In this document: positions 1 through 64,000 of the stretch, one piece after another | How positions within the stretch are numbered: the first letter of the stretch is position 1 | Layout of the letters: each line of letters opens with the position of its first letter | Source of the DNA: Rotaria socialis | Lineage: Eukaryota | Length of the DNA stretch: 64,000 bases | NCBI GenBank assembly: GCA_905331295.1 | Contig: CAJNYD010000546.1 | Location: forward strand, 1-64,000 | Direction of reading: 5' to 3' | Program-made: the position numbers and the translations under genes | Notes under the pieces: model-generated | Databases searched by the model: none | Seen by the model: only the letters and a program-made list of their open reading frames with translations | What the model was told of the DNA's origin: nothing

Positions 1-371
1 TCTGGACAACACGAACAGTGGAAGTCAAGAAATTAAGCGTAGTCTCCTAATATATCTCGAAAAGTTCGATGAGTTTACGAATTCTCAGAAAATCTTTGCG
101 CTTCTGAGAAAATATTTTTGAAACTCGTCCAGTATTCTGACACATCGAAATAGCATTGAGGTATCTTCTGTTTAATGTTCATGCTTCCACCGTTACTTTA
201 AAGGTTTAGGAATTGTTCGACATGCGTGATATGAATTTTAGTCACTTGATGCCCAGTTGTTATGAATAAAATCATTTAGAATCTGAGAATTCAAAAAAAA
301 TACTTACTTCACGAGAGTAGATCGGCTCCTTTTGACATCTTTCAGTATCTAGAAACTTGGGTGGCTTGTGA

Positions 372-600
372 CTAGGGGTAGGACAGATCTCAGATCCAGA
401 TATAGATCATATGAGCGAAAGAGCTGTTCGAAAAGATCAGATCAGATCAAAAGATCTGTTCAGACAGTTCTACTGATCTGATATGAACTGTTCGAACAAA
501 TCAGATCAGATCATGAGATCTATTCTGACAGTTCTTTTGACCTGATCTGAGCGGTTTGCAAATATCTGTTCTAAGAACTGATCAATCTGAGGCCAGAAAG
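372..600. repeat. Array of short GATCT/CAGATC units, probably the subterminal region of a non-autonomous TE
   Basis: Dense repeats of cagatc/gatctg/gaactgttc in both orientations; no coherent ORF. Confidence 0.4.
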
Positions 601-1011
601 TAACCTCGGAGCGATTTTAATCTATTGTCCTGATTTACCTTCCAGTAGTCACTATATTTCGTAGGTGTCTCTCGGATGTAGGCATCCACCGAGCCTGGGA
701 ACAGACCGGGATTTCCAGCTTTGGCCGTCCATGCCGGTGCAATCAATACTGAGTTTTAGCTCGATCCAAATCTTTCCTTCAATCCCGCACATTTCCCTCG
801 ACTGCAGCGAAAATCTTAAGAAAAAAAAACTTTTCTTTCGTGCTTCCATGCATGGACTATGGAACTCACGGGCTGAGGCATCTCACGATATTCTATGAAG
901 GTTGACGAGAGTAAATCCGAGCCTGGGAATCCGAATCCGAAGTCAGATTTTCAAAAATTTCGAAATCTCTTTTTCCGATGGAGGATGTGATCTTTTGAGA
1001 AAATCTTGATA

Positions 1012-1230
1012 TTTCCTCGACTGAAGGGAGGGTCATACAAAAAAAAATGCTTTTGCGTGTGTGTCTGTCTGTCTGTCTGTCTGCTTGGGGCAGGTCAAAA
1101 AATCATCCATGAAAACGGAGCTGATTTTCACTTTTTTCGCTGGCGTTGCTCAGCCAATCACGTGTGGGTGTGGGGGTGTGTGAGTTAAGGAAGGACCCAC
1201 ACACCACCCACCCCACACCCACACCCGTCC
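1012..1230 (+). mobile_element. Possible Helitron/HINE-like non-autonomous fragment with (GTCT)n tract
   Basis: gtgtgtctgtctgtctgtctgtctg at ~1060-1083 follows a unique 5' stretch, as in GTCY-bearing DINE/HINE elements. Inverted GT/CA-rich blocks follow. Confidence 0.3.
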
Positions 1231-2989
1231 GTTGTGTCTGACAACGCGAGCCAATATCGTTCCTAATATTTTTTACATCGGTCTTCGAGTGACAATTCGT
1301 TAGTAGCGTACATGAAAAAAAGCGAATTTCAGTGCATACAGAACATAACTCTGCGCAAACATCGAGTGTTCATCAAAATTTTTCTTTTAGGGAGACATTT
1401 TGTTTTGCTTTTTTTATTAAAAAAAAAACAAGTTGAAAAACTTGAATTGACTTTCTTTTTCTACAAATGGCATGGCACTATCATTTAAACGACAATTTAA
1501 AACACAGAAAATAGTTTATCTTGTAAAATAAAAGATTCTTCCTCTAAGGTCAGCTTACCTGAACTCGTTCCTTCACCACAAACATAACCATCGCTACGTC
1601 ATAGACGTTAACAGAAATTATTGATATACGATCGAAGATTCTACACGAGCTAGAACTGTCCGATCTGAGCTATAACCCTGATTTACATATGTACAATCTA
1701 CTGTTTTTTTTTATTGAAGAGTAACCGATAATGCTTTAGAACTTACTTTGGCTGATAGTACTGTTTATTTAACAAGCAAACAATGTGAAATTAGAATTTT
1801 CGTTCATGCTTTTTCAAGATATGATTATACTTAGCATGCTTGCCCAAATGTTCTCTTCCCGAATATAGAATCTTGCTATAATAATATCGCATGAAGACTA
1901 TTTTATAATATTTATTATTCAATAATTTGAATTTGAACGACGTGAAACCCACTATATAAAACAATTTTATTTTTTATTACGAAGTATGAATTATAGTGAA
2001 ATTGGAAGTACACAAAACACAACACAATTTCAAGTAGTCAAATGTGAAGTAAAGAAAAATAAGAGAAAGTTGTTGTTTAACAATTTCAAAGCTTGAGGCA
2101 ATCATTTGTTTTTATTGCCTAAAAAGTTGTTTTAAACATTGAAACAAATGTAAACACGTGGTTTTATAAAGAATTTTAAGGAAAAATACTAATGAAGCTG
2201 TTCTAATAATAGCATCATCTATTGTTACCTTAAATGAGATTACGACTATAATTGCAATAATTCGAAGAGGAAACTTGTGATCGATTGAATGATGAATTAT
2301 CATCTCGGGTCATATTGAACATTGAACAGACGAAAATTCCTTCACAAGACAATTATATTGTTTACAATGAAGAATCAACAAACCTAGATTCGATAATTAC
2401 TGATATACTTAATGATTGTTTAACTACCGAAACATTAGCAAAAAACAGTCAAACATCATTTACTCGAGCTGGATAAAACTACTTCGACACATTTCGTATT
2501 ACTAAATTTAAATAAGCAATCGAATGTATTCAATGATTTCTACACTGATTTATGTAGCTTCGAACAAAAATACTTCAAGAAATTATAATTTAGGAAAACA
2601 TGAACAATGGATTGTGAATACAAGTGCATCCTATTGTATTCATCCATTTCATATCCATTGATAATGTGACAATTAAAACATGTCACACGACATGCATGTT
2701 TTCCTAATTGATTTCAACTGACTTTACTTATGAAAAACATTATCTTTCATTTCATTACATCGATGAAGTAAAAATAATTTTGATTGCACCTCTCTCTCTC
2801 TCTCTCTTTCTCGCTCAAGATAATTATTATTAATGTTGTAATTCTAGACTATATTTGCTAAGGTCTAAGACGATTTGCGATCAACATATGCTTTTGTCTC
2901 GTTAAGAAAAAGAACAATAGTAGGAACAATTAAAGCACTTATCATACTTAAAGGTTGATATGAAGCAATCAATGATTGAAGATCGCTAC

Positions 2990-3189
2990 CTCGGGTGAAC
3001 AATGCGATCCGTAACCCAGATCGGTGTTTTACGACCGTAATTCTGCCGTATACAATTTACTTATGGCATGCATACGGCAAAATCACGGTCGTAAAACACT
3101 GGCCTGGTTTACGACGAAGAACGGTACATAAACAGTACAAATACAGTCGTATACGGCCCGTATCTGGTGACTGTATTCAATCACGCGAG
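2990..3189. mobile_element. MITE (CMC/EnSpm-like relic)
   Basis: Imperfect TIR CTCGGGTGA...TCACGCGAG. Internal ACGG/CCGT repeats resemble those of the 10807 and 62851 elements. Confidence 0.45.
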
Positions 3190-3872
3190 TCAGTGATGGG
3201 CCTGCTTTTTTGTTAAGTCTAGTGAAATTAATTTTTTGTCAGACTTCGTACGTTTTTTATGTGAACTTCATAAGAAATTAATAAAAGGTTATTGAAAACC
3301 CTTCTTAATAGAAATTAATATAAAGCACTAGGTATCGATTGGATATAATAAACTGGATAAAAACCGGCGAAAACCAGAGGTTTTTGAATGGTTTGGATTA
3401 CTTGGGTTTCTCCGTTTTCAATATGCCATTTTCCAGTAGGTCATAATATTAAAACTATACACTTGAATATAAAAAGAGAAATAGAAAAAAATATGTATTT
3501 TACTCGGTATCTACTAAGACAGAGATTTTTTTGCAAGAGATGCTAGTAACAATTTATTATATAACAAAATAATAGAGATAGTGTTTTGTATATGAATCTG
3601 TGATAGTTACACAAATTTACAATAGAATGAATGTAAAAATAGACATTGACGCAAGGCTTTTCATAGAAAATTTTCATATTCTGTTTTTCATTTATTCATA
3701 ATATTTTACACGAATATGTCGCCCATTATCAAAAAATAATTACTTTTAGCATCTCGTCGAGTTATATCAACTACATATATGTTCACTGATCTTTGTCAAG
3801 GGAAAAACATTTTCTTTTAAATTAAATCTTTCGTTTCACTAATCGGTATTCTTGCCATCATTCTTTCAGTAG

Positions 3873-4026
3873 TGCCAAACTTGAAACTTGAATTCAGTTG
3901 AAAAATAGAAAAATTTCAACTTTCAACTCATTGTGATGTATATATGAGTCACGATTCTTCAGAATGCTGTTGGTTTAAAAGTTGAAAATTGAAATTTTCA
4001 ATTGGATTCAAGTTTCAAGTTTGACA
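3873..4026. mobile_element. Foldback MITE
   Basis: tgccaaacttgaaacttgaattcagttgaaaa ... ttttcaattggattcaagtttcaagtttgaca forms an imperfect inverted repeat. Confidence 0.55.
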
Positions 4027-5125
4027 TACGTATATGCATTCTTTACGGATTCTTGTTTTTCTTGATAATCGGCCAAGAGTCTTTTTTGCATTTCCCTTCA
4101 AGTAATAATCTTGTTTCCTTTCCTGTCTAGAGAATCGTGCCTGACCCCGCAAGATTGAAAAGAATCTTGGCTGATTTACAAGAAAAACAAGAATCTGGAA
4201 AGAACAATGGTAATAATGTCGATTAGTGCTACTTTGTGCACATATACGGCTAGTTTAGAGCAATAGAAAAACCTCTTGCAGTTGGACAACCTGAGAAGAG
4301 TCAAAATTCTTTTGCAAAATATCTCTTCAACACGAAATGTTTGCAAACGAACATTGTTCTCATCAGGCGATAAGCTAAGTCCTTCTATATATTTAATTTC
4401 TCTGCATGATGGAATCTCATCATCACGAGCACGTTCGTGTTTGAAAACCTTCAGAACTTCTCGGAAGCCTGATTTCTGAGTATAAGATAACTTTTTCAAA
4501 TGAGTAATACTGCTATAATTGAGACAAATCTGTAGCCACATGCAACAAAAACCCGCACACACTACCACTTTGAACGATCGACCAAGTTTTCTACCAAGAG
4601 CATTAAAGATTAAATTTACCTTTGGGAATCACACGCGACACGGCTTAACCAATTCCGGATCGTAGCGACTCTTTTCTGAATACTCACACTTATGCACTTG
4701 AGCTCTCTGAAGTATTCTTTCTTTGTTGTTCATTCTGTTGAAAAAGGTTTACTATCACTATAATGTATTTTGACTTTTTCGGTATTTAAGTTCGTTATTT
4801 GATTGCGATGAGTCGAATAATAAATGAGTTTCAGCAATGAAACGAATCTTTAGCAATATCATTCGCTCAATTTAGTATGTTTGTATTTATTGTGAGATAT
4901 TTCTAGAAAATGCTTTCTCACCTGTATACTGTTATGGTATTTAACATGCTTACTCATAAGAAAGCTGTCAGCCATACATACATACATGAATTATTGAACC
5001 ATCAATATGTAGCACCATCTGTCATCGAATTGATTTTCTTTCCATTATTGAGGTAAACATTAAAGAATTATGGCTTACTTCGATCGATGGATCACTCTAA
5101 AAAATGTCATCAATCTTACAAGAAC

Positions 5126-6760
5126 CCCTAGTCGAACTCTTTTTTCAAGCGCTTGAGAAGACTTGAGCTCAAGATGTGCCCATAGCGCATGACATTCTTG
5201 CCACAGACAAGCCCTTGAACGCTTGCGTGAGTCATGTGGACAGATAAATGAACTCATGCGCAGGACTCGTGTAAATCACATGATTATTCGAGAAAAAACC
5301 AGCTAGAATTGAATACTCGAACATTTTCTACCCTAGATAATATGATGATTTTTTTCTGAAATTGTTAAATATAGTTACTATTTAAACTGTCTCTTTGTTT
5401 TCCGTCGTTAAGTTTTTGTTATTTGAATATGCGTTTTTATTATAAATCGGGCTATTTTTAACATAAAGTTGAAGAAAAAAGAACAAACATCATTTATAAC
5501 TTTTAATTAAAACTAGTCTCACACGAAAGAAATTTAGTTGTTGTCTTTGTGTCAGTTGATAGAATCCGTTGAACTAGTATTTTCACCAGCTTGTGATGGA
5601 GAGGTGCCAGTGATGGTGGTCTTCGAAGTTCGTATTGCTTTTAAAATATTATTACGTTTATTATCGTGCTTCATTTGTCGTACTGATTCTTTAACTATTT
5701 GCCATGTTTCTTCGTCAACATCTAAACGTTTATCTCGTTTTTTCAAAGCATCTATTGTGACGAACATAGAGAGTGTGGTCTATGTCCGTCGGCATGATGG
5801 TGTATTGTGTCATCTGCGCATCTCTAGTCGTGCATTTCCTTTACTTACATTGCCTTATATACGCGAGAATGATCACGCTTGGGCGGATATAGACAAAGAG
5901 GGAACGGTCACGCAATAGAACAATGAGAGTTCATCAGGTCAATGCACAAACATAAGATACAGCGAAGAGGGTAAAGTACATAAAGTGAGCCGTAACGGTA
6001 AATACCGTTACATCTATAAGGGAAAAAATCGATTAATATTTTATTCGTAGATTAGTAAGTACCTAATTTTAAGTTCTGTTACCATTTGTGCGTTCGACAA
6101 CACCGCATTTGGATTAGATGCATAGCCAGCAAGATGGAAAACTTGTCGAATGAATCGAATGTGTTCATCGAACTCGAACATGAGCTTACTCACATCAACA
6201 CCAAGAACAATCTAAAACAGCAGAATTGCATTTAATTAATAGCTGATTTTTTTCACTCACTTCAGGATCTGGTGGTAGTACTGGGTGAGCTGCCAAATCG
6301 ATGATGTTCATTAGATTTTTATTATAAATTTCAAATATTATATATCTAGATTGAAACAATCAACATCGACATACCTCTTTCAAAATTTTACTACTCTTTA
6401 GAATACGAAATGTTTTTCCTAATACCTTCAGTCGATTATCGACCTTATACTGCTTTTCATTGGTGTTTACTTATGCATTGTTAACGTTAAGAAGTTGATG
6501 ACCAGTGCCATCTAATCAAGTGAATGACTGATATATGGAAAAAAAAGTATATATATTTCTGCTGCACGAGCGTAATTCATGCGCTTGAGCCAGAAACAAA
6601 AATACTTGAATAAAAATTCAAGTACATGCAGTACAAATGCCAAGCGCATTAGGTTAAAAAAGGCCTCATGTCTTGCCTCAAGATGTATTCATAGTTCTTG
6701 ACTTTCTTGAGCAAGAAAGTCAAGAGTTGTATGCGCTTGCAAAAAAACGTTTGACTAGGG
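5126..6760 (-). mobile_element. Non-autonomous CMC/EnSpm-like DNA transposon with degenerate internal ORF (possibly BEN-domain-like)
   Basis: ~28-bp imperfect TIRs (CCCTAGTCGAACTC...CAAGCGC / GCGCTTGC...CGTTTGACTAGGG) and subterminal CTTGAG/TCAAG repeats. Minus-strand remnant at 5552-5767 (IDALKKRDKRL...WQIVKESVRQMKHDNKR). Confidence 0.6.
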
Positions 6761-7156
6761 CGGCTTTCCGTTTATTGTCTGATTTTGATAACAATTAAAC
6801 GTGAGAAGCGTCTTATTTTTTAGACACATGAATTGAAAAAAAGAAAAATACATCATCGTCTTTCGTAATGTAATTTCTTGTCTATATCGTTGGTTAGTCA
6901 CGATGCCCCACGACTAAAGTACTTTTCTTATTGCTAGTCGTTTACTAATTCTTTTCATTCATTTTATTTGTTTATCTCACTGTAGATGTTTTTTTAATAT
7001 TTTAGATCATCTTCTTTTTGTGTACTGATCAGCGGCATCAATTTATTATTTTATATTAAATAACAACAGTGAGTTTAGCTTTATTTCGTTTGAAAAATCA
7101 TAATTACATGTGTAAATATTCTTTTTATGAATTTTCAATATTGTTATATAGTTTAG

Positions 7157-9009
7157 ATGTCTTCAGCTACAACAGTTTCATCTATCCATCCTCGAGAAGT
7201 ATGGATTAAAGAAGAAGGTTGCAGCCACGTGTGTTTAATCATTGATCCCCAGACAAAAATAATTGAAGATATTAAACGATTAGTATTGGGTGATTCTCGT
7301 AAACATTACCAGGCTTTTTATCTTCAACAACTTCTAGCAGAAAATGTAGTTATTCCAACTGATGTTTCCTTCGAAAATCCCATCCAATTAAACCGTATCA
7401 TTAATCGTTCTTGTAAGTACTTTTTCTGCTGCACCGGTAAATAAATGACTTACTTCTTTTATACTGTAATATTTTTATTTTTAGCTATTCCATCAAATGA
7501 ATACGATAGTGATGCTCTTATGAATCTTCAATTTGAAAGAACTGATGAAAGAAGAACAAGCACCTTGCTCGACAACCGTCAACAACTATATCAATGCAAC
7601 AAATACATGGGCAAATGGCAAACAAATTGCTTGTATAGAAGTATTTTAATTTATCTTTTCAAATCTACATTTTAAGAAAAATAATTTCTTCAGTTTTTCT
7701 CCACTATTAAAAAGTGGACAGAATTTTTGGTAGAAAAATTTCACCATAAAAAATATCTATAATAAGTAATGAAGAAAAAATGTTCGAATAAGGTACTATG
7801 GGGAAAATATAGATTTTCTTTCAACAGACAATTGCTGAGATGAGTAATAAGAAAGATTTCCAACGAGAAATCATTCTTCGATTCTCCTCAATATCTTTTT
7901 CAAATGAATTTTTCTATCCAGTATTTGTGGTTCAAGATTTGAATATCATAAATAGTTTGCAATACATAGTTATAGTAGATTAAGTTAGTTCAAATACATA
8001 CGATATTTTGTTTGTATGACCGAGTTCTTTTTATGATAATTAGAACAAAATAAATGACAATTTTACTAAACTATTGTATTCTCTGCGCTTTGCTTCAGCC
8101 GCGAAGATGCTCTGTTATTTCAACAATACAATCTTATTAAAATTAAAACCATTTTCCTGTCAGGTTAATTAGAGTAAGATTACAAACGAAGCATTCATTT
8201 GGACATGAATATTCTATGAAGATATGGACGTTTATTAGATGAGACTAGTAAAATATGACAACTCTTCAGAACAATAATGAGTTAAACGTGAATAATTGAA
8301 AATGTACTAGAAAAAGTATTCTTCAGAAAGGAATATAGATATTTTACAAGTGACAATGAATGATCTCGATGACTTGGAAGTTTCTTAAAGAGCTTACTAA
8401 TGTTCGATAAACACATTAATATGAAATTCAGCAAAATGTGCTTCATTAATAGAATGGCATCTGAATATGTGTGAGAAAAATTTCATAGTAAAAGCGAAAT
8501 CGTACTAACCGAGAAGAAGCCGTTCTTCGATGCACATCTTCTGCTCTGAAATACGAGGGTTATTTCAATAGACATTCTATACTGTTGTTGAAAATCGTAG
8601 CTTTTTCAAAGCCTAATGCTAGTATAAGAATTGAAGTCTTATCAGATGCTCAGATTTTTATGCTTTAATGGCCAAAACATACGAGAGTTATGTATGAAAA
8701 AACAGTATATCAATCTGACAGATTGTTGAGCTACATCTGTAGAAGAAAAACATTTTCCTCATATATACATCATATATTTATGTTTCTGACAAGTGATTTT
8801 CTTATACAAGCGCAGTTGTGTATATTTCACTATGTGTAGATAATCCAGATGGAGCCAATAGCATTGGTAGTAGTCGTGATTGCTTACTCTCGACTGATAC
8901 TTCTTCTGGCACTTGGACATATCATAGGATGCTGCGAGAAGCGGCAAGCTATGTATGGCGTCGCATGAGTAATGGAAATGCCACTTCGTACAAATCAAAA
9001 TCTGAATAG
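7157..9009 (+). CDS. Small multi-exon hypothetical protein
   Basis: ATG 7157; donor gtaagt ~7413; acceptor tttttag ~7483; probable last exon ~8840-9009 (DNPDGANS...KSKSE*). Internal splice structure is uncertain. Confidence 0.4.
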
Positions 9010-10806
9010 GGGTATAGTATGAATGTACTTGTGCTTCTTGTAGTTGATGTATTTTTTAACGCTTGCACCTTAATTGTTAGTGGCTTATGTTCAAACATGA
9101 CTGCTTATTTCTCATTTTATCCTGCTTTCTTCTATGTATTTTTTTCAATATGTGTAGTATGTGTACATAATGCAACAAAGTATTATGCTGCTGATGTCGT
9201 ACTACCTTTTTCGCTTACTCATATTTTTTGACTAGCCGATTCATGCTCTTAAATGATACAGAAGAACGATGCCTGAGAATGTATATCTTCATCAAATAGA
9301 AGAAAGCAATTAATCAACATCATATAGTATACCTGAGTCTTATGAATAATGTAATCAACTACTTAATATGTATATGTGGCGGGTATATTTATAAATTTAT
9401 GTCAACTTGGTTGAATACACCATGGCGTAATAAGTCGTTACAACAGTTGAAACAAAGTTTTGATGTCCGACAGACTGAATGAAATTGATATAGATTTTGT
9501 ATAGCTTTATGGTGACTTGGAATGTTGAGTGATTTTTATCGGTTGTGCAGAAAGGTATCATTTGATTACACATTATCCATGATGCTAACCTTAGGTTTTT
9601 ATGTATTCGCCTTTTATGAGTGATAGCTAGGGTAAAATGGCCATTTTCTGATATTCTACTTGAAATCACACAGCATTACAATATTTTTGACTATTTTTAC
9701 GATAATATGTCTACTTTTTGAATCTGCGACGTGCGGTGCCTTCGACTTTTGAATAATTTTACAGATGATGAGAGGCGAACACATACTTAATTTCATTGCC
9801 ACAGAAAAAGATTTTCCCGAATGGAACAATAATGAGAAAATCCGCTAGAAAAAACTGAACTCCCTTTTCATGTAGAATGAGCATATCACTACGAATACTT
9901 CATCATCACGAGCGAAAAATACTGAGTCTCACTTCTGTTTCATGTCACCGAACGGAATAAACTACCTGCAATGATCTTAACACAGAGATATCGTATTTGT
10001 GAAAAAGCACTTGTATACAAAAATGAATTTAAGAAATCACCAGTCAGAGTATAAAAGTTCAGACGACCTGACTAATCTCACCTTCCTAATATTATTAAAA
10101 AACCGTTCCATGGTCTCGCTATAGATACATCTTTCACATGTGTAATGCAACTCTTCTTTTTGTTTTAGGGCTCGTTGGTCTCTTTTTGTTCATCATTGTC
10201 ATGTGAGTATAATTGAAGTTATCAGTATTTTGTTTCATTTCTACCCCACTTACCAACTCAATGTCCAGCAGATTCATCTAAAAGAAAACTAGAGCAGATA
10301 ATTAGTTGTGAACAATAAGATAGCGAATAAAGCCATGATCATGTTAGAAGACTCTGAATCTTCTATTCTGTCTTATTTTTCACCAGTTACAAGAGGAATC
10401 GTATATTATGTCTTTACAAAAGTCATCTTTTTCTGACACGCAATGATATAATTTTTATACAAGTCTTTTTATGCTGGTTATGTTGTTAGTAATTATTTAT
10501 TTTACTTTTTCTCCGTTGTTAAAGTTAACAGAAATCAGTCTATATTCTTTTACAAATGAAAATCTCATACTACTAGTATCTTTATTATAATAAGTACGTA
10601 TACTGGTAAAAAAATGACTAATTAACCTCCTTCTCAAAACAAATAAAGTCATTTGGAATAAATTCCAATTTCCCCTGCTATTTTGACTGAGTGTTCATAA
10701 TAACCCCAATAATACTCTATGGCTTTAAAGAATTGAATTTGATTCTCGTGAAAATAAAGATTTCATAGAGCTCAATTCAGCTTTTAAGGGAAAATCTTAA
10801 GAAGTC

Positions 10807-11096
10807 CCCAGGTTGATCAAAACGGACTCGTTTACGGTCTGTTTATCGATGGTAAACGATGTCAAAACGGTGTATTTACGGCAGTAAATAGACCGTATTT
10901 GCCCGTAATACCTGGCGCAGTAATACGGCACCGTAAACGGGACTGTATTTTCATGGTTTACGACTGTTTGCGCTCCGTACTCTCATAATAATACGGTCCG
11001 TATTACTGTGCCAGATATTACGGCAAACTTTCGCCCGTAAAATAGTCGTAAAGTAACCGTCAACGACCGTATACGGACTATACTGTTCGACCTGGG
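10807..11096. mobile_element. CCCAGG-terminal MITE (CMC/EnSpm-like)
   Basis: TIR CCCAGGTTGA...TCGACCTGGG; near-identical second copy at 62851-63127. Confidence 0.8.
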
Positions 11097-13972
11097 AACT
11101 TGAGTTTCGAAGTACTTTGCTTTGAAGAATAACCCAAGCAGGCAAATATTCCACAATCAAGGGACATCTAAAATGAGAAAACAAATTCCTGTTGTATGTT
11201 AAAAATACTTTTGTATTGTTTGCTCGTCATATCTAACATATGAACTGTTTACTATTGGTGAGTGAATATATACAAATAAAGGAAAGCAAACGGAAAGCGG
11301 GTAACTTTTCGATATATTTTATGAAAATTTTAACCAGTCTCAGGCGTGAATAAAAGAAAAAAATGATTATTTTCTTCGTTTTTGCCGCAAATTTGCATCT
11401 CATTCATTTTTATTATAGATGACGCTCTATATCAATCGCTTACTACTCTCGTTAGATTAAATATATTTTTTAAAGTATTTATGAAAGCATGTTTGCATTT
11501 TACTTTTCAAGTTTATTGAAAATCGATTGCGATTTCAAATTATGAAAACTGCAGACTAATGTTTATTAGTATCTCAAAACAGTTAATTTTTTAAATTAGC
11601 TTTTTTGTAAATTTCCATGTCAAAAATAGTTATGATTTGAAAATAACTGTTTTTCTGTAGAATGATCAAAATTATGCAATTATTTTGTCGGATTATAGTG
11701 TCTTACCGAAGAGATTATTATATTTTGTTTTTCTTTTGGTATTGTATTGTCCTCAAAACGTGCCTGAATTTACTTGTATTCTTTTTAAGCAAGGAAAGTT
11801 TTTTTTATCGCTATCTTTTATTCTAAAAGATGGCATAAAAAAATGAGCATTTCTCGTTCTTGAATTGGTTAATTACTGAAAAGTGCACTAAATACTCCTG
11901 TTTTTCTATTTTTCATCTTGCATTCAAACAAAACGAATGTAGTACAGAAGCGTGAAACAGAATATAAACCTGAGGGTGTGGGTGTGCGCTTTGATGTTGA
12001 CACTCCGTTTTCTCACACCCAAGCCTTCAAGAAAAATTTAACTATTTCATTCGAATTTTCAATCTTTCTCTTTTGGATAGTTCAATATTACAAAAGCATT
12101 CAATCGACAAATAAACAAAAGAATACAAACGTTAACATGATTGCAATTTCTTTTCTTCAACCTGATAAAAGTCTAGCTTCGAATCACTGAACCTAAGATT
12201 CTATCGGTAAAACCGTCTATGGTCAACTACTCGACCAAGTAATTGCAATGTTTCGAAATGAATTTACACGAGCAATTACTATGGATAAACGTATAAACAT
12301 CAATGACAACAAGACACATTCGTATATAGTATTGATATATGTATTTATTGATTCAATCGATTTGAAAACTTTTCTTTGATTTCTGCGATACTTGTCACTC
12401 AAAACATATGAATGAAAACCTCTGCTCGATTGTTCATTGAGAGTTGAACTTTGATTTGATTATGAATTCAGTATAGAAAAATCATTTTTTCACCCTCTAA
12501 TGAAGTCCGTACTATGACAACTAACTTTATTATCATTGCACATAGTTAAAATATATATGAATCTTTATCCACATTCGTTCCTTTTTTTCGAGAAGTGAGT
12601 ACTATGAGAGGAATGTGAACTTTGCTTCCTTTCTTTTGTGAAACACGATCCAAAAGGACCACTGAAATCTCTATTATGAATATGAATATAAACTTATAGA
12701 AATCTTCTTTTTTTCGATACGAATTATATATATATAAATGGTATCCATAGTCTACCGACACCCCGAGCAATGTTCATTCAATGATCGATTGCCACAGAAT
12801 TGTTGTCGGCTAATCAAGTGATGAGAATTTTACTTTCATTCCAAAGTTCTTTTTCTTTTGGTTGGCATAAAAAATACAATTCATTCATCCATCCATTCAA
12901 TCGTTGTTTAATGCAAACTAAATGTGCTTGTATAACCTTCATGGGTAGTAGGATTAAAATTAGATTCAGCTGCAGTAAATTAGAAATAATCGATTGTTGG
13001 ATTTTAATCGGATTCTACTACAAAAAGAGGTAGCTTGGCTAGAGAAATCGGATTTGCTCAGTCATAATCAAAAATAATTTAGATTTTGGGAGGGATATTT
13101 TTCACTGGATCTGAGTCGAGTAGAAGGTGAAATTGTAAGACGTATAAATTGAGCGCTTCATATAGTAGTTCCATATGGTAAGCAGAGAAAAACACAATTC
13201 CATGAATGATTCACCAATGATGGCAACTTTCTTTTCAAATACTTGGAATACATCATAGATGGAAAATCGTAATGGCATTGCCTAAGCTCATATCTATTAT
13301 AAAAGTAATTTCGTCAATATAACTACACATTTAAGTTTTATATTACAAGTTCTGTGGTATCTGATGTGTAGCGTGTTTGTAACGTTTCATTTACTGTAAA
13401 TAAGAAGATTCTATAAAGATAATTTATAGCTATATAAAATGCCACGAGGAAACATACCAATCTCAATTTTGTTATTTTCTTTATCATTAACGCGTATCTA
13501 ATTTTTTACTTGAATGGGTGTGACTATGTGAGTGTAGTTGTGAATGTATAAAAGAAACAATTACTGGCACCCACACATATTTCGATTAATTAACTATATA
13601 TGAGTTTGTCGTACATACGATCGATTTGGCAAGAGTTTGAAACTTTCTGACCACTCTTCAGCAAAGAGTCTCGTACACATCATAGAGAATATGATTTTGT
13701 TTTCAAATTAGTGTTGTTATTGTTTGCTTCACGTAAAATCTGTTTTTTCATTATATTGCATGCGTGTATTCTCATAGAACAAAACTTTGAAGAGAAAAGA
13801 AAAAAGAAAAAAATGTAATATTCTCCACATGTGTGTGTGAAAAATTCATCTTTTACGCACTTCTTTTACTTGCTTGCTCCGTTGCATAACATAGATAAAA
13901 ATACGAAAAAAAGAGACAATTAGCTGCTTTGCATGACTGTTGTAATTTCATTCGCTTCATACATAGTACCAT

Positions 13973-16900
13973 ATGGCCAACATTTCATCTGATGTTCGTA
14001 ATTATTTCAAATTGGAACTTTTGTTAACACGTTCGCACGATCCACTTCGTCAACTGTTTAAGAATCGTTATTCTCAATTTAACGGTGGTCAAATATGGAA
14101 TGATACACCCACATGTGGAACAAATTATTTGACTAATGTCATTAAAAAGAATAAAAAAATTAGTTTAACAAAAGTGCAAAATATATCTGTTTCGCATGGC
14201 GATTCAAATGAATGGGATTTGACTACAATAAATGCTCTTCTCATATTTGGTGACCGTCCAAAAACACTAAACGCAGCTGAAATACAACAGCTCGACGAAG
14301 AAGATAAATCATTGAAACAACTGAGAGAAATTCGAAATAATTTGGCTCATCACGCGTCGAAATCCGTTGATAATGTTGAATTTAATCAGTTGTGGACTGA
14401 TTTAACGACAATTCTAGTTGCACTCGGTGATATAGACACTGAATTAGATAAACTAAAGGATGACAGTATTTTCGAAGCTCCTACTCAAGTAATTAATGAA
14501 GATAACGTGAAAGAAGCATCACGTTTAAACTCACTTGGCACTCAAGCTCATAAAGATGGGAAATTTTCCGAAGCAATCACATTATTTACAAAAGCAATAG
14601 TTTTATCGGGTGTTGTAGATCATGACCGTGCTATTTTCTTTTCTAATATGGCTTCTACTCGTCTTGCACTGTATGAGCAACAAGCAGGTTCTATCGGAAG
14701 ATTTGAAATTAAAGATTCAATGGATGAACGATATCGTGCACTGCAAGATGCTAAAAAAGCCCGAAATCTTTGGCCTTCATGGTGGAAAGGACATTTACGT
14801 GTTGGAAAAGTATACGCTGTTTTGAATGAACATGGCAAAGCGATTAATTCATTTGAACGAGCACTGGCTCTCGATGCCACAAACGACGAAATAAAGAAAG
14901 CATTGGATGAAAATCGTACAATACACAGTCAACAACTGTCGCACAACCATCTTAATCCAGAACTAAGACCAATGTCGATACCTGAACGATTGAATGAAAA
15001 ACAGCAGAAATTCGGTACAGATCCAGAGGACACACTCCTTACTCTACGCTTTCTTGAAGAAATCGATCCAGCCGTAGCGGATTTGACGCAAGGACACAGA
15101 TACGAACATGGAGATATTGATGTTAAACAAAATTATGAAACAGCAGCTCGGTATTTTTCAAAAGCAGCAAGCCAAAGCAATGCAGAAGGATTATATAATA
15201 TAGCTCGATTGACTGATCTTGGTCTTGGTGTGAAGAAGGATCATAAGTTAGCTCAAACCTTTTATGAGCAAGCAGCTGCACAACCACCAATGTATTCGAA
15301 ACTAAAAAATTTTCGAAATCCGGGTGTAGCAGAAGCCGAACATGCTTTAGGTCTTCGATACGCTGAAGGTATCGTCGTTCACAAAAATCTAAAAACTGCT
15401 GTGTATTGGTATGAACGGGCTATCGCTCACGAATATTTTCCAGCAGCCAATACTTTGGCTTTGATGTACTACAACGGTATTGGTGTGCAAATGAATCTTG
15501 ACAAGGCAGAACAATTGTTTGAAATGGCAGCTAAAAAAGGTGATGCAATGGCTATGCAGAGTTTAGCAAAGATGTTGTTGGATAAAAATGAACTTCAAAT
15601 GGCAACGATATGGTATGATCGAGCGTGCGAATCAGGCAATATTATAACTCAAACTAACCGTCTTATGTTTGAGAAATTGTTGCAGGAAAAGCAGCAAGAA
15701 ATTGGCAAATGTCCACTAAAAACTGTGAAACAGATTAATGCAACAGGAAATGTTTCAGAATCATGTCATGGAAAAGAGAACGAAGATAAACAAACTGACC
15801 AGTCCCACGAGAATGATTATAACATTTTAATTGAACATGCCAATCTTGGTTCGATAACCGCAAGGAAAATGTGTGATGTTCTGCAACATTTAGAGCAAGC
15901 ATTAAGTATAATCAAGCAAGCAAAAACTTTAACAGAAAATGAAGAAAACGTATTTGTACACGAACTGTCACTATGCTTTCGTATCGAACCTATAGTCGGT
16001 CGATTTCCTACTATAGAAATCAGGCAAAAAACAGATGAAATTGTTGATCGCGTTCTTCATCGATGTGCTACGGAAACCAAATCAACTAATGGTGTCTCAC
16101 AACTCGATGAAGATGTTCGACTATGTTACGCTGTTTTACATATGGACTCACTAAGTGAAATCGTTGAGTTTCTTTGTCCATGTAAACAAAAATATCCGAA
16201 ATCAATTATTTTTTTCCAGTTAAGTGCGGCAGCAAACGGTTCGCTAGGTCAATATGAGACAACATTATATGATACTAATATCGGATTAGAAATAGATCCA
16301 CACAACTCTGAGTTATTGTATAAAAAAGCCGTGGCATTGCGACTATTAGGTAAGGATATGAGCGAGACTATCACAGCGTATCACAGCGTATCAAGCATTT
16401 CTCGCAGTCGCTCCCAAGGATCATCGAAAAGTACCAGAATCATATTATGCAATGGCAAGTTGTTATTTTGCACACGAAAAGCACCAAGACATTATTGATA
16501 ATGTCAAGAAAATATATCAGCAAGGCGAAGAAGCGGAAAAACAACAATTACCATATTTTCTACCTTATGAATCGAACATTAAAACCCTTATTAAACAGAT
16601 GCTCGATGAAAAATCTTCGCTAAATATAGAGTCACCAACTCCTGTTATTAATAATAAATCACGACTAAGAAATCCGAATCGAATTGCAGTTATACTGGAA
16701 CATCGTAAATGGCAAAGCACATTCCTACAAGCGAGTGACAGTTCATTTCGTCATGTCGCATACACTACTCGTAAACCTCGAGTTCCGCAGCGAACAGCCA
16801 AATCGTTGATTGGATTGAAACCAATTACAATAAGAGAAATGAATCCAATAAATGATCATGTTTACGAAGGATATGTGCTTTCGGTAACAATCATAGGAGA

Positions 16901-17285
16901 GGCTTATTCGTGGAAGCCATCAATTCATCTGGTGATTGAAGATGAACATCTCGATTGCATAAAAATATGTGTTTATGGTTGTCCTGAAGATCAGGGAGAA
17001 TACTTTACTACGAAAGTGTTTAGAATTGGCAGTAAAATGAATATTATTAATCCATACCTACGAATACCTCCACGTGACCAGATACCAGTGGTTCGTGTCG
17101 ATGAGTTTTCATCAATTATGATGCAAAGTGAATCTGAATACATAGTCAATATGTGTCGATGTTGTGGAGAAGCAAATGCATTGCATGTTTGCAGTAAATG
17201 TAAACAAGCATGTTATTGTACAAAAGAATGCCAAAGTATAGATTGGGAATTATATCAACATAAACTTATATGTAAGAAACAATAA
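13973..17285 (+). CDS. HEPN (DZIP3-like)-TPR-SEL1 repeat-TPR-MYND zinc finger protein, frameshifted by a 10-bp tandem duplication
   Basis: Intronless. WDLTTI plus RNNLAH (Rx4H) in the N-terminal domain; TPRs (WWKGHLRVG..FERALALD); SEL1 repeats (AEGLYNIARL..GLGVKKD); C-terminal CRCC..CSKCKQACYCTKECQSIDW..HKLIC. Deleting one TCACAGCGTA (16371-16390) joins ORFs 13973 and 16452 into 1100 aa. Confidence 0.85.
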
Positions 17286-18090
17286 CCACGATGTGGGTGA
17301 AGGTGAATGTTAGAAATGGTATCAGAATATCACATCCACATCTGTAGTGAACTCTATGTTTTATTTGATTTAGAACAGGTTTTTTTCTAATGCATTCTGT
17401 TGGAACATTTAAGAGAACAATTGTACGCTCTCGATTTTTAAACAGGAGAAGTTTTATTTCTATGCTTAGGTATTATTGCACAACAAATAAATGAAAAGAA
17501 AAATATTAATTCAATGGAAAAGAACACAATTCGAGTAGACGGTTTAATGATTAAATATGTTATTGTAACGCTCATGGTGCAGATTTGTATGATCAATTGA
17601 GGAAACTTGAAGAAGATATGAAGAACTGATATATTTGACATAACTCAATTCTCTTCTTTTATTTTATTTTATTTTATTTTATTATTTTAAATTAATAATC
17701 AGTAAAACCTAATAATTTAGCATTACCAGTCATTTAAACAGTAAGCGCGACCGTAATATCGCTAATCCTCTACTGAAAGGACGTGAGCATCTAAAAAACA
17801 ACACCGTCAAAACGCCTACGTGAGAGACTTCAAATAGTTTTAGCTTAATGATTATAACGAAGAAAACCAGTGATAACCAAACTTAAATAGAAAATTAACT
17901 TGCAAGTATCACCAAGAAATCTTCATTTAGGTGTTATTTATCGATACTAAATGGCTAGAGTAAAATTAGATGCGTCCTAATAATGAAGCACGAACAACGT
18001 TCAGAAAAACGTAAATAAGCTCAATATAAGATGAAGAAAAACAGCCATCTAGGAGAGCTATCATCGTAATACTCCGTTTCAGTGAACCTA

Positions 18091-19794
18091 CACTGAAAAA
18101 AAGTTTCCATACGAAACCCAAAAAAGTTTCGATTTTTGAAACGAAATCGAAACCCTTTTTGCTTTCGTAAAAGAAAATAAATTTATCCCCTATAAAAAAG
18201 GGTTTCGCTTTTCACGTTCCATAAAATACGCTACGCAGTATTGGAGAAAGGTTTTGCTGAATAGTATACTCTACTACTAAAGCAATTTTGCACCACTATT
18301 CAATACAAAAATCATGCATAAATCTATGCTTTCGCAGCTCTCTCAACAACAACAAAAGCACTGGCAATCTCAATATGTTTAACGTATCTTCTCACGGGTC
18401 TATCACTACTATTCCGATTGTCATCTATTGAGCTATATAACACAACGTCCACTATCTTAGTACTTAGACTTTCTCATCGAAACCGAAAAGAAAAGAACTT
18501 TTCAGTGACTTCTCATGGGAACGACTACACTATCCACTCTATCAAACCGAGAACAACTCAATGCAGATAATTCCTTTTAGAAGAGCACCCAGAAAGGATA
18601 TTATTCTTTTGCCTGAGCTTTATGAAAAAATGATTGATTCTTTTGATACGTTAATGAAAATAATACCACTGCTGTCAAGAACCTAAATAGCAAATATTCG
18701 AATATATTAATTATACTAGTACCTTCCGAATGATAAAATTCTTCCAAAACCTACATAGAGAATAAATGAATTGATTAATTCTAATGGTAACGTATCCAAT
18801 AATTGGTTCTTAACGAACTAAAATAGAAGATAAACTGATTTCTCATTTCTAATCAGTACTTACTAATAATGTAATTCAAGACAAGCCTTAGTAGAAACAA
18901 AAATAAATTTTTATTCTTATCTCAAATTATCGAACATCGAATTCTGAAGGAACTAAAATAGAGGACGAACGAATTTATCGTTTATAATAATAACTTATCA
19001 ACAGTACAATTCTCTCAAGAATCTAAATAGAGGAAAAATGAATTTATTAATGCTTATGGTAACTAACCTTTAATACGAAAAATTATGGTTCAAGTGTGAT
19101 ATGATGTACGTGCAGATTCTATAGCCAAAATTCAAAACTTGAATCAACACTAAATAAAGAAATGAATGAGATCAGAATAAAAAATGCAATAGATACGCAC
19201 ATCAAATAGTTGTTGATATAGATTCAGCAATTGTTTTGGGGGCAATAATTGAAATATAGTAACTACTGGATCGAAGATCTATTCTAAAATAATTAGATCA
19301 ATGTAAAACTAAATAATAATCTTAACAAAAAATTTAGCATTGTGGGAAATTATACTTCGATAAAAGACAACCATTAAATATGTTGAACGTTCTTTATCAT
19401 AACCGCTGGAATGGGATGAGAGAAAAAAGTTAGCGATGAATGCAGTAAAAAGCTTTCCAGAATGAGTTCAGACGCCTGTCGGTGAAATTTGATGAATAAC
19501 GATTGAATGAAAATATGAAAGCCCCAGTTAATTGTATCATTAGTCATGTAGTTGTTCCCTTCATGAGCTATTTTACCAAACCTTTTTGAACGCGAAACTC
19601 AAGAGGGTTTATGGCGAAACCTATTATAAATCACAAATTCGAAATAGTTCACGAGAAAACCTTCTTAAATTTCGCAACTCTTATAATTATATTGCCTAAC
19701 CTTGTACGGATTTCGAATAATTCTACGGAAACCTATATAGTATAGTACAGCTCCACGAAAGCTCGAAGGTTTCGCTTGACACCTTTTTTCAGTG
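18091..19794. mobile_element. Non-autonomous CACTA/EnSpm-like element
   Basis: TIR CACTGAAAAAA...TTTTTTCAGTG; subterminal GAAACC/GGTTTC repeats; flanks TA/TG; no long ORF. Confidence 0.65.
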
Positions 19795-21125
19795 TGGTAT
19801 CCTTAACTAATAATGAAAGCTAAGTCCAATCAGATTAAAACGCTAATATAGTATGAGAAAAATGAAGTGAAAACTTTTTCTTCTAACACCAAATGTCCAC
19901 TTTCACATTTACATTCAGTAGCACGTGAGAACGAAATTGCATTAGAAGAGATGATTTACATAAATTTTCTATAGGTCCGTTCTAATGTAAAACAGAATGC
20001 TCACATGCATTCTATTTCGAGGCACTGCACTTATTTATAACGTGTTCAATTGGGTTGATACAGATTATTTTAATTATATCTCATCAATGGAGTAACATAT
20101 TCACCTGAATTTTTCTAAATGGGTAGAGAAAAATGCAAGGACTAAGTTCTTCTCCAGATTCGTTTTATCGCATTTAACTCGACCATTTCTCAACATTTTT
20201 TAAATATTTTTTCACTAATAGATAGACAATACATTTGTCTACTCAGTAATAATATTTGAGTTCATTGGTTCACTATTTCATAAAAATATTAAGGGAGAAA
20301 CATGAGTATACCAAAACGACGTTCTAATTAGGAACATGTAATCTACTGATTTTTCTTGTTGTACTACGATGAACTCTTGCTCAACAGCTAATAAAATTCA
20401 GAAAACTGAGAATTGCCATTTAGTACAAGATCCGAAGTAGCTGATTACCATGCTGCCTTGCTATCAAACGCTAGATGGTGCAAATATTGTGTGTCGACGA
20501 AAATATGATTAAGTATTTATCAGTTTCTTTTTCTTTTTACCATTTCTATTTATTCTGTTTTTATAGATTTATGTGATTCGAAAAAAGAACTAATGCTTAG
20601 TATTATCATATGATTTCGCTCAAAGAATGGTAAATTCGACCAATAGGATTCCATTCGAGCTACTATTTCAAGACTTTAATTTCGAACGGACTTGTTTCTT
20701 TGTGTTGAATCCTATCACATAGGTACCTATTCGAATCTCTATCAGTTTTAAGAATGCATACTATATACCGTGTCTCACTAAACATGAAAAAATATTACTT
20801 TTTTCTTTCTATTCTTTAACGAGACAGTGGAGAGATTACTTTATCTATTCTTGTAATAGTGTTCTGTTTCTTTCTTTCAACTAAAGCTGTCTTGTATGCA
20901 GTAGCTTTTAGTTCGTGCATTCATTGTGCAATGTTTTCTTTTTTCTTCTCTGCGTGATTAAGATACATATTCAACATATCATGTGGGCAAGGATGAAAAG
21001 TGCGTTATCTTGTATCATCTCTCTAAATTTCAAGATATAAACTCTAACCACAGCCTTATTCATCGTCAATACATTGCAACTAGGATTTATTGATTTTTAT
21101 TGCTCTGGTGGAAACCATTGGTTCC

Positions 21126-21894
21126 TTTTTGATCATTAGAGTTTATTCTTTCTCAAAAGATGTATCGTGTAATTTTCTACAAAACCTTGATGAAACTTAT
21201 TTCTGTAGAAAGTTAACGAAAAACATTAAATAAAGAACATCGAACAGATAGAAAGTGCCCAACTTTCAAGCTAGAAAATCGTTTTACCCCAACTACTTGT
21301 ATTAAGCTAAATGAGATAAAAAGATAAGAATAAATGTATTTTGTAGACCTTGAAAATCCATATCAACCACTGTTAGTAGTAAGCAAATGCTAAATCAACC
21401 GTTGAGACTTGTATCGATCTTCTTCTCCGTCAGACTTCCCAAAATTCAGCTATATGAATCTGTTGTGTTCGAAGCTCATGAATAACGTCGTATAACGAAG
21501 CTACAATAGCACCTTTTGAGCTCGGGTTTTTTTCGTTTTGATAAGAAATGAATCCTATTTCCATGTTCAGCGACGACACTTTGCCCTGATCTTACTTTAA
21601 GTTCTCTCTGTAGATCCAGGCGACAAAATTTTTTTAGATCCGGATCATTTTGAAAAAACAGTAAGATGTATAGCGAAAAGGGAAACACTTTTGTTTTGCT
21701 ATTTTTAGAATTGTTTAAAATAATTGGAAATTTGTGTATCAAAATAGTTTTGAAAGTTGAGCAGTGTCTATATGTTCGATATTCTTCGTTTAATTTTTTT
21801 TCTTAGCTTTCTACAGAAATAAGTTTGAACAAGGTTCTGTAGAAAATTTCACGGCAAATCTTTTGGAGAAACAATCAGCTCTAATGGTCAAAAA
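21126..21894. mobile_element. MITE/foldback element with long imperfect TIRs
   Basis: 21126-21268 is the diverged reverse complement of ~21750-21894 (about 145 bp). Confidence 0.7.
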
Positions 21895-22994
21895 TAAAAA
21901 AAGCTTGTAGTCGAAATACCGAGTGGTCCATTTATTGTGCGCCATAGAAGTTCTTGTTTAGGCATTATATAAATTTACTGCTTTTATTTACAGATCAGTC
22001 TAGCATCCACTTTTGTTCGGTTAATATTCTCGTGAAATAAATATTAGTACTGAAGGTAACATTATAATATTTATGAATTGTTAAAGATTTTCTTTATATG
22101 AGACAGTCCAAATAATGATATGGTAAGAAGTAACATTTTTGATATTATAGATTTCGAAGTAATAGCTTCATATAGGCTTTACACCTTATGGCAAGTTAGT
22201 GTGCGTTTGCGAGTTCAGTACTACCAAGTCTTAGATTTGCGTGTGCCACTAGAAACTCTAACCAGAACAATAGCTAGGAATCGACATCTGCCTAAATACA
22301 GATGCACAGGGTAGAGCTATAACCAGTAGTTTTCTCCTTGCCGACACTGATGTAAACGTCCAGACCAGACTGGTATGAGTCATTCTTCAGCTTTTTTTTT
22401 CAGTCTATCGGACTCGAAACAAATCCTCCATTTGTCACATTAGCTTTTGAATAGCTACAGTAATGATGTAACCCCCCCCCTCTCCATAATTGAACACCCT
22501 ACTTCAAAAAAAGTTGCAAAGTCATATTAGATGGGTGTGGGTTTTGGATAAAGGATCACCCACACCCCAAGATAGATATTGTCAAAGAATGATTATCAGG
22601 ATAGTGTCAAAGATTTTGAAAGATTAATTTAGATATAATATTTCGAGCAATTCTGTAAATCTGTAAATATTATTTATCATGTCGTTCTCGCAGAATATTG
22701 AGCTCTTCTAAGTTGCGTTATGAAAACTCTGAATGAAATAAATAAAGAGCGAGAAACTAAATATGCTCAAAGATTTCATGCTGTAATAAACTTTATGAGA
22801 AGATCCAACCGTTTTATTTAGTTCTCTAAAACATACTCTTCTGAAGTAGACATTGTGTAAAACTATTTGGTGAAACATGTTCCCTTGAATATAAGTTTGG
22901 GATGATAGAAAGTAAAACACCTGTTGGTTTCTAAGATGACAATTATACAAAATAGAAATAGCGAATATTTACTTTTCAATAGTGAGGATTAGTC

Positions 22995-25208
22995 ATGGCA
23001 ACCAGTGATCATCAATTATCTAATGATAATGGGAGTTACAATCCTTTTTTCGAAAAGAAACTGATCGAAGAAAACCGTAAAGATGGATACTGGATTGAAG
23101 CTTTTAAAGTTGACAATCAAAGTCCTATTGGATTGATAGGATATGGACTTAGTTATGGACAAGTCAATTTTTATCCAAATCCATGTACAACTACAGAACC
23201 AGGAAAAGCAATTCGTATTCAAGATCTACCAGGTCCTGTAGCCATGGATCAAGCTGATATTACAGGCAATGGAATTAATGACATTATTATCTGTTATAAA
23301 TATGGTAACACAATGGTAGATTGCGATCCCACCGGGGGAAAGATCATATGGTTGCAAAATCCAGGACCGAAACTCGAACAAGAACAATGGATATCCCATT
23401 ATATTGGAAGATCTACAGCAATGCACAGACTTAAAGTCGGCCATTTCACACAAAACACGCGTTTGGAGATTATAGGTTTGCCTATTGTAAACGAGCCATA
23501 TAATTTACTTGCACCAGTACCTGTGCTATTATTTCAACAACCTGACGATGTATTAAATACTAAAGAGTGGCCTTGTGAAATAATAGATAAAGAATTTTTT
23601 CATATGATTCACGATGCAAAAAAATTTAATACGGGCTCATTAGATAATCTTCTTATTGCATCACGCGAAGGCATTAATTGGCTTTACTTTGATGAAAAAT
23701 TTCACAAATGGACTATTGAACATATTGGAGAAGGAGAACAAGAAGAAAAGCAGCAAACAACTTATTACGGTAGTGGATGTGTAGATGCAGGAAAAGTTGG
23801 AAATGATTCTTTTGCGTATATTCCTACTGTCGAACCTTTTCATGGAAATGTAGTTGCTGTCTACATTAAAAGTACCGACAATTATTTGAAACAAATTCAA
23901 TGGAAAAGATATGTACTGGATGTTTATGGATACCCTAACGAACATGGTGAAGGTCCAGCCCATCATATCGTTTGCGCTGATTTTGACAAAGATGGAGACG
24001 ATGAATTCTTAGTGGCACTTCGAGGACCATCTCCAAATCAAGGTGTCTACTATTATAAACCTATCGATCTTTCTCGTGGTTTATTTGCTAAATGGAAAGT
24101 TAGTAGTGATTCTGCTGCTAGAATTACTGTTGCTGATTTTGATAATGATGGCTTGCTAGACTTTGCAACCATTAGTTATTACGTTCCTGGCTATTACGAA
24201 GCTGAAAATCCATCTATTAACATCTATTACAATCGATATGCCAACAAGAGTGTACAAGGTCAAAAAGAGATACAAGTGACGAAGCAAAACAATGAACTTT
24301 TGTTCAAAGTTCCGAGACCAAACAAAATATTAAAATATGAAACACTGCCATTTACTGCTGTAGGAGGTATAGCTTTATCTTTAGAAGTCATACCACCTTG
24401 TAGTTCACGTCATGTCGGTAAAAACACCTATATCAAGGTTCTTTCTGGAATTATAAAGTGGACGAGTTGTGCTACAAAATCATCTGAAGAGGTACATCAT
24501 TCGCGTATGTTTCTCTGTACACCAAAAAGTGTTTCTTCGCTTGAGATACAAAGTAATGAAAATAGAGTATCAACAGGTAAAGAAGGTGCCATTTTGCTTG
24601 TATTAAAAATGGATGAATCCATGAAAGATATTCCTCAATTTGATTCTATTGGAAAAGTTACGATTGAGAATATATTACCAGAGTACTGTTCTGAAGAAAC
24701 TCGTAAACTTGGCTTTCAATTTATCAAATGTGATAGATATGAATGGGGAAAGGATAAATTCAAGGGTCTTGAATTTTACAATCTAACAGGTTTTACAGTT
24801 GATTTTGCTGACAATGATGAACATCTTTGCCACATGCAAATGTGGGCTGCGGGACAAGGTGTAAATTGTGGAGTACGCAATCTTTCTGATACTTTATCCT
24901 GTGAAGTTTATGCTTGTATCATCAATGGAACTGGACAAGGTGGCATGCAATATCTCAAAAGCTCGAAAGAAGAGTATGATCCACTCACTACCTCGGATTC
25001 AAAATTCCAAAATTTACCAGTACCATCTTTTTATGAACATGGTCCTATATGGGATATCGATGCACAAAAAAAAACAGTTTTCCGAGAAAATGGTACTGTT
25101 GTATATCCTTGCCACAAATGGCAATCTGGCAACAATGGTTCATCGATTCAATCATTTGACATTTGGATTGCTTTTGAATTCAATGCTCAATTATCAGCTT
25201 TACTTTAA
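22995..25208 (+). CDS. Aldos-2-ulose dehydratase/isomerase (AUDH)-like: beta-propeller plus cupin domains
   Basis: Intronless 737 aa. DGYWIEAF, AMHRLKVGHF, EPFHGN, HHIVCADFDKDGDDEFLVA, ADFDNDGLLDFATISYYVPGYY (FG-GAP-like propeller) and C-terminal NGTGQGGM, FYEHGPIW, YPCHKW match fungal/bacterial AUDH. Confidence 0.85.
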   Translation: MATSDHQLSNDNGSYNPFFEKKLIEENRKDGYWIEAFKVDNQSPIGLIGYGLSYGQVNFYPNPCTTTEPGKAIRIQDLPGPVAMDQADITGNGINDIIICYKYGNTMVDCDPTGGKIIWLQNPGPKLEQEQWISHYIGRSTAMHRLKVGHFTQNTRLEIIGLPIVNEPYNLLAPVPVLLFQQPDDVLNTKEWPCEIIDKEFFHMIHDAKKFNTGSLDNLLIASREGINWLYFDEKFHKWTIEHIGEGEQEEKQQTTYYGSGCVDAGKVGNDSFAYIPTVEPFHGNVVAVYIKSTDNYLKQIQWKRYVLDVYGYPNEHGEGPAHHIVCADFDKDGDDEFLVALRGPSPNQGVYYYKPIDLSRGLFAKWKVSSDSAARITVADFDNDGLLDFATISYYVPGYYEAENPSINIYYNRYANKSVQGQKEIQVTKQNNELLFKVPRPNKILKYETLPFTAVGGIALSLEVIPPCSSRHVGKNTYIKVLSGIIKWTSCATKSSEEVHHSRMFLCTPKSVSSLEIQSNENRVSTGKEGAILLVLKMDESMKDIPQFDSIGKVTIENILPEYCSEETRKLGFQFIKCDRYEWGKDKFKGLEFYNLTGFTVDFADNDEHLCHMQMWAAGQGVNCGVRNLSDTLSCEVYACIINGTGQGGMQYLKSSKEEYDPLTTSDSKFQNLPVPSFYEHGPIWDIDAQKKTVFRENGTVVYPCHKWQSGNNGSSIQSFDIWIAFEFNAQLSALL

Positions 25209-25964
25209 AAAATTAAAATAAACTTCTAGCCAACGTATGTGAGGTACATTAACTCAGTTTTCAAAAATACTGATCATCATTTTTATCCCTCATCTTAACT
25301 ATAAAGCTGCTATTATTATCTATTAAATTTTTCTTTCTTTGTTCTCATGTTAGTTTTGAAATAGATTTCTTCATCTTTGACGTGTGGGTGTGTTTGAGTG
25401 AGTATGGGTGAAATTGCGCAGGTAATTTACACTAACATTCATTTCAGTGGATTTTATGTTAGAAATCATGAAAAAATTCGCAGTTTTAATAGAAGTATTT
25501 CGGGAATGTATTATTTTATTCATACGATCAACAAATATAGGCAAAGACTCCTATATTGAGAGTGGGTTTTGTAGATGAGTGGTGTGAGGATGTGGTAGTG
25601 AGTGAGGGTGAGGGTTTGTATGATAAAAAGTATCGAGTGGGTGAAGATGTGTTTGACTCTGGCTTAATGTTATTCGATTGAAAAAGTAACGATGGCCTAG
25701 CACTCCCCATTACCTACGTACACAATCTGAAAAGAATCCCAATGTAGAACTTCAATTTCGGTTATCATTCGTATTGCAATATTTTTTATTTCATTTTAAA
25801 AATAGAACAAGATCCCAAGTTTTTCTTCAAAACAAAAAAACCCTCAACTAGAACAGTAATAATGAAATATATATGATTTTAATTAACAATAAATAAAAAG
25901 TAACATATAAATATCTGACTAGATATACGTATATCGCAAGAAGGAATCTATGTAAATGGTGATC

Positions 25965-28340
25965 CTAACAATTGTATTCTGCCCTTCGATGATCATGTAA
26001 TACGATGAATTTGTTCAATTGAAATGTCAATTGATCATGATGATGGATTTTCAGTCGTTTGTCAGCGATGAGACGAGCACATAAGCATTTTAGACGATGT
26101 GGAAATAATTTTGAAGCCAAAAAAGTTATCATGCTTTCGTTTTTTGTACAGTCTATAGGAGTTTCTCCATACAAATTTACGCAATCGATGTGAGCACCAG
26201 CATTTACTAGGCATTTGATGATAGTAGGTTCATTGGATTGTTGGCACGCTAAATGTAGTGCTGTGCTACCATCTATTCGTTCAGCAGCATCTAAATCCAA
26301 CCAATGATGTGCGCAAGTAAGTAACAGTTGAAGAGCAGACTTATTTGGAAATCTTAAAATAAACAAGACTTCTTTCAAGCTGTTTTATTACCTTGCAACT
26401 TTTGCAAGAGTATGCATGTGGGTAAGGCACAGTCATTAAGTTGGCCTCTGAGGACGAAACTCTTGTTGCACAGTATAAATCAAATATCTGCCAAGTCACG
26501 TTTAGTCAGATCTTGAGGGTGTTCAGTGTTTACTGAAAAGCAATATAAATTCATCAGCGCTCTACTGTCCACTATTCATTAACTGAGAACCCCTAGAACA
26601 AGCTAAGAGTGCCTAGTAGACGACCTATCGAAATGATATTTGATATTTTTATTGTACAGGAACCACTCGCTGGTGTGAGAGAGTACTCATGACTTAGCTT
26701 CACCGCATTCACTTCCTTAAATTGAAAAAGTTCACTTACCGTATGTGTGGTAGAATATCATCACGACGCCAGTTAAGAGCCTCATTAAGACTATTATCCA
26801 CGCATAAATGAAGCAGAGTTTTCCCTTGTTGAGTTACTAGATTTAGACGGCATAACTTAGAAATCCATTGAATTATCAATACTCGGTCTTCGCTCTTCGT
26901 GATCTGCAATTCCAGAATCTTACAAATAAAAATAAGTTGAGGTCTATTCAATAATAAAGAATATTTTACCTTGGTTGCAATTATGACCAGACATAGTGCA
27001 TTGCCAATAGTCTCGTCGTCGGATTTAATTTGGGATGATTCGAATACCAAGTAACAAGCCTTTAAAAATTCATCAATAGATATTTGATGATTTTCTGTAA
27101 TCATCTTGCAGAATAACCAGACGAATGGATGAAGATAAGTACTCATCTCCATGTTTTGGTACAGATAAAACGCATGAATCCACAACTGAAGACACTTTTC
27201 AAACTCGCCTCTGGATACTAATAAATCACCACGATCCTGCAGTGATCTCATGAAACTAGAATCATGTCGCGGGAGTAGAATCCTCTCTCGAATAAGTGCT
27301 ATTTCGATCCACATTCGATCACGATCATCTTTAATAGCATCAAGTTCGTCAACGCTTTGACATTCTTGATGATAATCGTAGGCAAGAATTGGTTGAATGC
27401 AAATTTTTAAAGTCTGAGTCGATACGCGGTATTTAATAGCAAGAGCCAAGAGCTCTAATGCTTGATGCAATTGTTTTATTGACGAACTGACGGTAACCAG
27501 TGAACAAGCACTAAGCTCGAGCTCATCGATCGTACATACAGATCGATTGAGTAGAAACTCGATTACATCAAAATATTTATTGTCTGCAGCAACCATAAGA
27601 AGTGTTCTACCATCAGTAAACTTGGCACTTGTATCCGCATCTGCATCGCATAACAACCGTACCGCATTGACATTACCTCGAAGAACTGCAAATGTGATTG
27701 GTGTTGGTGCAAGCACTTTGCTACTTTTACAAGAGTAGTTGATGTCAGCACCCTTTTCAAGTAAATATTCGATCATCGTTGTGTAGCCTTTGAAAGCAGC
27801 CCATATCAGAGCAGTGCATCGGTCTTGATCATTAGACTGCGTCTTGTTAATGTCAGAGTAACCATTTTCAATGAGAAAACGAACGATATCAAGACGATTG
27901 TTCTTACTAGCTTGAATGAGTAGTGGATAACCTATAAGGTCGTCATTATCATTATTAACATCGGCTCCGCCAATGTCAATTAAAGTTTTAGCTAAAGTGA
28001 AATGCGCTCGATAACAGGCACATTGAAGTGCTGTCATACCACCAATCAAATTCCCCTCAGAAACAGCTACTCTTCCTTTCAACTCAATCTGATATTGAGG
28101 TTGACAGTGAGCGAATAGAATTCGTACTATTTCTTCGTATCCATTGAGCGCCGCTATCATTAATAAACTTAACTTTTCTTCCCCATGCCAGCTCACGGCC
28201 GTCAAATATTCGATTGAATGGGTAAGACTGTCTAAACGATCAGTAAGTTGATCTACTAAATTATTTTGAACAAGTACGTAAAGCTCTTCAGGAACATGTT
28301 CGTCGTTGTAAAGTGAATCGATTGAAATAACTTCATCCAT
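25965..28340 (-). CDS. fem1: Fem-1-like ankyrin repeat protein (Cullin-2 substrate receptor type)
   Basis: Exons 28340-26970, 26918-26740, 26352-25965 (51- and 387-bp GT-AG introns, in frame). N-terminal ankyrins, ALIRERIL, GEFEKCLQLWIHA, C-terminal ankyrins and BC/VHL-box LKCLCARLI. Confidence 0.85.
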
Positions 28341-29765
28341 ATTTTACTTTTAAGAAAAATGGGTGTACAATTTGCAAATTCTTCACATTTATAGCTCAAC
28401 AATCACTGTTGGTTTTTTCCTTATATTGAAATTGGCTTCAAACAATTGTGCATGACTCATATTACCACCTATGTAGTGTGATGTAAAGTTTGCCGTGTGT
28501 CGTCAGATGTCTCAACGGAGGAATTAAGAGAACAGAAGAAATTGCAATAATTTTCGATAATTTTGCTTTGCAAAACAACAACTGAAAATTTACTGCGTTA
28601 TTTTTTCGTGTGATGTGGATGTGTGAGTGAGTGTGTGTGTGGGGAAGAAAAGTTAAGTTTATTAATGATAGCGGCGCTCAATGGATACGAAGAAATAGTA
28701 CGAATTCTATTCGCTCACTGTCAACCNTAAAAATGCATTTTGTTGATTGCATTTTTCAAGCAAGAAAAATAAAGTTGATTAGCATTTCAGGAGAGCAAAG
28801 GACGGGTAAAAAGACTAATCGATTTTCTGCACATATCGTTGTGTTCGATTTTGTCTTTTCTCAAAAAGTCGGTTAATTAATTAATTAATTTCTCTGAGGG
28901 TGTGGGGGTGGGGGCAGATACGGGTCTATCTTCTCATATATACCCACCCCCATACCATTGGGCAAATAGTTTTCAAAATTAAAAATATACATGACTAAGA
29001 TAATATTTCTTTATACAAAACGTTAACAAAGAGATTTAATTTTTGTTATTATCGTTTAAAATAATTTTTGTTTTGAATTCAAAAGACCATTGGATGACGT
29101 AAATGAATAAGAAAAGAATTCATTATTCAATTATTTATATTTAAAGGGTGAGGATGTGAATTTTTGTAGATAGTTTATAAAATTCAACAGAGCACTACAA
29201 TCAAATAAGAATTAAACGGATAAATGTTGGGTACGATCGTCGTAGTGAATTAGTAGTCAAATCCGATAAGAAATATCTCTACTGACACCAGTCTATTCAC
29301 CACTTTTTGTATTAAAAAATTCTTAACGAATAAGAAATATCTTTATTTTAAACTTCTGTTGCATATTTCCCAATCAATAACATCACAAAAACTTCATTTT
29401 GTAACATGCTTCAATACGTAATAGGAAGAAAACCTTTTTTCACAATTACTCATCTGGCTTTCTTTGCATCAACATTGTGCAATTTTTATTTTCAGAATGA
29501 GTCAAACTTCTTAGTTCCGTTTTATATGTGTGTCTACCATGTAACAACGCGTGTGCCAAAATAAAAGCATGCGATGTGTTTCTTTCCTCTCCATACAAAT
29601 ACATTTTCATGATATGAAATATTGTGATTGTTGTTAACGATCGTTCATTCGTTATTTCCTTTTTTTTATTCAGCAGCGGCATTGTTGCAAACCAGGAGGT
29701 GGGAAGACACACACACACACACACACACACTTAGAAGATACATGGTTATATATAGCTCTTAAGTA

Positions 29766-31101
29766 CACTCTAAAAAAAATCGGTACTCTAACGAGCCTTA
29801 ATAGTTCCGCATTTCTCCACCGAACGATTTTAAGTTCCGTGGTCTCCTTTTAGAACTATTTTAAGTTCAGCATATTTCATCAGGTTTCGCAATTTTGCGT
29901 CTGAACTCTTCGAAAGTTTCGTATATTTTGTACCAAACCACTGAAAGTTTTGTAGACTCTCTCGAGGTTTGAAATCTTTTCCACAAACCAGCTGACATTT
30001 TTATTCACGATCCAAAGCTTTCGTATTATTTGTACGGAACTTTTTCACACTTTTTAGTGCGCTTTAAGGTTTTGTAAAATACCGACCAAACCAGCGTTCG
30101 TTTCGTAGACTATTTCAACCCTGCTGTCAATTCTGTGGTAAGCTTGATGTGATGAAAGTGAATGATTTTTTTCTTTTTTATTGATTCATTCATATAGAAG
30201 GTTTTCAGGTAAATTTGATGTCATAAAATAGCAGAAATTTGTTTTGTTTAATTAATGAAGGCTGCAAAGATGCAATTTCAGGTCAGTTTGATCGTGTATA
30301 ATTTAATATATTTGATTTGTTTTTTGTTCTAGGTTGATGCTTATACGCAGTTTTAGGTAAGCTCTCTCTTAGCAAATCAAAGAGTTATTCGTTTTTTTAA
30401 TCCTAGGTTAATATATAGATCGCGTTTTAGGTTAGTCTGATTTTATGTAATAATAAATTTTCGCTAACTTGTTTATTATAGATTGTTTCAAGTATAAGAA
30501 TAGTGACGTAAGTTTGATCTTATAAAATGATTATATTTATTTGTTTCTGTATTTAAAGTTATTTCAATTATGGAAATCACAGGCCGAGTTGGCTTTAACC
30601 GGCTGGTGCCGTTCGCGTACATGCATACTATTCTAGTGTTTCTGAAAATCCAAGTATGGCATAAATCAGATAAATCATAAGTAGAATGAAATAGCCTATA
30701 GAATGATTTTCCTTGAGTGCAGAAAATTACTCTATAGACTATTTCATCTTACTCTTGATTCATTTGATGTATACCATACTCGGGTTTTAAGAGATACTCG
30801 AATAGTGCGCATACCGGGGGCGGCAGCACAGGGTTAAATGAAATTTTTGAGTGCAGAGACAATTTGGAAGAAGGTTTAGTGCAAATAGTTTTGTACGGAA
30901 CCTTTGTTGGGTACGAAACCTTTTTTTTGAATGATTTTTAAAAGGTTCTGTACGAAGCCATTGCTATGAAACCCTTTTTTTGAATTATTGTGGAGGGGAT
31001 TGGTACGAAACCTCACTTTTTACAAAATCCAAAAAGGATTTGATGGTGTACCGAGGATAAGATCCTTCTTAGGTTCTCTAAAAAACCTGTTTTTTAGAGT
31101 G
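29766..31101. mobile_element. Non-autonomous CACTA/EnSpm-like element
   Basis: TIR CACTCTAAAAAA...TTTTTTAGAGTG; flanks TA/TG; GAACC/GGTTC subterminal repeats; contains a nested insertion. Confidence 0.7.
30599..30833. mobile_element. piggyBac-like foldback MITE nested in the CACTA-like element
   Basis: Flanked by TTAA on both sides (30595-30598, 30834-30837); CC...GGG termini; almost the whole element is an imperfect palindrome. Confidence 0.65.
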
Positions 31102-31700
31102 TGAGTTCAGACTCCTTAGTCAAGCATCCCATGCCCATGACTCAAGGAATTCTGACTCAAACTGATAAACATACATACCAAGGATGATGTATCATGGCAG
31201 AAGGCCATAACAATTGCCTTTTCAGTTTTATCGAAAACACTAGTTTAATGTTGATTGTCACTTATCTTCTGTCAACACATAGAGGAATACAATTCTTTGT
31301 GTCAAGACTTTGCGAAGCATCCTTCAACTACCACTGGCACTTTAAAATTCTTGGATCAATACTACGTCTTTTTCAATATTCATTCAAGTTCAGCTATACT
31401 ACTTCGATTGTTCTATCCGATAAATGATTTTCACTACATACTTATATCTTCCTCAAATATTTCAGGGTACTAGAATATGAGAGAAATCTTTCAATTTTTT
31501 TATTTGATCATATATCGATGAGGTAAGGTTCTGATTCATTTCAATAAAACATTTTTCTCTACACTTTGCTCTGCTCGATGAAAAAGGTCGCATTTATACT
31601 GTCTCGTGAGAAGAAAGTCTAAAGACTCGTAAACATTTACATCAGCTATTTTTACCTACGAACAACAACTGAAACTCTTCACCGAATTTATTCATTTTAG

Positions 31701-33145
31701 ATGATTCACTTTTTGGAACAAGCATATGAAGTTGCATATAAAGAAAAAACAACTGCATTCATAGAAGAAATCGATCGGCTAACTGATAAGAAGAAATTAG
31801 AACAATGTATTATTGATCTTCGTTCATATGGTTATTGCTCTGAAGAACGGTGGGACAACCGACAAGTGCCACAACTAAGCGTTGTCACGGTCATTCTCGA
31901 CAATCAATCTTGTAATGCATAGTACGCGGGACACTAAAGTTTTCGATAGTATGATTTTTCTTCTTGTTTTAGTATTAACGAGCGTGTGCCTGTGGTTCAG
32001 ATATTTTGCGCGCTCGTGCAGCGTGGTCTATTTGATAGAGATGCTGCTCAGAGTGCATATTTAAAGGATGCTGATGGTGTGGCAACATTCGAAATTGAGG
32101 AAAAGATTCCAATTCAACAACATGATGGTCGATATATCGTTCATCGGCGAGACAAATCCTTCAGCAAAATGAAAATTTTTATTCGCCGTTTCACTGGTAA
32201 AACTTTAACGTTGGATGCTCTAGCACAAGATAAAATAGAACGATTGAAGTGCCGAATCTATATTATGGAAGGTATACCCGTTGGCCAGCAACGTCTAATC
32301 TTTGCTGGTAAACAACTCGAAGATGAACGAACATTAGCTGATTACGGGATTTTACACGAAAGTACTTTTCATCTTGTGCTACCTTTGAGGGGCGGAAAAC
32401 CAATCATTCGTCTTCGTTCATTAAATAATCAGATCGTATCAAATGTTAGTGTTCATCTTCATCTAGCAAGTAATATTTGGAATTTATCAAGTATATATCC
32501 AATACCATCAAATACTGATCGAATGTCATTTATCGAATGGAATAATATTGAAGTTCATCCGGATGGACAATTGCATTTTAACAATGACATGAAAATCCAA
32601 CAAAGTGAGTTTATATTCTTTATTCAATCATCAATGATTTATCTTTACTCATTATTATAGATGATATGTTTCCAAATATTTCATTTGAACAAGATCATAA
32701 AATGCTCTTTTGGGAAGCATCGACGAATAACAGTATTACCTCAAAATTCAATTTAGATAAAAGTCTTTGTGTATCTCGGCATGATTTTTCTCGTATTCTC
32801 AATTATATGTTGAAAGAAATGACATTTTCATTAGAAGATCGTGATGATATGATTACTTATATTCTACCACAATTAGATGAAGAAGATCCAAATCACGAAT
32901 ATAAGAACGTTATATTTCGATTTCTTACACCTGATGAATATTCATCAGTAGCCGAACTTAATGTTCGTCCAACACCCGAACGAATGATTCGTGCATTTGT
33001 TGTATTTAGTCTAAGTGATGATAAGACAAATATCTCAACTATGGAAGATATAAATGGAATGTTGATGAATTGGAAATTTTCTGAAGACGAAAATGATAGC
33101 GGCTTGTTAGTACATGAATGGGGTTCGATGTTTGTACCTTATTGA
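31701..33145 (+). CDS. Protein with an internal ubiquitin domain fused to a C-terminal KPVIYLY/FWE/EWG-type domain
   Basis: Exons 31701-31921, 31973-32604, 32661-33145 join in frame (445 aa). A 76-aa ubiquitin at 32169-32396 ends in LRGG and is followed by KPIIRL...LFWEA...VHEWGS. Further 5' exons (31194-31521) are possible but unresolved. Confidence 0.75.
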
Positions 33146-33514
33146 TTGGAATATAATGATATTGATAGATTGTATGCCTATGTATGAATAGCCTTTTTGC
33201 GGTTATTTCAGAAAAATAATATGTAAATCGAGAAAAAAGCTTTTATTCAAATTATCCGATTATTTGACTACTGACGATTTGTTTCCATTAGTTAAGAGAT
33301 TTGCAGAAACTCAGAGGTAGAGATGTCCATCGCGGTTCAAAATGCCCTGTTGCTTCGCCCTACTAAAGTCTATAAACGTATATATCATGCGACAATATGA
33401 GCAAAAAACAAAAGTAATTCCGCAAGACACTCTTAATAGAGGTCACCTATTTGTATTATTTAAATTTGCTGACTCTGCTTATTCATCTTTTTCTTTGTAC
33501 TCTTCTAGATTCAG

Positions 33515-33522
33515 TATATATA
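33515..33522 (+). promoter_or_regulatory. Putative TATA box of a type-3 Pol III promoter for the U6-like gene
   Basis: TATATATA at -30 to -23 relative to G33545. Confidence 0.5.
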
Positions 33523-33544
33523 GTCATAAACCTAAGTGATTAAT

Positions 33545-33658
33545 GTCCACTTCGGTGGGACATATAATAAAATTGGAACGATACAGAGAAGATTAGCGTA
33601 GCCCCTGCCCATATGTTGCGAACCGATCCAAAACCTTCGGATAACCATAGTTATTTTT
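33545..33658 (+). ncRNA. U6: U6 snRNA variant or pseudogene (canonical 5' ~67 nt, divergent 3' part)
   Basis: 5' UUCG hairpin, then ACATATAATAAAATTGGAACGATACAGAGAAGATTAGC..GCCCCTGC matching U6. Ends in ACCATAGTTATTTTT. Confidence 0.8.
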
Positions 33659-33727
33659 ACTAATTGTAATGCATAAAGCATTAGCATTATTGGCGTTAGT
33701 GTTAATCGATGCGTAGATATTAGCATT

Positions 33728-33831
33728 CCCAGGTCAAGCTCAGTACGTCGGAATCGATCGGTTCCGTTGAATTCCGACGATTTCTTTACTACAGGATTCC
33801 GGTCCAGGCTTCGTCGAACCGGTTCGAATCA
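33728..33831. mobile_element. Truncated CCCAGGTC-terminal MITE
   Basis: Same terminus as the 55026 element, with CCGG/TCCG repeats. No right TIR; runs directly into GGGTGTGGGTGTGGG. Confidence 0.45.
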
Positions 33832-33920
33832 GGGGTGTGGGTGTGGGTATGGGTATCGCTGAAAAGAACCTTTACATCAACACGCACCCCACACCCCACC
33901 CATACCCTCATTGTTTTCTC

Positions 33921-34103
33921 TTCATTATTGGATAGAGCTGGTGAAATGGCATTAGGTAATATACACTGCTTGTTTTAAAACAAAGTTCAAGAAGAAACTT
34001 ACAAAACTTAACATGCTGACTTTATTGTCCTATACATTTGCTTTTTTTAAATAAATCATGTATATTATCGAATATAATTTCACGAGCTCTATCCAACAAT
34101 GAA
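33921..34103. repeat. Inverted repeat / small MITE
   Basis: ttcattattggatagagctggtgaaat ... atttcacgagctctatccaacaatgaa. Confidence 0.5.
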
Positions 34104-34381
34104 GAAAAAAAACAAAGAAACCGTCTAATGAACTTTTGGATGATGGCCATGCAACTTAGACTAGAAATATCGTAGAATTTGAATATTTCAGTTGCTGTAC
34201 GGCTAACAGTGTCACTGATATTTTTAATTTAATTATTGACTGATGAGAGTAATCCAACGGACCCGAACGCCGCCAATGTTCTCGTTTATCAACACAAAAG
34301 AATCCATTGTTAAAATAAAGTAGTTTTTTCGATTGGTGGATAATCCTGCTTTAATTCGAATATTTGTTCATTTGAGTAACA

Positions 34382-35380
34382 CTAGCTTCTATCCTTGGCA
34401 GCAGTAGAAATGATATCAGCCATTCTCGACAGAACATTCGGTGATGTCACCCTTTTTGACGGAGTTTTGTTCATCATCCATAATGCGAAGTTATCAGCTA
34501 GAATTTCTTCCGGATGTATTATATAATATGTATTTTGTCCGATTTGATGAAAAAAATTTTCAGCTTCTTCATATGCTAAATATTGTAACGGTTCTAATGG
34601 CTCGTATGTGTTATCATCTAAGATTAAAGTTGTTGCCTTCAGATAATCAAAGAAATTGGTAGAAAATTGAGGATCAAAATTTCGAGAAGCAAGTAAAATT
34701 GGTGTACATTTATATATTTTTTCCGTTCGATCTCGAAGTTTTTTCAATTCAATATAATATTTCAAAACAAGAGGTGCATCTGGATTAGAGATTTTTATTT
34801 TTTCTAAACTGACTGGAAATTCGATTGACTTTTCGCCTGGTATTTTATGGTATCCAATACTTGCATATAATTCATTGCGTGTTATTAAATTGCTATGCCA
34901 TTTACTCCATATATGAAATAATTCATGAACAAATATTTTACGAATCAGTCCACCACGAATAATACCTATTGGCATTACAATAACATTTTCATTTCGGCAA
35001 TATGCAGCATTACTTTCACCTTTCCCATTTGTTAACACAACATATATTTGTGGTGGATAAGTTAATAAATTTAGTTTCTCTTGACAAGTTGTATTGATGA
35101 ATTCAATACAGGATGTCATAACCTGGCTTGATTCTTCGTCCCAAGTTAAGATTTGTTCCCCGATAAACTTGATATAATCTTGAATTGTCGATGAAGGCAA
35201 ATTTAAACGGGATTCTAAATCAAACTGACTTAAATTAGCAATATAATCATCGACTTTTTGTAATGCGTCGATAGCTTGTTGACCTGATACTAATTCAATG
35301 ATGGATGAGTTTGCATTTTTCAATATAAATGTTTTGTTGGATGAATTGTATGATGTTGATGAAGCACTATCAGTACTCAT
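34382..35380 (-). CDS. Zincin-type metallopeptidase-like protein, bacterial-like
   Basis: Intronless 332 aa; NAAYCR..VIVMP..FVHELFHIWS (HExxH); distal YIIHPEEILADNF. Confidence 0.7.
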   Translation of the reverse strand: MSTDSASSTSYNSSNKTFILKNANSSIIELVSGQQAIDALQKVDDYIANLSQFDLESRLNLPSSTIQDYIKFIGEQILTWDEESSQVMTSCIEFINTTCQEKLNLLTYPPQIYVVLTNGKGESNAAYCRNENVIVMPIGIIRGGLIRKIFVHELFHIWSKWHSNLITRNELYASIGYHKIPGEKSIEFPVSLEKIKISNPDAPLVLKYYIELKKLRDRTEKIYKCTPILLASRNFDPQFSTNFFDYLKATTLILDDNTYEPLEPLQYLAYEEAENFFHQIGQNTYYIIHPEEILADNFALWMMNKTPSKRVTSPNVLSRMADIISTAAKDRS

Positions 35381-37350
35381 TTTGAAAATGGAAATGAATT
35401 ATCTAAAAGTAAATTATATCATTCGGTTGAGGGATCAATATAGTTGCAGGAGCATAAAAAAACACATATCGAATATGACTTTGTGAAATCGTTGCAACGA
35501 TACAATTGAAGTTATGAGACAGATAATTCATTCTCGAAAGAATGATTCTAGCAATATTTTATTGAATGAAATAAATGCTATTCATGTCAATCAAGTTAAG
35601 TGAATTCACTTACGATAGTTCTATCGTTCTCATTTTTCATTAAGAAATATCACAAGTTTTCTAAAGATTTGTATGTCGAAAAACAAAATGAAAAATTCTT
35701 ATCTTTCGTAATTCAACAATATGCTTCACATTTAGATTCATGATTATGTACGTATGAGAGGAAAAGAATATTTTTCAGTCATTTATTTTGAAATTGACCA
35801 AAATCTATCTAAATTGTCGAAAGCATCGACTTTATATGCTGCTTGCCTATGCCACACTTAAATAAAATTTCAGAAAAGACAAAAAAAATGATTAGTTGTA
35901 CTCATCGATTTACGCCAAGTTACTGGAAATGCTACTTGTCTTACATTTTACATTGTCAATAAAAAGATCTAATAAAATAATGACTGACAAGTTCTGCAAC
36001 AAAAATAGTCATTTCGATTCTTTGGCGCAATGCATGATCCTCTCCTTTCTTTACAACTTCTCTTATTTATGAATGAGTCAATGTTTCGTCGCATGTTTGT
36101 AGAAAAGCTGTAAGACAGAATGTGAGAGAAGGAAAAATATCAAACTCGAAAATGTGAAAGAGAACGTAGAAACAGTATGAGTATGATTGTTAAATCTCCT
36201 TTTCTCTTTATCTTAATTTTACAAAATAAAACACATAACGAGTAGAAATGATGTGTCTGTGCACATAGATATGGCCCGTTTGTTTTTATTTCTATACTTT
36301 TGCTTACATGCAAACAGAGAAATTTCATACAAATAAGATAATAAGTGTTGAAAACGATGACTTAATTGTGCTGTAAGGGAGGAACAAAATTTCCCTGACA
36401 TAACATTGATACTCTCGTCTGCATATACATTCTCGAGTATGTCCATACTTATTCTCTCCTTAAACCTCTCATGTCATACGAACTAATTAGCTAAGATCAA
36501 TGAAACATATGTATGTATAATCCATACGAATTATTGTCTCTATTTGCATATGATTTCTGATAGCTTTTGAATCATATGAAGAAGTTCACATTTTATCATA
36601 AAACGCGAGTTGATAATGATTAGCCTTTCTGACGCATAATATGTGACCCGTACCAAAACTAGTCTGTTTCAAATGTAGCACCTGAATAATTAGTATTATT
36701 TCTTCTTCGGTAAATCTTATTATAGATGGAATTTCTACACTAATCGATTGCTTCTATTCTCAATATATTCATGATCATACGCTATTCATTGGTTTCATTA
36801 TGAATAAAAGAATGCGCCTGTGAGTGAAGTTGTACACGATGTTTTGATTGTGATTATGTATTTTACAAATCAAACACTCACACCCATTCGATATTTTTAG
36901 ACAAAATAACCTCAGACTCAATATTATAGTTGACATTTAACAAGATTTCTAAGTATCTTTCCATCTGTAGCACACTTACAGCATAAAAAGTGCATTGGAA
37001 AGTGGTAGGTTGAACAAATTTTTGGTGCTACATTGAATCTCACAAAGCTTAGAATCAACAATTCGTCCTAGGCGTGGGCTGGTATTTTCTGTTGGCGAAA
37101 TAATTCGCTGCCATGATCATCACGAATCCCATTAGACAAAATAAATGGAACCGGTTCAATTTTTTCTCACCATTCCGAACCGACCAGTTCATATTGATAT
37201 TAAAACCGACAAAAAGCGATATGTTCTTTTTCTATCCGGTTTAACTCATCGAAAACAATATGACTTTGATTTGAAAAATATAATTGATGAGGACTCAAAT
37301 GATGTAGTATCAGAGTAGGGTGTAGGTGTGGGTGTGGATGGAATTACTAC

Positions 37351-37510
37351 CAGGGACGGCGCGAACGTGGGGGGGGGGCCCAACTTTGGAAATTTTTGTT
37401 TCGATTTGAAGAAAATAGAAGAGATTTTTTTTGATTTACTCCGATTTTTGAAAAAAACCTCCCGTTTTCAAGTAACCCCCCTATATTTTTGTTGCTTCGC
37501 GCCGTCCCTG
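37351..37510. mobile_element. hAT-family MITE (160 bp)
   Basis: Perfect 15-bp TIR CAGGGACGGCGCGAA; 8-bp TSD ATTACTAC (37343-37350, 37511-37518). Confidence 0.92.
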
Positions 37511-38335
37511 ATTACTACTGACCCAAACCCTCAAGAAACACTTTGGATGAAATCACTGCAAAATTTTGGTACATTCCCGAAATGATGTGGATGGATTCAT
37601 GGAAGTTCTACGCGTATAAGCACGTTCTCGTCGTCCAGTTTAAACATATTACTATGTGGGACGTCGTGTGCACTTCCTTTTTAGAGCAACGCGTAATACA
37701 AAGGAAGACAAAAATCCGTATGCATAGGGAGAATATGGTAAAAAAATCGACCATGCGAATTAATGAGCGTATTTCGAAAAAATTAATTTCTTATCGCACG
37801 AAAATATATGTCATGCATGAGTGATATACACAAAAAAAACGAAAGTTGGAAAAAAATCAAGTTATTTCACCATCAATAAAATCGTAACATAGTCATTTAC
37901 AAACACGTATTAAAAGGTATTTCTGACATTTTAGTATTACTTAAAAAGTGAGTATACTTGATTTTTAAAGTGTGATTTATATAGTAACGACTATAGGCCA
38001 ATGTTCGAAACGATTAAGATATTGCTAGAAACATTACGAAAGAAAAGCGGTCATGATTGTGTTTCAACATCCTAAAATCGTTCTTTAGCGAAGCCCCATA
38101 TTATTCTAAAGTAATAAATGGATTCATGTGGCAGTATGAAAATAAAAGAAAGAAATATTATTTGAGGCCTCATTTGTTAGACTCGATTCGTTTTAATTTC
38201 TGACGTATACTTATAGTCGCAAATAAGAACGAACACTGTATACTTTAATAGGCGAAATCACACGTGTGCCTATCAAATAAATTGTTTTGAATGCTTGGTT
38301 CAAGCCAGTCGTACATTTGGAAAATCGATTAAGAC

Positions 38336-39499
38336 ATGAAAATGACAAGAAAAAATGCTGACATGAGTGAACTTTACTCTTGCTGTCGTAATAACGATAT
38401 AAATCGAGTAAAAGAATTAGTTAAAACGTTAACTTTGAATGAAATAGATCGCATCGAACCCAATGGAAGCACAGCTTTGCATGTTGCATCTTACTATGGA
38501 CATACTGAAATCGTTCGATTACTGTTAGAACGAGGTGCATCTCGTTCGATCAGAAATTCGCATGGTTACACACCAGAAATTGAATCGAGAACACATGAAG
38601 TCAAACAACTTTTTCTTCGTAAAAATGAAAACGATCGATATGTTTGTCATAGTGGCCAAATTCAATGGATGAAATCTGATGAGAACATTCACAGAGAAGC
38701 AGAAAAATGGCGTTGGATAATCAAACATTCATGGGAAGGTCGCAACCTCGATTGTCTTGTGCATGAAATTCAAACTGATTTTATTGATGTCGAGTTCAAA
38801 GAATCACAGCAATTCGAAATAATACAAAAGTTTTTCAATCAAGCTAGACAAGAAATGGATCCTATTTCTTTAATTAAAGCATATACAGCCGAAACTGATT
38901 TTTATAAACATCTTAATAAACAACTGGCCATAGTCGGTGGTAATTTTAAAAGTACCAATAGTGATGTTAACCGGTGTGGAATAAAATGCTATCTGCAAGT
39001 TATCTTCACGCATCGTGACTTTGATCGATTGAGTTATATTGGTGAATCTTATCGAGGCATGTCAATCTTTAAACATGACTTAGATCAATATGAAGTTGGA
39101 TCACAGATAATGAACAACTCGTTTTTATCTACATCGTCGGATTATCGAGTAGCGGAGAAATTTGCATTGGATAATATTGACAAAAACCAAGAGAAATATA
39201 CTGCAATTTGTACTTATAAAATACAGAATGTACGTACTGCATTAAGTATCATGGAAATCTCGGAATATGAAAACGAAAAAGAAGTTCTTGTAATGCCGTA
39301 CACAGCATTTCGAGTGATATCGATCCGTACGAATTCTACTAATCAAAATGATCAGCCGGATTTTTTAATTGATCTTGAAGAATGTTTACCAGCAAGTGAA
39401 CACGGTAATCAAACTAAAAATTTAGATACTCTGAAGCCGCTGACATTTCGTAAAAAGCTCAAACGAAAATTCAACAAATGGTTAGGAAATGAGATCTAG
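38336..39499 (+). CDS. Ankyrin-repeat mono-ADP-ribosyltransferase (ARTC, R-S-E clan)
   Basis: Intronless 387 aa. Ankyrin NGSTALHVASYYGHTEIVRLLL; ART motifs AYTAET, SYRG, FLSTSS, SEYENEKEVL. Confidence 0.9.
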   Translation: MKMTRKNADMSELYSCCRNNDINRVKELVKTLTLNEIDRIEPNGSTALHVASYYGHTEIVRLLLERGASRSIRNSHGYTPEIESRTHEVKQLFLRKNENDRYVCHSGQIQWMKSDENIHREAEKWRWIIKHSWEGRNLDCLVHEIQTDFIDVEFKESQQFEIIQKFFNQARQEMDPISLIKAYTAETDFYKHLNKQLAIVGGNFKSTNSDVNRCGIKCYLQVIFTHRDFDRLSYIGESYRGMSIFKHDLDQYEVGSQIMNNSFLSTSSDYRVAEKFALDNIDKNQEKYTAICTYKIQNVRTALSIMEISEYENEKEVLVMPYTAFRVISIRTNSTNQNDQPDFLIDLEECLPASEHGNQTKNLDTLKPLTFRKKLKRKFNKWLGNEI

Positions 39500-39751
39500 A
39501 TCAGGTACTTCAATCAAGATTTTTTGCTTTAAACAATATCAGCAATGGAAGTTGATGTTATTTTGTAATAGTAAATTTGCATTTTACCAATGCTTCTAAG
39601 TCGATGACCTTCCCCACGCTCTTCATAATAGTTGTGCTTATTTTTACTAAAATTATGATAACTAACTATGAGTGTAAGTTAAATGTTATGTAAAAAGTTG
39701 AAATACGAAATTTTTCAGATTTAAATAAATTTTCCGCTCAAGTTTTTAACG

Positions 39752-40882
39752 ATGTCATCTCATCATGAAGTTGAAATGGAAAGTTTGATATCGTCGCCTA
39801 ATCTGGTGTCAACGCCACGATTTATCAGCGACATTGATGAACTACAGAATCCAATCTTCGAAATTACGTCTCCACTACAGCCGTCGCGCCAACGTCGCAT
39901 TACTATTAAAGTGTTGCTTGATATTGCGCTTTTTGTGATACTTCTAGCAACTGGCCTATGGTTATTTGCTAACGTCGGTCGAAGTCTCTTATTAAAATCG
40001 TTTGGGGATGCATTTCTTATCACAGGCATAATGCTTGCAATATTAAGTATATGGTTAGTTTTAACAGGAGCATCAATGTTTCGAAAAATCAATCTATTAA
40101 AACTGATAGCTGCTCTTATTGTACTCATCATTGGACTTTCTCTGATTCTCATGGGTAACAAAGAAAATCGACTAGCCGTTGGTTATGCTTTGTTCGCTAC
40201 TGCATTGCTGATATTGATAACAAAATTTTTTTTTCTCATTGAAGATGAACAAATTCGGATTGAACGTTTAGAACGAGAATTGAAAAAAGCAAAGCAATCA
40301 GCTGGAATGGGTATGGCTTTGTCTTACTTCTACAATTTTATTGTGCCTACAGCAGCAAATATACGATCGATGGACGAGGGACATACACCAATCGATATGG
40401 AAGTCAGTCGTGGAAAATTCGAAGAATATCAGTTGACGACCGATCAATTGTTTGTTATTGTACCTCGTGATCTTGACGGTTCTGATATGAAGGTATTTCT
40501 AAAAAACGTATCATCATCCCCGAATCCGTCTGTTATACAAGGAAAACCAAAAGAACGACCAGGTAATGATACACATCGTCCGATGTTCGTGTATTTTCTT
40601 GAATGGGACCCAGCAAAAAAAGAATGTAACGGTCTATTTGATATTCCAACAATAATATCGGCATGCTGGGATCGACGTAAACACGGAAAAAATGATCAAC
40701 ACGATACGATCAATATTACTGATGAAATAATGATATTTCAAAATCAACTTCTTTCATTGATTAATGAACATCCAATAACATATGGAAAAGTACGCATTCT
40801 GAGTTTTCCATCACTACCGTTTCGTTTCTCGGACATTAAATATGTTGTAACACAACTAGCTCATGGTGCAGCTTTAGAATAG
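39752..40882 (+). CDS. Four-TM protein with a C-terminal STING ligand-binding domain (bacterial-like STING)
   Basis: Intronless 376 aa. Four hydrophobic helices (~aa 52-162), a coiled linker, then GMALSYFYNFIVP, LFVIVPRDL, RPMFVY and FDIPTII, which resemble STING-fold signature segments. Confidence 0.7.
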   Translation: MSSHHEVEMESLISSPNLVSTPRFISDIDELQNPIFEITSPLQPSRQRRITIKVLLDIALFVILLATGLWLFANVGRSLLLKSFGDAFLITGIMLAILSIWLVLTGASMFRKINLLKLIAALIVLIIGLSLILMGNKENRLAVGYALFATALLILITKFFFLIEDEQIRIERLERELKKAKQSAGMGMALSYFYNFIVPTAANIRSMDEGHTPIDMEVSRGKFEEYQLTTDQLFVIVPRDLDGSDMKVFLKNVSSSPNPSVIQGKPKERPGNDTHRPMFVYFLEWDPAKKECNGLFDIPTIISACWDRRKHGKNDQHDTINITDEIMIFQNQLLSLINEHPITYGKVRILSFPSLPFRFSDIKYVVTQLAHGAALE

Positions 40883-41221
40883 AGAACATGACTATGGATT
40901 AATAATAATAACTGATTTTTACGATGAATAAAGACTAGTGATTAGCAGAGATATTCGCTCATTTTTGGAAATATCTAAAAAGAGATCTCAGGTGAGGAGA
41001 GAACCCGTCCAGCAGGTCCTACTCCTAGTGTGGAGCAGTTCTCGGTTTGAAACTTTGACAGAAATTTTCAAAAGAAAAGTGACTATGCAGAATCTTAACA
41101 CTTATGAAAGCTATAGTACGATTGTTTCGAATTCTACATGCATTGCTTCGTTTGCTATCAATTAAATAACTTAAAAATAACGGCGCAAATTGTATTGCCA
41201 TAATTAATTAGAAGAGATACG

Positions 41222-42773
41222 ATGTATTATAGCTTGAAAGAATTACTTATCAATGATTATTTTAAATTCAATGATAATAAAAGTGATGATACTAAATCAG
41301 TTTGTATAGATAATGAACAGCATGTTTATTATAATGTCATGTATCATAAAAAAACGACTAGAGATTATTTGCGTACAGTTCTGCATCATCCAATTTATGA
41401 GTATTTTTTGACGTTTGTTATTATATCCAGTTCAATAACAGTTGGTTTAAGCTTAGAAACAGATGAAAATAATAAAAATAATAATTATCGCCAAAACTTG
41501 GTTTACGCATTTGATGAAATCTTCATTGCAATATTGTTTCTTGATTTTTCTCTTAAAATATATCTAGAATCATGTCATTATTGGGTTGATTGGACAAATC
41601 TGTACGATTTTATTATTATTCTTTTTGGTCTTATTGAAATTATTTGGAATTTATTTGTTCAAAAACAATATTCAGCTATAAGAAACTTATTAAAAGGCTT
41701 CCGATTATTACAATTAATACGCTTACATCGAATCATAAGATTATTTGATGGTCTACAATTATTAACGCAAGCTTTAATGAAAACCGTATTGACATATACA
41801 TTCAGCGTTGTTATTCTTGTTTTCTTATTTATTTATATTGTTGCTGTTATTGGACAAATTCTTTATGGTAGATCAGAAGATAGGTAACGGAGATATGTGA
41901 GGTAGCTAAAAAGTCATAGAATCGTGTAAAACCATGCACCAGGCAGACAATAGATCTTTTTAGAACGTACACGAAACTGTACAAATAAATCGCATTAGAT
42001 TCAATAATGACGATCTTCTTCTTCTTTAGTCTTTGGCATCATTTTTCTACGTCATTATCTATTGCTACGCGATTAACATTAGTCGACAATTGGAATTTAA
42101 TTGAACCCGAACTTGAAAATCACGGTAGTCCACCAATATCCCGTTGGTTTCTGATAATTATAGTTTTTGTTGGTAATCGTATCGTTACCAATGTCCTCGT
42201 TGGATTAATGATTGAAAGTGTATCATCTGTCAATGATGATTATATGAAAGAAAAACGTGAAAAGAAAAATTTACGTAATCAAAAAAAGCGTGAAGAATTA
42301 AGTAAACGTAAGTATTATTGAACATGAAGTTCGAATTAAAAAAGCAAACTACTTAGGTACAACGCAAATATTTAATACAAGAGCTTCAGATACGAATAGT
42401 AAAACAAATAGAATCGAACAGACAAAAGAACTCATCAAATCCAAATTAAATTGGCTTCATAATGAAATCATTTCTCCGAAAGATTTCATATTTTTAATTG
42501 ATTGGTTGGAGAAGCTAGTTGCATGCAGGTAATATTTAAATGCTGCTTACTGATTGACCAGCAATGTATTAGTTACATTAGAATTTTTCAAATATAGTAT
42601 TCTAAACTCTATTACTTTCTAGCGAGAAATCTCAGATCGAAGTTAAATCAATTCATCGTCTGATAATACATAATATTCAATCGTTATCATATGTAATCAA
42701 TGAAAATATGAAGAAAAACGAATATAAATTGACAAAATTGGACGATAAATATCATGACAACAGCAATACATGA
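41222..42773 (+). CDS. Single-domain 6TM cation channel, CatSper3-like
   Basis: Exons 41222-41883, 42030-42307, 42357-42528, 42623-42773 join in frame. S4 FRLLQLIRLHRIIR; S5; pore TLVDNW; S6 TNVLVGLMIE; C-terminal coiled coil. Confidence 0.75.
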
Positions 42774-43067
42774 CTATTTATTTTTCTAATATTTTCACGA
42801 GCACCACGCCGTAATTATATATAAGATTTCAGTAATAAAATAAAATCATACCAAAAGAAATTCATTTTTTTTATAACATATCAAGTAGGGGTAATGAACC
42901 TACACATCATACAATCCTATAGGTGTCACACACAGTCGATAATTGCTTATATTTTATTTGCCATATAAAAGCCGTTGTGGATAGGTTAAAACAATCATTA
43001 ATATAGTAACGGTTGTCAAGAACAGTACATATAAATTATTTAGTCAATACTTTCTATTGTATCAACG

Positions 43068-44286
43068 ATGGTTAAACTACATGTTAAACATGGCGATGAA
43101 AGTCAATTTTTATTTGAAATAGCAGCAAATACACCTATCGATACTTTAATTAATCAAATATCGCTTATTTACAATGGTCGACTGAAAGTTCATCGAATTT
43201 GCGGCGGTATATAAAAAAATTTCTTTTTATTTATTTTTTTGTTTCAATATTGTTGATTCCTTTTAGAAGTATCCATGTTAGCTAAACATGGCATAACATT
43301 ACCTGTTAATATGCAAGGTTTAACTGAAGATCAAATAACAGACTTGAAATTAGTAGATGAATATGCTGATAAATGTATTCCAATGGATGGTTATGTCGAA
43401 GAAGAGGATGGAACTGGAAGACGAAATGGACGTGGTAAAGATCGAAGATAGTTTCGAATCCTTGTTTTTTTTGTTAATTCAAATTTCTATTTTAGCTCCA
43501 ACAGAAAAAATGCGTTCAATATTAGAACGTACAATTCAAGAAGCAAAAGATAAAATTTCCAAAGTAAAAAAAAAACTAAATGAAAATCAGTCGAATGATT
43601 GTTGTGCTTTTTAGAAACTAGTACAAGCCGATCAATGTGTAACATGTGATCAAATTAATGAAGCATTACAACAATTGAAAGGGGCTGTAATGATTGTTTA
43701 TCCCATGGGTTTACCGCCGTACGATCCAATTGAACTTGAATTTAAGAATCAAGAAGAACTTGAAGGAACACAAGTAAACAGAAGCATTTTTCATGAGATT
43801 TTTATTATCGATGAAAATTTTTGCGTTTAGGATAGTCTCGATGTCATACCAGAAACTGATATGACACTATGGTTTAGCGGTAAAGAGATGCATCGTGGTA
43901 AGCTCCTGTCGGATTCTGTTGGTAAAAATGAAAAAACCAAAGTAATCGTTAAAATTCAAAAGGTTTGAAACCAAAAATTCATTCATATAGAAACACAAGC
44001 AAAACTGAATTTATTTTAGAAAGGTAATGCAGCACCAGCTCGAGAACGTGTTGTATCAGACGACGAACAGAAACAAATGATGGCTTATTATTATAGAAAA
44101 CAACAAGAACTTAAAGTAAGAATAATAATTTTCGAAAACAAAATATTAATCTTTTGTTTCGCTCGAATAAAATAGAAACTTGAAGAAAATGAAGATAATT
44201 CGTATATGGATTCTGAATGGGCTGATCGAAACTCGTTAAAACGTACATTTCAAGGTCTCAATGACATTAAATGGAAACCAAGATAA
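43068..44286 (+). CDS. CFAP298: Cilia- and flagella-associated protein 298 (C21orf59 ortholog)
   Basis: Spliced translation MVKLHVKHGDESQFLF...YNGRLKV...NMQGLTEDQI...GRRNGRAP...GAVMIVYPMGLPPYDPI...GKNEKTKVIVKIQK...YYYRKQQELK...DIKWKPR*, across six ~55-60 bp introns. Confidence 0.95.
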
Positions 44287-44368
44287 ATGAATGTCACTTT
44301 TTTTCTCCTTGTTATGTTAATAAACTGAAATAATATCACCGGATATCGACTAAAATACATTTTTATGT

Positions 44369-44695
44369 TTACACCTGATAAAAATCATCATGAGTTCGAC
44401 AATTATAACGATAAACAGGCATGTAACATTTTTTATCATCGTATTCACTGCTTGTTGGCGATGATTGATAATCAGATCTCATTTTAAGCCGTTGTTCGAA
44501 ATATAAAATAATAATAACCATCAGCAACATAATACTAACACCAATGAAGCAGCCACATAAACAATATAAGATAAAACGTTCAGAATTTTCTATTGCAAAA
44601 ACAAAACAGAAATTATTTTAGTATGAATATAAAAAAATTTAATTCGTCATACCACGAACAAATTCACGTGTCTGAAGCCAATCAATAACGATCAT
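44369..44695 (-). CDS. Small single-pass membrane protein, EVA1/FAM176-like
   Basis: Exons 44695-44653 and 44589-44369 give MIVIDWLQTREFVRENSERFILYCLCGCFIGVSIMLLMVIIIL...FYQV*. Not in the ORF track; the 5' end lies in an assembly-duplicated segment. Confidence 0.55.
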
Positions 44696-45292
44696 TGATA
44701 TATATTTTCTGCATAATCCNAACAATATAAGATAAAACGTTCAGAATTTTCTATTGCAAAAACAAAACAGAAATTATTTTAGTATGAATATAAAAAATTT
44801 AATTCGTCATACCACGAACAAATTCACGTGTCTGAAGCCAATCAATAACGATCATTGATATATATTTTCTGCATAATCCTATAATGACAGATCAATTTTT
44901 TGGTATGCCAGCTCATGCGTCTTTATCACATATATATATATATATAGAGAGAGAGATCTATATGATTATATAATAGAGACTGATCAATTCAAAGAAGAAA
45001 AAAATGGCACAAGATTCACGTACAGCAAACAGACATCTCAAATCGATCAAACAGAAAGACAGCGTTCTGGCAGATGATCCAAGAAAAAAAGAATTCCAAA
45101 TTGTTCTTACTGAATGTATACGGAATTGATTAATAGAAACAAACCACTGTCTATCGATCGCAACCGTCTAGTAGTTCACTACGATGTTTTTACTTATTCT
45201 CTACTGAATGTTTTCGTTAGACAATGACGCTTTGATACAACTGTGCGATAGGTCCAACTGCTCTTATGATAGACACACATGGAGATGAGCAA

Positions 45293-45856
45293 TCATTTTC
45301 TTCTTTCTATTTCATCAAATGGCTCCGTATCCTTATAACAACGAAGAAAAACATGATCGATAATTTCATCGAGTTTTTTTCTTGGAAAATTTGTGCAAAT
45401 TTCCATCGATTCTCGTGTTCGATCTTTTACACATGATGAATGTTGATTTTTTAATAAAAATGGCCGCGATGATGATGATAAATGATTGAATAGAGAACAA
45501 TGATTTGATAATGATGCTGCACGAATTTCGGTACAGGCAAGATGATATGGATTATTGAAATCTATATTAACACGACAATAATCATAGGCATGAATAAGTT
45601 CATGTTCGAAAATAGTACAAAATTCTTCTGATGAATGAAGATTTTCAGGATATAAAATTATTTGACATGTCGAACGATCAAAACCACCACGTAGATTTTC
45701 ATCATTCGTTTCACAGGCTAAATGACGATGAAAATCAAATGTACAACCACGAGACGATAATGATTGTAATAAACGTTGAATAGATTCACGTTTGGTAATA
45801 CATTGATGTGCTTGTTCATAGCAATTACGAATTATTGGGTTTAGTTCATCCGGCAT
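45293..45856 (-). CDS. ATP23: Mitochondrial inner membrane protease ATP23
   Basis: GGFD, HELIHAYDYCR, HLACTEIRAASLS, CYKDTEPFDEI. Likely start MPDELNP at 45856. Confidence 0.92.
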   Translation of the reverse strand: MPDELNPIIRNCYEQAHQCITKRESIQRLLQSLSSRGCTFDFHRHLACETNDENLRGGFDRSTCQIILYPENLHSSEEFCTIFEHELIHAYDYCRVNIDFNNPYHLACTEIRAASLSNHCSLFNHLSSSSRPFLLKNQHSSCVKDRTRESMEICTNFPRKKLDEIIDHVFLRCYKDTEPFDEIERRK

Positions 45857-46161
45857 GTTTTCCTTGAACCTAAAATGACAGATATTATGCCAGTCCCCTC
45901 GAGAAAAAAGAAGCATGATAATACTTGATATCGGTAGATTAATTACGGATGAACTTGGAATGGTTATCAGATATTTTCTTGATGCAAAGAATGATTGATT
46001 ATCTGAATTTGACGACTGGATATGTAAGAGTGAAAACAAAAAATGTCGCTATTAGTTATGAAGACAATAAACTTTTTCGGGATTGAAGGAATAGAACAGC
46101 CTATTGGATAACGGATCAAAGTTTGTAACATTTATTTTTATTATCATTTGAAAAATAAACG

Positions 46162-46698
46162 ATGGGTGCAACATCATCGCAGACTGAGAGTCACTATCAA
46201 CCTGATTTTGGAACATTTGATAAACTGAAAGCCATTGATATCGATGGAAATGAAAAGCCGATGTCGGATTTTCAAGGAAAAGTTCTTATGGTCGTTAATG
46301 TAGCATCGTCATGTGGTAAAACCGATCGCGAATATAAACGTTTAGTTGATTTATATGCTCGTTATCGTGAGCAAGGCTTCGAAATTTTAGCATTTCCCTG
46401 CAATCAATTTCTTTATCAAGAACATGGTACATGTTCAACAATAAAATCCTTCATTAAAAAATATAATGTTGAATTTCCTATGTTCGATAAAATTAATGTC
46501 AATGGTGATGATACACATCCGATCTATGCCTGGCTGAAACAAAGTTATCCTGGTCGTGTAACATGGAATTTCTCAGGAAAATTTCTAATCGATCATCATG
46601 GTGTGCCACGTGCACGTGCCAATGATAATTATGATGAAATCGAAAAAATTATTCAAAATTTACTAAAAGAAAAACAAGATGCAGAAAATAAGCACTAA
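46162..46698 (+). CDS. gpx: Cys-type glutathione peroxidase (PHGPx-like)
   Basis: GKVLMVVNVASSCG, ILAFPCNQF, WNF; intronless; N-terminus MGATSS. Confidence 0.93.
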   Translation: MGATSSQTESHYQPDFGTFDKLKAIDIDGNEKPMSDFQGKVLMVVNVASSCGKTDREYKRLVDLYARYREQGFEILAFPCNQFLYQEHGTCSTIKSFIKKYNVEFPMFDKINVNGDDTHPIYAWLKQSYPGRVTWNFSGKFLIDHHGVPRARANDNYDEIEKIIQNLLKEKQDAENKH

Positions 46699-47453
46699 TT
46701 TTTTGTGATCATTTTTATGATTTTGTGATATGAAACCGGAAGACATCACTTTTTTTTGATACCTCAAGCTATTCGTATTGTCAATGATTGGAATAGAATA
46801 AATGTCTATTGTGATGCGAGAAGGAAATTCAGTTATTTAAGTGGTATATTGCCGGAGGGTGTATAGGAGGGAGAGAAGAAAAAAAGAAAAAGTGCTAAAT
46901 GCCGTCTGTTTTCTAGTTGTCACTGAGGTTCATGAAAAATATGTATCGAATCATTTGGAATATTTCGACTTTATGATGGCAAATAAAAGACCATTCGATG
47001 ATGAGTAAGTGTTTATAGTTCTTTTTCGCCAATTAAATCTTATTTACAGTCACTTGCAACACTCTTAACAATCTACCCGCTGTGCAAAAAACAGATGATC
47101 GGTCAGATAATTTTCAAAAAAAAATAAATCTCTAGTTTTTCAACCAATAAACCATTAGACAGCGTACTATATTAAAATGTGATATGATGACATTGATTTC
47201 TTAATTTGTAATACATAGAATTTTCTCATTACATCACCGCTGATGAATGTCAAACATGATCTGAAATTATCATGAGAATTTTCTCATTGTACTCTTACCA
47301 AAACGAATGAGATCATCAAGAGAACAACGAGTTGCCAGTGTTTTTTTTCTGTTCATCTTTGATCTTCTCATTTCGTATATAAACAGAAGGAGAAATTTAT
47401 TCGTACATCAGAATAGTTCCTTTTTTTCTTCTTCTCTTCTATTTAGACTCGAT

Positions 47454-49479
47454 ATGCCATTGCTGAATAGTGATTTACGAAAAGAATTTCTCGCATATAT
47501 CAATCAACCTGAATCATGCGAATTATTTTACATCTACATGAAATCGGAACAATTGGCATATGTACTGGAATTTTATTTAGCGTGTGATGGTCTAAAAAAT
47601 TTAGCTGATGATAAAAAAAATCAATGTGCTATTATTAAACTTATTTTTAAACATTATTTATCACATGGAAAATCTTTATCATCATCAACGATATTTTCTC
47701 TGCCAGACGATTTACTTTCGTCGATAAAACAATGTTTAACAAAACACGAATTTCATCTGAAATTTTACGATCAAGCACAAGAATATGTTCTTAAATATAT
47801 GTTACAAATGTGTTATCCGAAATTTCTCATTGAACAACAAAATTCACCGGAAACAAAGCGGCAAGCTTTGACGGCACCGAAGTTCACGCCGATGCATCGT
47901 CGCTGTATATCAATACGGAAAAAAGATGTTTTCGAAAAATTCAAACAGCAATCAAATCTTTCGTAAGTTTCCTACAGAAGAATAATCGATTTTTATTCGT
48001 ATTAAAATATTCAGTGTGAAATTTGACGTTAAAGATCTATAATTGAGAAAAAAAAATATGAATACTAATTAATGATCTTATTTCTTTTTCGAGTGTTACT
48101 CTATGCCTATTAAAATGACATGTCAATAGCCTATCGACCTCAGGTGAGTGCTGTTAATTCAATTCAGACGACCACAAAAAAAAAGAAAAGAAGGTGTCAT
48201 CATTAAACCATATGTTCATGTGTGACATATGCTTGAAAAAGAAGAAGAATCTGTCTGCGGGCTACGCTCATCATAATGATGATCAAATACGTGTGCCTGT
48301 GCATTTCGTCACACTTTCGCTTGAATACTTGATTGTAGAAAAAGAAAAGAACAATCTGTAGATTACCCCTGATAGATGATTAAGCGTCGGCCGTTTTGCA
48401 TCAAAGTATGTGCGCTCTCCTTTTGATCGTTCTAACTTCTAACATTGTCGCTTCCTTTCATCTTGTCAACATGAATCAGATTCAATTAGATTACACTATG
48501 ATGCCACCGCCGCCGCCGCCACCACCGTCGACATAGAAAAAGAAACAGAAACAGAGACATATACATATCTTTCATTTGAGTCTGCATGTATACTTATGTG
48601 AACAATGACATTATTACTCATGCCTCACCCTTATTATTTGTAAGTTTTGCACAACAAAAATCGAAATCTGAATTGTTATTTTTAGTTCATTGGAAAGTTC
48701 GACCGTAATCGCTGATAATCAAATTGGATTGAATAGTTCAAAACAATCAGTAAGTGGAAAAATGTTTAGATTAAAAAAAAAATATTGTTGATTTTATTTT
48801 CAGCGATCTACAAAAGTAATAAAACAAGAAAAAAATCTATGTAGTCTTGCTCAACGAAATCCATCGGCATTTTTCGAAGAAATTAAAACTCGTTTATTAG
48901 CATATCAAACTGAAATTCCTGATCTCATGATTGGCGATGATCCATTCGCTGTTCTTGATTTACAAATAGCAAAAACAATTGATGATGCTGATAATTTTCT
49001 AAATGAAAGTTCGATCGATCATTTTACAAGATATGATTCAGGTGTGGGAACAGATTCATCAGAAAAGTAAATCAACTATAAATTTTTCTTCGTTAATAAA
49101 TTGAAAATTTCGTTTCTGCGTTAAGAAATTATGAAACATTTTGTACAAAAAGACGATATCCATCAATTGATGTTATATGGAATCCATCACTCGATAGTAA
49201 CAATGCTCTTCTATCGACAATTCCTCGTATTTATAATAGATTAACATTTAAAGAATTTCGACAATTATTTAAAAAACAAACAACATATAGGTATGAATAA
49301 AAATCTATAAATAACGATAATGATTGTTGTACAGTCTATGTTTTAGATATTTCTTTAAAACAATATGTACGCCTGATATTAATAAAGAGCAGTATGTCTA
49401 TCGAGAATTAACCATGGACGATGAATTAGTACCATTTTTTGATGGAAAAATTTTTGTACAATTAGATCGAATCTATTGA
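47454..49479 (+). CDS. axin: Axin-like protein (RGS plus DIX domains)
   Basis: RGS exon (LEFYLACDGLK...YDQAQEYVLKYM..CYPKFL). Later exons have NPSAFFEEIKTRL, DPFAVLDLQI and DIX (LTFKEFRQLF..YRYFFKT..VYREL..VPFFDGKI); stop at 49477-49479. Confidence 0.88.
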
Positions 49480-50023
49480 ACGTGCTTGGACAGATTTTCT
49501 TATTTTCTCTTTATGATATTTGTTTTGTTTTTTTGATGTTGTTTTGTGTAAAAAATAAAAAAAATGATTTCGTTCGAAAGCAGAAATAGTATTCGGTTTT
49601 ATGGAACCTTCTCTAAATTGATTTCATTAGTGTTATTACGTCATAGATATAGGGAAAACGGTCGCTTCTACAACAATATATCGTCTTGTTCTATAGATAT
49701 AATTGAGCGTTGCGCACGATGTATCAAAATTTTTTTTTAGTAATCGATTTCACCATGTCATGTATTCTCACTCGTATTTCAAAAATCATAAGTGATAGGA
49801 TGATTCAGTAATATTAAAATTAAAAAAAAACTAAGGATTAAGTTTTCGTTGTTGAATGGTGACGAAGAATAAAATCTATTATCATATTGTTTTAATATAA
49901 TAGGTCTTTAAAGTCTAGTGGACAAAAAGTATTTTTATTTTGAAATCGCTTCACCATAATGATAGGCAAATAGTAGATGCGCTAGATGTACAACCGGTGT
50001 CAAAAACGATATACATTCTCACT

Positions 50024-50130
50024 CAGCGGCGGCGGAGCTATTAAGCCTGGGTAGACCCAAGCCTACCCTAGATTGGCGTAGGGTACGCTCAAGTCTAACA
50101 TAGATTCGAGGAGATTAGGTTTAGACAAAC
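50024..50130 (+). mobile_element. Left end of a hAT-like element
   Basis: CAGCGGCGGCGGAGC resembles the terminus of the 57020 MITE; CCTA/TAGG subterminal repeats; right end not found. Confidence 0.4.
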
Positions 50131-51650
50131 TTCAAATAGGGCACACCAAGGACTTGAAAGACTCGGTAAAATATAAAAATTTTCTATTAATGTGTACTTT
50201 CATATTTTTTCGACCAATGACACATTCTTAGATTGTCAGTCCATATTTCAGTTAGTTATAACTTTTCTTCATTGGCATATTTTTTTGAATTTCATTGGTG
50301 GGTAATTAGGTTGACATTGAGTTCTTTAGTCTTAGTATAAGATAGTTGAATTTCTTTTTCCAAAATTGTATTTAAAATAATTTTTGAATTTTATGTCTGC
50401 CACAAAAACAAAGTAAATTTTAGAGATTAATCGCAGCTTACTCGAGAAAATCGCCGGCTAGTAGCTGTAATAGAGCCGATTACTGAATCGGTAAAATTGA
50501 GATGTGGGTGTGGATGTGGTTGTAACTCTTTGTCCAGAAGAAGATCCTCAGGCCCCTGAACAAGCTTCTGCAACTGTATTTAACGCCGAAACATCATTTT
50601 TGCGTCCTTTTCAGCTAGCGACGCAGTTTCACCAAATAATCTTTCTTGTTACTTATATTTCTTTGTACTCTGTTGTCAGGAAGTTCTTGTAAAACCCAGA
50701 ACAAACATAGAAATCTTATAGGGTGATTATGACAAGGAATAATCCAAAAATATTTACCGTCTGGGGTATAAGTTGAAATGAGATATTTTAACAACCATTC
50801 AAAATATTATGTATTCTTCTAACGTATTTAAAGCGAATTGAAATGACATGTTACCATTATACTGCTTGTTGGGGTATTCTTCAAAGAAATCCACTTTCAT
50901 CAATCTCATTTGGCTGAAAATTCGAGAGGATTTACTGCAGGTATGGTGTAGAATTTTCTGAAATAACGCAATTTTGCATACTTTTACCAAAGAGTTCTCA
51001 AAATTTTCAAGCAAAAGAGTGAAATGACTGATGCCACCACTCACGATACAATTCGCATTTTCTGAATAAACTGCAGATTGTTCTTGAAGTCAACACATTT
51101 TCGTATAACAAAAATGTTTCGCTAATCTGATATGAGATCGACTTCTGAAAACAAATGAACGACGAATACATATTTCAGGGATTTTGCCGCTTTATCACAT
51201 TTCGTTTTTTTTGCGTTGCACATACCTTTTTGTAAACTACTGCGCTCCAGAATAATAATGTTATAGGTTAGGATCAAAGTTATAAAGGAACTGGGTCAGG
51301 ATTTTTATATTAGGCTAGCATTTTGTCAGCCTTTTCGGTTCGGTAATTTTGAAGTTTTAAAATTGGCCGAGTTCAGCAGAGTATTTCAATAGGCTGCCTA
51401 TCAACGTCCATACGTAGTGTATTTCACAACTATTTAACGATATACTCATATGGGAACTCTAGATAATCACCCATTCATAATCAATTTTTCGGAGCTTTGA
51501 GGAATGTCATGGATTTTAGAGATGCTCTATACCTTGCAATTAGCATTTATATCCATTATGGGCTACCCATACTATGAACCATTTGATTTCAATCTGAATT
51601 CACAAAAAACAAATGCACTTGATTTCAGAATGAAAATTGGTCCAAGTGGG

Positions 51651-51683
51651 NNNNNNNNNNNNNNNNNNNNNNNNNNNNNNNNN
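51651..51683. other. Assembly gap
   Basis: N run. Confidence 1.
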
Positions 51684-52265
51684 AGGTCTATAGAATTATT
51701 CATATGCATATAACTATAGACTCCATTTTAAGGATGGATGGATCTAGGGGACCTTTAGAATTAGGGTGTTCGTGTGTGTGTGTGTGAAGGGGAACATAAG
51801 AGAAAGCCACACCCATCCTCCAGATTCAAATTCGATTGACAAGCTTTTTCTATTATTATACAAATGTACATGATGGATTGGAGATCGGCAAGTCTATCAG
51901 ATGTTACTTAATTTGCTTCCTTTCTCATAATTTTTCATGGGTTAATTTACGACGCATTGCATTTACATTTTGTGATTGTGCAGACGGTAGACTGATTCTG
52001 GTCTAACTCAAGTCAACTGTAAGAAGAAAAAATATTTTTGACGTTCTGAATGATACCTTTAATAGTGAAAACATATTTTCAAGTTTAACTGTTTTGTTTC
52101 CTCGCCCTTTCCACTCTAAACGGTATAGTAGGCAAACAATCTATCTATATATAACTGTTTTTATTGCATATTATTTTTTTCCAACAGCAGTACTTGAAGA
52201 TGGCACGAACAATATAGGTTCTCTCTCTCCTGTTGACTAAACTGATATTCGTATTAACCTTCCAG

Positions 52266-54917
52266 ATACCACTTTCTCCGGACGCAGATGACTCGCAAAA
52301 TATGTCAACCATTTTAAATTTGCTGCCAGACAGTGAAATTGACACACAGTCTATATCTACACTAGCTGCTAGCCCCTGTTTTGCTCGTAGTGTTGTCAAT
52401 ACAAATATTTTAACATTGTTCAATTATAATGGCAGTCAAATCTATGTTTACAGCTCACTTGCTAACAGAGGTGTCCACAGGGCCAATTTTATTGTCCTGC
52501 CCTGCTAATTAAGAAGATTTTTTTTTCATATTCAAATTCAAGTTTAAGTAATCTTTTTTATTTGAAAAATAGTTCAGCAAATAATAAATTAGCGCTAATT
52601 GAAAAAGTGTATATGATGATATGGCATCACCACTGATGATCCATCAGTGGATCGACTTGTCCACGTAACCCGCTACTTCGCTGATCCAGTTTTAAGAATG
52701 TTTTGTTTCGATATAAACAGATCTCAGCGTATTTTCTGGTACAATTTTTTTACGCTGGTTGTGAATTTGGACTTTTTTTCTTTAAAAAAAATTGGGTTTT
52801 GGGATCGAAAATTAAGTTTTCATAAATTGCATTTTCAATTTTGTAACCAAGAAATTTAAAACGAAAATGCAGAGTAATATTGTTACAGTCATATGTTTAT
52901 TCCGTGACTCATCGACGTTTGTATACTCATTCCCTGACACATATTCCCCCTATATATACTCCTCTTTCTTCATTGATAAAGTTAGTTCCATCGTTATGGT
53001 ACTCATTCGTTATTAACATCAAGAAGGCACAGGGATCTCTAATAAATATACCATTCGATGCAGAATTTGATTCTTTACAAAGTGCCCTGTTAATTGTTTA
53101 CTCACATTCTTCAGGACAACTTCTGAGCGCTTGTACAGTTTCTAACTTACTATACAATTATTGAGCTCGTATTTTGGATGTAGCAACTAGATTTTTTTAC
53201 AGAAGGATATGCATGACAGTGATCAACATATAAACATTGAGTATTTTTAAGCATGTTAAGTGCTTCAAATTCGGTCGACAAAAAAACGNAGATTTTTTTT
53301 ACAGAAGGATATGCATGGCAGTGATCAACATATAAACATTGAGTATTTTTAAGCATGTTAAGTGCTTCAAATTCGGTCGACAAAAAAACGTGTCACAGCG
53401 TTATGTTTGGGTTTTGCATTTTTAATCTGAGCGAAAATAGTTTAGAAAAAATACTTTTTACTACTTGAAAGCCCGTTCAATTCTCTACAAAAACGTTACC
53501 ATAAGCATTTCATTTGAAGAAACGATTTGGCAACAAATTAGAGCTTTATAAGCAAACCTAGAAAAAAGGGTCCTTTTTTGTCAGTGTTACGCGATGATAA
53601 AACCTTTCTAAAAGCGTGAGAATTCAGTCGAACTAGACCATTCTTTCAACATTAATAGATTATGATACGCTGCGTCCAATGACGTTTGAACGACCTTATT
53701 AGCTCTTATACCTTTCGAGATAATTGCAAAACTATTTGTCAAAATATCACAGCATTACATTTGGACAAGGCGAGATATATTTAACGAAGAGAGAATAGAA
53801 ACTTCATTTTCATCACCAGGAGATATAGATGAAATATCAGCACATGAATCTATCGACGATGATAGCGATGCATAGTTTTATTGAAATAATAAGAACATCA
53901 ACAACTATTACAATTATATTTAAAATATATGTGCACTATTATCACTATTATGATTAATTTATTATTTTCTTTTGTTTTCTTACAAACTTGATTAGACCTT
54001 ATAGGGTCATCATACAAACACAAATATAACAATCTACTTACCCTTCTATAGCGATATCTGGATAGTTTTAGTTTCTTTCACGTTCCCGAGAAGAATAAAA
54101 TTGCTGTTATTTTCGAACTAAAGTAAGTATATGCAAAATTTGCAGGGCGTGAAGGTATAACCCTGCCCTGCCCTGTACAGGGCGGATCAATTTTTTAAAA
54201 ATTCGCCCTGTGTCCTGCCCTGTGGACACCTCTGCTTGCTAATGATGCCAATGCAGTTGTTACACCTCATAAATGGATTTTCTACTATGTTCCAATAATG
54301 GCACCAATGACTGAACCTAATTTACCTTGGGTATGGTCATGGAAAAATGAAGTGCGCGTAAAATTGTTACTTGGTGATTCTATGATTGAAGAAGTGGCAC
54401 ATAAAGCAATTGAAAAAAAAATACGATTTAAAACTAGCAGAGTATTCAAAATATTCGGATATTGCACCATTGATGATCGATTCGTTGACAGCTTATATTG
54501 TGGAAGGCAGTAGTTCACCTATTCTCGGTGTTGAACCATATCATGCTGTGCATCCAAATTCATTAGTTATGATATTTCGATTTAAATTTTCAACAGAAGA
54601 AAGAGCTCGTGAAATTGTTAAATTGCTTGATGAAGGAGAATATGAAATTGAAATTGCATTTCATTTTGCTGGTTTTCAAGAAGTGTCAACAAATTTCGTC
54701 TCTATAACTGGTGATCAAATAAAAGGTGTTTCAAGTAAAACAGCGGCTGACGGTGGAAATACAAACGCTGAATATATTCATCGTAGTCAAGCAACAAAAT
54801 TTATTAGCCTTTATAATGCAAATGTTCAAACGATGATCTATGTTGAAAGTACTGATTTCAATTCTCAAACATTATCTACTGGAATGCAAGAAACATTTAT
54901 TTCATTAATGAAACAAG
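52266..54917 (+). pseudogene. Hypothetical gene exon disrupted by a hAT insertion and a +1 frameshift
   Basis: Removing 52466-54234 plus one TSD gives ...YVYSSLANDANAVVTPHKWIFYYVPIMAPM.... Removing one A from A9 (54413-54421) continues IEKKYDLKLAEY... to the donor at 54918. Confidence 0.75.
52466..54234. mobile_element. Non-autonomous hAT element (~1.77 kb)
   Basis: Perfect 18-bp TIR CAGAGGTGTCCACAGGGC; 8-bp TSD CTTGCTAA (52458-52465, 54235-54242); GCCCTG subterminal repeats. Confidence 0.93.
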
Positions 54918-55025
54918 GTAAGTCCATCAACTTAGACTACACCTCGTGTAGAGTTTTTTTCTGAATATGTGAGTATATGATTTCAGGAAATTGTAGAAAT
55001 TCTGATATATGGATATGGACAACAT

Positions 55026-55344
55026 CCCAGGTCGTGGACGTACGGCGGGAAACGGCCGGAAAGCACAGGAAAGCGCTGGAAAGTGGAAGCAGTATTCCAG
55101 TTGGAAGTTACCGGATTTTCTTCCTGTAGATTCCGATCAACTTCCAGATGTAAAACACAGAAAACTGACCGGAAAACACAGGAAACTGACCGGAATCCAC
55201 AGGAAAAAAATCCGGTAACTTCCAACTGGAATACTGCTTCCAGTTTCCAGCGCTTTCCCATGCTTTCCGACCAGATACGGTGATTTTTCCGCATCTTTCC
55301 GGCCGGTTCCTACAGTATCCGTCCTCCGGAATCATTGACCTGGG
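55026..55344. mobile_element. CCCAGGTC-terminal MITE (CMC/EnSpm-like)
   Basis: TIR CCCAGGTC...GACCTGGG; 2-bp TSD AT; internal inverted and CCGGAA repeats. Confidence 0.8.
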
Positions 55345-55900
55345 ATAATGATATTCATGTATTCTAGATGAAAACTGATCAAGTTGTAAAGATGTGTTAT
55401 GCTGACTAATGTGATTGTTTATCTATTCATTTTAATCACTAATAGTCTTTAATCTAAATAAGATATTATCAGAAATATATACTGGGAAAAATATTTTCTA
55501 TTTTAGAATTAAAATGGACAATCATCCACAACTCAAAGAAACATTTTCGGCAGCAAAGTTTTTCAACGCTAGGGAACGGTATATGGTAATATTCCGATAT
55601 ATCATGAAGACAATAAAACGATTCACAGTACTTGAAGAGCAACAAGTAAGGGTGCAATTTCATTAAAAAGAAATTTCTTCTTTTTGTTTTAGTATTTGAC
55701 TATTTATCAGATAAATCATTTTAAAATTGTATGTAAATTTCGTAATCGTAGCGATTTCTTCATCGTTGCCATGCAAATAAATGAATATCGTGATTTATTC
55801 CAGGTGAACATCAATGATTATTACAATAAGAAGACCAAGTAGGTTTCATTTAAATATTAAAAATTCAATTTTCTAAAATATTGCTTCATTTTGTTTTCAG

Positions 55901-57620
55901 ATCAATGGTTCGATTACAAATGCTAATTGATGATCTGAGCAACAAAATCGATACCGTTATACATAATAGTGGACAAATGCTTTCTGCTGCTTCTTCTGTT
56001 CAATATCCAAGGCAATCAATTTTTCAACAAGAACAAATACCTAGTGCTTCATCAATTCGATATAATTCACCTAATTATGTTACAGAAAGTATGTATATTT
56101 GATCTCTTTTTGTTTCAATTAATTATCTTTATAATTGACTGGAAGCAACGCGTCCATTTATACAATTACAACAAACTCCATCTACTTATCAATCTGGTCG
56201 TACATTAGATCTCATTCAAGCAGCACCAGTCGTTGCTCAATCTCAAAATATATGGTTTCCATCAGCTAGTTCTACACAAGGACCTGTTGCTTCAGGTCTG
56301 TCTTCATTTCATTATAGAGAAGCTTATCCAAATAAAGTTAATTAAAATCAAACATACCATATTTATTCTTTATTTCTGAAGATTCACGTACGTGCAGTTC
56401 ATATTCATCAGCAACCATTGATCCACCTAGTATTTATTCTAATTAGCCATTACTTCAATCACAACATCTTCAATATCAGTCAGCAGATCAACAACGTTGC
56501 TATGGTAATGGACAAAATATTCCTGTGACAACCCTGGTTGAACGTGTACGCATCACTATCTACTGTCACCGTTGTGTGGAATGGTTGTTTCTGTTTGCTG
56601 TTCTTACTTATCATATCATTTGTTGTTAGCTAACATGTTACTCTCTCTTCTTATATATTCACCTAATGTTAATTACCGTATCGTGCGTCTATCACACATC
56701 ATACTCAATGTAATCGTATGCACTATAGAAGCATATATCACTAATGAGTTTATCTTATGTCTCGACCGTTCTTGTTCATATTCAATGTGTTCTGTTTCCT
56801 TTCTCTGTACAAGATATTCTCTCTCCTTCGCTCGTTCCACGATCGATATATAAAGAGTGGACGTGAGAGAAGAGAGAGACCATTCTTTTGGATAATAAAC
56901 TCCAGAATCGTTACAATTCCCTCTGAACAAACTTCATCAACTGGTACTTCAAATAATACTAATCGATCAACATTAACATCGGTTGCATTGGGTGCTGATT
57001 ACGGTAGCACTCCACCACTCAGTGGCGGCGGAGCCATTGAGACAGGTGAGGCTTGAGCCTCACCTAGTTTTCAGTAGATGAGGCTCAGCCTCACCTAGAT
57101 TTCGCAATATGAGACTCAGCCTCACTTGCTTTTGTACTGAATATTGCTATTTTCTTGTTCTTGCATCAGAGTAGAAGCAAAGAAAACTAGTTTTCGGTAT
57201 CTTCCAATCTTCTTTTTTTATACTGACCATTTTCATTTTTGCTGAAGTTCAATAAAAAAAAGACTTATTTACTACTTGATGTTTCATAAAATTCCACGGT
57301 AGCAAAAAAATATGATGAGCCTCACCTAGCTTAATGACGCTCCGCCGCCCCTGCCACCACTTGCACCCCAATATACATGGAATAGCGTTATACCAACTGG
57401 TTATGCTTATGGAACGCCTGCTGAATGGATTCCTAGTCCACAACAAGGATCATCACATCAAACAAATATACCACCTCAAATAAATGTTGCATCTAGTCTT
57501 AAGTTTGATTCATTTCAACTAATACGATCCCAACAACCATTATACGAAGAATCTCTTTATTATCGTCAACAATCTGAGCAAGAATTAAATGCAACAAAAC
57601 AGAACGATTACAATCCTTAA
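55901..57620 (+). pseudogene. Multi-exon Pro/Gln/Ser-rich coding remnant interrupted by a hAT MITE
   Basis: Exon-like segments from ~55901. The last exon reads through (YGSTPPLAPQYTWN...NDYNP*) once 57020-57353 and one TSD are removed. Confidence 0.55.
57020..57353. mobile_element. hAT-family MITE (334 bp)
   Basis: TIR CAGTGGCGGCGGAGC / GCTCCGCCGCCCCTG; 8-bp TSD CCACCACT (57012-57019, 57354-57361); AGCCTCACCT subterminal repeats. Confidence 0.92.
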
Positions 57621-58219
57621 ATATCTCTTTTTTCCTATATATACACATATAAGAGAATGTCTTTATTCTATGATTCACTTTCTTCTTTCTATCTCTTATT
57701 ATGTGATACTTATACACATACATCTATTGAAACACTAGATTTTTTTTCGTCATTATTATCCTTGTTATTTATCTTATCAAATTCTTCCATTGTCTTTTTC
57801 TCTCAAATTGATGTTCTGCTATCATTCTGAATATACAGAAAAAACTAAATAAATGATTTATTCAGTTGGAGCTATACTGTCATTATTGAAACAAGTAACA
57901 TGTATCGAAAAACGATACATCTGATCCTAGACTGACGACAATAAAATTATATTTTTCATTTAGATTTCCTTCAACAAGACCCACTACGTAAGTAAAATTG
58001 TATTTTTATAAAATTTTAATTTCATTTCAATTACTTCTCACGTATATGCATCAGTAGATAAGAATATTTTTATTTGTAACAATTAATGTTCTCCAGTAAC
58101 TATTTCGAACTATTTATCGTTCTCAATCATTTCTATTCCTTCACTCTCTCTAATATTAAAATTCAATGTAAATCCATCTGTTTTTGTCTATATTTTATTT
58201 TAATAGTAATTGATAATAA

Positions 58220-60320
58220 TCAACATATTAGCGTACGAGGAAAAAAGTCCTTGAGATGATCCGGAAATTTTGATTTGTTCAGAAAATATATGAAAACCAT
58301 TTTGGCACAATTACTTCGTGTTGTAGGTCTTCTAAAGTTTCGTGTAACATTTTTCACTAATCGATAGTCCATATTAACACGGATATCATTTGGTAAACAT
58401 GTTTTGGTGTCAAATAAAAATTGTTCATAATAATCTTTCTGAGCTTTAGAAAGATCAAGTTCAATAAGATAAGGATATTCAATGATTGGCAAATCTTGAT
58501 TTATATTTTTCGATTTTCTAAATTGTTTATTATTTTGTCGCTTATTATTTATTAAAGTTAATTTTTCCATAAATGGAAAGGATTGAGTAATTCGAAGAAA
58601 AAATTCATGTTCAAAAGAACGTTCATCAATTAGTGACACTCGACGAACCGAGTTAAATATTCCACCTCAAAAATTATTTGTTATATTATAGTAATTCTTC
58701 AATTTATACGGATATGAATAAATATGACATTGACTGTATTTATTTTCATGAAAATAATCGATAGAAGAAATGATTTGTTTATTTTCAAAATTTTTTAATG
58801 TTTCTTGAATATATTCATTAGACGGTAAATTATCTTGATTATAAAAATGAGTGGATGAATGAATATTAAATGTAAATTTTTTTAATAATGGCATATGATG
58901 AATAATATTGAATTTCAAATTATTACCGTCAATAAATGTGTTATCCGTCCAAACAAGAAGAGATAAATCAAGTTCTTCTAAACTCGGCATTCGATGTAAT
59001 AGTGGTAAAATTAATTGATAATAACCATCTGTTGTATCATCACAAAAAAGCGTAAACGATCTTAAATTAGATAATTTTTCCTAAATAAGATAACAATTAA
59101 TAATTTTTTGGATAAATTAAAATAATCTACCTTATTATTGAATATTAAACTCGAAAGTTCAATAAAATCAATCTTAACATGGAATATACGAAGCTGATCG
59201 AAACGTCCATCAAGCAAATGAAGACAATCATGAAATCTACTCAAACAAACATGTAAGTCTAATAAAGTCGAAGAAATAACAGTTGGAGGTGAAAGATCGA
59301 AGGATAAATGTTGATAACAAATTGAAGATGGGCCAATATTTAATATTCGTAAATTAGTAAATGTAGTAAATATACGCGTGAATAAAAGTGTATTTTCATT
59401 GCCTGTTAGACTTTGTTCTCCATTTGTATTAATATCGATAATAAGCGATGAAATTTGATTTTTGTAAGTACAAGTGAAGAAACATTCATCTAAAGGACGA
59501 AAAGATTAAAACATCATTGCGAATGTTTTCTTAAAGCTTATATTATTGTTTAAATATAGGACAAGTATTTTTTTTTAAATACTGAAATTTACATATGTGA
59601 TGATCTTTTTCTTTAACACTATTCAACAAATTACATTATCATAGATGTTATACTTTATCATAATCATCAATTCTTCTCATCTATCTTATTGCACATTTTC
59701 TTCTCACAAATGTATTCTTAAAAGTTTAAATTGAATACACAATATCAACGCTTATTTTGATATTTTCTTTTAGAAATTTTTATGTTCTCTGTGAATGAAC
59801 GATTTCTTTCATAGCAGTTATAAGTTGATTCAAATGAATTCACATGATATATAGCTATACTATATTTATCAGTGAAAGGATTGAAGTCAAATATCTTACC
59901 AGAAAAAATATTTATAGCTCTTTCTATATCAATATTATATAAACCAATTCCAGATAAATTAGGATAATATGTAGTACAAAGAATACGTTCCATTGATAAT
60001 TGTTCAAGATCAAGCCATTTGACTTTTTGATGAATTTCAGGTAAAATATGCAAACAAAAACGATTAAGTATCAGATCAGGTAATGGAAAAAAATAATTAA
60101 TTGACAAAGATGTTAGTTTAATCAAACGAATTGGTACACAGTGTAGCAAAGTCAAACGATTCGTAAACATAAAATCATATATTAGTTTATTTAAATTTCT
60201 ATTAACACCTGATAAAGAGTAAAGTAATGTAATATTGTCTAATTTTTTAAAAATAATCATAAGAATTTCATCAGGTAAATCAGTCAATCGAATAGATGAA
60301 CATTTCATGTTTATCCTCAT
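58220..60320 (-). pseudogene. F-box/LRR-like gene (lineage-expanded family) with an in-frame premature stop
   Basis: F-box LTDLPDEILMIIFKKL. Exons 60320-59900, 59489-59131, 59080-58220. TGA at 58669-58667 within NNF*GGIF, and the frame continues to the terminal stop. Confidence 0.82.
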
Positions 60321-61468
60321 TTATGAGTTGTTTGTAACATAGAAATATCAATATTTATATAGATATGCTCAACTATTCTATTTGACCTATCTCGTCAATA
60401 AATAAAAACAATGATAGGTTTATTTCTGTTGTCTCATTAGGCGATAAATAAACTTATGACTGATAAAATGATTTTTTTCTTGTTCACTTTTTTGTTTGTT
60501 TTGTTTAACATCTCTACTCATGTAATATAATACGTGAATAAACGTTTATTAGAATATCTCTTGATTGGTCATAGTGTAATATATACAATAACATAACGAT
60601 GATTTTATTCATACATATCCGAATTTACTTTTTGAAAATTCAAATGTTCTTTTCACACATTATCTCAAAAACTGAACAACCTGATCGTTTCAATAATCAT
60701 TTCTATTGAATTTTGACAAACTCTAGTTATTATCATAGATGATAGTGCAGTAGTTTTCGATTTGACTTATTTTTCACTAAAATAGAATCAGTGAATATTT
60801 ATCAGGTGTGATAAATATTTTCATCCAATGCGTTTTATATATGAATAATCTCATTCTCTTGCAACGACAATAAACAATTTTTACATAGTGAACTTTCGTT
60901 TTTCTTTTTATAACACAGTTATACAAGCTCTTGAAATAGGATATTATCAAATTTTATGATGGTTCTCTTTTTTCTTTTGTCTTTGTCATTGAAAATGTGA
61001 CACAGATTTCAGATAGCGTAAGTCTGAAAAATCAAAAAAAGTGCTGAAAATTAACTCTATGCTTAAAAAAATCGACAGTTAAAAGTCTAAAAAATAGAAG
61101 ATTTCGCAACTTTGTAACTGACTCACGTAGTTGTATAGTTTTATTTCTGATTCAATAACGACTGATGATTTAGCTGGAGAACATGAAATTTATTAGTCGG
61201 TTAAACATAATAATTCGCATTTAAGACAAAATCTGATGCTAAAACAACGAATTCGGTATTTTCGGCAAAACCCTTATCATCCAATATCAACTGATTAACC
61301 CTTTTAACAGTTGTCTACAACATAAAATTAAAATAAAATATTTATATCTCATGTTTCTTAACAGATGACTACCAAGAATAAAATAAATTACTTGTTGTTG
61401 TAGCTGTGAAAAAAAATGGAAATATTGCTCCGATACAGTAAAGGGTAAGAATATATATTCACTACAAC

Positions 61469-62182
61469 CATGGACTCCGATTAGTGGGGGGCTGTGGGGG
61501 TCAAGCCTCCCACAAAATTTAAGAAATAAAAATTTGTTTCTGAGAAAATTTTTCCTATATGTTGGGTTATTCGAAAAGTTTTGATATGCAGTACGTCTGT
61601 GTACCGTCAATTAAGATGTTTATTTTCTAGTAAAAATGTTGATTTATGCACTCTATTGTTAAATGAACATTCTCGTTCTGCAGTTATTCGTTTCTCATGG
61701 TGACTTCGCTGTTCATTTTTTATTCTTGCCAGAACTCTGTAATTTCTACCCTTTACTGCTGTCGAAAAATCTAGCCATTCTATTTATTTCTGCCAGGAAG
61801 TCTATTCCGTCTATTTGTAATTTCTGTCAGAAACTTTATTCATTCTAGTTTTTCTGCCAGAAAGTCTATTTGTAATTTCTGTGAACAATGTCCAGAATAG
61901 TTTCGATTATACCAAATACTAGCGACATTTGCAGTTGGTTCAAATGAAGCCGAACAAATGTTTAGCGCATTGCGACGAATAAAGTCCTGGTTGAGAAACC
62001 GATTAAGTGATAGTACAGTCGAAATCTTATTCAAATAATTTAACCTTGATATACAGCTAACTGATGATGGAATTGACTTCATCGTTCAAGATTTCATAAA
62101 AAATCCAGGACGTGCAAAATCACGAAATGTAAAATTATTTTTTGAATCTGATCAATTGGAACAGAAAAATGATGAGTTTTGA
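61469..62182 (+). mobile_element. Degenerate hAT transposon with a C-terminal dimerisation-domain remnant
   Basis: CATGGACTCCGATTAGTGGGGGG terminus. 61883-62182 reads CPE*FRLYQILATFAVGSNEAEQMFSALRRIKSWLRNRLSD, with stops. Confidence 0.75.
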
Positions 62183-62608
62183 AAAGCTTTTTGAAATATT
62201 ACTCTTTATCTGGCATCGCAGCGGCTCTCTCAAAAAATATAGGAATTCCTATATAGGATAGGTCTAAAATATATAGGATCGCCCTCAACTATATAGGAAA
62301 AATATAGGATGACAAATTGATTCCAGAAAAAGATTTAGACACCGAAAAATCACTGTAACAGCATTGAAGATGATAATGTGTTGTTTTTGCACGTATATCT
62401 AATCAACTAAATAAAAATATTATTGAGTTTTGAAAAGTAATGGAGCAGCAAGGTTTTCTTAAAACTTAAAAGAACTAATTTATGTTCGATTTATTTTCAC
62501 TATTGGACATGCATGCACTTTAGGGTGTGGGCGAGTTTCTGAACAAAATACTCACACCCAAACCCACACCTTTTTGGTATTCAGTCTTTTAGAATTTCAT
62601 AGTAAGCT

Positions 62609-62750
62609 ACATCAAATTTCATCGAAAAATAAGCATCCGTTCAGGAGTTATAACGTTGTGCATTTTTTTCAAATACTGCCAAGATTTTAGCAAAATTTCA
62701 AACCGTTATAACTCCTGAATGGATGCTTATTTTTCGATGAAATTTGATGT
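62609..62750. repeat. Foldback inverted repeat abutting the gap
   Basis: acatcaaatttcatcgaaaaataagcatcc.ttcaggagttataac and its reverse complement. Confidence 0.7.
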
Positions 62751-62850
62751 NNNNNNNNNNNNNNNNNNNNNNNNNNNNNNNNNNNNNNNNNNNNNNNNNN
62801 NNNNNNNNNNNNNNNNNNNNNNNNNNNNNNNNNNNNNNNNNNNNNNNNNN
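62751..62850. other. Assembly gap
   Basis: 100 N. Confidence 1.
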
Positions 62851-63127
62851 AAACGGACTCGTTTACGGTCTGTTTATCGATGGTAAACGATGTCAAAACG
62901 GTGTATTTACGGCAGTAAATAGACCGTATTTGCCCGTAATACCTGGCGCAGTAATACGGCACCGTAAACGGCACTGAATTTTCATGGTTTACAGCTGTTT
63001 GTGCTCCGTACTCTCATGATCATACGGTCCGTATTACTGCGCCAGATATTACGGCAAACTTTCGCCCGTAAAATAGTCGTAAAGTAACCGTCAACGGCCG
63101 TATACGGACCGTACTGTTCGACCTGGG
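62851..63127. mobile_element. Second copy of the 10807 MITE (left end in the gap)
   Basis: Near-identical to 10820-11096; ends TCGACCTGGG. Confidence 0.85.
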
Positions 63128-64000
63128 TCACTAAATTACACCAAATTTCAATAAGCTATAGTTATTTTCTTTTCTAAATTTAAGTGAAATTGTTGATCAA
63201 ATTTACCGTGTTTTGGTTTTAACTGAGCAGTTCAATTTTTCTTTTAAGTAGACTTTTTAAACTAAAATTGCACATGATACACACGTTCATATTCTCTCCA
63301 CATATGGATAGAAAAGATTTAAACATGGAATCGCAATTGATTCATTTAAAACGACCATAGTTTTCGTTTGTTTTTGGTTAGCGAGGAAAGATTTGAAAGA
63401 GAAAGTCTCCCAAAACTAGAGAGAAACAGTTTTGCATTATATTTTTTTCAGAAAAAGATATATTATTAGCTAGAATTTGTAAGGGTTTCTTATTCAATTA
63501 AGAAAATATTTTTTTGCTGTTTTCTTGTAAATAAATATGTGGAAAAAAAGATTAACGAGAAAAAAATTGTTTTTCTAGTCTTAACTTTTTACATTCATAG
63601 CTTCTAATTTCAAAGTTAATGCTCTTGGAAAAATTATTTCATGGTTTTCCTATCACTCATCATCGCTATCGTCACAATTGTTTTGAATGTATATATTGAT
63701 ATGGCGAGCTTTTGCTCTTCCTGGATGCATGAAAAAGTTTTGAACAATATCATCTAAATAAAATAGATCAATATAAAAAATAGTTCGGACTTAAAGAGAA
63801 AATAAATTGATATGAAAGAGAAAATAAATTAATATAAAAGACAAAGTAGTTTGAATCTAAAGACAAAATGGATCAATATAAAAGAGAAAATAAATTGGTA
63901 TAAAGGAGAAACTAGATGATTGCCTTTAGTAGACTTTATTCAGTCTACAAAGTCGCGAAGAAAATTCGCAGGGAGAAAGCTATATAAATGTAGCGAGAGA

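Follow-up and report, generated by a model that had tools for sequence, protein, structure and literature searches.

An intron-free open reading frame of Rotaria socialis (contig CAJNYD010000546.1, positions 1 to 64,000 of which are the window analysed here) raises the question of how an animal genome comes to hold a four-transmembrane (4TM) protein whose soluble half resembles the STING of bacteria, and of what such a receptor would read. An earlier note, made from the letters alone, had taken the protein for a horizontally acquired cyclic-dinucleotide receptor, possibly sensing bacterial c-di-GMP directly.

The gene, its transcript and its neighbours

Contigs of two runs, X9 and X10, which represent two organisms and two studies, span positions 39717–40946 without joints or gaps, and both begin at 39717 behind an identical 17-nt 5' end that is not genomic. 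Joined to the genomic AG, these 17 nt are identical to the final 19 nt of the Rotifera spliced leader, which is 23 nt long (PMC3795323, Table 1), and they had no match in the 64-kb window with up to two mismatches allowed. At the other end, poly(A) follows position 40946 in the X10 contig, 14 nt past the AATAAA signal, and the X9 contig stops at 40946 too. No run is recorded as RNA, and it is the leader and the poly(A) in the contigs that identify them as mRNA. The leader in X9 and X10, the poly(A) in X10 and the continuity of both contigs thus show that the intron-free STING gene is transcribed and its mRNA trans-spliced and polyadenylated, and the claim of an intronless gene is borne out at the transcript level.

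Within the range of the contig comparison (38300–42400), a 9.7-kb DNA contig of run X7, which may be the source of this DNA, holds the STING gene and both neighbours in one piece, and an X5 contig from another study joins the end of the upstream gene to the STING gene. Orthologues at 72–98% identity were found in R. magnacalcarata, R. socialis, R. sp. Silwood1, R. sp. Silwood2 and Didymodactylos carnosus on contigs of up to 6.8 Mb; the 90% cluster of the query protein includes R. magnacalcarata and R. socialis proteins, and the orthologues of the two Silwood species and D. carnosus show 72–82% identity. The GC content (0.37) and GC3 (0.28) of the STING ORF are host-like, lying inside the range of eight other window ORFs. 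Because the spliced leader occurs in two studies, poly(A) is present, five species have orthologues and a DNA contig crosses both neighbours, contamination of the assembly is very unlikely and the host is a Rotaria rotifer, in keeping with the animal genome to which the earlier note assigned the gene. Moreover, the codon changes between the query and run X10, a small sample of 8 non-synonymous and 9 synonymous (pN/pS 0.26, Fisher p = 0.0065), point to purifying selection on the blSTING gene.

On the same strand, 252 nt upstream, lies a single ORF for ankyrin repeats and an NAD:arginine ADP-ribosyltransferase (ankyrin-ART; 38336–39499, +). This gene is covered by X9 and X10 contigs, and an X10 contig continues through the spacer to 39706; the ankyrin-ART and STING genes may lie on one precursor transcript that is resolved by trans-splicing, and a functional pairing as receptor and NAD-using effector is possible. 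Directly downstream of the STING gene, an ion-transport-family gene with at least one intron occupies 41222–42321 (+) and possibly extends further. Concerning the more distant neighbours named earlier, Axin is supported in part, by an RGS domain at 47307–47963 and a weak DIX match at 49100–49297 (E = 0.0076); no confirmation was obtained for CFAP298, since none of three separate exon-like frames matched a Pfam family. Further observations in the window comprise a single ORF for aldos-2-ulose dehydratase/isomerase (beta-propeller and cupin; 22995–25208, +), an enzyme of fungi and red algae and likely another foreign gene; an ORF with HEPN (DZIP3-like), TPR and Sel1 domains overlapping a second one with OB-like and MYND domains (13973–17285, +), the two being perhaps parts of a single gene interrupted near 16452–16498 by an intron or frameshift; a ubiquitin-like domain ORF (32169–33145, +) followed after 5 nt by a 159-aa ORF without Pfam match; a 332-aa single ORF (34382–35380, −) without significant Pfam or NCBIfam match; and an ATP23-like peptidase M76 (−) and a glutathione peroxidase (+) ORF arranged head-to-head about 245 nt apart (45293–46698).

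Architecture and fold of the encoded protein

The four motifs singled out in the earlier note, namely GMGMALSYFYNFIVP (40304–40348), LFVIVPRDL (40448–40474), HRPMFVY (40574–40594) and FDIPTII (40637–40657), were found at these positions. A hydropathy scan detected four hydrophobic helices (aa 54–72, 87–105, 115–133 and 145–163) in agreement with helices H52–79, H85–105, H108–134 and H137–160 of an AlphaFold model computed with 20 homologues as input (mean pLDDT 72.5, ligand domain mostly 80–90, TM region 50–67), which supports the claim of four TM helices. The N-terminal segment of aa ~21–40, predicted to be ordered, may pack on the ligand domain. The chain ends six residues past the last helix (H359–370), and two motif patterns for a TBK1- and IRF3-binding tail had no match in the query protein, so that the tailless reading holds. 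A C-terminal tail is normally absent from invertebrate STINGs, and its absence therefore does not mark foreign origin. The features of the locus are listed in Table 1.

Table 1. Features of the STING locus in window coordinates.
Feature	Position	Strand	Evidence
Single-exon CDS, 376 aa, 4TM bacteria-like STING (blSTING)	39752..40882	+	ORF, Pfam, homologues, transcript contigs
Trans-splice acceptor, T-run then CAG, AG at 39717–39718; rotifer spliced leader joined here	39710..39718	+	Leader-bearing contigs
5' UTR downstream of spliced leader, 33 nt	39719..39751	+	Contigs X9, X10
Poly(A) signal AATAAA (40927–40932) and cleavage site near 40946	40927..40946	+	X10, X9 contig ends
Conserved N-terminal segment, aa ~21–40, strand E34–37; predicted ordered	39812..39871	+	Block pLDDT 75–84; similar segment in full-length homologues of the alignment
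Four transmembrane helices, aa 54–163, homologous to those of protist blSTINGs	39911..40240	+	Hydropathy, AlphaFold, TM-region matches
Charged connector helix, aa 166–182, running into dimer helix	40247..40297	+	AlphaFold H166–182; conserved in homologue alignment
STING cyclic-dinucleotide-binding domain (predicted), aa ~181–355, bacterial type	40292..40816	+	Profiles, Foldseek, VIA-align
Dimer-helix pocket residues S191, Y192, N195, F196, P199; F196 aligns with PcSTING F171 (guanine stacking)	40322..40348	+	Alignment
Lid strand H275-R276-P277-M278-F279; R276 aligns with PcSTING R233, M278 replaces Y235	40574..40588	+	Alignment
D297-I-P-T300-I301; aligns with PcSTING D252 (guanine N2 contact), T255 (backbone contact), I256 (steric block of 2'3'-cGAMP)	40640..40654	+	Alignment

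The Pfam profile of prokaryotic STING (prok_STING, PF20300) matched the whole protein at E = 1.5e-5 with 25.4 bits, just below its cut-off of 27.1, and aa 177–376 alone with 27.5 bits, just above it. The animal profile STING_LBD (PF15009) had no match in the whole protein at E ≤ 1 or in the domain alone at E ≤ 0.1, and was absent from the proteins P0003, P0004 and P0005 too; aa 1–180 matched no Pfam family at E < 0.05. Matches to Cap12 and PADLOC profiles fell in the STING half of the protein only, and no TIR domain was found in the protein. When a 20-sequence family profile was compared with the PDB, bacterial STING chains made up five of the six matches (best 6wt4, E = 5.9e-5). The family profile was needed for these STING matches: a single-sequence search of the PDB yielded cytochrome bo3 subunit IV as chance matches. 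With the model as query, all Foldseek matches listed were STINGs, bacterial or animal (best E = 1.6e-6), and VIA-align superimposed aa 178–354 on SfSTING with Z = 13.7. Bacterial STINGs hold ranks 1 to 8 in the latter comparison (Z 13.7–12.1) and a coral STING ties at 12.1; since this structural margin over animal STINGs is small, the assignment to the bacterial type is carried by the sequence profiles. Profile searches, family profile and both structure comparisons thus put the STING match beyond chance, in agreement with the bacterial-type STING domain proposed earlier.

Family membership and origin

Non-animal 4TM proteins with a STING domain have been defined as blSTINGs, which occur across several supergroups, choanoflagellates included; the definition was made from sequence alone and functional studies were called for (Culbertson and Levin, 2023; PMC10732462). 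Published members from Cavostelium, Stenamoeba and Pinguiococcus score 21–26 bits with PF20300. A first homologue search for the rotifer protein gave 19 clusters, five of them named as bdelloid and three as protist, and an unfiltered HMMER search gave 88 homologous proteins. Names, carried by fewer than all matches, were looked up for 30 proteins: the non-animal ones were Cavostelium, Stenamoeba, Pinguiococcus, Didymoeca, Hondaea and Emiliania, and no animal other than bdelloids was among them. The query is 51% identical to the Cavostelium, 46% to the Stenamoeba and 37% to the Pinguiococcus protein. Comparison with 60 of the 212 prok_STING rows in the published STING table identified accession-exact entries for Cavostelium (P019189), Stenamoeba (P002361), Didymoeca (P020842) and Emiliania (P035710), and for Pinguiococcus the species and the domain coordinates agree with those of a table row (PMC10732462). 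Among the 53 homologues scanned, 47 match prok_STING and four match STING_LBD, all four below its cut-off; the prok_STING annotation is already attached to these rotifer proteins in databases. Judged by its sequence, the protein belongs to the protist blSTING group. No report of an animal blSTING was found in literature searches outside subscription journals, and rotifers are not mentioned in the text or in five supplements of the defining study (PMC10732462).

Relatives beyond the eukaryotes were sought with the family alignment, which found none in 15 candidate stretches from bacterial and archaeal genomes and none among 40 candidates from viral contigs; plasmids gave four matches only, at chance level (E = 4–5), and metagenomes two distant loci out of 136 candidates. 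Fused forms of 820–2340 aa were absent from 7993 scored candidates, which is weak evidence. One blSTING-like protein of 733 aa (P0074) holds two prok_STING stretches and is possibly a single-chain pseudo-dimer.

The trees built here hold blSTINGs and bacterial STINGs only; for outgroups, PF20300 matches were drawn from a single bacterial phylum (11 of 401 genomes), and 10 were used. From the domain tree were left out P0056, P0066, P0112, P0113 and P0094 (partial or weak domains), the near-duplicate P0002, L035 (whose frame did not match the domain) and other short fragments among the 88 HMMER matches. The rotifers form one clade in all trees (100/100). They group with Cavostelium in the 32-row full-length tree (97/93), and the 58-row domain tree places them within a group of proteins from Cavostelium and Stenamoeba (94/92); the 18-row tree shows the fork joining them with Cavostelium without resolution. 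The STING domain shares 55–56% identity with amoebozoan blSTINGs, 43% with that of the choanoflagellate and 21–25% with the four bacterial proteins aligning along the domain. Furthermore, the TM region (aa 30–180) matched the blSTINGs of Cavostelium (2.6e-19), Stenamoeba (3e-18) and Didymoeca (2.8e-12) and had no match among the bacterial STING proteins, 11 in number (best E 0.77). As the resemblance to protist blSTINGs thus extends to the membrane region, a microbial eukaryote is the likely donor, and not a bacterium. We consider acquisition of the gene by transfer from a microbial eukaryote probable, and an amoebozoan-like donor is favoured. Of the horizontal acquisition put forward earlier, foreign origin is retained as likely; the immediate donor probably already possessed a ready-made 4TM blSTING.

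That the gene came straight from a bacterial Cap12/Cap13 gene of CBASS, or is a contaminant of the assembly, is hardly credible. The best solved structural relatives of the domain are bacterial and the domain tree does not reject a grouping of rotifers with bacteria (p-AU 0.12, a value concerning the attachment of the long bacterial branch beside the rotifers), but the 4TM region is common to protists and not to bacteria, the three bacterial TM-type STING proteins examined having one or two hydrophobic helices each, and the family alignment finds no bacterial or viral locus; contamination is contradicted by the spliced leader, the poly(A), the orthologues in five named species and the DNA contig over both neighbours. 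This explanation is already largely refuted.

It is improbable, too, that an ancient eukaryotic blSTING was inherited vertically, retained by bdelloids and lost from other animals. The distribution of blSTINGs over several supergroups with choanoflagellates among them would fit such a history (PMC10732462), as would the weak deep nodes of the trees and the lack of rejection of a group of rotifers, choanoflagellate and Hondaea (p-AU 0.28 and 0.29). However, a clade of rotifers and the sole named choanoflagellate alone was rejected in three AU tests (p-AU 0.0008, 5e-80 and 0.0004), the domain is nearer to amoebozoans than to the choanoflagellate, the named matches include no further animal, and the STING gene is intron-free where its neighbours bear introns. 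Moreover, uptake of foreign genes is frequent in bdelloids.

Returning to transfer from a microbial eukaryote, its age may be estimated from the host range. Among the bdelloids sampled, no deeper split is known than the one that separates Didymodactylos, as a distant outgroup, from Adineta and Rotaria (PMC7943196), so that the presence of the gene in Didymodactylos implies a putatively old acquisition. Adineta, R. sordida and Brachionus were not found among the named blSTING matches, most matches being without a name, and this distribution suggests that blSTING may have been lost patchily in rotifers. The rotifer protein is a well-supported further blSTING, in a new kingdom for the family, and as far as the literature searches reach the blSTING family is hereby extended into Metazoa. 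Under the transfer reading, an animal would have acquired a complete innate-immune receptor from a different eukaryote. This is less surprising in view of the earlier description of the blSTING family and the commonness of foreign genes in bdelloids.

Ligand pocket, mode of action and comparison with known STING systems

In bacterial STINGs, the pocket includes F171 (guanine stacking), R233, D252, T255 and I256 (said to block 2'3'-cGAMP) of PcSTING and N168 of MySTING, and the lid carries either the RX(Y/F) c-di-GMP motif of class I or the RXR motif of class II (PMC8748872). Via alignments, the PcSTING residues correspond to F196, R276, D297, T300 and I301 of the query, and N168 of MySTING to N195. 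In 48 eukaryote-type rows, Y192, D297 and P299 are invariant (48/48), N195 is kept in 47, T300 in 46 and R276 and F196 in 45 each; position 301 is variable, with I in 28/48. The lid reads R276-P277-M278, which matches neither bacterial motif, and its last position is M in 31 and F in one of the 48 rows. A change from Y to R at the lid position of MySTING lowered the affinity for c-di-GMP about 1200-fold (PMC8748872). In the Didymodactylos carnosus protein (P0005), the N195 position is occupied by K, the sole case in the 48 rows, which may alter or abolish ligand binding. By alignment, most residues of the bacterial c-di-GMP pocket are kept, and we infer that the query binds a 3'3'-linked purine dinucleotide with looser specificity. 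Direct sensing of bacterial c-di-GMP by the rotifer blSTING, as suggested earlier, is plausible.

That the protein retained its STING fold while taking on a non-immune role or another ligand seems very improbable: the lid has no aromatic residue, N195K is present in the copy of Didymodactylos and the authors of the blSTING study name non-immune use as a possibility (PMC10732462), yet the other pocket residues are near-invariant in the 48 rows, as is expected with a nucleotide ligand still bound.

The best overall explanation, which we hold to be moderately probable, is that of a transferred protist-type blSTING that serves as a cyclic-dinucleotide receptor with output via its membrane domain. 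Following this, we propose that a pair of chains would enclose a single c-di-GMP or 3'3'-cGAMP molecule between F196, R276, D297 and T300, with I301 disfavouring 2'3'-cGAMP and Met278 relaxing the strict preference for c-di-GMP seen in class I bacterial STINGs. As the protein has neither a TIR domain nor a C-terminal tail, the output would most likely proceed via the TM domain, by ligand-driven oligomerisation and then an endomembrane leak of ions or protons, with non-canonical autophagy or cell death as the outcome. For such an output vertebrate STING offers a precedent: protons pass through its TM domain, driving non-canonical autophagy and cell death (PMC10897221; PMC11260435). Foldseek aligned the query along its whole length with human STING but at an rmsd of about 15, the TM region of the model having a pLDDT of 50–67, and full-length superpositions gave rmsd values of 13–20 (Foldseek, VIA-align).

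The most likely source of the ligand would be bacteria eaten by, or invading, the rotifer. Exogenous nucleotides have been proposed as blSTING ligands because the hosts mostly lack CD-NTases (PMC10732462). By contrast, Rotaria and Didymodactylos have predicted cGAS-like receptors (cGLRs; in Table S1, 10 rows for R. magnacalcarata and three for R. socialis; PMC9980059), so that the ligand may be self-made. With the same gene and origin, the receptor might read a 3'3'-linked dinucleotide from the rotifer's own cGLRs upon sensing viral or foreign nucleic acid, which we regard as possible but unlikely. Besides the predicted cGLRs, this would be in line with the fact that some animal cGLRs make 3'3'-linked products, preferred by the coral Sp-STING3 (PMC9980059), and with a lid lacking the strict c-di-GMP motif. 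On the other hand, none of the 14 window ORFs scanned encodes a CD-NTase or cGLR, and protist blSTINGs have the same pocket although their hosts mostly lack CD-NTases (PMC10732462). Additionally, Table S5 gives a single STING gene for either of two Adineta species and none for Brachionus calyciflorus, Rotaria having no row in it, and Adineta is listed with one cGLR and one STING gene (PMC9980059); since Adineta is missing from the named blSTING matches, bdelloid cGLRs may already have another receptor. A bolder version, rather doubtful in our view, is that a protist bacterial-type STING was grafted onto bdelloid immunity and in Rotaria reads the messengers of its own cGLRs, possibly replacing canonical STING, in a chimeric pathway acting via the membrane domain. 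If true, a sensor enzyme of the animal itself would be paired with a receptor of foreign origin. The defining study did not settle whether blSTINGs function without a CD-NTase, or by what means (PMC10732462); a rotifer with cGLRs would offer an animal test case, in which bacterial and self-made ligands are set against each other.

The preferred reading, a transferred blSTING with membrane-domain output, may be compared with three known systems. With bacterial CBASS Cap12 (TIR-STING) and Cap13 (TM-STING; SfSTING, PcSTING, MySTING and FsSTING), the query has in common the fold (Z 11.4–13.7) and equivalents of the PcSTING pocket residues. It differs from Cap12 in having no TIR domain, from Cap13 in having four TM helices instead of two, and from both in its R-P-M lid as opposed to RX(Y/F) or RXR and in a domain identity of 21–25%; unlike in a CBASS operon, no CD-NTase adjoins the gene, its neighbours being the ankyrin-ART and ion-transport genes. 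Canonical animal STING (TMEM173; human, Nematostella, Stylophora and Crassostrea) resembles the query in its layout of 4TM region and ligand domain and in the common fold (Z 10.7–12.1); the query, however, has no PF15009 match, shows 9–15% identity in structural alignments and carries YxNF and DIPT where animals have, as given by the earlier note, WSYYxGYL and EYATPL. It lacks the C-terminal tail with TBK1- and IRF3-binding motifs of vertebrate STING, as do invertebrate STINGs. Closest are the blSTINGs of microbial eukaryotes, whose hosts are typically without CD-NTases, whereas Rotaria encodes predicted cGLRs (PMC10732462; PMC9980059); a further difference is the processing of the rotifer mRNA with the rotifer spliced leader. 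Four N-terminal helices and a PF20300-type STING domain are common to both, and the query groups with listed members of this family in all three trees (PMC10732462).
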